A DNA stretch of 64,000 bases from Guillardia theta CCMP2712 (taxonomy: Eukaryota; Protista; Cryptophyta). The notes beneath the pieces were generated by a model. The model worked only from the letters and a program-made list of their open reading frames with translations, was not told where the DNA came from and made no database searches. The DNA lies in NCBI RefSeq assembly GCF_000315625.1, contig NW_005434631.1, positions 379,891 to 443,890 on the forward strand. Reading direction: 5' to 3'. Shown here piece by piece: positions 1 to 64,000 of this stretch (positions are counted from its first letter, which is position 1; the number at the start of each line of letters is the position of its first letter). The position numbers were made by a program, and so were the translations under genes.

Positions 1-16214: not shown

Positions 16215-17308
16215 GCTGGAAATGACGAACCGTGGGAGGACGACACCCAGGGGTGGTGTCAAAGATACAAATTGTAGGTAGGGGTTAGTGTAGGGCGCAA
16301 AGATAAGGGGTGATATTTCCATAACAAATGGAGGTAGGGGTGGTCTATGAAGGGGTAGGGTAACACCAATAAATTCTATCGAATATAGGAAAAGGGGTGG
16401 GGGTGGATGTAGGCAAGGAAAAAGTACCCCTACCCCTATTGCACAGGAAGAAGCAGATAGAATGCAGGGGTACTTGAGTAGAAGATGATCTATATTTTCA
16501 GTCAATGAATTTTGTGGATGGTTTGTTTTTAAAACTGCAATAATAAACTCCAATAAAGTTTTATCCCCGCATCTTATATTATTTTATTGATGAAAGCGCT
16601 ATGCGGGTGCAAGGGGGGGAGGGGAAGCGAGGGAATGAAGGAAGGGAAGAAGAGAATGATTTGAACCACAACATGAAAAATGCAGCGGCAAAGGACATTA
16701 CAAAAAAATCGACACAGATACTGAGATGAAATCAATAAGAAGAGAGCAAAGCATGAGAGGAGACAAGACAGCGAGAAGGGAGGCAGGTACGATGAGACGC
16801 AAGTGTGGAATGGGCGGACAAGGTGATACGGAGACTGAACATTTACATGATCTAGTTCTGTTTTTCAGCCATCTTGTTTCACACTTGCTTATCCCAAAAT
16901 CATTGCTGCTATATCCACACATCCATTCATCGTTTGAGTCACCCATAAATACTCAGCAATGATGGGATTTAGATTTTCCTTCAAAACAATCTGAAAGACT
17001 GCATTTCAAAATACATGGATTGTTAAATGATGGTAGTCATGGATTCATCTTGCCCATCCAACGAATCATGTCTTCCACTGATGAGAAGCTCAATTGAACA
17101 TGCAACTTTCGAATTTATGCCATGCTAAGGAGCCTGTTGTGGTGGCAGCAGTAAAACCATAACATCATCTATCCTATCTGCGGTCTTCGAGATTCTAACC
17201 TGCGAGCTCCCAGTCATTCCTCCTGGTTGGCTTCGCCTTCACACTTTCCCTGCCCGCAAGAAGCATCAGGGATATATCAACTCCACGGAACTCAGTCTCA
17301 CGTGATGT

Positions 17309-17380
17309 GGGGCAGTAGCGCAGTGGTAGCGCGTCCGCTTTGCATGCGGAAGGCCCCGGGTTCGATCCCCGGCTGCTCCA
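17309..17380 (+). tRNA. tRNA-Ala (TGC)
   Basis: GGGGCAG/CTGCTCC acceptor stem with G3:U70, anticodon arm TCCGC-TTTGCAT-GCGGA, GTTCGATCC T-loop, TTTT terminator just downstream. Confidence 0.97.
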
Positions 17381-17674
17381 CCTTTTAAACCTCCGGTAGG
17401 GCTTTTACAAGGTTTTTTGTTTCTTATTTTATTTCTTTTTTTTTCCGAGGTTCTAGGTTTTTACTCCTAGGCTAGCCTCTTTACTCCCGCTGACCGTGAC
17501 CGAGACTCATCCCGCATCAACAGCCGCGGGGTGGGTAGGGTAGGTAGTGACTAGGGGTGGTCCTGGTTACTGCCGGTACCAGTCGCCGTGACGGTGACGA
17601 TTGCTGCGGGAAGTGTTGGGCTGCAGAGGGGGTGGGTTACAGGACTCAAGCCTGGTCAGCCTCTGGTCAGTGGT

Positions 17675-17792
17675 TAGGGGGTAGGGGTAAGCAGGGTAGG
17701 GGAAGGGGTAGGGGTAAGCAGGCTAGGGGAAGGGGTAGGGGGTAGGGGCGGCCCGGGTAGGGGGTAGGGGGTAGGGGGTAGGGGGTAGGGGG
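17675..17792 (+). repeat. G-rich (TAGGGG[G])n tract, predicted G-quadruplex former
   Basis: More than 15 G3-G5 runs, ending in five TAGGGGG units. Confidence 0.8.
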
Positions 17793-18240
17793 TGTCAAAT
17801 CTGCCACAGTCGTTTTATGATTCCGGCGAATGACCGTCGGTCGGTACTAACCACCGACCACCGGTCATGTGGCCCAGCCTTGTGATGGCGCAGCACCGGG
17901 GTAGTCTGCAAAATATCTCCGCCACCCACTGGGGATCTTTCAATGAGGAATGGGGGTTGCTAACCGGGGTAGGGTACCGGGTGGCCGGGCCCTGGGCGGT
18001 GCAGTGACCCCGTTGACAGAGCCTCCGTGGTCGGAAGCGACTCGCTGAGGTGACCGGGTGGAGGATGAGTATGATGACCGGGTGGGTCAACACTGACAGC
18101 ACCCTTTGAGCTTGTCAAGTTGAGTTAAGGATGGTAGGGTGGGGTGGTGGCGCCGTTCTAGGGCCATGGGGTGGTGGGGTACGTCTGGCCGAGTCCATGA
18201 TAATCTGAGTGGATACGCACAAGCCAGTGTGAGAAGAAGC

Positions 18241-19276
18241 ATGTCGAGGCGAACAGTCAAGGTGTGCGTACCTGAATCAGAGCTCAAGAACAAGAACAGC
18301 AACAAGGAGATCAGGTCAGATATGCTGAAGACGCAGGAACAGAGTTTCATAGCTGTCTCAAACTTGTCGAACTCGTCGAATATTTCAACTTTCACTGCTG
18401 AAACCTCAAATTTTGAATCCTTCTCTTCTCCCTCACTTTCACCATCTTCTGCTAAAACCTTGAAAAAACATTGTCATCACCATATAAATTCTGCAGAAAT
18501 GGAGGTAGATCACAGTGGACAAACTTATGCACGACTGTGCTCCACATGCCTTATCCCTAATCCTTGCAAAGTCTCCAGAGATCAGATGAATGTTTTGAGG
18601 AGAAATTCCTTCTGTGCCTCGGCAACCTTGGTTCGATTGGAACTGTTTGAAGACAGCAATGACAAACGTGAGCAAGCAAGCTCCATCGCTTACAGACCAG
18701 TTGTGAATCGAAGCTACTCCATCACTGTGATTCCACAAGCACACGAACCACGCAGCATCTTTTCAGTGAATAAAAAGGATCGGGGGAACCTCGTAAAGAG
18801 CAAGTGCGCTGAGTCAAAGAGAAGTTTGGAGGTAAGTCAGCTTGGTAAGTTAGCATGTTGGCGTGACTGCGCCTCAGATTGTGGTTCTCATTCATAGCCA
18901 GACCATCTCCGATCAGGTGAGGCACTTGGTGTGCATACAGCCACACCAGAGAGTGAGGGATCTATGCGGCGACCTTGCCCATCAAATCATCTCACAAGGA
19001 CATCACAACCCAGTTACCGACATCCCTGATCATGGTATGACCACCGACTTCATACTCTTGCCCTCACGCAAATGCATGGACAAACCTCTCAATTGCAAGT
19101 TGAACATGGATCTACCAATGAGTGCAATCATGAAGGAATTAGGTTACCAAGCGAAGCAAGAGCGAATAACCTTGCATGCTTACAAACCTCAAGATCAATC
19201 GCAGTGGTCTCAGATCTTTGGCAATATGAGTTCCAAATCTAAACGAGATTCACTCGAGGATATATTTGAAACCTAA
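18241..19276 (+). CDS. Hypothetical protein, two exons
   Basis: Two long ORFs joined by a ~47-nt GTAAG...CAG intron at ~18832-18878; no recognisable family. Confidence 0.55.
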
Positions 19277-19411
19277 AACGAATCAAGATGATTCACATGA
19301 TGTCAGCATATCTTTGTTAATGTTGATTGAGGCGAAATGCAGCTTGTCCTTTGTGAATAGTGCAAAATGTAGATAGATATTCTTAATCGCTGCCTGGCTG
19401 TCTTTTATTTT

Positions 19412-20833
19412 TTATGGATGAATGCTTACAATGAAAATTGTAACCAGGATTGCGACACTAGTGTTGCCTAAGCTGCTATTTGTTCTTCGTTTCCCTGGGA
19501 GTTTGACTCTTAAGCTCCTCCACGCCATAGTCAGCAAGAAAGTCTCAAGAACAAGATCAGAAGATACATGTCGAGAGGTCAACGAGCTGAGGTAAGGATC
19601 GATTATGTGGCGATTGTTTCTGTAGATGGACGGACAGGTCATAATCCCGAGGAAAACTGCAAATCCAAATGTGAGAAAGCCAGTCACACGTCAGAGATGA
19701 AACGAGAACGACAAATCATTAACAGTAGCTATGATACAGAAAGCGAGATGTTGGAAGCGAAAGATTATTCCACACGATTGAATCTCAGCATTTCTGCACT
19801 TTCACACTGTTGTACTAACCAAGAAGAAGAAGCGTCGAATCGCTGAAAATTATTCCAGCAAGAAGTCCCACAGAATATATCCCAACAATCTGAATCATCC
19901 ACACGTTAATTTCATATGAAAAAGGCTCTTTGATGACACCTGCCCTATCTTTGTGTAATCCATGCCATCTATCTGCTCCTGGTACCATTCCGACAGTTGG
20001 TTGACAACAGCTACAACGCTCTTGGTGTACTCAGCGATCACAGAAGCATTCATTTGAAACCTTCATGGCAGAAACTCTAGTCATGCACACACCAAAGTCA
20101 AAACGTGTCAAACTTACACGACATTCCCGACTTCTCCTTTTCCATCCTTGCGATACAACTTTACTGCCAAAGATGCACACAGATGCAAAAATCCTCCGAT
20201 AGACAGAAGTGAGATCAAGCTCCATCCTCGGACCGTTATGAAGTAGTAGGAGCTCAACCCTGCGAACATGACGACCGATGACTTCTTCCATTCTTGCCAC
20301 AAAGCTATCTTGGCCACTGCAAATCGAAAACACACGCCCGTCACAGAAGATATTTTTTCATCCCTCTCAATAGCACCTTCTTCCCACAGCCTGCCAACCA
20401 CGTCAGCAGTATTACATACACTCTGTTCCTACCTATTTTCTTTCACAATCGCTGAGGGAACCTTCTGCCATTTCTCCCCACCCAGCGGTTCGTCATGTAG
20501 ATCATCCTGACGACAAGATGGAGTGCGAATCAGCCACAGGCTCACGCTTCCTCTCATAGCTCCTCCGATCTTCTCTTTATATTACTATGAAGCGTTTATC
20601 CCAAACACTTTCAAAACACGGATCCAACATGAAATCCTGGCTGCATCAAATGAAATTTCGTACGCGAGGGCAGCTAAAATATTTTTCTTAATTTTTCGTG
20701 TCTTGTCACAACATTTAAAAGGATGTGTCAACAAGAAGCAAGTCTTTGCTCTGTTGCTCTCTTCTTGACTCACAGGCTTCTCTTGCTCTATGTCCTGCAT
20801 GTTGGTCATCGCCGCTTCACTCACCTCAGCCAT
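19412..20833 (-). CDS. Reticulon-like membrane protein, multi-exon
   Basis: LWQEWKKSSVVMFAGLSSYYFITVRGWSLISLLS and a later exon FAVFLGIMTCPSIYRNNRHIID resemble the two ends of the reticulon homology domain. Ends approximate. Confidence 0.65.
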
Positions 20834-21159
20834 TGCAGCGAACTTTCGGTGACCAGTACCTCATTTCCGGATGTCATGTACCCTCCCAATCTACTATGAA
20901 CACCCACCCATATCCCACAAAGCAAAAGTACCCCACCCCCCCCTTAAACCCCGACCTCCCAAGCTCTCTAGCAAGCTCAATGCCATGCAACAACGGGGCG
21001 GGCACGGGTTGCCATCACCGGGTCGGGCCCGGCCACCGGCCGGTCGCGGACTAGTGCGGTAGGTCCCGAGGAGACCTGATCTGATAAGAGGCTTCACTGA
21101 GTCATGCTGTCGCTGCCGCAGTGCGCATGGCAGGCCAGTGCTGAGGATGAGCGGCAGTG

Positions 21160-21220
21160 AGAGGAGGAGGAGGAGGAGGAATGGAAATGATGATGATGAT
21201 GATGACGACGACGACAGTCG

Positions 21221-21294
<74 letters not shown>

Positions 21295-21357
21295 TGATGA
21301 TGATGATGATGATGATGATGGTGATGATGATGGTGATGATGACGATGGTGATGATGG

Positions 21358-21395
<38 letters not shown>

Positions 21396-21410
21396 GTGAT
21401 GTTCATGTCA
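21160..21410. repeat. Compound (GAG)/(GAT)/(GAC)n microsatellite
   Basis: Directly visible. Confidence 0.9.
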
Positions 21411-21564
21411 TCATAGGCCGGGCTAGAGAGCAGTTGAAGGCGCTTGGAGGAAGGAAGGACTTTACCGTCGGCGGTTCAAGTCACTTGATCTGACAATTGA
21501 CACGTCTCAGGTTCAAGCAGGACTCGTTGAGGCGCTAGGCTGAAACTCCTCCATCTGCTCACTC

Positions 21565-22623
21565 ATGCTTTCAAAAAGCGTTGACAACTCACATGGGACA
21601 GAAGAAATCGAACCCTATGACGATGTAGATACAGGGATTGAGAATCTTGACCTCAATGACAAAGGGAAGATGAATAGCAATACAGATAGTGCTGATGAGA
21701 CGAAACAAGCAGCGGAGAAGGAATCAAGTTTACAACCAGAAAGGATCTTGTATAAATGTACCATGTCTACAGATCCTTACGTTTGTATCATTCAAAACTT
21801 CCTGGATTTCGATGAGGTAGACCAGCTGTTGTCTTTGACTCAAGGTAACTCCTCTTGTCTGCTTCTCGACCAGCTCAAATTCTTGTCCCCTCCAGGCAAA
21901 TTCCTTCCCTCCTACAACGGACGAGGATCGAGTATGGACATGTTGAAAGCTGACAACCCGTTCGACCACCTTCAACTAGAAGTCTCGGCCAACAGGACGT
22001 GCTTCTCCTGCACTCTCGATCCCTCCAGCCACCCAGTGGCCCTCCGAGTGACCCAAAGACTTGCCTTCCTCGCCGAGTGCAGCGAGTCCCATATCGAGTG
22101 TCTCAACATCCTCAGGTATCAACCAGGACAGCACCACAAGCTCCATCACGACGGCTGCTTCCGTCCCAAGACAATCTTCATGTCAGCTTTGATCATGCGG
22201 TCTGAGCTCACAGAATGACGGAGATGCATAGATACCTGAATGATATCCCGAGGGGAGGGGGAGGAGAGACGAGGTGAGTGTTGTCTGACTTCGCTGAGCC
22301 TTCACAGCGATTCTTATCTCATCTGAGCGATTGAGCATGAGGCTCAGGTTCCCTCACCTCGGCTATCGCTTCGTCCCGACCAAGGGGATGGTAATATCGC
22401 AGAGAACTGTTTGCCTCTGAATGACCAGCCACATGCAGGCTATCATGTGGAGGAACACTCTGCCGGATGGCAACGCTGACTTGCGCATGATGCACGAAGC
22501 GTTGCCTCCAGTATCACAAGTGAAGTTCGCCATCAACTGCTTCGTCAACAAGAAGCCGACGTCCTACTCCTCTTGCAATAAGCCAGAGACGTGCAGCATC
22601 TGCCAAGAGTTTGGGGCAGCTTG
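21565..22623 (+). CDS. Prolyl 4-hydroxylase-like 2OG-Fe(II) oxygenase, multi-exon
   Basis: DPYVCIIQNFL, LNILRYQPGQHHKLHHDG (HxD), YLND..GGGET, MHEALPPV..KFAIN. Confidence 0.88.
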
Positions 22624-22677
22624 AGATGATCAATGAATTCATTTCACTGGAACTGTGATGGCTTTCTAATTTACACG

Positions 22678-23302
22678 CTAAGATGCTCCTCCTGATGTGA
22701 CAGAGTGCTGCTTCTCATCGTCTGCTGTCGCGGCGCTCTGCTTCACCTTCTTAACCCTCGGAAGTTTCGTCCCAAGCACTCTGCGACAGGTCAGCTGCTG
22801 AGCATGTTCGTGAGCCTTCACCTCTCCATCTTGGCTATGAGCGCATTGTTAGGAACAGCCTTCCCATTCTCATACCACTGGATCGTTTGCACCTAGACTA
22901 GAGTGAGCAGCGTCCGGCAAGAGCCTGCTGCTCTACCGATTCGTTGAGAGCCTGCGCCAAATCTTTCTGGGTCATCTTCTTGGCCTGACGAGCCTTCATG
23001 ATGGCCGTCTTGATCTCGTGGCTCACTTCTGTGGGGCTCTCTTTCGCAGCATCTCCTTGCTTCGGCTTCGACTGCGAGCTCTCTACGGGTCTCGGCTTGC
23101 GGATGATGACGGGCTTGGTGTCTTGACCTGACAAGTAGGACCCTCCTCGCAACCTCAGGCATGCCGCTGCTCTCTCCTGTGTTCGCCTGTCACAACCACA
23201 CTCTTGTCTCCTTGTGTTCCAATCCCTGCCAAGAGCAGATGAGGAAGCGTCCGAGAGAAAGAGAAGTAAAAGAAGCACACAAGCCTCTTTCAGCGGCAAC
23301 AT
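22678..23302 (-). CDS. MBF1: Multiprotein bridging factor 1 with N-terminal signal peptide and LRLRGG
   Basis: GQDTKPVIIRK, IMKARQAKKMTQKDLAQALNE, then spliced exons VQTIQWYENGKAVPNNALIAKMERVLGTKL (HTH). Three exons. Confidence 0.9.
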
Positions 23303-23789
23303 GCCCGTAATGTATTAAAAGCTGCCGGCAATGTCAATGTTGCAGACATCAGTTTCAACAAACACCAGTTCTTTCTTCTCTATTTCTCTTCCTCCCAACC
23401 CTCTTACTGAGACACGCCTTGCCTTCCATACACGTACTCTTTGCCTATACGCGCTCACATTCGCTTGGATTCATATCCTGTATTGCCTTGCCAATCTTTG
23501 TATTCCTCTTCCGGCCCCTCCCTTCCGTTCCGTTCCCTTCATTTGAACACATTTCTACTTGGCTCGCATTAACCATGGTCTCCCATTCTTCTTCTTCGTC
23601 TTCTTCTTCTTCTCACATCATTTTCTTCTTCTCACGGGATCACTCGTCAATGACCCTCCCTGCTCTCTTCCCCCGCAGTTGCAGATGCCATTGTTCGTGC
23701 CCGCATCCCCGCCATCGCTGCTAGCCCTCATCCCCACTCTGATCCAAGCGGGTGACGTAGCCGCTCCTCGGGGACTCCAAAAATGATGG

Positions 23790-23985
23790 GAGACAAGGGG
23801 AGAGGAGAGGAGAGGAGAGGAGAGGAGAGGAGAGGAGAGGAGAGGAGACGAGACGAGAGGAGACGAGAGGAGACGAGAGGAGACGAGAGGAGACGAGAGG
23901 AGACGAGACGAGAGGAGAGGAGAGGAGAGGAGAAGAGAAGAGAGGAGCGGAGCGGAGGGGAGGGGAGAGGAGAGGAGAGGAGAAC
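23790..23985. repeat. (GAGAG/GAGAC)n purine-rich microsatellite
   Basis: Directly visible in the divergent intergenic region. Confidence 0.9.
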
Positions 23986-24250
23986 AGATTACAAGACAAC
24001 ACAAGACAACACAAGTGCAGAGAGGAGAAGAGAAGTGCAGTGCAGAGGGAGAGGGAAGTGAGATGAGGTGAGGAAAGAGAACAGGCATTGAGACGAGAAA
24101 TTGATTTATGATGATAAGAGAAGGAATGAAAGGGGAGAGCTGTCCGACAATACAATGAGCATTGAAGTAAAATTTTGGAGTTGCAGGTTGTCGGACAGCG
24201 AGGAGAGGGCAAGAGAGCAGAACAAAAATCGGCAAAGAAGGACTGCCACC

Positions 24251-25767
24251 ATGAGTGGTTTCTTACAAGGGTTGAAGTCTGTAGACTTCTACAGGTGCTT
24301 CCAGCCTTGCCCTCCAGCTCGCTGACCGGTAACTTACAGAAAGCTGAAGAGAGACCTTCAACAAGAGCTCACCGAAGCCTCAGTGTCTGGAGCTGCGCTC
24401 AGCATCATAGCTGCCGTCATCATGATCGGGCTGGTGGCTGCTGAGCTGACGGCCTACCTGACGGTCCAGTCGGAGTCGCGGGTGGTGCTGGATCACTTTG
24501 AGAGCTCGTCGGACGATACGCTGCAGGTGAACTTCAACTTCACCTTCCCCCATCTCAAGTGCGACTACGCGAGCGTAGACGCAACCAACTTCATGGGCAC
24601 GCATGACGCAGGGCTCGCGGCTCGAGTCAGCAAGATAAGACTGGATAAGAACGGGAATTTGGTGGGGCGACATGACGACAACAAGAAGGAACTTCGACAC
24701 ACCACGGATGAGGTTCACGATGGTCCTGAGACCTCCATCGCTCTCACCACCGACAACTTTGAGGCCAGTCATCACAAGTACGCCATCATGATCGTCAACT
24801 TCTACGCCCCTTGGTGTCACTGGTGTCAACGACTCGCTCCTGTCTGGGAGAAATCCGCCGCTACCATCGCGCAGAAATTCCCAGGCGACGAGAGGATCAT
24901 CCTTGCTAAGGTTGATTGCACACACCAGTCGTCGGAGGCCTTGTGCATCAAGTATCGCATCGATGCCTTCCCTACCATCCTCGTCTTTCGAAAGGACGAC
25001 AAGGGCGACTCACAGCACGAGTCCTACCATGGCGAGCGCTCGGTGCCGGCGATCACACAGTGGGCGGAGCATTTCATGTCACAGCTGAACAACGAGGTGC
25101 CGAAGAGCAGGACGGTGGACGCGAACAAGGATGGTGTTGTTGACTCGCATAACGGAGTGGGATGCATGGTCTCTGGTCTCCTTCACGTCCAGCGAGCGCC
25201 AGGAATGCTCAAGGTGCAGGCTGTGTCGGATAGCCATGAGTTCAACTGGGAGACGATGGACGTGTCGCACACCGTCAACCACCTCTCCTTCGGTCCCTTC
25301 CTGTCTGAGACGGCGTGGATGGTCCTCCCCCCCCACATAGCTGCCTCCGTCGGCTCTCTTGACGATCGCTCCTTCACCTCCGACCAGCACGTGCCAACCA
25401 CGCACGAGCACTATGTGAAGGTGGTGAGACACGAGGTGACGCCTCCCTCTAGCTGGAAAGTAGCTCAGATCACGAGCTACGGCTACGTCGTTCACTCCAA
25501 CAACATTCAAAAGGCTGGCGAAGTGCCGACAGTGAGGATCAATTATGACATTCTCCCCATCATCGTTCAGTTCCATGAGAAGAAGCAAGCCTTCTACCAT
25601 TTCGTCACAAACCTCTGCGCCATTGTCGGCGGAGTTTTTACTGTCGCTGGGATCATCGCGTCGTTGATGGATAAGGTGAGAGAGGGAGCAGAGGGAGAGG
25701 GAGAGTGACGAATGCGCAGAGCATCAACCTGATGCGGAAGAAGCAAGAGCTCGGAAAGTTGGGCTGA
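24251..25767 (+). CDS. Erv41/Erv46 (ERGIC)-thioredoxin hybrid, PDI-C/PDIL5-like
   Basis: LKSVDFYRK N-terminus, TM helix, NFYAPWCHWC thioredoxin motif, SHTVNHLSFG, FVTNLCAIVGGVFTV, C-terminal KQELGKLG. Three exons. Confidence 0.92.
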
Positions 25768-26032
25768 GGGACCTCAAGCGGCTCAGTGGGATGATGTAGC
25801 TTTTAGCAAACAAGCTTTGCCGTCATCTTCTGCTGACCCAGTTCTCTCGCCTTGTCATCTCAACCCAAAACACTTGCAAGCTGACGGAGAGCTCTTCATT
25901 CTTCTTCTTCTTCTTCTTCTTCTTCTTCTTCTTCTTCTTCTTCTCCCTCTATCTCCTCTCCTTCCTCCTCGCCTTCCTCCTCGCCTCTTTCATCACTCTC
26001 CTGTTCCTGCAGAGTCCGTCAGTTGCTGACAA

Positions 26033-27899
26033 TCAGAGGTGCGGGGTTTCGACCTTGCGAGAGAAGCTGTTCATCACCTTCTCCTTCATCGCCTCCACCA
26101 GCTCGGTCACCTGCACAGAAGGTACTTGAAAGTTTTGAGCTGAGGACAGCAGCGATCGACCCATCACGCGTCCCCGCCTGCTCCCCAGCTCTATCAACAT
26201 GTCAAACCAGTCGGTTGCTGCCGACATTATTTGTTGTCCGCGGTGTGCAAGCTTCTTCCACCTGTCCCCCAGCAAGGGCACCGAGTTACAGCTAAACTCC
26301 ACCAGAGCCGCGAGGTTGTCAAACCCGACGCTCATCACGTCCCCATGTGCGAGCGCCTTGAGGCCAGTCACCGGCATCACGTGATGACTTGCTCGCCGCA
26401 GGACCCGCAGGCGATCGCAGCTGAGCTGCAGCATGTCGCCCTTGTCCGTTCCCACCACCAGGAAGTTGGCAGTCACGTCAAGACTCGTCACGCGTCCTCC
26501 GGTCACCTTCACCCGCCGCTCCACTGCCAGCGCCTTGCCTTTGAGGCTGTGAAGCAGCACCAACCCTCCCGTCGGTGTGTTGATGGCGCTACACACACTC
26601 TGACCCTCATCGCAGAAGCGGCAAGCTGCAAGTTCCACTGCATTGCCCTCCATGTCCGTCATGAAATCATCGCACGACGCCTGAGCAAGGCAGGTGTGGC
26701 TGGACAAGTCCCACACGCGAATCGCCTTGTGAGAGGTGGAAACGAGCAAGGAAGATGCTTTGTTGAGCGAGAGGTCCACAATCTCCTCCTCCTCTCCGCC
26801 AGCCTTGCCTGCTCCTGCTAACGTCGACGACAGCTTGAAGGAAGATTTCCCATCTGCCCTCCTCTTGTACAAATGGATCTTCGAACCGTTGGAAACCACC
26901 AGCAAGCCCCCCTGCAATCCCACTGCCAGCCTCTTGCACGCGGACTTGTCAGTAGAATTGTTGATCTCGAGCTTCTGCGAGGACAGGGGTGTCATGCTGC
27001 TGAGTGAGAGCTCGGTGACGCTTCCTCCAGCCAGGCAGAGCATCGAGTTGCTCGTGTTGCTCATCGCCACCGCCTCAACCGCGTCTGATCCGAAGGCTGC
27101 GAAGGCCTTCACGAGCAGCTGCCCTCCATCATCCTCAATCAAGGTCGCTCTGACCATCTGCGTCAGAGCAGTAGAGAACAAGACGAGCGAACCTGTTCGG
27201 CAGCCCCTTTGCCTTATCGCCTCCTCCTCCAGCCACCACGAACCTTCCGGGACCTGCCGCCTCCACACACAAGGGAGGATAGTTGAGCTGCGTGGTGCGC
27301 ATGGGGGGGCTGATCCTCTGCTTGACGGCCTGCGAGCGGGTGAGAGGAAAGGGACTCGATCCTCATCCTCACCTGCTGCGCTCGGTTGCTCATCCAGCTG
27401 GCCATGAGCACAACTGACCCCCACTTGACGAGGCTGCTCGCCAGGTCCCATCAGACATCCTACGGCAGCAGGAGACAAGGCAAGGCACCTTAAGGTAAGA
27501 CGTCCACCCAGCAGCAGCACCTCCAGCACCCTCAGCAGACCCCCTCTCCAGAAGAGCTCCAAGTTGATCAGCCAAACCACAGCTACCATCCACCAAGTCT
27601 CCACCGCTCTAATCGCACTATCAAGCAAAGGAGGTAGAGGCTGTGCGCTGTTCGCTTCGTCTTTCATCTTGATCCATGTTGTTCTCTCGCTCCGATCCTC
27701 CTCATTTTCCTCGCCTCCTCGAAGCCGCACAGCAGCGCTCCTGCTGAAGAGCCGCTTGCGATCAAGAGCATGTAGAGAAGAAGAAGAGATCAAGGCCTGC
27801 AAGAGGTCAACTCTGGTTTGACTTCACTGCTCTCACCTCTGCGTTTGCAATGATGAATGCGCCTAAACAACAACAGAAGAGAAGATTCGAAAGAGTCAT
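26033..27899 (-). CDS. WD40-repeat protein, Sec12/PREB-like, with signal peptide and VRLRGG
   Basis: WD-like segments IVDLSLN..LVSTS..IRVWDL, VTSLDV, HVMPVTGL, VMSVGFDN. A spliced first exon gives MTLSNLLFCCCLGAFIIANAE. The Sec12 assignment is tentative. Confidence 0.65.
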
Positions 27900-30800
27900 C
27901 GCTGAAGTACCCGGCGACTCCAGCCCTAGTAACCTTGATGACCTCACGAGTAGCCGTTAGCGCTGATCGTCCTTGGCACTCCTGCTGCTTTCCCTCCTCC
28001 CCCTCATCAATTCTTCCCTCCCTTCTTCTCTCCCTCCCTCCCTCCCTCCACTATCGTGAATGTTCCTAGTTTTCATCTGCTGACACTCTACCCAAGAAAT
28101 GGTTGATATGTCATCCAATGTGATTGAGACATCCAAAGGGAGAGGAATAAAAGAGAATTTTGAAGAGGGAGGTTATGTCAATCGAAGGAATGCGCGGGAG
28201 AACTAAAGCAAGGGCAAAAGGAACGGCATCACGATAGGCTTATTCCTATCATAATTGACTTCTTCTCACTCCTTTGATCATATCATCTCCCCCTCTCCTC
28301 TCCTCTCTCCCCCTCTCCTCTCCTCTCTCCCCCTCTCCTCTCCTCTCTCTCTCTCCCTCCCTCTCTAACGTCTCATCACAGCATGGCAACTCTCGGGTGG
28401 GTGCTAGGGATACTGAGAGGCAGCAATAGAGTCCGCCTCAGAAACTTGACTGTCAACTGGCAGCATCGCGGCCCGGAAACTCGGCGGCGAGGGCCCCCGG
28501 GCCCGGGCGCCCGGCCGGCCGGTCGGACCGTGACTCGGTGACCGTCCGGGCCTTCAGGCTTAGTGCGGACTGTTTGCTTCACTTGGAGCAGTACCGTCAG
28601 CTCCTTGTCGGGGGCGGGCTGCCCGGCTTGTTCATGCTTCAAGCCGGGAGTCAGAGTCTGCTTGAGGCACTTTTTACCGTTTGTGCGTCGCCGGGAGCAA
28701 ACCGTGGTCACCAGTACTGGCCTCAGCGGGCGCAGGGCAGCCGAGACCGAGACCGCCATTGACGGCGACGATGCCGCACTGCTATACAAGGACACGGAGC
28801 CTCAGAGAGGCCACTGGCTCTTCAAGATGCTTCCACCGCCGCCGTCCGACGGTCCGGCCGTCGGAGGAGTCCGAGTCCGAGACCACTCAGTGACGAGTGG
28901 GGGATGACGGTCTTGCTTGTTCCTGCTTTCCCTTATCATCGAGTAAAACTCAGCTCTCCTCTGGCGAAGACTCCGAGCGGTGACCCCTCGGGCGAGCTTC
29001 GAGTCCTGCTTTGTTTTGCTTGAGGCACTTTTTACCTTCTGCCAGTAAATCCATCGTCAACCGCTGACTCGGCTACCGCTGACTCGGAGGCTAGCGAGGA
29101 GGACTACCCCGAGCGGTACCGTGCTCCTGTGTCCAGCCTCCCTCCGTCCGCTGCCCCAGGCGGACCCCCGGGCAACTAGAGGCAACGCCGTTGCCCGGCT
29201 CCTTGTCGGCGGCTGCCCTTTCTCCGTCCGCGGCCGCCCGCTTTGTGGCGGCAGCGGACGTCTCGACTGACAGTGGTCAGTCGGCTGCCTCCGGGTATCG
29301 CGTCTAAGGGATTTTATTCCTCCTGCATGCTCCTGCTGCTTGTTGCTTGATTGCTTGACCCTTAGGCGGCTTGTGTTTTGTGTGTGATTGTGCAGCTTCT
29401 CGCTGTGCGCTGTGTGCAAGCCGGTTTAGCTTGTTCCTCAGCTTTGTTTTGCTGGCGGTGCCGCGTCTGGGTGCCAGCAGTGCTGGTTCTTTTCGGGCTT
29501 GTGTTTTGTGTGTGTTTGTGCAGCTTCTCGCTGTGCGCTGTGTGCCTGGAGGTTTAGCTTGTTCCTGCTTTGTTTTGCTTGAGGCACTTTTTACCTTCTG
29601 CCACTGAGTAAATCCGTAGTACTTTTGCTTGAGGCACTTTTTACCTTCTGCCAGTAAATCCTATCAGTACTATCCTCCACTTCATTTGGTATCTGGTGGA
29701 GGACATCATTGCTCAGCGCTCGATGCCTCTCGGGGATGTGGCACTTCATTCCTGATGATGGACCTGCTGTTCCATTACCTGCTGCTGAGGTCTTGCCACC
29801 GGCTCACGCAAACGCGCGGCCACCTACCAGTGCCTCACCATGCAGCTGACGCTGGAGGCGCTCCTGCCTGGTGCGAGGCGCATGACTCCCTTGCGCGCGC
29901 AGGCGCTCCTCGAGCCGGAGGACACCTCCTCCTCGGACTTTGTCCGGCGAGTCGCCCGAGGAGTCTTCGCGGGAGGTCCGACGGACTCCGTCGGTGGAAG
30001 CATCAAGAGTGCCGGGCGCTGGAGAGGGCCCTCAGCTGGTCCGAGCTCGCCTGCTTTCTCCCCCCCGACGGGGTCCTTGGGCACTGCTGCAGCGTCGTCG
30101 CCGTCAATGCGGCGGTCTCGGTCTCGGCGGCCGCTGCGCCCGCTGAGGACAGTGAGGAGGACTGTTTGCGAGTCTTGGCTCGCAAACGCGCGGCCACTCA
30201 ATAGGCACAGAGCACACAGAAACAAAGCGGTGTACGGAACACAGCAACAAATACACTGCCAGCCCACGCGGGAAGCCACGTAGACAGCAGAGAGGGGCAA
30301 GCAACGAGCACCGTGATACCGGCACAGCAGCGCGCTCCTCGAGCCAGAGGACACCTCCTCCTCAGACTTTGTCGAGTCCCGGATAAACCTCCTGGCACAC
30401 AGCGCACAGCGAGAAGCTGCACAATCACACACAAAACACAAGCCCGAAAACGTCTCATGAGCACTTCATTCCTCCGCCTGCGCAGCGAAATGTGACCCCT
30501 CTTGTCATGCGCGTCTTCCCTCGCCATGTGCATGCTCGCGCTGCGCTGACCGATCAGCAGCGTGATATCCTCACCTTGCACAGCCGCAGGACACACTCGC
30601 TCAAGTCGCAGGATAGGGTCTTGCAGTCTACCATCTTCGCTCATTTTCCTGAGCGTGACCTGAGCCACTCTCCGATGCGAGTCTCGAGCTACTACCCCCT
30701 CAAGGCCTTCCCGCACCGCTATGCTCAGATGCTCGACTGCTATCTCCATGGCATGCCGATCTGCCAGTGTCCGACGAAATGTGATGGATGTCAGCGCGAG

Positions 30801-31662
30801 CTCGATCCCTCCGTTGCTGCACTGATCAGCAAACGCCGATCCTCCAAGCTTCCCACGGCGCATGACAACCTTACTCGTACGATTCGGTCGATGCTGAACG
30901 AAGCTGGTCTTCTGCTGCTGGTCCGAGCTCGCCTGCTTCCTCCCCGGCATCGGTCGGGTCACGCCGGTCCTTGGGCATTGCTGCGGCGTCGCCGCCGTCA
31001 CGGGCGGCTACCGCTGACTCGGCTACCGCTGACTCGGAGGCTAGCGAGGAGGACTACCTCGAGCGGTACCGTGTTCCAGTGTCCAGCCTCCCTCCGTCCG
31101 CTGGGCCCCAGGCGGACCCCCGGGCAACGCCGGCTCCTTGTCGGCGGCTGCCCTTGCTCCGTCCGCGGCCGCCCGCTTTGTGGCGGCAGCGGACGTCTCG
31201 ACTGACAGTGGTCAGTCGGCTGCCTCCGGGTATCGCGTCTAAGGGATTTTATTCCTCCTGCATGCTCCTGCTGCTTGTTGCTTGATTGCTTGACCCTTAG
31301 GCTGCTTGTCTGCGCGGCTTCGCGCTTGGGCTGGCGATGCCGCGTCTGGGTGCCAGCAGTGCTGGTTCTTTTCGGGCTTGTGTTTTGTGTGTGATTGTGC
31401 AGCTTCTCGCTGTGCGCTGTGTGCCAGGAGGTTTAGCTTGTTCCTGCTTTGTTTTGCTTGAGGCACTTTTTACCTTCTGCCAGTAAATCCATCGTCGCTC
31501 CCATCCTCATGAAGGGCGATATCCACATCCCTGGAATCCGCGATCGAGGGTCCGAGCAGTACGAGGGCTTGATGGCGGACGTGACGTTGGTCCACCCTTA
31601 CATTGGTAGCTCTGCCGACCTGACCAAGTGGGGGGAGGTCCGAACCTCAGTCGACGCCCTCC

Positions 31663-33486
31663 ATGTTCCAGCGTCTGAGAAGATTCGCACAACCGCGCGG
31701 GCCGAGGGAGCAGCGGCAGTCCGGCCAATCGTCTCAGGAGTCTGAGCCTGCTCCTCCGCCGCGACCTACGCTGTCCCTCACCTCTGCGAGCGAGCGCCAA
31801 AGACAGTTGGCGATTCATCAGTTCACTGCGGGTGACCTTCATCGGGCGGTACGGACACTACTGAGCTCCGGCATCTACAGGGCTGAATCTTTTGCTGATC
31901 TTCTTGCTGAAGCACAAGAGAAGTTCCCTGATGGTGCGTCGCCTGCCTTTGGAAGTGCTTCCGCGGCTCATCTCACACAGCAAGCGCTTGCAGTACTGCA
32001 GGTGGATTTGACTGACATCCTCGACACCACTAGCCTGATCCAGGCGATCAAGCGCTACAGCTCCTTTGCGGGGACCGATGACCAAGGGTGGAGGATTCGG
32101 CAACACCTGTCACCCCTTTCTAGTCATCCTGCAGCTTTGAAGCTCTACTGCAAACATATCCTCCAAGGGGTCCTTCTTGGCCAAATGCCGGATCTTCTTA
32201 TTCCTGCCCTGTCAGCCATTCGTCGAGGAGGCAGATTTATTCCCCTCTCCAAGGGAGCTGATAAACCTGGTCTCCGGCCAATTGTCATCGGTTCTGCACA
32301 CCGTCGACTCGCGACGAAGCTTGCTTTGGCAGCGATTCGCTCATTTCTTGACCAGCACTTCCTCTCGTCTCACCCTCGAGCGATTCAGTTCGGACTCGAT
32401 CGAGACGGCTGTCTGAAGTTCTCGCAAACCGCGTCAGCGCTCCTGCCCCTTCACGCTCGCGGTGATGATGAGGATGTTGCCAACCCCACAGTGCTGGTGA
32501 GTTTGGATGCAAAGAACGCCTTCAACTCCCTCGACCGCCAGGCTCTCTTCGATGCAATCGAGGGACGTGCGAGTCGCGACTACTTTGATGGGAGCATCAC
32601 TGAAGGCGCTCGCTTGCCCTCTTGCGAGCATCTCCGTTTGTTCGCCTCCTACCTCTCCAGCTACTATGGAGACTCTGCTGACCTTCGACTCTTTCACAAA
32701 AGTCAGTCAGCCTCCGTTCAGTGTACCTCGGGCGTCTGTCAGGGCAATGTCCCCTCCAGCGTATTTTTCTGCCACAGTATCCACCCCCTGCTCCTCCATA
32801 TCGCAGAGCTTTTTCCCGCTGACAACGTCGTGCTTGTCGGCCCGGGTCCACTCGAGGATGCCGTTGCCGCTACGTCCGCTATGAAGAAGTACATGTTGGC
32901 TGATCTGAAGCTAGAGATTCAACCTCGCGAGTCGAAAGTTTACATCCCCTCCTGGCACCAACACCCTGATCTCTCGCAGCTGAAGAAGAGCCTTAAGCGC
33001 CGTCTCAAGACTCAACTTCTTCACTTCGAGGTCGTCACTGGCGGGATTACACTTGGCGGCCTGCCTATCGGCACGGATGGATTTCATGCTAGTCAGCTCC
33101 GAGCGAAGGTTTCTACCCTCAACGAAGAGCTCTCGAAGCTCGGGCTCGTCCAGCATGGCTTCATGTTCAAGACGCTGGTGAGGGCGAGCCATCTCCAGAA
33201 GCTGCGCTTCTTCCTCCAGGGGTCTTCTCCGTTTCTCCCGCGGGTCCAATCACACACGGGCTGGATTCGTCGCTTTGACCTCTCTGTCCACCTGGCGCTA
33301 GAGAAATACCACCGCTGGCCTTCCTCGCAGTACCTCGCCGCGCATCCCGACCTGCTAGAGTTTGCGAGGTTCAAGCGGGAGCTTCCGCATAGTCGGGGAG
33401 GGGACGAGTTCACGCCCTCTGAGGGTCTACACCCCGCTGTTTACTATACGGCTATCGCTCGCTTCCTCGCTTGGTACAGGCTCTGA
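31663..33486 (+). pseudogene. Non-LTR reverse transcriptase ORF, probably inactive
   Basis: FIPLSKG..GLRPIVIG..RRL, QFG, LVSLDAKNAFNSLDR, GVCQG, LEIQPRESK, LGGLPIG. The YxDD motif is reduced to FPADN. The ORF ends at a frameshift relative to the sister copy at 34660. Confidence 0.85.
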
Positions 33487-34238
33487 CCAGCCGATGTCCC
33501 GGATGTTGCCCTCTCCTCATAGCCTGGACGTTTCCTGCTTTGTTTTGCTTGAGGCACTTTTTACCTTCTGCCAGTAAATCCATTACCTGCCTGTTCACTG
33601 CTCGAGATCTCTCCGTGCCCAGAAGCATCCTCTGGCGACCTTCTTCGTTGAGGCGCACGACTTCGTTCATAATGCTGGAGCGATCCTCTACCGTCGTGTG
33701 AGGGCTCCTGCACCGGCTGCAGATGGCGCGGCGATCCCACCTGCCCCGGCTGCTGTGCCTGATGACGCAGGACGCCCCCCCGCTGTGTGCCTGGAGGTTT
33801 AGCTTGTTGCTGCTTTGTTTTGCTTGAGGCACTTTTTACCTTCTGCCAGTAAATCCACTACTGCCCCCCGGCATCTGTGGTACACATCCCTGGTTTGCGC
33901 GCTCTCGTCGACTCGTCTCATGAGCACTTCATTCCTCCGCCTGCGCAGCGAAATGTGACCCCTCTTGTCATGCGCGTCTTCCCTCGCCATGTGCATGCTC
34001 GCGCTGCGCTGACCGATCAGCAGCGTGATATCCTCACCTTGCACAGCCGCAGGACACACTCGCTCAAGTCGCAGGATAGGGTCTTGCAGTCTACCATCTT
34101 CGCTCATTTTCCTGAGCGTGACCTGAGCCACTCTCCGATGCGAGTCTCGAGCTACTACCCCCTCAAGGCCTGGCCGCACCGCTATGCTCAGATGCTCGAC
34201 TGCTATCTCCATGGCATGCCGATCTGCCATACCAGACG

Positions 34239-37092
34239 GATGCCGTTGCAGCTACGTCCGCTATGAAGAAGTACATGTTGGCTGATCTGAAGCTAGAGAT
34301 TCAACCTCGCGAGTCGAAAGTTTACATCCCCTCCTGGCATCAACACCCTGATCTCTCGCAGCTGAAGAAGAGCCTTAAGCGCCGTCTCAAGACTCAACTT
34401 CTTCACTTCGAGGTCGTCACTGGCGGGATTCTCCGTTTCTCCCGCGGGTCCAATCACAGATTCGTCGCTTTGACCTCTCTGTCCACCTGGCGCTTGAGAA
34501 ATACCACCGCTGGCCTTCCTCGCAGTACCTCGCCGCGCATCCCGACCTGCTAGAGTTTGCGAGGTTCAAGCGGGAGCTTCCGCATAGTCGGGGTGGGGAC
34601 GAGTTCACGCCCTCTGAGGGTCTACACCCCGCTGTTTACTATACGGCTATCGCTCGCTTCCTCGCTTGGTACTCTGACCAGCCCATGTCACGGACCCTGC
34701 CCTCTCCTCATAGCCTGGACGTTCACTGCTCGAGATCTCTCCGTGCCCAGAAGCATCCTCTGGCGACCTTCTTCGTTGAGGCGCACGACTTCGTTCATAA
34801 TGCTGGAGCGATCCTCTACCGTCGTGTGAGGGCTCCTGCACCGGCTGCAGATGGCGCGGCGATCCCACCTGCCCCGGCTGCTGTGCCTGATGACGCAGGC
34901 CGCCCCCCGGCATCTGTGGTACACATCCCTGGTTTGCGCGCTCTCGTCGACTCGTCTCATGAGCACTTCATTCCGCCGCCTGCGCAGCGAAATGTGACCC
35001 CTCTTGTCATGCGCGTCTTCCCTCGCCAGTGCAGCTTCTCGCTGTGGACTGTGTACCTGCCGGTTCAGCTTGTTCCTGCTTTGTTTTGCTTGAGGCACTT
35101 TTTATCTTCTGCCAGTAAATCCTATACCTCGCCATGTGCATGCTCGCGCTGCGCTGACCGATCAGCAGCGTGATATCCTCACCTTGCACAGCCGCAGGAC
35201 ACACTCGCTCAAGTCGCAGGATAGGGTCTTGCAGTCTACCATCTACTGTGTGCCTGCCGGTTCAGCTTGTTCATGCTTTGTTTTGCTTGAGGCACTTTTT
35301 ACCTTCTGCCAGTAAACCCTATGAATCTTCGCTCATTTTCCTGAGCGTGACCTGAGCCACTCTCCGATGCGAGTCTCGAGCTACTACCCCCTCAAGGCCT
35401 TCCCGCACCGCTATGCTCAGATGCTCGACTGCTATCTGGGTGCCAGCAGTGCTGGTTCTTTTCGGGCTTGTGTTTTGTGTGTGATTGTGCAGCTTCTCGC
35501 TGTGGACTGTGTGCCTGCCGGTTCAGCTTGTTCCTGCTTTGTTTTGCTTGAGGCACTTTTTACCTTCTGCCAGTAAATCCTATCACCTTTTGCCAGTAAA
35601 TCCTATCTCCATGGCATGCCGATCTGCCAGTGTCCGACGGAATGTGATGGATGTCAGCGCGAGCTCGACCCCTCCGTTGCTGCACATCCAGACCTGCAAA
35701 CGCCGATCCTCCAAGCTTCCCACGGCGCATGACAACCTTACTCGTACGATTCGGTCGATGCTGAACGAAGCTGGTCTTCAGAGCGTCATCGATACAGTGG
35801 GGGATCCTCGTTCTCGACGGCAGGTACCCTCCCATCCTCATGGCCGCAAGATGAAGGGCGATATCCACATTCCTGGAATCCGCGATCGAGGGTCTGAGTA
35901 AATCCTATACCCTGAGCAGTACGAGGGCTTGATGGCGGACGTGACGTTGGTCCACCCTTACATTGGTAGCTCTGCCGACCTGACCAAGTGGGGGGAGGTC
36001 AACCTCGACGCCCTCCATGTTGCAGCGTCTGAGAAGATTCGCAAACATCGCGCTGCATATGCCATGACTACTCCTCCTCGAGCGTTCATCCCTCTTGCCA
36101 TCTCGACGGACGGTGCCCTGCATCCTGACACCCTCCGCTTCATCTGGTATCTCGCGGACATCATTGCTCAGCGCTCAATGCCTCTTGAGGATGCGGCGTT
36201 TGGTCGGCACTTCGTGCCTGATGACGGACCTGCTGCTGAGGTCTTGGCTCGCAAACGCGCCGCCACCTATCAGCGCCTCACCATGCAGCTGACGCTGGAA
36301 GCGCTTGCGGGCGCAAGCACTTCTCGAGCCAGAGGACAGCTCCTCCTCGGACTTTGTCGAGTCGCCCGAGGAGTCTTCGCCGGAGGTCTCCGACTCCGAT
36401 GGGGGACACCCTTCGAGTGGCCCCGACGATCGGCGCGGAGCTGGCGAGGCGTCTCCGTCCCTCACTGTGACGTCGGGTGCCTCCGGAGAGCTCGACACCA
36501 CTGGGGTGCTTGCTGCTGGTCCGAGCTCGCCTGCTTCCTCCCCGGCATCGGTCGGGTCACGCCGGTCCTTGGGCATTGCCGCGGCGTCGCCGCCGTCACG
36601 GGCGGCTACCACTGACTTGGCTACCGCTGACTCGGAGGCTAGCGAGGAGGACTACCTCGAGCGGTACCGTGTTCATGTGTCCAGCCTCCCTCCGTCCGCT
36701 GCCCCAGGCGGACCCCCGGGCAACGCCGGCTCCTTGTCGGCGGCTGCCCTTTCTCCGTCCGCGGCCGCCCGCTTTGTGGCGGCAGCGGACGTCTCGACTG
36801 ACAGTGGTCAGTCGGCTGCCTCCGGGTATCGCGTCTAAGGGATTTTATTCCTCCTGCATGCTCCTGCTGCTTGTTGCTTGATTGCTTGACCCTTAGGCTG
36901 CTTGTCTGCGCGGCTTCGCGCTTGGGCTGGCGCTGCCGCGTCTGGGTGCCAGCAGTGCTGGTTGTTTTCGGGCTTGTGTTTTGTGTGTGATTGTGCAGCT
37001 TCTCGCTGTGGACTGTGTACCTGCCGGTTCAGCTTGTTCCTGCTTTGTTTTGCTTGAGGCACTTTTTATCTTCTGCCAGTAAATCCTATACC
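34239..37092 (+). mobile_element. 5'-truncated LINE copy with thumb, zinc knuckle, RLE and complete 3' UTR, interrupted by four self-insertions
   Basis: CDGC...HIQTC, AHDNL, KGDIHIPG, ADVTLVHP, EKIRKH, FIPLAISTDG (PD-(D/E)xK type), followed by a 3' region ending CAGTAAATCCTATACC. Confidence 0.85.
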
Positions 37093-39730
37093 GCTCTTGT
37101 CTGGTGCGAGGCGATAATGGATTTACTGGCAGAAGATAAAAAGTGCCTCAAGCAAAACAAAGCAGGAACAAGCTAAACCTCCTGGCACACAGCGCACAGC
37201 GAGAAGCTGCACAATCACACACAAAACACAAGCCCGAAAAGAACCAGCACTGCTGGCACCCAGACGCAGCCGAAGGGTCAAGCAATCAAGCAACAGCTCA
37301 TAGCAACAAGCAGCAGGAGCATGCAGGAGGAATAAAATCCCTTAGACGCGATACCCTCTGGTCTACGGATTTACTGGCAGAAGGTAAAAAGTGCCTCAAG
37401 CAAAACAAAGCAGGAACAAGCTAAACCTCCTGGCACACAGCGCACAGCGAGAAGCTGCACAATCACACACAAAACACAAGCCCGAAAAGAACCAGCACTG
37501 CTGGCAACCAGACGCGTGTGGTTCTGTACGGTACGGTACGTGCGCTTCCCCTCCTGCATGCTCCTGCTGCTTGTTGCTTGATTGCTTGACCCTTCGGCTG
37601 CTTGTCTGCGCGGCTTCGCGCTTGGGCTGGCGTTGCCAGCAGTGCTGGTTCTTTTCGGGCTTGTGTTTTGTGTGTGTTTGTGCAGCTTCTCGCTGTGCGC
37701 TGTGTGCAAGCAGGTTGGAGGTTTAGCTTGTTCCTGCTTTGTTTTGCTTGAGGCACTTTTTACCTTCTGCCAGTAAATCTTCCTTCCTTCCTCTGGCTCG
37801 AGAAGTGCTTGCGCGCGCAAGGGCGTCATGCGCCTCGCACCAGATAGGAGCGCCTCCAGCGTCAGCTGCATGGTGAGGCTGGCGATGCCGGGTCTGCTGA
37901 CGGTTGCCAGCAGTGCTATGTACGGATTTACTGGCAGAAGGTAAAAAGTGCCTCAAGCAAAACAAAGCAGGCCAGCACTGCTGGCACCCAGACGCGGCAC
38001 CAAGCAATCAAGCAACAAGCAGCAGGAGCATGCAGGAGGAAGAAAATCCCTTAGACGCGATACCCGGAGGCAGCCGTGGCTCAGGTCCCGCTCAGGAAAA
38101 TGAGCGAAGATGGTAGACTGCAAGCCAATCGTTGGTGTCGATAACCATGAAAGGATCCAATGCAGGTTTAGCTTGTTCCTGCTTTGTTTTGCTTGAGGCA
38201 CTTTTTACCTTCTGCCAGTAAATCTTTACTGAGCAATGTAGGGTGGAGCTGGGCGCATGCTGACGGTACCGCTCCAAGTAATGCAAACAGTCCTCCTCAC
38301 CTTTACTCGCTTTTTACCTTCTGCCAGTAAATCTCTTGCCCTCCGCATCTCAGTAAAGATTTACTGGCAGAAGGTAAAAAGTGCCTCAAGCAAGCAAAAC
38401 AAAGCAGGAACAAGCTAAACCTGCTTGCACACAGCGCAACCGTCAGCAGACCCGGCATCGCCAGCCCAAGCGCGAAGCCGCGCAGACAAGCAGCAGGAGC
38501 ATGCAGGAGGAATAAAATCCCTTAGACGCAATACCCGGAGGCAGCCGACTGACCACTGTCAGTCGAGACCGTCCGCTGCCTCCACAACTTGAAGCTGGCG
38601 GTCACGGACGGAGAAAGGGCAGCCGCCGACAAGGAGCCTGAGCCGGCGTTGCCCGGGGGTCGGAGCCGGCGTTGCCCGGGGGTCCGCCTGGGGCAGCGGA
38701 CGGAGGGAGGCTGGACACAGGAGCACGGTACCGCTCGAGGTAGTCCTCCTCGCTAGCCTCCGAGTCAGCGGTAGCGCCGTGGCAGAAGAGTACGCTGAAG
38801 CTGACTGATCCTTGTGAAAGAGGCGAAGGTCAGCAGAGTCTTGCTGCTTTCTTCTGCTTGAGGCAAAGGTGAAAAGCGGCAACAGCTGAGGACATTTAGG
38901 AGGAGCTGGAGAGCCTGATAGGAGGCGAACAACCGCCGGGAGAGCCTTGCTCGGAGAGCCTTGCTTTTGTCACAGTGTGTGTTTGTGCAGCTTCTCGCTG
39001 TGCGCTGTGTGCAAGCAGTTTTCGCTTGTTCCTGCTTTGTTTTGCTTGAGGCACTTTTTACCTTCTGCCAGTAAATCTTCGAATCTCGGAGGCTCGCAAC
39101 TGACGTCGGACCGTGCGGGCAAAACCGTACCGTACGGCGATGATGCTCCCCGGTCAAACTTTGAATAGCCCTGCCTGCGAACGAGTCGCCCTTCCCTCGA
39201 TGGAGTGGCATCACATGATGCCTCGTAGGAGCGCGGACGCGGTTTGTGACCGTCGGGGCCTTGGTCATCGGTGCCCGGCCCCGGCCGTCGGATTGAACTT
39301 AGGAGTGCCGCTGCTGTACGGTACGGTAGCGCTTGATCGCCGGGACGCTTCAGTAAGAAGATTAGCAAGAGTGTCAGCATGACGGTCTTGCTTGTTCCTG
39401 CTTTCTTCTGCTTGAGCACTGAAGTTTTACCTTATTAGTGCAAGGAACTTGAACCCGTTCACAGACTCAGAGGCCCTCGGAGGATCGGGCCCGGCCCTCT
39501 CAGTTAACGCCGGTTCGCTCGGATCCGACTCTGACGGTCTAGAATGTGCCGGTGCCGGCCTGGGCCTTGTTCTCCACCAGGAGGGGTACACCGTCCATAA
39601 TTACCTTATGTACCGGTATTTTTTAGTAGTGAGATTGGGGGTAGAGGGAGGACAGAGGAGTCAACGGGTAGGTGGGGGTGATATGTAGTTGTCCCTTCGC
39701 ACTGGCTCAACATGCGGTAGGTAGTCGACA

Positions 39731-39843
39731 AGAGGAAGAGGAAGAGGAAGAGGAAGAGGAAGAGGAAGAGGAAGAGGAAGAGGAAGAGGAAGAGGAAGAG
39801 GAAGAGGAAGAGGAAGAGGAAGAGGAAGAGGAAGAGGAAGAAG
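39731..39843. repeat. (GAGGAA)n microsatellite
   Basis: About 18 perfect hexamers. Confidence 0.95.
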
Positions 39844-39952
39844 AGCCGGGAAGATTGAAGAGACAAAGTGAAGGACCAGAGGAGCTGGCAAGAGAAACGG
39901 AGGTCAAGGAGAAATCATCTGATCAATACTGGAATTTCCTGCTAGAGCTACT

Positions 39953-40546
39953 ATGATGGTCCACACTCTACGAATGGTTGCAGGACTTGCCTGCATGGCG
40001 TCGTGTCTTTTCCTTGTTATCTTTTGTTCTCATCACAGCCACCAAGCGCGTCTACTTATGCAGAGCTTGAAGCTCTTCAAAGTGGAAGTGAAGGCCCCGC
40101 CAAGCTGCTGCGGATCGACTCCTGCTTCCTACTCCTCATCGCCCTCTTCTTCTGTGCAGATGACGGACGGAGGCACCCAGCAGATCAACATGGTAGCGCA
40201 TCCTGTGCCTTGATGCTTCCCTGACCGCCTGCAGGTTGGCTTCACGGACAAGGGCATGGGGTACATCCAATACCGGGGATGGGGGCATGGTGAGGAAGGC
40301 GATGAGGAAGGCAGGAAGAAGACTCACCGAGTCAACCTCGCGCGCCTCCGACATGAGCAACACCGGCAAGTGAGCAAGGAGCAGGTTGATAAGATCAACT
40401 CGCTCAAGCGGCGGGTGAGCAAGGACGACGGAGAGATCACGAGCCTCAAGGGAGAGCTCTGGACCCTCTCGTCCAGTATCCTCCCAAGAATCGAAGAAGA
40501 AGTTTCGGAGCTCAGAAAGCAAGTGAAACAGATCAAGAGGAAGTAA
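39953..40546 (+). CDS. Hypothetical signal-anchored coiled-coil protein, two exons
   Basis: Hydrophobic N-terminus, ~44-nt GT-AG intron at ~40192-40234, C-terminal heptad pattern. Confidence 0.55.
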
Positions 40547-40598
40547 AACTCCTGTTACATCTCTTCTGTCTCTGTCTCTGTCTCTGTCTCTGTCTCTG

Positions 40599-40632
<34 letters not shown>

Positions 40633-40679
40633 ACCCTCCTGCCTCTCCCCTATCTGTGCCGCTTAAGACTTGTCGTGTC

Positions 40680-43600
40680 TCCCTGTATACTGCTTGCGAC
40701 ATGCAGCAGCGCTCCTGCTCGAGGTGCAGCAGGAAGGCGTCCCTGATCGAACAAGTCACCTCCTGCGCGTACTAGTTCCTCCTTCCTCCTCTCCCTCACC
40801 AGTGACGGTCACTTGCAAGTGTCTTCGCGTCACCAACGACTATCATTCCTCGACGAGCACGAGTGACCTGCCGCCCAATCATCTCTCCTCTCACCGTCTC
40901 CTCTCCCCATCTGCTCTTCCCTTTCGAAGTTCTCTCCTCGTCTCTTGCTCTCCTATGCCCTTCTCGTCTCCTCTCCTTTGTATTCTTCCCCTTCGTCTAA
41001 TTCTCTCTTTCTATCATCTCCTCTTTTCCACTCTCGCTTCCTCTCCCTCCCCTCCTCTCCCCTCCTCTCCTCTTTCTGGTACTCACTGCCACGTTCAGTC
41101 GCCTCCAGTCCGCGAGGAAGCCCAAGCTGAGCTCTCGTCACAGGGCTCGCTCACTCGCCTGGTCTCACCTGCTCTCCGCGTTGCTGCGGACGGTCGACAT
41201 GAGGATGATCTCCTTCTCCCTCCCCTGCCGCCGCATCACTCCAGCTCGAGCGCGCACGACTCGCCTGAAAGCCGTCGACGGAGCTGATGTCCAGACCCTC
41301 CAGGGACGCCAGCGAGGACAAGTGAAGAGACTCACGGAGGAAGTTCACTTGAGCCGAGTAGGGGACGACAAGCCCTGCGGGGAGTCAGGAAGAGCTCGAG
41401 AGCATCCGCATGCTCGCCCAAGTCTCTCGTCTCGTGCCCGGCGGCCAGCAGATCCTGAAGGATCTGGAGAGACACGAGGGGAAGGAAGAGGGTGAGGCTG
41501 ACGACAAGGAAGCGAGGAGTATGGACTGAGAGCGTGGAGGCGGTTGAGCAAGAGGAGAGGAGGAGGAAGCGGTGGAGGAGGACGAAAAGGAAAACACCTC
41601 AAGGATGATTTGAGCTTGGGGGACGTTGAGGTAGCTGTTGCCGTCAGATGTCTGAATCTCATCTCCATTGAGCTGAGCCATCACTCATCAACTTCACAAT
41701 GGAGTACAGTTGAGGCCAGAGCATGGGGGAGAGAAGGAAGAGGAGGAGAAGAGAGAGGAGGAGAAGAGAGAGGAGGAGAAGAGAGAGGAGGAGAAGAGAG
41801 AGGAGGAGAAGAGAGAGGAGGAGAAGAGAGAGGAGGAGAAGGGAGAGGAGGAGAAGGGAGAGGAGGAGAAGGGGGAGGAGGATAAGGGAGAGGAGGAGAA
41901 GGGGGAGGAGGAGAAGAGAGAGGAGGAGAAGGGAGAGGAGGAGAAGGGAGAGGAGGAGAAGGGGGAGGAGGAGAAGGGGGAGGAGGAGAAGGGAGAGGAG
42001 GAGAAGAGAGAGGAGGAGAAGAGAGAGGAGGAGAAGAGAGAGGAGGAGAAGAGAGAGGAGGAGAAGGGGGAGGGTAGCAGGAGAGGGTCACTCAACCTCA
42101 TCTTGACGCACGTCGATGAAGACCAGCGGGTGATCCTCGCGCGGCCACGGGAACCCTCGAGGGATCGGGCGATCTTCTGCAGCATGAGGGTCAGCGAGAG
42201 GAGAGGAGGAAAAGCGACGCGCCGGGGAGGGGATGAGACTGGAGGGCGCCGTGATAGAAGCGACGAGAGCTGAAGTGAGCGAGGGCAGGATGCATTCGGA
42301 ACTGAGTCTGAAGCATCTTCAGCTCGTGCTTCCCTTGCTGAGCTCTCGTCAACAGTCGGACGCCCGTCCTCCCTTCACTTACCACCAAGCGAGTCAAGAG
42401 ACTGCGAGCCAAGCCTCCTCTCCTCGCCTTCCATCCTGTCACTAGTTCTCCTGCCCTCCCCTCCTCTACGGCACCTCCAGACTTGTCACCGTCGGCGGTA
42501 ACTGGCAGTGATCACCGATGAGAACAAGCTTCTGACGTCCAGATTGTCAGTCGGCTACGAATGGAGGAAGGGAGAGAGGAAAGTGAAAGGGAGGGAGGGA
42601 GGAAGGGAGGGATGATGTGGAAGATCATGTAGAAGAAAAGGAAAGCAGAAGAATGAAGGAGGAGAGGTCTCGTGACCTGGGCACCCTGAAGGAGGGGGAT
42701 AAGGAGAGACGGTTCAACAGCCTGCGAGGCTTCATCGACGATGATGGTGTGGAAGCGAAGCCTCTCGTGCTGCAGCATCGCTCGCAGCCCCTCATGTCCT
42801 GATCCTACCAGACTCGCCACTACCACATCCGCAGACCTGACAACTTGACCCGTCACCCCCTTCTTCTCCTCTCTTCTCCCTCCTCTTCTCATCCCCTCAC
42901 CCCCTCTCACTCCTCCTCTGCCCTAGTCACTCACCTTAAAATTCTTCCTCCCACCAAAGATCTCTCCATGGCAAGCTGACACAAGTCAGTCTTGAAGCAC
43001 AGGCGCTGCTGCCTCACCTTGGCTCTCACGGTCGCTCTCTCCTCCTCCGACAACGCCAGCACCAGCTCCTTTCTCAGCTCTCGCACTGTCGCCTCCTTCT
43101 CCATCAGAGCCTCGAGCGTCAGATGCCGCAGCTCAGCCTTCACTGCCGTCGCTCGTCCCACTACCACCACAAGTCAACACCACGATGCTGGTGCTGCTGG
43201 TGCTGCTGATTGTGTTGTACCTCTCACAGTTCGCAGCTTCAGGTCCACCAGCTTCTCCATCAGGTTGTCTGTCGCCGTGTTGGAATGAGCGCACGCCACG
43301 ATAAGCTCCCCCTCCAGCTCCTTTCGCAGCTGCTTCTCCAACACCAGCGCCTCAGCAAGGCATGACGCTGTGAGCGTCTTGCCAGTGCCTGGAGGTCCCT
43401 GGAGGATCGCGAGCGACCGAGTCATGGCCTCTCTCAGCGCCTCCTCCTGCGAGCTCACGAGCCCCCGACGCCTCGACACCAAGCGAGCGATGCGCCAAGC
43501 CTGATCGACCAAGAGTCGCTGCGAGGAGACAGAGGAGGAGGAGGAGGAGGAGGAGGAAGAACTTTCCATGGGCTGATGTTGTTCTGGGAAGGAAGAGCGA

Positions 43601-44201
43601 TGCTGATGAGACAGGAAGGAGCTGTTTGCCATGCAGAAGGAGCTGACGATCATCTCCTGGAGCGTTCTGCTCATCCTCTTCCCTCCTTCAGGTGCACTCG
43701 CTCGTGAGTTTTCCTCCGCAGCGAGGAGGAGGCTGGAAAGAGCTTCTCGCATGCGCTGGTTGGGGAGGGATGAGAAGAACTTGTCGAGGCGGAAGTGAGC
43801 GTCTCCTGCTCTCCTCGCCTTCCATACGTCTGCCCGACCCTCAAAACAAGAGACACGCATGCCGCGCTCACCTTCAGGCCATCTCGTGACAGATACGTGA
43901 AGAAAGACTCCTCCTCCTCCTCCTCCTCCTCCTCTCTCCACGATCATCCCTGCTACTGCTTCACTTGCCTTGCGCATGGGTGAGCCTTTCATTTGCAAGT
44001 CAGGAAATGGTGGTGGTGGTGGTGGTGGTGGTGGTGATGATGATGATGATGATGATTATGATGATGATTATGATGATGGTGATGATGATGATGATGATGA
44101 CGCACCTTCGCCTGATGTCACAAGGACATAGTCACCGACATTAAACTTTCGAAGATGGAGGTTGAGATCGTGCGGAGAGCGTAGCTGGAAGCCAAATTCA
44201 T

Positions 44202-44240
<39 letters not shown>

Positions 44241-44672
44241 ACCTCTAAAATCTTCTCGCCAAACATCTCGCCATGTGGGCGAGCTGTCAAGCCATGAACG
44301 CAGAGACCCTTGAAGTGCAGTTGAGAGGAGGGAAATGGAGGGAACAAGTTGAGACGAGCAATACGAGGAGAGGAGAAGGCCAGAGCGACGAGTGGAGAGC
44401 GAGAGAAAGTCAGAAAGATGGACCGACAGCAGGGAATGAAAGCCAGGCAAGAAAAAGACATGGGAGGGAGGAGATGCAGAAGCTGGGAGGCAAGGCAGAA
44501 GTTCAAGTATGTCTGTAGATGTCTCACCGCTTTCTCAAGCTCTCTTGTCGTCCAGCTTTTGAGCCTCGTAAGGATCTCTTCTTCTTGCGCTTGCTGCTCT
44601 AAATCTTCCCTTCGACAATCAGCACGCAAAGAAGGTAGACGCGGGAGGAAGTCGAAGCACAACAACAAACAC

Positions 44673-44728
<56 letters not shown>

Positions 44729-46618
44729 AGACAGCGAGGAGGAGGAGGAGGAAGGAAGAGAAGGAGGACAGACAGTGAGTGAGAATGAGAGCGGATAAAT
44801 GATTTAGCTGAGACAGAATGGAGATGATGTGAGATGAAGAGGTGAACACCGACAAGGGAATAGAAGAGATCATGAGCCGAGGCTCCTAATTTGGCTTGAG
44901 AACAACAGGAGAAGAGAAGGTGTCAAGCTTACCGAGCAGGTAAAGGAAATGAGTCACGTAGCTTCTCGTCATGTCAACGAGCTCATCCCGCTTTGGAGGT
45001 TTTCTAAGCTGTGAAACGTTGAGTGAGAGATGTACGCTCTTGTAGCAATTGAAACCTGCAACTCAGAAAACTCCACTGAGTTTACTTCTTGCTTGATATC
45101 GGACTTGTTCTTATCGTGCTGCTTGATATCAGACTTGTTCTTATCGTGCTGCTTGATATCAGACTTGTTCTTATCGTGCTGCTTGATATCGGACTTGTTC
45201 TTATCGTGCTGCTTGATATCAGACTTGTTCTTATCGTGCTGCTTGATATCAGACTTGTTCTTATCGTGCTGCTTGATACCAGACTTGTTCTTATCGTGCT
45301 GCTTGATATCGGACTTGTTCTTATCGTGCTGCTTGATATCAGACTTGTTCTTATCGTGCTGCTTGATATCAGACTTGTTCTTATCGTGCTGCTTGATATC
45401 GGACTTGTTCTTATCGTGCTGCTTGATATCAGACTTGTTCTTATCGTGCTGCTTGATATCGGACTTGTTCTTATCGTGCTGCTTGATATCAGACTTGTTC
45501 TTATCGTGCTGCTTGATATCGGACTTGTTCTTATCGTGCTGCTTGATATCAGACTTGTTCTTATCGTGCTGCTTGATATCGGACTTGTTCTTATCGTGCT
45601 GCTTGATATCGGACTTGCTCTTATCGTGCTGCTTGATATCGGACTTGTTCTTATCGTGCTGCTTGATATCGGACTTGTTCTTATCGTGCTGCTTGATATC
45701 AGACTTGTTCTATCGTGCTGCTTGATATCAGACTTGTTCTTATCGTGCTGCTTGATATCGGGACTTGTTCTTATCGTGCTGCTTGATATCAGACTTGTTC
45801 TTATCGTGCTGCTTGATATCGGACTTGTTCTTATCGTGCTGCTTGATATCAGACTTGTTCTTATCGTGCTGCTTGATATCGGACTTGTTCTTATCGTGCT
45901 GCTTGATATCAGACTTGTTCTTATCGTGCTGCTTGATATCGGACTTGTTCTTATCGTGCTGCTTGATATCAGACTTGTTCTTATCGTGCTGCTTGATATC
46001 AGACTTGTTCTTATCGTGCTGCTTGATATCAGACTTGTTCTTATCGTGCTGCTTGATATCGGACTTGTTCTTATCGTGCTGCTTGATATCAGACTTGTTC
46101 TTATCGTGCTGCTTGATATCAGACTTGTTCTTATCGTGCTGCTTGATATCAGACTTGTTCTTATCTTGCTGCTTGATATCGGACTTGTTCTTATTGTGCT
46201 GCTTGATATCGGACTTGCTCTTATCGTGCTGCTTGATATCGGACTTGTTCTTATTGTGCTGCTTGATATCAGACTTGCTTGTTGCGTCTTCTTCCCTCTC
46301 CAAGCCTTGCACTGGTGCAGCATCTACTATCTCGAGCTCGTTCCGCAGGCTGCTGCTGACTTTCGTGCTGAGGAAGAAACGTGCTGCTCGTCTGCTTCTG
46401 TCCGCCATCTCCCAGCTTAGGCGACAAGCACGATGAGGATGGAGCGGAGCCATGCGCGGGAAGACTGAGAGGGAAGGAAGACAAACAAACGGAGAGGTGG
46501 CGGGGAGGAGGCAGAGAAGAAGAAACAACTTCTTCCTCTTGTTTCTGCCCATCCCCACTAAGAATACCTGCCACAAGCTCATCACACCCTCAGTTCCCAG
46601 CTCACCTCTTGCCCTCAC
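40680..46618 (-). CDS. Superfamily 1 UPF1-like (IGHMBP2/DNA2-NAM7) helicase, multi-exon, with probable N-terminal decapeptide repeat
   Basis: ILQGPPGTGKT, CAHSNTATDNL, IIVDEASQAVEPSLLIPL, LIGDHCQLPP, LQTQFRMHP, VVPYSAQV, SSVDGFQ. The 5' boundary is uncertain. Confidence 0.85.
41740..42070. repeat. 15-bp purine-rich intronic repeat (GAGGAGGAGAAG[A/G]G[A/G]), ~22 copies
   Basis: Directly visible within a helicase intron. Confidence 0.9.
45090..46277. repeat. 30-bp minisatellite, ~39 copies, encoding KSDIKQHDKN on the minus strand
   Basis: Unit GCTTGATATC[A/G]GACTTGTTCTTATCGTGCT. Confidence 0.97.
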
Positions 46619-46814
46619 CCCTCACACCGTCACACTGACCTCCTCCTCCTCTACACCATCCTAATTCACTTTTGTCGGGAGCAACAAGGTGATGATACAT
46701 CAGATGGAGCATGAGCACAAGCTCAAGCATATGAAGCAGACAAGACGATCTCATGAGACCTCATGGCGAATACGATGAGCATCTTTTTGTTAATGTTTTT
46801 GCGGGAGATGGAGG

Positions 46815-48499
46815 ACTAGCAGCTCTTGTCGTCTACTAGCAGCTCTTGTCGTCTACTAGCAGCTCTTGTCGTCTACTAGCAGCTCTTGTCGTCTACTAGC
46901 AGCTCTCATCGTCTACTAGCAGCTCTTGTCGTCTACTAGCAGCTCTTGTCGTCTACTAGCAGCTCTTATCGTCTACTAGCAGCTCTTGTCGTCTACTAGC
47001 AGCTCTCGTCGTCTACTAGCAGCTCTCATCGTCTACTAGCAGCTCTCATCGTCTACTAGCAGCTCTTGTCGTCTACTAGCAGCTCTTGTCGTCTACTAGC
47101 AGCTCTTATCGTCTACTAGCAGCTCTTGTCGTCTACTAGCAGCTCTTGTCGTCTACTAGCAGCTCTCATCGTCTACTAGCAGCTCTTATCGTCTACTAGC
47201 AGCTCTCGTCGTCTACTAGCAGCTCTTATCGTCTACTAGCAGCTCTCGTCGTCTACTAGCAGCTCTCATCGTCTACTAGCAGCTCTCATCGTCTACTAGC
47301 AGCTCTCGGTCGTCTACTAGCAGCTCTCATCGTCTACTAGCAGCTCTTATCGTCTACTAGCAGCTCTCATCGTCTACTAGCAGCTCTCATCGTCTACTAG
47401 CAGCTCTTATCGTCTACTAGCAGCTCTCATCGTCTACTAGCAGCTCTTGTCGTCTACTAGCAGCTCTCATCGTCTACTAGCAGCTCTCATCGTCTACTAG
47501 CAGCTCTTATCGTCTACTAGCAGCTCTCATCGTCTACTAGCAGCTCTCATCGTCTACTAGCAGCTCTTATCGTCTACTAGCAGCTCTCATCGTCTACTAG
47601 CAGCTCTCATCGTCTACCAGCAGCTCTTATCGTCTACTAGCAGCTCTTGTCGTCTACCAGCAGCTCTCATCGTCTACTAGCAGCTCTTATCGTCTACTAG
47701 CAGCTCTTGTCGTCTACCAGCAGCTCTCATCGTCTACTAGCAGCTCTCATCGTCTACTAGCAGCTCTTATCGTCTACTAGCAGCTCTCATCGTCTACTAG
47801 CAGCTCTTATCGTCTACTAGCAGCTCTTATCGTCTACTAGCAGCTCTTGTCGTCTACTAGCAGCTCTCATCGTCTACTAGCAGCTCTTATCGTCTACTAG
47901 CAGCTCTCGTCGTCTACTAGCAGCTCTTATCGTCTACTAGCAGCTCTCGTCGTCTACTAGCAGCTCTCATCGTCTACTAGCAGCTCTCATCGTCTACTAG
48001 CAGCTCTCGTCGTCTACTAGCAGCTCTCATCGTCTACTAGCAGCTCTTATCGTCTACTAGCAGCTCTCATCGTCTACTAGCAGCTCTCATCGTCTACTAG
48101 CAGCTCTTATCGTCTACTAGCAGCTCTCATCGTCTACTAGCAGCTCTTGTCGTCTACTAGCAGCTCTCATCGTCTACTAGCAGCTCTCATCGTCTACTAG
48201 CAGCTCTTATCGTCTACTAGCAGCTCTCATCGTCTACTAGCAGCTCTCATCGTCTACTAGCAGCTCTTATCGTCTACTAGCAGCTCTCATCGTCTACTAG
48301 CAGCTCTGATCGTCTACCAGCAGCTCTTATCGTCTACTAGCAGCTCTTGTCGTCTACCAGCAGCTCTCATCGTCTACTAGCAGCTCTTATCGTCTACTAG
48401 CAGCTCTTATCGTCTACTAGCAGCTCTTGTCGTCTACCAGCAGCTCTCATCGTCTACTAGCAGCTCTCATCGTCTACTAGCAGCTCTTATCGTCTACTA
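46815..48499. repeat. 20-bp minisatellite, ~84 copies (ACTAGCAGCTCT[T/C][G/A]TCGTCT)
   Basis: Tandem array with four main unit variants; no ORFs. Confidence 0.97.
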
Positions 48500-49433
48500 C
48501 AAGCTCTCGCCTTGGATCCTTGCGGCAACCCCCGCTCGGTCTGGTCTCGGCACCACCCCCTTTGCTTCCCTTTACCACACCCCTTGGTTTCAGCCGTTTC
48601 GGTACTGCAGCCGGTTCAGGGAGGGAGAGGAGGGAGGGAGAGGAAGGAGGGAGAGGAAGGAGGGAGAGGAGGGGATCGGGGGGAAGTGGGAGAGAGGGAG
48701 GAAGGAAGGGAGAGATCAGCGCAGTTGAGAGCGAAGGGAGGGAAGGGAGGAAGAGACTGGGAGAGAGATAGGGGGGAAGTGGGGAGGGGAGGGAGGGAGG
48801 AGGAGGGAGGAAGGGAAGGAATAAATGAAAACTGGTTTTTAGTGTTTGTAACATCATCGAAACAAATATGAACATCAGGGAGAGGAAAGTGAGAAAGAAA
48901 AAGGTGATTCGAGTGATAGCTAAACGAGGACAGAGTGGCAGAAAGGGAGAAGCTCGATTCAAGGTTCCGAGATGAGATTAGACGAGATGGAGGGAAGGAC
49001 GCAATACTATCTTGTATGTCGGGAAAGGAAGGTGGTCAAATAAAGGACACCACGACAAGTTGTATGTGTCTGGTTTCACTCGTGAGATCTTGATTTATTC
49101 ATTCGCAACCAACAGTTTGAGATGAGCGCCAGCGCTGGTCCTGGCTGTGTTATATCTCCATTGATACATGGTTTGACTTTGAGGTGCAGAAGGCGGACCA
49201 AGGGATGTCAGAAGCTGGCGGTGGTAAACTGGCAGAGATCTTGGCCAAGAAAAGAGCAGCCAGGGAAAAAGCCAGGGAGGAGGACAATGTTTCGATCTCG
49301 AGGAACGCATCTTCCAACGTTGGTGAGATGAAGTTGATATCAACTAGATCAACTGATTGATCAAAAGTCATGAGCTCAAGTCTGACGTGTTAGATCAGAT
49401 CAAAACGAATCGGAAGACGATGAAAGAAGGTCC

Positions 49434-50664
49434 TTGTCGCATACAAGTGGCTCCTACGAGCACAGTGAACGATCTCGAACTGGCGGCTTCGTGAACATGA
49501 GTCTGAGTCAAGTGGAGGACCTGACGCGAGTGGCGCAAGGAGGGCTCGGCATCCTCTACCAAGGGATTTGGAGAGGAACAGTCGTTGCCGTGAAGAAGCC
49601 AGTTGATCCGCGAGTCGCCAACGATCCTGCACTCAAGGAAGACTTCCGTAGAGAGGTGAAGTTGTAGCCTCGACCATGTTGTCTCCCTCCTCACTCTCCC
49701 CAGGTTGAGATTCTCAGTGAGATTCGCCACCCCAACGTCGTGCTCCTGATGGGCGCCTGTCTGCAAGGCACGGGCCTCTGCATTGTGCTAGAGTGGTGTC
49801 AGGGAGGCTCTTTGTATGACGTGCTCCATCGGAGGCGGGTGGATATGAACAACCATCAGCGGGTCAAGATCGCGCGGGGCGTCGCTTGCGGCCTTGCCTT
49901 TCTTCACACAGCGTCACCAGCGATCATTCACCGAGACCTCAAGACTCAAAACATTCTCCTCGACGAGACTCTCTCTGCTCCCAAGCTCTGTGACTTCGGT
50001 CTGGCCATCAGGCTCAGCGACAGTTACGTGACCAACGCGCAAGCAGGAACACCTTCGTGAGTAGCTTGTCGCTCCTCCTTTAGGCTGAGAGCTTTCAGAT
50101 ACATGGCGCCTGAGCTGTACCGAGGTGAAGCTTGCTCGCTCGCTTCGGATGTGTATGCCTTCGGCATAGTGCTCTCCGAAATCTTCTCGCAAGAGCTGCC
50201 GTTTGCTGCTCTCGAGCTCTCGGAGATTCGAGAGAAGGAAGGAGACGGAGGATGGGAGGCAGGGGGCCTCTGACTCTCTTGCAGGTTCTGGCTGGCGACC
50301 GTCCGCAGCTTTCTGTGTTGTGCCCCCGACAGGTGCGAGGGGAGGAGGGAGGAGCTCGAGGGGAGGAGGGAGGAGCTCGAGGGGAGGAGGGAGGAGCTCG
50401 AGGGGAGGAGGGAGGAGCTCGAGGGGAGGAGGGAGGAGCTCGAGGGGAGGAGGGAGGAGCTCGAGGGGAGGAGGGAGGAGCTCGAGGGGAGGAGGGAGGA
50501 GCTCGAGTGAGAGGCTGCAGGTTTCTCTCCTCTGCAAGGACTGCTGGGCCGACAGCATCAAGAGCAGGTGAGCTCGCGCTCGCTCCTCCGCGAGATGCTC
50601 ACAGTCCCTCAGACCGTCGATGCAAGACGTGTCGTCGAGGCTGCTTGAAGACATGAAACTCTGA
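49434..50664 (+). CDS. TKL/Raf-like protein kinase, multi-exon
   Basis: VAQGGLGILYQGIWRGTVVAVKK, RHPNVV, HRDLKTQN, DFG, GTPS/YMAPE, SDVYAFG, RPSM. Start uncertain. Confidence 0.92.
50337..50506. repeat. 21-bp intronic repeat (GAGGGGAGGAGGGAGGAGCTC) x8
   Basis: Perfect tandem copies inside a kinase intron. Confidence 0.93.
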
Positions 50665-50813
50665 CGGTAGCGAGGCAACGATATGAGCTCATGGATCCTA
50701 TTAAAGAGAGAACACAAGAAATAGCCTTTCTCCCACCAATGATCTCAAACAGGCTGACTAGGTCAACTGTCAACGTTTACATACAAATGTACATACAAGA
50801 ACAACAGCTACGT

Positions 50814-51311
50814 TCACCAGTTCTGTATAGAATCGTTATCCGAGAAGCTGATACCCAGTCCCTCATCAGAAAACTTGTCGTCCTGGCTGATGTGGAGGCC
50901 CTGGAACCCATCACTCCAACTGTCGTCATCCCAGTCTTGAGCATAACTGGGCTCGTCAAACGAACCGTCAGCATGGATCACGTCTGAATCGTCCTCGCCC
51001 CCATCTACTTTGTCGAGAACTGTCTTGAGGGCCCAATATTCAGGATGAGAGCGTCCTTCGTCACAAAGAATCGTCAGCTGCTGCTTCAAAGCCACTCTTG
51101 TCTTGCGATCGTGCAACGCTCGGATGACTTGCTTCCTGAGAGCCGGGTTCCTTTGAAGCAGCGCCCTTCCTCTCTGAATCAAAGTGCTCCTTCCTTCCTT
51201 GTACTGCATCGTACGGGAAGTTGAATCTTCAGTGGCATACATCATCATCATCGTCAGCAGTATCGCCGCCATCCCCATCCCCCCTCCCACCAATGCTCGC
51301 ACGCTCGCCAT
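50814..51311 (-). CDS. Hypothetical protein with N-terminal membrane anchor
   Basis: 165-aa ORF, hydrophobic N-terminus, acidic W-rich tail. Confidence 0.6.
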   Translation of the reverse strand: MASVRALVGGGMGMAAILLTMMMMYATEDSTSRTMQYKEGRSTLIQRGRALLQRNPALRKQVIRALHDRKTRVALKQQLTILCDEGRSHPEYWALKTVLDKVDGGEDDSDVIHADGSFDEPSYAQDWDDDSWSDGFQGLHISQDDKFSDEGLGISFSDNDSIQNW

Positions 51312-51991
51312 CGCGACTCTTCACCTCACCTCTGATACCCTCGTCCCCACTCAGACCTTCTCGCTGCAAGAAGCAAAGGCAGAACAATAAAAGTAGGCAA
51401 GTGATTATGAAGTGATACAACAGAGATAGGGCAGCAAGTGGGCGCATGCAGTTGGTCATGCCAGGGAGAGAGAGATCGAGGAGGGAGGGAGGGAGGGAGG
51501 GAGGGAGGGAGGGGAGGGGGGGCGGAACGAGAAGCAAAGTAAAGAGAAGAGAGTGGAGAGAGAAAAGTGACAGAGGGGAAGAAAGAGATGGAGGTGTTGA
51601 AACATCGGAGAACATATTCTAAACCGGTTTACTCAATCAGTATGATGTTGAAACTCATAAGGGCAGGAGATAGACTTGTTATGAGTAGCTATCCCCTGCC
51701 CTTTTGAGGAGCTAGGCAGCATTTTGAAAGAGTGAGCTTGCCAGTATGCTTACATTGAACTCTACAAGAGGCTAGTTCTGTAGTGTTTTGTTGACGACAA
51801 GTTTGGATTCTCCATATCTAAAGCTGATGTCAGCTCGTTTGTGTTTGACGAAGAAAGAGCAAGACAAGGTTGAAACATGGGCTGGTGGCCTTTCGGTGGC
51901 GGGGGACTCTCTCAGAAGCAGCTGGAAGAGAAAAGACAGGTACGACCCCGCCGCACCCACTGTTAACTGAGCTCATCAAAATGAACAGATC

Positions 51992-52219
51992 ATGACGCTG
52001 ACAAACGAAGTAGAAGCGATGGGGGACATGTTCACCCGAATGAATAGACGATGCTACGACAAATGCCTGGCCAACGCCGTCGCTGAAGGTCGAGATTATG
52101 GAGAAGAGCTCTCCATCGATGAAGACAAGTGCCTTGTTTCCTGTGCCTCGAAGTTCGTAGCTACACAACAGAAAGTTGGAGAAATTTTCATGCAGGAGGC
52201 TCAAGCGGCAGGCAATTAA
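51992..52219 (+). CDS. Mitochondrial small Tim chaperone (Tim10-like, twin CX3C)
   Basis: EVEAMGDMFTRM..CYDKC...ELS..E..CLVSC.SKF, 75 aa. Confidence 0.85.
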   Translation: MTLTNEVEAMGDMFTRMNRRCYDKCLANAVAEGRDYGEELSIDEDKCLVSCASKFVATQQKVGEIFMQEAQAAGN

Positions 52220-52420
52220 ATCGATCGGAGGAGGGGCACACAGGAGAGACAAGTCACTGATTTTCACGTCACGATGAAGAACCTATTTTCAATCATATTG
52301 CTCTGTGTAGCAATTAGATAAGTATGTATTGCATCTGCATATTGCCCAAGTGGTATCCAAGCATCGACCCACCACCCTCACCCCAATCGTCTCTTCCTCA
52401 CCCATTCCAGTCCTGGCGTT

Positions 52421-53449
52421 TCAGGCATATGCGACACTCTGAGGATGTTTGGACGTTCCCTCAGCCTGATCGCTGCTCCAAGACATGGTGAAATCCACAT
52501 TCTTGGGATGACGATAGTCTTCTCTGGATTCTGGGATGAACTGAAAGTAATAGAAAGCCAAAACAGCTGAGATTAACGCCCACAGCAGCGCGAAATATGG
52601 ATCATCTATGAGCATGGCAACGTGAGCTCCCACTGAGATGCTGATGAGTAGAAGCGCAGCCCAGGGTCTGGTGCAGGACCAACACAAGCCGACAATGAAG
52701 CACGCTGTTCCTATGATGAATAAGAACGCCATGAATACCACCGATGTGATGCAGTCCTCCTCATCTGGAGTAGATGGCAACCCAAAGTCAACTAGGATCC
52801 AGCACATCGGAATGTTTGCGACAAGATAACCGACGTACATGGCCACAACCCCACCTATCGACAGCCATGGCCTCAGCTTGGCTGCGAAGCCATGAGCCCA
52901 GAGCGCCTCTCTCTCCATGAGGTCAGCCGGTTTCGGCTCTCGAGACCAAATGTTGAGATCCATGTCACGGACTGTAAGCACAGCGAAGATCTCACTGTAG
53001 AGCAGACACGTGAACCCCACGAACCCGATGGCCATGCCGGTGATCATGTGCGCCACTATCCCCTTGTTTTCTTCCGGATGATGCTGCACCCATTTCTCTG
53101 CTTCTTCATCGATTTCGTCATAGCTCATCGACGTACTCGAATTCTCCTCCACGTTCAATGCCTCTTTGTCCTGATTTACTTCAATACCCCCTGCATGCAA
53201 CGTTGCCTTTTGGAACGATTTGGGCAAGGAGCTCAAAATAAGAAGCTTGCTCTGATGATTAGAGAACCGACGATACATCTTGTACTCATCTGCACGCGTT
53301 GAGACCGCCAATGCAAAGATCGAAGTAACAAGCACCAAGCAGGCTATGAGATACCCGGTACCGCGCTTGGAAATTCCTTCTCTGCGTGGAAGATTCTCTT
53401 CTCGTTTCCTACTAGTGGGGATAGACCCATAGTTTGGTCCCTGAATCAT
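52421..53449 (-). CDS. Hypothetical multi-pass membrane protein
   Basis: Intact 342-aa ORF with about six hydrophobic segments. Confidence 0.7.
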   Translation of the reverse strand: MIQGPNYGSIPTSRKREENLPRREGISKRGTGYLIACLVLVTSIFALAVSTRADEYKMYRRFSNHQSKLLILSSLPKSFQKATLHAGGIEVNQDKEALNVEENSSTSMSYDEIDEEAEKWVQHHPEENKGIVAHMITGMAIGFVGFTCLLYSEIFAVLTVRDMDLNIWSREPKPADLMEREALWAHGFAAKLRPWLSIGGVVAMYVGYLVANIPMCWILVDFGLPSTPDEEDCITSVVFMAFLFIIGTACFIVGLCWSCTRPWAALLLISISVGAHVAMLIDDPYFALLWALISAVLAFYYFQFIPESREDYRHPKNVDFTMSWSSDQAEGTSKHPQSVAYA

Positions 53450-54117
53450 GCCTTGTCCAGTTAGATTGCCTTGTGTGCTGAATGCACGATAGTTGAAACC
53501 GAAAGCAAACTTCCAGCAACCAGTTTCTCCTCTCCTCTGCTCACTGTTCTATTTGTTGGTTGTTTCAGTGACTTTCCTCTGTCTGTCTGTCTGTCTCGAC
53601 CTACAAGAGCTTGTAATCTCCTCGTTCCTTCGCTTTCTGCTTCTCTCCTCTCCTCCTCTTCTCACTTCACTCGTAGACGCGTGCGAAAGGCCACACCATC
53701 GCTGATCGCCGGGGCCCTCGTCCCCCTCCTACCCGGGCCTCACCCAGGTCACTGAGCAGGTCACTCGCCACTCGCACCTTATGTGGATCTGAGTGGGGAG
53801 GTGGCGCGTCACCAAGAGCCATGGGGGGGAGGGAGGGAGGGAGAGACAGGGGGAGGGGAGCGATGGCAGGAGCGAGAGAAGGAGATCAGGTCAGATCAAG
53901 ACCGGAGGATGTAAGTAGGCAGGAGTAGAGGGGGAGAAGACATGAAGAGAGGGGTAAGATGCCTTATCGTCAAACGAGAGGAGAGAAACATGATCGGGAA
54001 AAAGAAGGCAGGACACAGCGAGACGAGCGGCAGCAAGAAAAAGAGGGAAAGTGGGAGGATCGAAATTAAGAGAAACTGAGGACGAAAACTGAGACAGCTG
54101 ATGCAGGAGCTCTCAAG

Positions 54118-56598
54118 ATGGATGGTAGCAAGCGCAGGATGCTTGGACTACCCAAGTCTCTCCTTGCCGCCGCTGTTCTTGTTGTGGTAGCCATTTGCTG
54201 TTCTCTGGCAGGATTCTCGACACCTGTTCAACTCGAGCAAGGATGTGGGCGACTATGTCAGGCAAGAAACATGATCCTGAATGCCAAGAAAGCCCTCGAC
54301 AATAAAGCCGATTCTGAGATTCGACTTCTACAAGTACAACAGCACTGTTCCTTCAAATGCTTCAACTAACTGATCGCTCAGGGAGAAAAGTTTGCAGCAC
54401 CTCGGACACCAAAAACCACAGCAAGACACGAGCATGAGGCTCAAAGGTCCAACGAGGCGTCAAGAAACGTTGTGAGACCAAGCTATCAGAAGGAAGAGAT
54501 CTCAAAGCAAGATCTCGCCAAGTTCGTTAGTGAGACGATCGCGGAAGAGAAGAAGATCATGAAACATGCAAGCAAACATCACCATCACCATCATATCACA
54601 AAGGGAACGCAGCAACTCTCTCCTCAATCGCAGCATCCAACCCAAGGGGACAAGCCTAAGCTTTCGTACTGGTGTGAGGACAACCCCAATTGGCGGGGAC
54701 CCTTCGGAGACGCTTGTGTGTCGTATGCTGTCGGAGGAGATCGGCAGTTCTGGTGCGACTGGGATGGCGCAGGCGACATGGGGGCTTGTCCTGTGGCCTG
54801 TGGTACATGCAACCCTGGTTACTACTACCGCGCCGAACAAGATGAGCGGCGAGAGCATCACCTGCTTCATGAGCATTTCGATCCCCAGGTGGCACCGCCA
54901 AGCAAAGAAGTCAAGATCAATATCACAGTGAACCAGGGGCCTCAAGTCCCCATATCGATTGCACGTCAACGCGACATGCAGGCTAATTTGTTTCATGATA
55001 TTGAAGAGATGAAAGAGGACTTGAAGAAGGTTGTTGAAATTACACAGGAGGATGCTCGTGAAAGAAAGAAGAAAGAAAAAGACTCGATCCAACCAGCCTT
55101 TATTTCTTCGGAAGAAGCCAATCGAGACATGGCAAGATTCTATTCCCAGGAATCAGCGAAGAAGGACAAGATCGTATCGATGAAGAACGCTTCATGGGCG
55201 CTCACGGACCTGATGTCGTGGTTTAACAAACAGGAGAAGCAGATTCAGATACGAGATCTCAGAGAACGCAAGAGACATCGTCTCAACGGGCACGCGACCC
55301 CAGCCAAGGAGGGAGACTATGATTTCCTCAAGTTCCCTCAAATGCAAGTCGACAAGACCATCAAGACACGCAGGTTGTCAGAACGAGCAGCTGACGATGA
55401 TATGCAACATTACTGGAAACTTGCCTTGTCAAACACAAGCAGGAGTTCCATGGCAAGCTTCTCTTCGGCTCGAGCTAGACGTGAACTTGGAAGGTATCTC
55501 GAGAGCAAGCTGCAAAGTGCAAAAGCCCTCCATCGAGAAGCCAGAGATTCGGCAGAACGACGGCGGAAGGCGAATGGCCTCGGGTGGGAAGCGGTGAAGG
55601 CGGACTCAAAGATGTCGACTGAGCAATCAGAGGCAGACATAGAGAAGTTCTGGAATTCGATGCCTACAGAGGCTGTTCGGATTCACCCGACGGGAAAGAA
55701 GCAGGAGGCTCCTGAGAAAACAAAAAAGCCCCTGGCCCGTAAGCCTGTTGCCTCCAACAAGCACGATCCAGGACGTTCATTGTCGCGTCGGAGATCAGCT
55801 GATCTAGCGAGGGCAGGAAGGATGATGAACGACGAGGAGTCCAAGTCTGACATGCAGACGTACTGGAACACCCTGACGGCATCAACTGACTTACACACAA
55901 AAGCAAGGGGGGGGCATACTCGTTCACATACAGTGAAGCAGCCCAGCATAGAGGAGGAAGTGAACAGCCTGGGGTTGCCGACTGGGGGGGCAGAAGCCGT
56001 AGCTCTGCCGCACAGACCGCTGACGTCAGAGGCTGCGCACGCGTCGTTAGAGGACTACTTCTCTAAGATGGTGAAGCGAGCGAAGCAGCTGGACGGGTAC
56101 GACAGAAAGACAAGGGAAAAGTTGATTGCCGAGGCGAAGCTGCGCGCGAAGAAGAGAGCAATGCTCGCTGCTGCTAAGGTCACCAGCGCCAACCGCTCTT
56201 GCTTTGCTCATCTTTTCTTCGACAGGGCAACAGCCAGCTTTTCGCCCTTGCACGCAGACAGGAGGTGATGCTCTGGGTGCGGCAGACCTGGTCTTGCGAC
56301 TGATTTCTTACCTGTCAGCTCTACCAAGCTCCTGCTCCTCGTCCCATGGCCCCTGGAGCCAGTGGTTGGGCCCCAGTAGCGGTGCGGGAGGCGATGTCAA
56401 CCTTATCCTTCTGATCGGTCACAGGCATGGAGACAGGGCGGGGCAGAGCCATCAAGAGCAGCCCCCGCATGGAGGTGAGCCAATTGACATGCGCCATGTA
56501 GCTGATGTGCCTGCCAGCCAAGCACAAGAGAGGAGGCTCGAGTACCAGCAAGCATACAGCAACTTCCTCAACAACGTTAACGCGCAAGTTCCCGTTTA
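54118..56598 (+). CDS. Hypothetical signal-anchored protein with a Cys-rich (ShK-like) module and dispersed helical repeats
   Basis: Hydrophobic N-terminal exon and a 598-codon exon containing CEDNPNW..C..C..CPVACGTC. The 3' exons are tentative. Confidence 0.65.
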
Positions 56599-56683
56599 AT
56601 CCTTCGCTCTATATTATTTTGTCCTATAAATTCCTTTCAGTCAGAGATGAGCCGGACAAACAGAAGGAGGAGCAAGCACGCGA

Positions 56684-57448
56684 TCAGTGCTTCTCGTAGT
56701 GATTCCTGATGCACGGGATGTCCATCATCATCCGGTAGAACTCAGAGAGCTTTGGGTAGCCATCGACAATGTCGGTCGGGATCCCGTCCAACCTTCCGGA
56801 TTTGAGCTGTCGAAGTTGAGGAAGCATCACGCAGTCAGCGATGGTAACACAGTCCCCAACGAAGAAGCCAGTGCCGTTTTGCACCAGCTTCTCTTCAAAG
56901 TATCCCAAGAAGCGTGGGATGTCGTCTTTGAGCAGCGTCTCCCTCAGCCGCCCTTGGATCGCCTTCCTCTCCGCCTCCGGAAGGTCTTCAGCGTACCTGA
57001 ACGTCAGCGGTCATTCTTCCACCTGCTGCTCTCACAGTGCTCACCCATAGACGTGTGGCCTCATGCCGACGTAGATGGATGGAGCGATCGCTCGAGCCAT
57101 GTCTCCCTGCAGCCCGACTATCTCGTCGACCTGCCCCCATGGTAAGCCACCACCAGGTTGTCAGCAGCAACTCACCTTCAGTGCCTTATCGAAATCTTCA
57201 GGATAGAGCTTTGTCAGCTTGCCTGCGTAACGGAGCATTGCCTCGCTCTGCGTGATGGGAGCGCCACCATCGACGGTGAGGAAGGGAAGCTGGCCGTAAG
57301 GGGCGCGCTGCTTGACGGCTGGGTCGGACCAGTCCTTGAAGTTGATGCGCTCATCTTGGAAGGCAACACCTCCGAGGAGCAGCGTGAGGCGAACCTTCTC
57401 CGCCACTCCCTCAATGTCGAAGTACACCAGGTGAAGGGACGGCGCCAT
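56684..57448 (-). CDS. Glutathione S-transferase (sigma-like), multi-exon
   Basis: LVYFDIEGVAEKVRL, PYGQLPFL.VDG, QSEAMLRY, FFVGDCVTIAD, YPKL. Confidence 0.92.
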
Positions 57449-57770
57449 GCAGGGGATCTTCTGTTGTTGTGGGGGTAGGGGTGCACAGCTTCAAAGAGCG
57501 TTCTCGACTTTTTCTGGGGTACTTTACTGGAAAAAACGGGGTCCAAATTGAGATGGGTGGGTGGGTGAAGGGTTGCAACTCAGGGTGGTTCGGGTGCGGG
57601 TGCTGTTCGGGTGTTGGTTAGGAGGGGATGAGGGCCTGGAATGTTCTATGGCCTGTTGTAGAGCTAGTAGGGGTAGGGTAGCAGTAAGACTGGGGGGTAG
57701 TGGTACGAGGGGGTAGGGGTGAAGTGGTAAAATATAGAGGCAGCAAAATGGTGTGAGGGGTCCACGCGCG

Positions 57771-57842
57771 TGTCGGATCTGAGATTCGAACTCAGGTTGC
57801 CACGGCCACAACGTGGAGTACTGACCACTATACGAATCCGAC
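57771..57842 (-). tRNA. tRNA-His (GTG), copy 1
   Basis: GTCGGAT/ATCCGAC acceptor stem, anticodon arm CCACG-TTGTGGC-CGTGG, GTTCGAATC T-loop. Confidence 0.95.
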
Positions 57843-58474
57843 CTCCCCATGCCCTTTATCCCCGATCTCAGTGTACATATACCCGCCGCCCTTTCATCTT
57901 CCTCACCCCTACCCCCATGTATGGTATCTGCATCACCCCTCATATCCCAATGACGCTCACGGGCCCGCGCCACTGGAACGAAGTGAAGGGGATGAGGGAG
58001 CGTGGAGGAAGCTTTAGAACCATGGCAAGGAATCAGATCCGATGAGTACAAGTAGCCGTGCTGATGAGCGACAGGCGGGATTAGAATCATAATCAGAAGA
58101 CACCATCCAACATATCTAGCTGTTTTTCAAAGAAGTACTTTTCAGGAATCTTTTGATACTTTCCGACCTTAGTGATGTACTCGACCATACTCACGTTCCT
58201 CATTGGAGCGAGAGGAGAATTTCTGTAATCGGTCTTTTATGCCGAAGTTTCAAGGGTTCCGTTGTCATGCATATTGATGCATTTATTGTTTTTAGTTTCC
58301 TCCTCCTCCTCTTCATTTTCTACAACCACGTATGAAATGTTTGCGCCTTGCAAAGTGCTGAGCTCATCTTTTCATCCGACACTCTCACATTTCGAAACAC
58401 TGTAGATTACTATTTTGTTTTCATTTTCCAAGCGTAATTCATCTTTCTCCTCCAATTGATGTTTTTTCTCCTAG

Positions 58475-58741
58475 ATGTCAAAGTCGGATGTGTTGCATTT
58501 GTACAGGAATTTGTTGCGCAACAGCAAGAAATTCTGCAATTATAATTTCAGGGAATATTTTTTGAGGAGAACCAAGGAAGATTTCAAGTGTCACAAGAAT
58601 GAGTCAGATCCCAGCAAGGTTCAACAACTCCTTGAGAAAGCCAGACAAGATCTCGTCGTGATTTCTCGACAAGCTACTCTCAGCCAGATGTATGCCGCCG
58701 ATCGCCCCTTCATTGTCGAGCAAGCCAACGCTGACAAGTAA
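58475..58741 (+). CDS. LYRM4: LYR motif protein 4 (ISD11)
   Basis: VLHLYRNLLR..KKF.NYNFREYFLRR...F..NE.D...RQATLSQMY. Confidence 0.9.
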   Translation: MSKSDVLHLYRNLLRNSKKFCNYNFREYFLRRTKEDFKCHKNESDPSKVQQLLEKARQDLVVISRQATLSQMYAADRPFIVEQANADK

Positions 58742-59068
58742 TTAGCACGTATAATAAAGGAATTGTCGATAAGCAACCGACGATGATGTATTCGAGCTGT
58801 TTGTTGGACTTGTGAGATGTTCAAGGGTTCACAATCAGAATTTTGATTGATTTGTACTAATTCTCTAATTACTTGCATGATTCCAACTGAGTGCACAGCC
58901 AAGCTTGTCGCATCTCCCGCCTGACTCGGCTCAGATTCTCCAGATCTTCTTCGACGCAGCAAGCCATCACACCATGATCGACCCTCTCCGAAACAAGAAT
59001 GCAAGGCCAGGATGACCTTGCGCTACATGCATCTTCCACTAATTGTTCATTCTAAGATGATTGACATA

Positions 59069-59986
59069 TCAATGACCATTTCTTTCGTTGAAAGAGTGAA
59101 CTCGCGCTGACATCCAAGCATAGAATTCGGCATCTTCCCGCATACGTTGTCTATGCGGACAATCTTTCTTTCCTTCAGCCACTCGGCGTGCATTCCTTCC
59201 CCACAGAATGACACCCATGTAGCAAACCTTGGTGGCTACCCAGTTAATCAGCCATGACGGGAGCTTGTGGATCTTAGGGTCGACACTGCCAGCTGCAACT
59301 ACCTTTGTCTTGTTGTTGTTGATTGGAATCAATTTCACCGCTGCATACTTGATGTCGATGCGAACTGTTTTCGGCTTCACCTCTGGGAATGTAACTCCCT
59401 CCATTTCTTCGAGACTGCGAATCAGAAGCAGCACACACCCATCTTCATCGAGGCCATCTATCGCCCGTCCGTACACGCAGGAATCACGGTGAGAAAAAAT
59501 TGCTGGAAGGGGGGACTTGATTTTCCACCAACAGACTCGCTCACACTTGGACGGTTTTGACAAGAGCTCACTGTCACTGATGAACGGGAGCCAACTGGGG
59601 AACAGAGTGATCTCGTTCACCATGACGAGGAGATATTCCAGGGGGGCATCAATCGTAGCTGCAACACGAAGCGCATGGATTGGGGAGTCTGCTTCAGGCT
59701 TGTACCAAACCCGTATGTCATCTTCTTTGGAGCCGTAGACGTGGTTCCAACCATCATCACCTTGTAAATCCTTGCAAAAACCTTCTGCCTCTTCTGAAGC
59801 ATCCCTCACCTGCTGCATGAACGCCTCATGCTTCGAGTGCGCGTTGGGGAACTTGTCAGCGATGTCTCGCTCTAGTCGGACTGCCTGGAACAAGCAGTCT
59901 TCTTGGAAGAGCTTCTTGCATCTGGCAACCATCTCCTCTCCTTCCTCGCCCTTCGTTGCTGCCTCTTGTTCTTCCTGTCCCCCCAT
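59069..59986 (-). CDS. START-like domain protein
   Basis: DDGW, IRVWYK, LFPSWLPF, FSHRDSC, VDPKI..LPSWLINW. Confidence 0.82.
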   Translation of the reverse strand: MGGQEEQEAATKGEEGEEMVARCKKLFQEDCLFQAVRLERDIADKFPNAHSKHEAFMQQVRDASEEAEGFCKDLQGDDGWNHVYGSKEDDIRVWYKPEADSPIHALRVAATIDAPLEYLLVMVNEITLFPSWLPFISDSELLSKPSKCERVCWWKIKSPLPAIFSHRDSCVYGRAIDGLDEDGCVLLLIRSLEEMEGVTFPEVKPKTVRIDIKYAAVKLIPINNNKTKVVAAGSVDPKIHKLPSWLINWVATKVCYMGVILWGRNARRVAEGKKDCPHRQRMREDAEFYAWMSARVHSFNERNGH

Positions 59987-60200
59987 TCTGTTCGGCCACC
60001 CTACAAGATGGGGATGCCAAGCAAAACATCAGGGTCTGAATCGATTCGAATCAGACGCCCGGACATAAAAAGGGGGCTTGGTAGGGGTCCATTCTCCTAG
60101 AGCTGGCAGCGACGTAGTGAGGTGGGGTGGGGTAGGGAAAGGTAGGGAGGGGTGGGGTTGACAATATTGGCAGCAAAAAGGTGTGAGGGGTCCACGCGCG

Positions 60201-60272
60201 TGTCGGATCTGAGATTCGAACTCAGGTTGCCACGGCCACAACGTGGAGTACTGACCACTATACGAATCCGAC
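60201..60272 (-). tRNA. tRNA-His (GTG), copy 2
   Basis: Identical to copy 1. Confidence 0.95.
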
Positions 60273-60839
60273 CTCCCCATGCCCCTCATCCCCGATCTCA
60301 GTGTACATATACCCGCCGCATTACCCGCCGCCAGCCCGCCGCCCTCTCCCCAACATGGCGGGAGGGCGAGATGAAAGTGTAACATGAGCACGAGAGAAGG
60401 AGGAGTAGAATAAGCAATGGCAGCAGAAGAGGAGGATAGTAGGGCAGGGCCGGGCCAGGGCCAGAAGCCTGAGCTCGATAAGAGATCACAGTCCGATGGT
60501 CAAGAGAAACGGGTGGAAGGGAAACGAGTGCCGGAGCGGGTACATGAGCAGGAGTGCAACTTGTTCATAGCACAACAACGAGGTGACTTCGAGGTGGCTT
60601 CGCCTCGATTACTGCAATCGCAAGGAACCAGCAAGAGAGTTTGACGTGAGAACGACCCGGTAGTGTCTTTACTGTATGAGAGCCGAAGAAACGTTCACTG
60701 CTGCTGCCGACTGACTCAGCCGAAGTGAAAAGTGAAATGGTGACTGCCGCCACCGCCTCCTCCAAATCCGAAGGGAAAACCTTGGCCAGGATTACCCTGA
60801 GAGCAAGGTCAGCAACCACGGGAGATAGCTCTGCCTTGA

Positions 60840-62574
60840 ACCTGCGGCTGTTCATTAATCGGATCCTCTCCTCTGTCGTACTTGGCGCGTTTCTCGGGGT
60901 CAGTGAGGACCTAACACGAGTGAGGTGGGCTCATCAACAGACTTGATCCAACACCTCGTGAGCCTCGGCAATCTCGTGAAACTTTCGGTTCGCAAGGTCG
61001 GATTCTTCTTTTGTCTTGCACTGGCCACCACCGCAGACCTTGCAGGCGATATCATGAAGGAAGGGAGAGAAGTTCCAGGACTCCTCACCTTGTCTGGATG
61101 CATCGTCAGCGCTTTCTTCTTGTAGGCTTTCTTGATTGCTCGATCGTCGGCATCCTTAGGAACATCCAGAACCTTGATGAAGCACATCATTCGCCCTGGA
61201 ATCATCACCCCGGACAATCGAGGGAACCTTATAGTAATCCTTCATCTTGCTTTTCTTGAGCAGCTGCTTTGCTCGTTCAAGCTTCTCTTTTGCTTCGTGA
61301 CTGTCTTTCTGAAGGTTCAAAGCTCTCTCGCAGTCTCGCACAGCCTAGCGCAACTGGTCAAAAGAAATCGGCATGACGCTGCGAGCGAACCTCCTCCCAA
61401 TCCTCGAGCCCCTGCAGAGCCTCCGCACGAGACAAGAGGGTTTGCATCCTCTGTTGCCTGAAGTAGGGTGAGAAACGCGATATTGCTAGCAGTTAAGGCA
61501 AACCTATCATGAATCTGCTCAGGGATATTCATGACTTCAGAGCAAGCTTCAATCGCCTCTCTGTACTTCTTCAGCTTGATGAGAACCTTGCAAACAAGTC
61601 AGCAAGACCTGGCTTTACAGCACTGCACCAAGCACCTGGCATCTTCCGAGGTTCATCTTGCCAGTGAACAACACATGATTCGGATCGATCTTCGCTCCCT
61701 TTTCATAGCTCTCCAGTGCTTCATTGTACTGCTTAGAGTCCATTTCTTTCTGCGCTGCTTTTGCAACATTTTCCATTTGCTTAATCTTTCGGTATGCTTG
61801 CTTGCACACTTTATGCTCCGGGTCAAGGCGCAGTCCTTCTCTAAAATGTCTTTGAGCCATGTCAAGCTCGTCCATCTCATAGTAAGCTTGGCCTCGCATG
61901 GCCAATGCTGCCATATGTTTGCTGTCTACCTTGAGTGCTTTACCAGTGTCTGCAAGAGCGTTTTCTCTGTCTCCCAACTTCAAATGGCATTCGGCTCTCA
62001 TCAGCAGGAGCTGGACACAATCGGAAGCAACATCTATGGCTTTGTTCAGATGATCACGCGCCGCTTGATAGTTCTTTTGCTCCAACAGCGTCTTTGCTGC
62101 ATCATACGCTTGTTCAGCGAGGTGAAGGTTGCTTAAGGTTTCCCTGAGGCTCGCCGAGTCCTTGCTCTTGAGAAGCGCTTGCACATCCTCGCGGGCCTCC
62201 TGGAACCTTCCTTGAGAGGTATGGATCTTTGCTCGCTTGTCCAGAGCCTGGAAGTAATCTGGTTTAATCTCGAGAACCTTGGCAAGATCCCGCAGCGCAG
62301 CCTCAAACTTCTTCTCGATGATATGCGCCGTCGCCCTCTTGTACCAGTTCATATGGTCCGTGGGGTTCATCTTCACGGCGCTGTCGAAATGCTTCAGGGC
62401 CGCGGCTAGTTTCCCTTCCATCAATGCCTTGTCTCCCAGAGACCTCTCATGGGCAGCTGCCCCCGCAGAAAGCGAATCTGTCTTCTCAGATGACGCGTTC
62501 GTGTTGATGATGCACAGGATGAGAGCAAACAATAAAGCTTGTGTGCGATGCTGATTGAGAGCACGTGGAAGCAT
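60840..62574 (-). CDS. DNAJC3: DnaJC3/P58IPK-like ER co-chaperone (signal peptide, TPRs, J domain)
   Basis: Signal peptide, TPR helices (LRLDPEHK), KDYYK/VL, IKKAYKK..HPDK, KFHEIAEAHE/VLTDPEKRAKYDRGEDP. The 3' end is uncertain. Confidence 0.9.
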
Positions 62575-63502
62575 CGTGTGAGGCTGTTGGATAGATAGCT
62601 ACAGTCACGGATGATACCTCTTGATGGTGCAGAATGCTTGACTGGCGGTCTTACAATTGAACAACCTGGCAACGATACAATCCAGAATCCCGTTTCACGC
62701 ACCGAAAGCCATAGAAACGTCCACAATGTCACAGGGGAGGAGGAGGAGGAGGAGGAGGAGGGTCACTGTGACCCTGGCGGCGCTCAGGCTGCAGCAGGAG
62801 CTTCCCGTGCGAGGGGTCGGCGAGCTGGGGAAGGGGGGCGACTGGGGGCGGAGAAGGCCCAAGGAAGGTGAAGGGATGAAGTACCGGTGGTCTGCAATGT
62901 GTTAGAATGATGCAGGGTGGGGTCTGTGTCATAGGGCTGTTGTATAGGATATCTGCAGGTCCTAGGACCTACTATGGCCTCCCACGTCACGTAGCCGTTA
63001 TCCCCGTTATTACACCATGGAAGGACGGTTACAAGAAGCAGGCTGGCTTCGGCGCGGCGGTTAACTACACCGTGACTCCGGCGGGCCGGCCCGACAACTG
63101 ATCGGATGGGCCAGTGCGCGGCCCGGCCGGGCCGCGCCGGCACTCCCGCCGCCCCGCCCCCCGCCACCGTCGGGTGCATCCGACGGTCCGCTCGGACGGT
63201 CCCGGCGATCCGACATGGCCGGGCACTGCACGGTGACCGCCGCGGCCTTGTCACTGATGACCGTGACTTCAATAACCGGGCCGGGGCGGCGGCCCGCCGC
63301 ATCGGATCATCTGAAACTTCGGAAGTCGGCCGTGGTTCGACTGAGAGGCCTCGGAGGATGGTGACGATCACAGTGGCAGCTGATCGGATTCACGGCGGGC
63401 CGCATCATCCGAGCCTGTTTCGTGATTGGCCTACACAAGTTTATTGACTCTGACATCGATGTCAAACGTTGAGATGTCAAACGTTCCGTTAGGTAGATGG
63501 AC

Positions 63503-63806
63503 TTAAGCTTGCCAGAGCATGACACGGTTGTGAATGGCATTGCCGGGCTGCGAGGAGGGTCAGCAGGGGCTGAGCTGGGAGAGCGAGGAGGCACCTGATC
63601 GAAGGTCTGCTGATGGGGGTCGTAGAGATCGCCAGTGACAGCTGACCCGTCCTGCCCCTCGTCACGCACGAAGAGTCTCCTCTCGCTCCTCCTCAAACCT
63701 GCCAGCTCTGCGGTGCCATGTTGTCGTAAGTCCCTGGTCCGGTGGCGCCAGGCTGAGTGTAGAAGTAGGCAGGAGGGAAGCTATCATCGGACGCCTGATT
63801 CAACAT
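63503..63806 (-). CDS. 3' exons of a small hypothetical gene not captured by the ORF track
   Basis: Two ~47-nt GT-AG introns join MLNQASDDSFPPAYFYTQPGATGPGTYDNMAPQSWQ / DGSAVTGDLYDPHQQTFDQ / PGNAIHNRVMLWQA* in frame. Confidence 0.5.
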
Positions 63807-64000
63807 CTACAGCAGGAGGTCAGAGACAGTCGAGGCCTGTAGGCTGAGCGGGAGGCTGAAGATATGTGAAGCCATCGGACACGGCAGGAGACTAAAACAT
63901 GAACAGAGGAGAGGTACATAATGTGAAGGCGAAGTTTGTTCTACACGAAAATAAGTTGGAGAATGTGCGAAGCTAGTGGTATATCAAATGAAGGCCCAAG

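Follow-up and report, generated by a model that had tools for sequence, protein, structure and literature searches.

We find that a LINE family of the cryptophyte Guillardia theta, whose predicted protein places it in the restriction-like endonuclease (RLE) group, integrates almost exclusively into DNA already made of copies of the same family, in either orientation and at many positions. The nests built in this way are probably the best candidates for the centromeres of this species.

In the 64-kb window (the whole stretch of DNA analyzed) the family occupies a single ~11-kb island, as originally predicted, and no sequence from it was found in the rest of the window. The 34-nt terminus of the element has 16 matches in the window at up to 3 mismatches, all within 29018–39077, compared with 0 in 100 dinucleotide-preserving shuffles (the chance expectation is none). 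The + strand matches end at 29051, 29660, 31489, 33580, 33855, 35121, 35318, 35579, 37085, 37779, 38224, and 39077, and the − strand matches are located at 37120, 37368, 37925, and 38358. Shorter fragments end at 35602 and 38333 (+ strand), and direct reading adds a terminus variant that ends at 29615 as well as a very small fragment at ~35905. The coordinates in the original prediction agree with these positions to within 1–2 nt. Its claim of a constant 3′ end with variable 5′ truncation also holds, but the 5′ extent of the copies ranges from ~8 nt to >2.8 kb rather than from 13 to several hundred nt. The island is gap-free, because the sole N runs of the window lie at 3345–5321, and unique DNA flanks it on both sides.

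The element is a ~5.85-kb non-LTR retrotransposon with a single ORF, which encodes in order an N-terminal helical region, a poly-Q stretch, a reverse transcriptase (RT), a linker, a CCHC knuckle, and the RLE. Element positions are given on a ruler of two natural copies joined, which serves for coordinates only; only ~600 nt lie upstream of its start, mostly with stops in all frames. The element carries no poly(A); its copies terminate with ...GCCAGTAAATC, after which CTAT and some untemplated bases usually come. This refines the predicted terminus, the real 3′ end usually being AAATC, then CTAT with the extra untemplated bases. We detected no structured 3′ UTR: folding of the last 253 nt does not improve on that of shuffled sequences (z = −0.23).

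The RT has its matches among Guillardia theta CCMP2712 proteins. Pfam RVT_1 matches a 947-aa copy with an E-value of 1.5e-6, falling narrowly short of the curated cutoff. Searching solved structures with this protein as a single sequence returned no match, but the family profile matches R2 proteins (E ~1e-13; 8e-14), compared with an E-value of 2e-3 for L1 ORF2p. In a co-linear second HMM stretch, C..C..H...C, (K/R)GD, and DVT align with the knuckle, KPD, and DVT of R2, and the C-terminal CCHC and PD...DVT motifs have counterparts in the R2 endonuclease, whose alignment by itself is weak (i-E 0.28). With an AlphaFold model (pLDDT 78) as query, Foldseek first places R2Tg and R2Bm (E 1e-18 to 1e-15), the fold alignment to R2 covering ~1000 columns with the C terminus included. 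Profile and predicted fold thus support the original assignment of the element as an RLE-type (R2-like) non-LTR retrotransposon, made at the level of the RLE group. It departs from the strict R2 clade in its target, which is the element itself and not 28S rDNA, and in the absence by Pfam of zinc-finger and Myb domains from the N-terminal regions of the element family and four relatives. It departs from Zepp/ZeppL (L1 clade) in having no poly(A), a far weaker match to L1 ORF2p than to R2, and no AP (exo-endo-phosphatase) endonuclease detectable by Pfam in the N-terminal 333 aa or the RT-to-RLE part. RT motif C reads YADN, not YADD, in 12 of 12 aligned relatives. An N-terminal UCH protease is present in one distant relative; this brings to mind the NeSL-like elements that bear proteases and may serve as a lead only.

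The whole nest spans 28376–39460 (no strand assigned), and its core (29004–39077) derives to 92% from the one LINE family. Both edges (28376–29003 and 39078–39460) hold diverged relics that belong to the same subfamily or to an older one, and unique gene-bearing DNA begins within ~0.6 kb to the left, with a WD40 ORF at 26033–27802. In the left flank (29004–30450, unstranded), the three 3′-end copies with ends at 29051, 29615, and 29660 precede older fragments of 69–91% identity; the mean identity in the 29–30 kb bin is 81%. Next to it lies a + strand copy with an internal deletion (30451–31490; ruler 3458–3928 joined to 4674–5252; 96% identity) that ends in the terminus. An RLE-coding fragment (31509–31698, +; ruler 4000–4184) follows, and copy X is joined to it by its 5′ end. 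Copy X (31688–34229, +; ruler 1382–3773) is long, 5′-truncated, and 96.6% identical to the ruler copy; its RT domain lies in ORF 31663–33486 and has a small deletion at motif C, and the copy contains two micro-insertions. Copy Y (34238–37090, +; ruler 2565–2757 and 2934–5256) is interrupted by five micro-insertions and encodes the RT end, linker, CCHC knuckle (~35620–35700), RLE (~35850–36300), and a Ser/acidic tail, followed by the 3′ UTR (36838–37085) and the terminus plus CTATA. The right flank (37120–39077, unstranded) contains 3′-end copies in both orientations, with identities mostly of 72–90%, on the − strand at 37120–37356, 37368–37516, 37925–38124, and 38358–38775, and on the + strand at 37550–37779, 38191–38224, 38310–38333, and 38975–39077.

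The micro-insertions in copies X and Y are all on the + strand. In copy X, 33528–33592 comprises 49 nt of the 3′ end and the 12-nt tail CATTACCTGCCT, with a GTT duplication, and 33783–33862 comprises 73 nt of the 3′ end and the tail CACTACT, with the 7-bp duplication GCCCCCC. A contig from sequencing run X9 skips from 33773 to 33863, with 7 letters fitting both sides, and is the empty site of the latter insertion as present in another copy. In copy Y, 35029–35126 (93 nt plus CTATA; 5–8-bp duplication CCTCG(CCA)) is a member of a young 'TATC' subfamily (C43:414984 corresponds to window position 35094), and 35245–35324 consists of 74 nt plus CTATGA, with an ATCT duplication. Two successive insertions at one site (35435–35606) added 145 nt plus CTAT and then ~18 nt plus CTAT, with the duplication CTATCTC; a 65-nt contig of run X1 covers 35556–35620 with zero mismatches. 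The smallest insertion (35886–35910), within the RLE coding region, consists of ~8 nt of terminus, CTAT, and ACCC.

We analyzed footprints at 152 termini from the window plus 29 loci, most nests other than that of the window on their left half. These 30 loci yielded 47 unique simple insertions within otherwise contiguous host copies. Target duplications are mostly 4–7 bp (mode 7), 5′ junctions show 1–4 nt of microhomology, the median insert length is 74 nt, and the ruler 3′ end is ~40 times commoner than the 5′ end. With their constant 3′ ends, 5′ truncations, and short duplications, the copies have very likely arisen by self-nesting through target-primed reverse transcription, as had been proposed. 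The nested insertions occur in both orientations (27:20) at host positions spanning ruler 1332–5226. Element DNA lies downstream in 116 of 122 flanks (95%), the nests consist to 85–100% of this LINE family, and no termini were found in non-LINE DNA inside nests. The single-sequence-specific integration usual in the RLE group is not seen here, and the proposal that the element targets its own copies rather than a sequence is supported: 41 aligned sites reveal no consensus target. A shared target motif was rejected, since there is only a pyrimidine bias at the first duplicated bases (pyrimidines at the first three positions in 73–80% of events) and a few recurrent sites (5 pairs versus 1.0 expected, P = 0.007). 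Bias and recurrence indicate that the endonuclease is not fully sequence-blind. Given that non-LINE DNA inside nests is spared, a model in which the element recognizes its own copies does at least as well as one in which it recognizes a wider centromeric domain.

Genome-wide, we located 683 termini. The first 100 of these form a single tight cluster per scaffold on 22 of the 23 largest scaffolds, with 1 of the 100 outside a cluster, matching the roughly one dense cluster per chromosome that the original prediction anticipated. RT-coding matches likewise occur at one locality per contig on ~45 contigs. Scaffolds C2, C5, C7, and C12 are bounded at both ends by (TTTAGGG)n, which is the telomere repeat (no TTAGGG telomeres were found), and each of these four telomere-to-telomere scaffolds has one nest. 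No nest is seen on scaffold C16 among the same 100 termini, C21 has one stray copy 60 kb away from its nest, and the C1 nest is divided by ~12 kb of other DNA. Nests measure ~1–25 kb, sizes and internal order being uncertain in many of them because they hold assembly gaps. A nest-specific second repeat was rejected, as the C1 nest's 1.5-kb non-LINE block is made up of ordinary dispersed repeats. Flanking microsatellites were rejected as a landmark: (CT-rich)n and (GAA)n tracts border the window island, but the longest purine or pyrimidine run at 18 other nest edges (median 14) does not exceed that of control DNA (median 16). The sibling RLE families that this genome also contains are scattered, at sites away from the nests, which supports active targeting over selection alone.

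The 32-mer of the youngest subfamily has 77 exact occurrences, which are spread over 46 contigs and again lie at one locality per contig, which is the known nest wherever a nest had already been mapped. Insertion therefore acts in trans, across the nests of all chromosomes. A local (cis) origin as the main mode of micro-insertion was rejected, distances within and between nests being 3.4 and 4.1 (104 termini, permutation p = 0.08). Very young copies (97–100% identity) are also confined to a single locality per contig. Median identity is 88.9% for edge fragments versus 95.8% further in (rho 0.38, p = 1.5e-6), and we infer that nests grow from the inside out.

In the mechanism that we propose, reverse transcription would start at the 3′ end of the RNA, often after addition of a few untemplated bases, and would usually abort very early, which would explain the short inserts. 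The recognized feature may be a chromatin or protein feature carried by the copies, not their DNA sequence; centromeric chromatin would be the most likely one because each chromosome has exactly one nest. The nests would then represent small regional centromeres (~1–25 kb) of the cryptophyte, and growth from within would push older copies to the edges. Given one locus on each telomere-to-telomere scaffold and on nearly all of the largest scaffolds (first 100 of 683 termini), we regard a centromeric role of the nests as fairly likely. We give somewhat better than even chances to a more far-reaching reading, in which an R2-like RLE LINE gave up sequence-specific targeting, homes to centromeric chromatin, and builds each whole ~1–25-kb regional centromere on ~60–80 chromosomes of ~1 Mb, a mechanistically different re-invention independent of L1-type ZeppL.

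All of the targeting evidence would fit equally well if the nests were non-centromeric, silent 'safe havens', one heterochromatic island per chromosome with no segregation role, to which the element homes via a heterochromatin mark or small-RNA-directed chromatin. The element has very little RNA coverage, with 44 reads counted in ~6% of a large RNA run, which suits silent chromatin, and protein P0002 was rejected as evidence of expression, being encoded on a metagenome contig and not by a transcript. We nevertheless consider this alternative unlikely in view of the single nest on 4 of 4 telomere-to-telomere and 22 of the 23 largest scaffolds (first 100 of 683 termini): apart from the centromere, we know of nothing that is present exactly once on every chromosome, and ZeppL, the nearest precedent, is bound by CENH3. 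Homing purely on the element's own DNA sequence, with a single rare off-target insertion founding the nest of each chromosome and self-targeting keeping it to one thereafter, would account for the element DNA in 95% of flanks, the spared non-LINE DNA, and the weak site recurrence and pyrimidine bias at the nick. It is improbable, because random seeding would leave chromosomes with none or with two or more nests; at one seed per chromosome on average, P(exactly one) is 0.37 for each, and 22 of 23 would be reached with a probability of ~1e-9. The missing consensus, the two orientations, and the spread of sites over 4 kb are also unlike a sequence-specific RLE element such as R2.

That insertion is random and purifying selection spares only copies in dispensable islands could be argued from the compact, gene-dense genome, in which genes begin within 1 kb of the island. 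This is very improbable, as the same chromosomes carry dispersed copies of related RLE LINE families and of other repeats, a single terminus among the first 100 of 683 lies outside the clusters, and copies of 97–100% identity, like all 77 of the youngest 32-mers, remain at a single locality per contig. The older scaffold assembly and the N gaps in many nests might suggest collapsed or chimeric repeat assembly, or template-switch chimeras from sequencing. Such an artifact is hardly credible, since the window island is gap-free between unique flanks, the insertions carry duplications inside otherwise contiguous hosts, and the architecture recurs in independent data: an environmental metagenome contig carries the same micro-insertions, and in contigs from independent runs the terminus is connected to numerous internal element positions.

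ZeppL, a member of the L1 clade, encodes its AP endonuclease N-terminally and carries a poly(A) tail. The Guillardia theta nests resemble the Zepp/ZeppL clusters of Chlorella, Coccomyxa subellipsoidea, and Chlamydomonas reinhardtii in that new copies land in old ones, expression is very low, and there is one nested cluster per chromosome, a resemblance and not membership. Coccomyxa Zepp clusters are of similar size (1.5–42 kb) (PMC3446292), and the Chlamydomonas ZeppL regions are bound by CENH3 (bioRxiv 10.1101/2025.03.28.645958). Unlike ZeppL, the Guillardia theta element has a predicted C-terminal restriction-like endonuclease, neither AP endonuclease nor poly(A), R2 proteins as nearest solved relatives, a host in a different eukaryotic supergroup, and extremely short inserts. 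With RLE-type elements (R2, R4, CRE/SLACS, NeSL, Utopia) it shares the order of RT, linker, CCHC, and PD-(D/E)xK endonuclease, a single ORF, no poly(A), untemplated bases at the 3′ junction, and target-primed reverse transcription. For most RLE elements the target is a single, specific repetitive sequence, for example rRNA genes or a microsatellite (PMC4640811). The Guillardia theta family, by contrast, has no consensus target and enters its own copies in both orientations. If the nests are centromeres, a single retroelement family would be restricted to the centromere region of each chromosome and would build it, as is the case for the plant CR chromoviruses and Dictyostelium DIRS-1. Those centromere-targeted retroelements are LTR or tyrosine-recombinase elements with integrase- or recombinase-based targeting, whereas the element described here is a LINE with a predicted restriction-like endonuclease.

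A full-text literature search found no papers on nuclear centromeres of cryptophytes; if the nests are centromeres, they would be the first to be identified. Guillardia theta is a reference genome for secondary endosymbiosis, and a centromeric role would provide its chromosome map, with many chromosomes of ~1.2 Mb and a short LINE-only centromere on each. It would also define a second, independent LINE family that builds centromeres, from the R2-like branch otherwise known for strict sequence specificity, and would raise the testable question of whether chromatin, and not DNA, is what centromere-specific retroelements read. The enzyme may interest engineers of R2 systems, since its targeting is apparently not set by DNA sequence, and the short centromere candidates could aid the design of artificial chromosomes for cryptophytes.

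The 34-nt 3' terminus of the LINE (GCTTGAGG...CAGTAAATC) has 16 matches in the window at ≤3 mismatches (12 on the + strand and 4 on the − strand), all within 29018-39077, and none was found in 100 shuffles of the window. A search with an 11-nt core added two short fragments, with ends at 35602 and 38333; direct reading of the sequence showed a variant terminus that stops at 29615 and a very small fragment at ∼35905. The terminus positions listed in the original prediction were right to within 1–2 nt, and its confinement of the copies to one island holds: the other 53 kb of the window contain no terminus match, nor was any other part of the LINE found there. The island (28376-39460) is gap-free, with the N runs of the window confined to 3345-5321; the window corresponds to 379891-443890 of scaffold C43 in an assembly that comprises 87.1 Mb in 669 scaffolds. 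Tiling against a ruler of two natural copies joined, which serves as a coordinate scale only, reveals that the island is a mosaic of copies of one LINE family, which we call a nest. Copy X (31688-34229) carries the reverse transcriptase (RT), copy Y (34238-37090) extends to the terminus, a further copy (30451-31490) is internally deleted, and many short 3'-end pieces in both orientations occupy the flanks. Seven micro-insertions of the LINE's own 3' tip interrupt copies X and Y, and at each one host-copy sequence is duplicated. At both outer edges of the island (28905-28930 and 39385-39445) the terminus recurs in diverged form (GCTTGTTCCTGCTTTCTTCTGCTTGAG-CACTGAAGTTTTACCTTATTAGTGC), probably as a relic of an older subfamily. 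On either side of the island lies a repetitive tract, one long and (CT-rich)n, the other a (GAA)n microsatellite (28250-28360 and 39730-39850); the Guillardia theta genome has many such tracts, and nest edges do not generally carry them.

Protein matches to the RT open reading frame at 31663-33486 come only from G. theta CCMP2712 and from two metagenome proteins (92–97% identity). The anatomy of the LINE comes from more complete copies at other genomic loci. Those of full length total ∼5.85 kb and have the 5' end GGTTTTCCTGCTTTCTGTGTTCC in common. In their one long ORF, an N-terminal region that is helical and conserved comes first, then a long poly-Q tract encoded by (CAG)n, the RT, a linker, a CCHC knuckle (C-x-C...HH-x3-C), a PD-(D/E)xK-type endonuclease (KGD...ADVTLVHP...K), and a Ser/acidic tail; a 3' UTR of ∼260 nt without poly(A) closes the element. 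The poly-Q tract, in-frame and just upstream of the RT, varies in length (5' part of the element in loci L005, 700-1500, and L002, 844-1500), and copy X is truncated (31688) directly after it.

A single-sequence search of solved structures with the family protein returned no match, and its Pfam RVT_1 score lies just under the cutoff. A profile of 12 family members detects R2 proteins at 8e-14, compared with 2e-3 for L1 ORF2p, and aligns the knuckle and PD...DVT motifs with the R2 endonuclease, a stretch that is weak by itself (i-E 0.28). An AlphaFold model (pLDDT 78, pTM 0.74) matched R2Tg and R2Bm over ∼1000 columns (E 1e-18 to 1e-15), with L1 ORF2p behind. In the N-terminal part, Pfam recognized neither an AP endonuclease nor a zinc finger or Myb domain. 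Because profile, fold, and motifs all match R2 and no AP endonuclease is found, the element is R2-like and belongs to the LINEs with a restriction-like endonuclease (RLE), the class originally proposed for it. In RT motif C, YADN replaces the usual YADD/FADD; across the 12 aligned members from G. theta and metagenomes (residues 343-347 of the metagenome protein P0002), the Asp never varies and the Asn hardly ever. The family has nevertheless clearly been active recently. In a distant metagenomic relative (P0077, 1577 aa), a ubiquitin C-terminal hydrolase (UCH, PF00443, E 4e-29) is fused N-terminally to the RT-RLE body.

We analyzed insertions in the window and 29 other loci, which together contain 152 termini. 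Fifty insertions (47 unique) lie in an otherwise contiguous host copy, at positions spanning 1332-5226 of the ruler, with a median length of 74 nt and an orientation relative to the host of 27:20. The signature named in the original prediction, a fixed 3' end with 5' truncation, is present (sequence from the last 250 nt of the ruler is ∼40 times commoner than that from the first 500 nt). Duplications are mostly 4–7 bp long (mode 7, range 0–11, lengths accurate to about ±3 bp). Microhomology at the 5' junction is typically 1–4 nt. CTAT follows AAATC in 54 of 104 copies, and almost without exception in the youngest subfamily (TATC variant); a few more non-host bases usually lie beyond it. Such footprints are left by target-primed reverse transcription that adds untemplated bases as it initiates and aborts very early, a course of synthesis that would yield short 3'-end inserts. 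In contigs from independent sequencing runs, a few additional bases link the terminus to many internal element positions, and one of these contigs represents the empty site of the 33783-33862 insertion, where the 7-bp duplication is present once. Metagenome contig ERZ930071 contains the family with two adjacent micro-insertions. RNA reads are very sparse.

No consensus target was found at the nested insertion sites. Pyrimidines occupy the first three duplicated bases in 73–80% of events, and independent same-strand event pairs ≤2 nt apart number 5 compared with 1.0 expected (P 0.007); the nuclease therefore shows local preferences without a recognition sequence.

For most nests the analysis covered the left half, and many nests have assembly gaps. 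The family accounts for 85–100% of nest DNA, and element DNA lies immediately downstream of 116 of 122 testable copies, as anticipated for a LINE that inserts into its own copies. Non-LINE DNA enclosed in nests contains no termini, compared with 1.4 per kb in LINE DNA; on the four clearly internal stretches counted (∼4.9 kb) ∼7 would be expected, a sparing that is only suggestive and depends on the age of the stretches. Fragments at nest edges are older than inner ones (median identity 88.9 versus 95.8%; rho 0.38, p 1.5e-6, 18 nests), and in the window island both edges are at 80–90% and the core at 96–98%. Older edges are what one would expect if new copies kept entering old ones. It is very probable that this R2-like LINE nests in its own copies by target-primed reverse transcription. 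A purely local origin of the inserts finds no support (p 0.08), with the youngest subfamily present on 46 contigs. Within the nest on scaffold C1 lies a 1.5-kb stretch made up of two or three dispersed repeats that are unrelated (L011:6490-7970, corresponding to 686490-687970 of C1), one of which (∼290 nt) has many copies at 95–98% identity.

Genome-wide, the terminus occurs 683 times. Among the first 100 matches listed (scaffolds C1-C23), each scaffold has one tight cluster of 1–23 kb except C16, which has none; C21 also has one stray copy, and the cluster on C1 is split. RT-coding matches occupy one locality per contig on ∼45 contigs. An exact search with a 32-mer from the youngest subfamily gives 77 matches distributed over 46 contigs, at one locality each and coincident with known clusters; the family therefore moves between chromosomes yet lands in nests. 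Telomeres consist of (TTTAGGG)n, which lies at scaffold ends in the orientation expected, and TTAGGG is absent. Scaffolds C2, C5, C7, and C12 (1.09–1.30 Mb) have telomeres at both ends and are therefore complete chromosomes, which in an 87-Mb genome implies of the order of 70 chromosomes. Each has exactly one nest, at relative positions 0.56, 0.57, 0.25, and 0.81, respectively. One dense cluster per chromosome is thus seen on all four telomere-to-telomere scaffolds and, among the first 100 matches listed, on 22 of the 23 largest. The telomere repeat is also present on C3, C4, C10, and C21, and blocks of it lie several kb inside scaffold ends in C2 (1291598-1296607, two blocks 5 kb apart) and C7 (10071-38236, at 10 and 38 kb).

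Confinement to nests could reflect selection acting on all repeats. Related RLE families in the genome, 36–47% identical to the nest family, are however dispersed and far from nests. They comprise at least two further RLE-LINE families, which lie dispersed on chromosome arms and are not nested, some with intact ORFs of 1350–1400 aa (C19:796730-800500, C22:193553-197260, C4:598680-602105, C43:328194-329618, and others), and the other repeats inside the C1 nest are likewise dispersed genome-wide. Confinement is thus a property of the nest family and not a general selection effect. Sequence recognition or simple RNA-DNA guidance is disfavored because the sites extend over 4 kb in both orientations and share no motif; we infer that the LINE recognizes a chromatin feature or a protein bound on its own copies. 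Random seeding followed by self-homing cannot account for one nest per chromosome, since with one seed per chromosome the probability that 22 of 23 scaffolds each have exactly one nest is ∼1e-9. Each chromosome must therefore have offered a unique feature beforehand. The centromere is the obvious such feature, and we consider it rather likely that the nests, as candidate centromeres, mark it. A full-text literature search turned up no paper dealing with either this family or the nuclear centromeres of cryptophytes.

The layout of the nests resembles that of Zepp in Coccomyxa and ZeppL in Chlamydomonas. Both are L1-type elements, whereas the G. theta family is R2-like and RLE-type, and the likeness would be convergent. 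Zepp forms clusters of 1.5–42 kb, strictly one per chromosome (PMC3446292), and CENH3 binding has been demonstrated for ZeppL (bioRxiv 10.1101/2025.03.28.645958). According to PMC4640811, most RLE elements are sequence-specific, which makes the nest family, with no consensus target, unusual in its own group.

Of the 31-mers sampled from window positions 33400-37200, several lake-water, runoff, and aquatic metagenome runs contain over half. G. theta is a marine alga, and these unexpected matches may stem from close relatives, from its use as a feed or reference organism, or from contamination.

What the first reader, a model, noticed from the sequence alone, without database searches (positions are those of the whole stretch)
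33530..35916. Six TSD-flanked micro-insertions of the 3' terminus into the element's own ORF, with no shared target sequence
Seen by comparing sister copies that keep the empty site: insert 33533-33592 (TSD GTT), 33781-33862 (GCCCCCC), 35029-35126 (CCTCGCCA), 35245-35324 (ATCT), 35438-35602 (CTATCT; contains a second mini-terminus) and 35899-35911 (CTGAG). Removing each insert plus one TSD restores the coding sequence found at 30490-30770, 31540 and 34700-34930. TSDs of 3-8 bp with unrelated sequence, all inserts in sense orientation. Inference: these are genuine integration events rather than assembly noise, made by a relaxed-specificity endonuclease or at pre-existing breaks, and each disrupts the copy it hits.
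Basis: seen in the sequence. Interest (0 to 1): 0.82.

Follow-up and report, generated by a model that had tools for sequence, protein, structure and literature searches.

The report
Aborted LINE insertions nested in own copies
Six tiny, duplication-flanked copies of a jumping gene's tail really do sit inside dead copies of that same jumping gene in the alga Guillardia theta; they are the footprints of retrotransposition attempts that stopped after 8-170 bases, a known mechanism seen here in unusually clear and extreme form.

Summary
Observation confirmed.

The element is a non-LTR retrotransposon of Guillardia theta. Its reverse transcriptase is followed by a CCHC knuckle and an R2-type restriction-like endonuclease, supported by a profile match to solved R2 proteins (E=2e-5) and by a fold match.

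The inserts are extreme 5'-truncated target-primed reverse transcription products. The same events recur in nine other islands:
- 33-35 nested events, 8-475 nt long (first 24: median 81 nt).
- TSDs peak at 5-7 bp (n=28).
- Variable tails of about 4-12 nt follow the fixed end GTAAATCC.
- Double termini occur.
- No target consensus emerged.

All 110 termini lie within 1 kb of element sequence; none lies in the 133 kb further away.

The window's all-sense pattern is not general (elsewhere 16 sense : 10 antisense). The host copies were already defective. Cis self-insertion is not supported. The six exact junctions could not be checked in raw reads.

The scan noted similar scars on another piece of this genome (s1-435498). 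Verdict: a new member of a known kind, moderately interesting.

The parts
31688..34229 (+). Host copy A of the LINE (reference positions 347-2738: RT and linker). Defective: chimeric 5' end, 4-bp frameshift near 33477, truncated at 34229. Carries ins1 and ins2.
   Evidence: Colinear with L001 at 97-99% identity; RT ORF 31663-33486.
33533..33592 (+). ins1: about 49 nt of the 3' terminus plus tail ATTACCTGCCT. TSD GTT at 33530-33532 and 33593-33595.
   Evidence: empty site in copy B at 34718-34723.
33781..33862 (+). ins2: about 76 nt of the terminus plus tail ACTACT. TSD GCCCCCC at 33774-33780 and 33863-33869.
   Evidence: empty in copy B (about 34900) and in L001.
34238..37092 (+). Host copy B: 5'-truncated copy (reference 1530 to the 3' end) with a 176-bp internal deletion at 34430. 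Carries ins3-ins6. Its own 3' end is ...GTAAATCC + TATACC at 37079-37092.
   Evidence: loose ends at 34430 in runs X1, X4 and X13 show other copies without the deletion.
35029..35126 (+). ins3: 94 nt of the terminus plus tail TATA. TSD CCTCGCCA at 35021-35028 and 35127-35134. 100% identical to copy B's own 3' end (36993-37092).
   Evidence: empty at 30519 and 33982. The same site is hit in the opposite orientation in L006.
35245..35324 (+). ins4: about 75 nt of the terminus (private variants) plus tail TATGA. TSD ATCT at 35241-35244 and 35325-35328.
   Evidence: empty at 30633 and 34096.
35438..35602 (+). ins5: 143-nt terminus plus TATC, followed by a second 19-nt mini-terminus (35585-35603). 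Nominal TSD CTATCT at 35432-35437 and 35603-35608; it overlaps the element end, so the true TSD is 2-6 bp.
   Evidence: the empty form is seen in copy C (30745) and in a contig of run X4.
35899..35911 (+). ins6: only 7 nt of the terminus (TAAATCC) plus tail TATACC. TSD CTGAG at 35894-35898 and 35912-35916. Introduces an in-frame TAA.
   Evidence: empty at 31552. Both TSD copies share a T that the sister copy lacks.
35603..36190 (+). Coding region for the CCHC knuckle and restriction-like endonuclease in copy B (interrupted by ins6).
   Evidence: Alignment A3 with invariant D/D/K; profile match to R2 proteins; fold match.
30451..31496 (+). Copy C: 5'-truncated copy with an internal deletion that keeps the empty sites of ins3, ins4 and ins5. 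3' end GTAAATCC + ATCGTC.
31509..31693 (+). Fragment D of the endonuclease region, which keeps the empty site of ins6.
29454..29622 (+). Seventh nested event in the window: a terminus of about 160 nt plus tail GTAGTAC, inserted into another terminus. TSD TTTTGCT at 29447-29453 and 29623-29629.
28400..39430 (.). The whole island of nested element fragments. It holds all 18 core termini of the 64-kb window.

Best explanation
The six inserts are separate, DNA-level integration events of a Guillardia theta non-LTR retrotransposon (RT + CCHC + R2-type restriction-like endonuclease). Each event aborted almost at once.

Proposed steps:
1. The element's ribonucleoprotein nicks one DNA strand with little sequence preference.
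2. The freed 3'-OH primes reverse transcription at the fixed 3' end of the element RNA (...GCCAGTAAATCC, usually followed by TAT/ATT and a few variable, probably untemplated, nucleotides).
3. Synthesis stops after only 7-170 nt.
4. The second strand is cut about 6 bp away. Repair then leaves a 3-9 bp target-site duplication around a fragment with an intact 3' end and a truncated 5' end.
5. Tandem 'double termini' arise when the RT jumps from the end of one short template onto the 3' end of another.

The targets are older, already defective copies of the same family, because insertion of this family is confined to family-specific islands.

Shown: the anatomy of the events, their recurrence, the endonuclease type, and the island confinement in the sampled 247 kb.

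Inferred: that the element's own enzyme makes both nicks, that the tail nucleotides are untemplated, and the cause of island confinement.
For: **The events themselves.** Filled and empty sites align precisely, with exact TSDs. Every insert ends at the same element position while the 5' ends vary.

**Recurrence.** There are 33-35 analogous nested events in nine other G. theta loci, including inserts of 8-14 nt.

**TSD lengths.** The distribution is peaked: 3 bp (3 events), 4 (4), 5 (6), 6 (7), 7 (5), 8 (2), 9 (1). Two events show small target deletions instead.

**Orientation.** Antisense nested events with TSDs exist. These cannot arise by cDNA template switching on sense RNA.

**TSD variants.** In ins6 and in L012-14384 both TSD copies share a variant absent from sister copies or the reference.

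**Independent data.** Run X1 shows at least 15 listed (and 29 unlisted) joints from a terminus end, through 2-18 filler letters, to scattered internal element positions.

**Endonuclease identity.** The C-terminal domain profile hits R2 proteins: 9dou_A at E=2.2e-5, 9nl3_A at 5.5e-5, 9nl2_A at 7e-4. The AlphaFold model has pLDDT 84.5, and its top seven Foldseek hits are all R2 proteins. D, D and K are invariant across 41 relatives. RVT_1 lies upstream.

**Island confinement.** All 110 termini lie within 1 kb of element body sequence.
Against: - The six exact junctions were not verified in raw reads. The only runs available were Logan contigs, and the output did not list bridging records for them.
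- All seven window events are sense-oriented. This differs from the first five other islands (Fisher p=0.02) and is not explained by the model.
- ins3 is 100% identical to its host's own 3' end, which would also fit a single-event template-switch origin.
- No enzymology exists for this element. That its own endonuclease makes both nicks is inferred.
- The ins5 TSD is ambiguous.
Confidence: 0.85

Rival explanations
1. Single-event mosaics. The inserts arose at the cDNA level while the host copy itself was being reverse-transcribed. The RT left the ORF template, copied the 3' end of another element RNA, and returned a few bases downstream of its exit point, producing a pseudo-TSD.
For: - All window events are sense-oriented.
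- ins3 and ins6 share the subfamily variant and/or the TATAC tail with copy B's own 3' end.
- The insert 5' ends of ins1-3 show weak similarity to the sequence just after the TSD.
- Double termini show that template jumping does happen.
Against: - At least ten antisense nested events with the same TSDs and tails occur elsewhere.
- Returns would have to land 3-9 nt downstream of the exit nearly every time. Only 2 small deletions are seen against 28 duplications.
- The A+T haplotype and the TATAC tail occur in independent loci. One match in six inserts is expected by chance with p=0.31.
- Copies A and B share about 98% identity but none of the inserts.
Confidence: 0.06
2. Endonuclease-independent capture. 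Short cDNA or RNA fragments of the element's 3' end were patched into pre-existing DNA breaks or nicks during repair.
For: - No target consensus was found.
- Variable filler nucleotides sit at the 3' junction.
- Two events have small target deletions.
- Small TSD-like duplications with non-terminus filler also occur in the islands.
Against: - Every insert has the complete 3' end. Endonuclease-independent insertions (as established for L1) are typically 3'-truncated and lack TSDs.
- TSD length is peaked at 5-7 bp, which indicates a fixed nick geometry.
- The element encodes an apparently intact endonuclease with invariant catalytic D/D/K.
Confidence: 0.06
3. Assembly or cloning artefact in the draft genome.
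For: The islands are repeat-rich and often lie at scaffold ends. The six junctions themselves were not seen in independent reads.
Against: - Mis-assembly does not create exact target duplications around inserts that always end at one nucleotide position.
- The same class of junction appears in ten loci and in an independent DNA run.
Confidence: 0.02

Closest known systems
R2 and other RLE-encoding LINEs (CRE, R2, R4, NeSL, HERO clades)
   Same: Single RT ORF followed by a CCHC knuckle and a PD-(D/E)xK endonuclease. Also shared: a fixed 3' end without poly(A), variable 5' truncation, extra nucleotides at the 3' junction, and tandem termini of the kind expected from R2-type end-to-end template jumping (established R2 biochemistry; my knowledge).
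   Different: There is no sequence-specific target; four of the five RLE clades are mostly target-specific (PMC4640811). No N-terminal zinc-finger or Myb domain was detected by Pfam in the 1511-aa relative. The RT is very divergent: there was no PDB hit by single-sequence search. Clade placement by RT phylogeny was not done.
HERO clade (largely non-site-specific RLE LINEs)
   Same: An RLE LINE without a strict target sequence (PMC4640811).
   Different: Membership untested. HERO elements are not known (to me) to be confined to islands of their own copies.
Zepp / ZeppL LINE clusters of green algae
   Same: LINE copies accumulate as nested clusters of the same family, about one per chromosome, at putative centromeres (PMC3446292). 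Here all 110 termini lie in family islands, and 25 gene models lie on 25 different scaffolds.
   Different: ZeppL elements are described as LINE1-type (title of bioRxiv 10.1101/2025.03.28.645958), not RLE-type, so the resemblance is functional and not homology. One island per chromosome and a centromere association are untested in G. theta.
Short L1-mediated retro-pseudogenes (<=300 bp, TSD-flanked)
   Same: Very short TPRT products with intact 3' ends and TSDs, attributed to truncated or degraded templates (PMC2831318).
   Different: Those end in poly(A) and are made by an APE-type LINE with longer TSDs (my knowledge). Here the unique non-poly(A) end lets inserts as short as 7-14 nt be recognised.
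Utopia in Nasonia
   Same: The 3' ends are flanked either by the target gene or by other copies of the element (PMC4640811).
   Different: Utopia targets a defined U2 snRNA site. The G. theta element hits many different positions of its own sequence in both orientations.

Membership tests
Non-LTR (LINE) retrotransposon inserting by target-primed reverse transcription | Encodes a reverse transcriptase | tested here: met
   RVT_1 scores 33.3 bits (cut-off 29.6) in P0003, and 28.5-28.7 bits in P0002 and P0028. Motifs LDAKNAFNS and YADN are visible.
Non-LTR (LINE) retrotransposon inserting by target-primed reverse transcription | Fixed 3' end, variable 5' truncation, short TSDs, no LTRs | tested here: met
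   62 termini, later 110, all end at GTAAATCC, and their 5' starts form a ladder. There are 28 TSDs of 3-9 bp. No long terminal direct repeats appear in the repeat scan.
RLE-encoding LINEs (R2 supergroup) | CCHC motif and PD-(D/E)xK restriction-like endonuclease C-terminal to the RT | tested here: met
   D108/D128/K160 are invariant or nearly so, and a C..C..H..C knuckle is present. hmmsearch against PDB: R2Tg E=2.2e-5, two further R2 proteins at 5.5e-5 and 7e-4, R2Bm 0.027. The top 7 Foldseek hits are all R2.
RLE-encoding LINEs (R2 supergroup) | No N-terminal apurinic/apyrimidinic-type endonuclease | tested here: met
   Pfam finds only RVT_1 in the 1511-aa relative P0028. However, the G. theta copies in hand lack the first ~350 residues.
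R2 clade proper | Insertion at a specific 28S rDNA site | tested here: not met
   The targets are scattered positions of the element's own sequence, with no rDNA context.
R2 / CRE / R4 / NeSL (target-specific clades) | Conserved target sequence at insertion sites | tested here: not met
Site coincidences (5 pairs within 10 bp) do not exceed the 3-4.4 expected (my count).
HERO or any specific RLE clade | Placement in the RT phylogeny with reference elements | not tested
Zepp-like centromeric LINE clusters | Nested clusters made of the same family | tested here: met
   Islands of 5-17 kb at ten loci. All 110 termini lie within 1 kb of element body, and none in 133 kb elsewhere.
Zepp-like centromeric LINE clusters | One cluster per chromosome, coincident with the centromere (CENH3) | not testable with these tools
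   Only a hint: 25 element gene models lie on 25 different scaffolds. No chromosome-scale assembly or ChIP data were to hand.

The most novel reading that the evidence does not exclude
This RLE LINE has exchanged sequence-specific targeting for region-specific 'self-homing'. Its ribonucleoprotein would be recruited to islands made of its own copies, nick there with almost no sequence preference, and mostly abort. The recruiting signal could be chromatin or centromere identity, or recognition of the DNA form of its own terminus. The islands would then grow as scar fields of micro-insertions and could mark G. theta centromeres or heterochromatin. The local all-sense pattern in this window (7:0) would reflect a strand-biased step such as transcription through the target copy.
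Probability: 0.3. Interest if true: 0.65.

Novelty: new member of a known kind. Interest (0 to 1): 0.45.

Why it matters
**Detectability.** The element ends in a unique sequence instead of poly(A), so even 7-14-nt products of target-primed reverse transcription can be recognised with both junctions. This gives a natural record of where first- and second-strand nicks fall (stagger about 6 bp), how initiation adds extra nucleotides, how often the RT jumps templates, and how early synthesis fails (median insert about 80 nt).

**Target choice.** It also shows an RLE-type LINE from a cryptophyte, a lineage whose LINEs my four literature searches did not find described. This element is relaxed at the nucleotide level yet strictly confined to islands of its own family. 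That bears on the idea that early RLE LINEs survived in compact protist genomes through target specificity (PMC4640811).

**Practical use.** The islands are candidates for centromere or heterochromatin markers in G. theta.

Tried and rejected
1. **Cis self-insertion (scan note s1-431666).** The ins3/host haplotype (two variants) and the TATAC tail occur in other loci. One match among six inserts has p=0.31. Not supported.
2. **Template-switch-only origin.** Rejected as the general mechanism because antisense events with TSDs exist.
3. **Target hot spots.** Three independent hits fall at REF 3051-3061, and ins3 shares its site with an antisense event. Overall there are 5 site pairs within 10 bp against 3-4.4 expected. 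Not significant.
4. **Nucleosome-like spacing of termini.** The 200-300 bp spacing in the window is not seen across loci.
5. **A structured 3'-terminal RNA.** MFE z-score +0.47.
6. **5'-junction microhomology.** The values were 0-3 nt (mean 1.0, n=6), too few to judge.
7. **Searches that gave nothing.** The single-sequence PDB search found no hits. Single-sequence AlphaFold gave pLDDT 35. Pfam found nothing on the C-terminal pieces.
8. **Protein atlas.** It gave only sub-threshold zf-RVT leads.
9. **Literature.** Searches for a prior description of G. theta LINEs found none.
10. **Scan notes by sequence.** This look-up returned nothing.
Full report
**1. Observation**

The motif TTGAGGCACTTTTTACCTTCTGCCAGTAAATCC occurs 16 times (up to 3 mismatches) in the window, against 0 expected. 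All copies lie between 29 and 39 kb.

| Event | TSD |
|---|---|
| ins1 | GTT |
| ins2 | GCCCCCC |
| ins3 | CCTCGCCA |
| ins4 | ATCT |
| ins5 | CTATCT |
| ins6 | CTGAG |

- For ins6, both duplicated copies carry a T where the sister copy has C, as expected if the target itself was duplicated.
- For ins5, the nominal TSD overlaps the element's own ...CC+TAT end, so the real duplication may be 2-6 bp. This insert holds a second, 19-nt terminus.
- A seventh event of the same kind lies at 29454-29622, with TSD TTTTGCT.

**2. What the element is**

The 607-aa ORF at 31663-33486 matches many 'reverse transcriptase' gene models of Guillardia theta CCMP2712. The window is therefore cryptophyte nuclear DNA.

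- A 97%-identical contig (L001) carries an uninterrupted 947-aa ORF (P0002). It is colinear with the window copies and empty at all six sites.
- A 70%-identical relative from another sample (P0028, 1511 aa) shows that the family ORF is longer at both ends. The G. theta copies in hand begin near its residue 352-371.
- Pfam finds RVT_1 and nothing else.
- The C-terminal domain was left open by Pfam, by a single-sequence PDB search and by single-sequence folding. I therefore ran the exhaustive search on it.
- Forty-one relatives share a C..C..H..C knuckle, an HD motif, GD, DVT..HP and K..KH, with D, D and K invariant or nearly so.
- Their profile hits the C-terminal part of solved R2 proteins: 9dou_A at E=2.2e-5, 9nl3_A at 5.5e-5, 9nl2_A at 7e-4, and R2Bm 8gh6_A at 0.027.
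- An AlphaFold model built with that alignment (pLDDT 84.5) has R2 proteins as its seven best Foldseek hits, followed by other PD-(D/E)xK nucleases.

The element is thus a LINE with an R2-type restriction-like endonuclease (RLE).

**3. Architecture of the finding region**

- Copy A (31688-34229) carries ins1 and ins2.
- Copy B (34238-37092) is 5'-truncated at reference position 1530, has a 176-bp internal deletion, and carries ins3-ins6.
- Copy C (30451-31496) and fragment D (31509-31693) keep the empty sites.
- A and B are about 98% identical where they overlap but share no insert.
- The host copies were already non-functional, so the 'disruption' has no functional consequence.
- The inserts add 63, 89, 106, 84, 171 and 18 bp (with ins3 corrected by direct reading). 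ins6 brings an in-frame TAA.

**4. The phenomenon is general**

I built a 4,099-bp reference (L001 plus the window's 3' end) and scanned the window and nine other G. theta loci, 247 kb in total.

- **Counts and lengths.** They hold 110 core termini. In the first sample of 62, the 5' starts form a ladder heavily skewed to short lengths.
- **Nested events.** In 33-35 cases both flanks are adjacent positions of the element. The inserts are 8-475 nt long; the median of the first 24 is 81 nt.
- **Ultra-short inserts.** Five further inserts of 8-14 nt resemble ins6.
- **TSDs (n=28).** Counts are 3 bp (3 events), 4 (4), 5 (6), 6 (7), 7 (5), 8 (2) and 9 (1). The mean is 5.6. Two events show 4-5 bp target deletions instead.
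- **Tails.** After GTAAATCC come about 4-12 further nucleotides. They begin with TAT in 29 of 62 cases and ATT in 12 of 62, and are variable thereafter.
- **Double termini.** Tandem termini recur: ins5, the window at 29608/29654, L006-9892 and L006-22496.
- **Independent run.** DNA run X1 lists at least 15 shown (plus 29 unshown) joints from a terminus end, through 2-18 filler letters, to scattered internal element positions. Run X4 carries the empty ins5 site.
- **Limit.** These runs are Logan contigs, and the output did not let me verify the six specific junctions.

**5. Orientation, targets and confinement**

- **Orientation.** Outside the window the count is 16 sense to 10 antisense (p=0.33). 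With the window's 7:0 it becomes 23:10-12 (p=0.035-0.09). The all-sense pattern is therefore local, and a mild overall sense excess cannot be excluded.
- **Targets.** Target sites read by eye show no consensus at either nick.
- **Coincident sites.** Several sites coincide. ins3 and an antisense event in L006 share one site. Three independent events fall at reference 3051-3061. ins2 and L004-5387 lie 10 bp apart. Even so, 5 pairs within 10 bp compares with 3-4.4 expected.
- **Confinement.** All 110 termini lie within 1 kb of element body sequence. None lies in the 133 kb farther away (P about 1e-37 under uniform insertion). The loci were chosen because they contain the element, but their flanks are an unbiased sample of other DNA.

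**6. Mechanism**

The fixed 3' end, variable 5' end, peaked short TSDs, extra 3'-junction nucleotides and tandem termini are the signature of target-primed reverse transcription by an R2-like enzyme. In these cases it aborted after 7-170 nt.

The antisense cases show that integration is into DNA and not a by-product of cDNA template switching. The peaked TSD length and the always-complete 3' ends argue against capture at random pre-existing breaks.

The reason for island confinement is not established. Region-level targeting seems more likely to me than purifying selection alone, because micro-insertions of tens of bases should be tolerated in introns and intergenic DNA. This is inference.

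**7. Ideas tested and dropped**

- Cis self-insertion (scan note s1-431666): p=0.31.
- Regular spacing of termini.
- A structured 3' RNA: z-score +0.47.
- Significant hot spots (see section 5).

**8. Comparison with what is known**

The element works like R2 in enzyme architecture and junction features, but it fails the target-specificity criterion of the R2, CRE, R4 and NeSL clades (PMC4640811). Placement in HERO or elsewhere needs an RT phylogeny that I could not run.

The self-nesting islands resemble the Zepp clusters of green algae (PMC3446292). Those are LINE1-type elements, so the resemblance is functional.

Very short TSD-flanked TPRT products are known for L1-mobilised mRNAs (PMC2831318).

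I found no description of this family in the searchable literature. A first-stage note on another piece of the same genome (s1-435498) independently proposed 'abortive TPRT scars'. I did not test that stretch.

**9. Verdict**

The finding is a clear and extreme example of a known process in an undescribed LINE family. It is a new member of a known kind and of moderate interest. The open and more interesting question is what confines a sequence-relaxed RLE LINE to its own islands.

Noticed in passing
L001 (ENA metagenome contig), L002 (JGI metagenome 3300013126); runs X2, X3, X5, X8-X11, X25-X32: Lake, freshwater, runoff and 'aquatic' metagenomes hold about 35-53% of the 31-mers of this stretch from the marine alga G. 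theta. Metagenome contigs carry the element at 90-97% identity with intact ORFs. Possible explanations are wild cryptophyte relatives with a very similar LINE, horizontal spread, or contamination.
   Followed up: no
window 37079-37126; L004 7220-7468 and 16192-16440: Termini occur tail-to-tail in inverted orientation, separated by only 19-33 nt. Distances under 50 bp between neighbouring termini are over-represented (11 of 66).
   Followed up: partly
reference positions 3939-4076 (termini in the window and L003-L007): The 5' truncation points cluster at lengths of about 25, 38, 49, 61, 74, 93 and 148 nt rather than being smooth. Possible causes are RT pause sites, RNA cleavage sites or microhomology. 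This was not tested for significance, and some pairs are segmental duplicates.
   Followed up: no
L003 10047-10056; L006 22244-22259; L004 16948-16957: Small insertions in element copies are not terminus-derived but look like a short filler plus a 5-bp duplication of the target. They could be TPRT attempts that added only untemplated nucleotides.
   Followed up: no
proteins P0001-P0029: 25 G. theta gene models of this element lie on 25 different scaffolds. This hints at roughly one island per scaffold or chromosome, as reported for Zepp.
   Followed up: no
P0081 (1577 aa): A distant relative of the endonuclease domain sits at the C-terminus of a protein whose N-terminus is a ubiquitin C-terminal hydrolase (UCH, E=4e-29). 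This is either a gene-model fusion or a domesticated RLE.
   Followed up: no
window 5594-6882, 45090-46277, 46815-48508, 41731-42073: Long, very regular minisatellites with units of 40, 30, 20 and 15 bp (23-85 copies, 94-97% matches) lie outside the island.
   Followed up: no
window 317-616 and 3994-4293: A 300-bp direct repeat, 100% identical, with copies 3.7 kb apart.
   Followed up: no
window 29596-29615: One terminus has CTGA inserted just before GTAAATCC (GCCA-CTGA-GTAAATCC). This gives the same CTGAGTAAATCC string as the left junction of ins6. It may be coincidence or a shared event type.
   Followed up: no
L004 5387-5580: An antisense nested insertion (TSD TGTGTAC) is followed by an extra 33-bp tandem duplication of the target sequence.
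   Followed up: no
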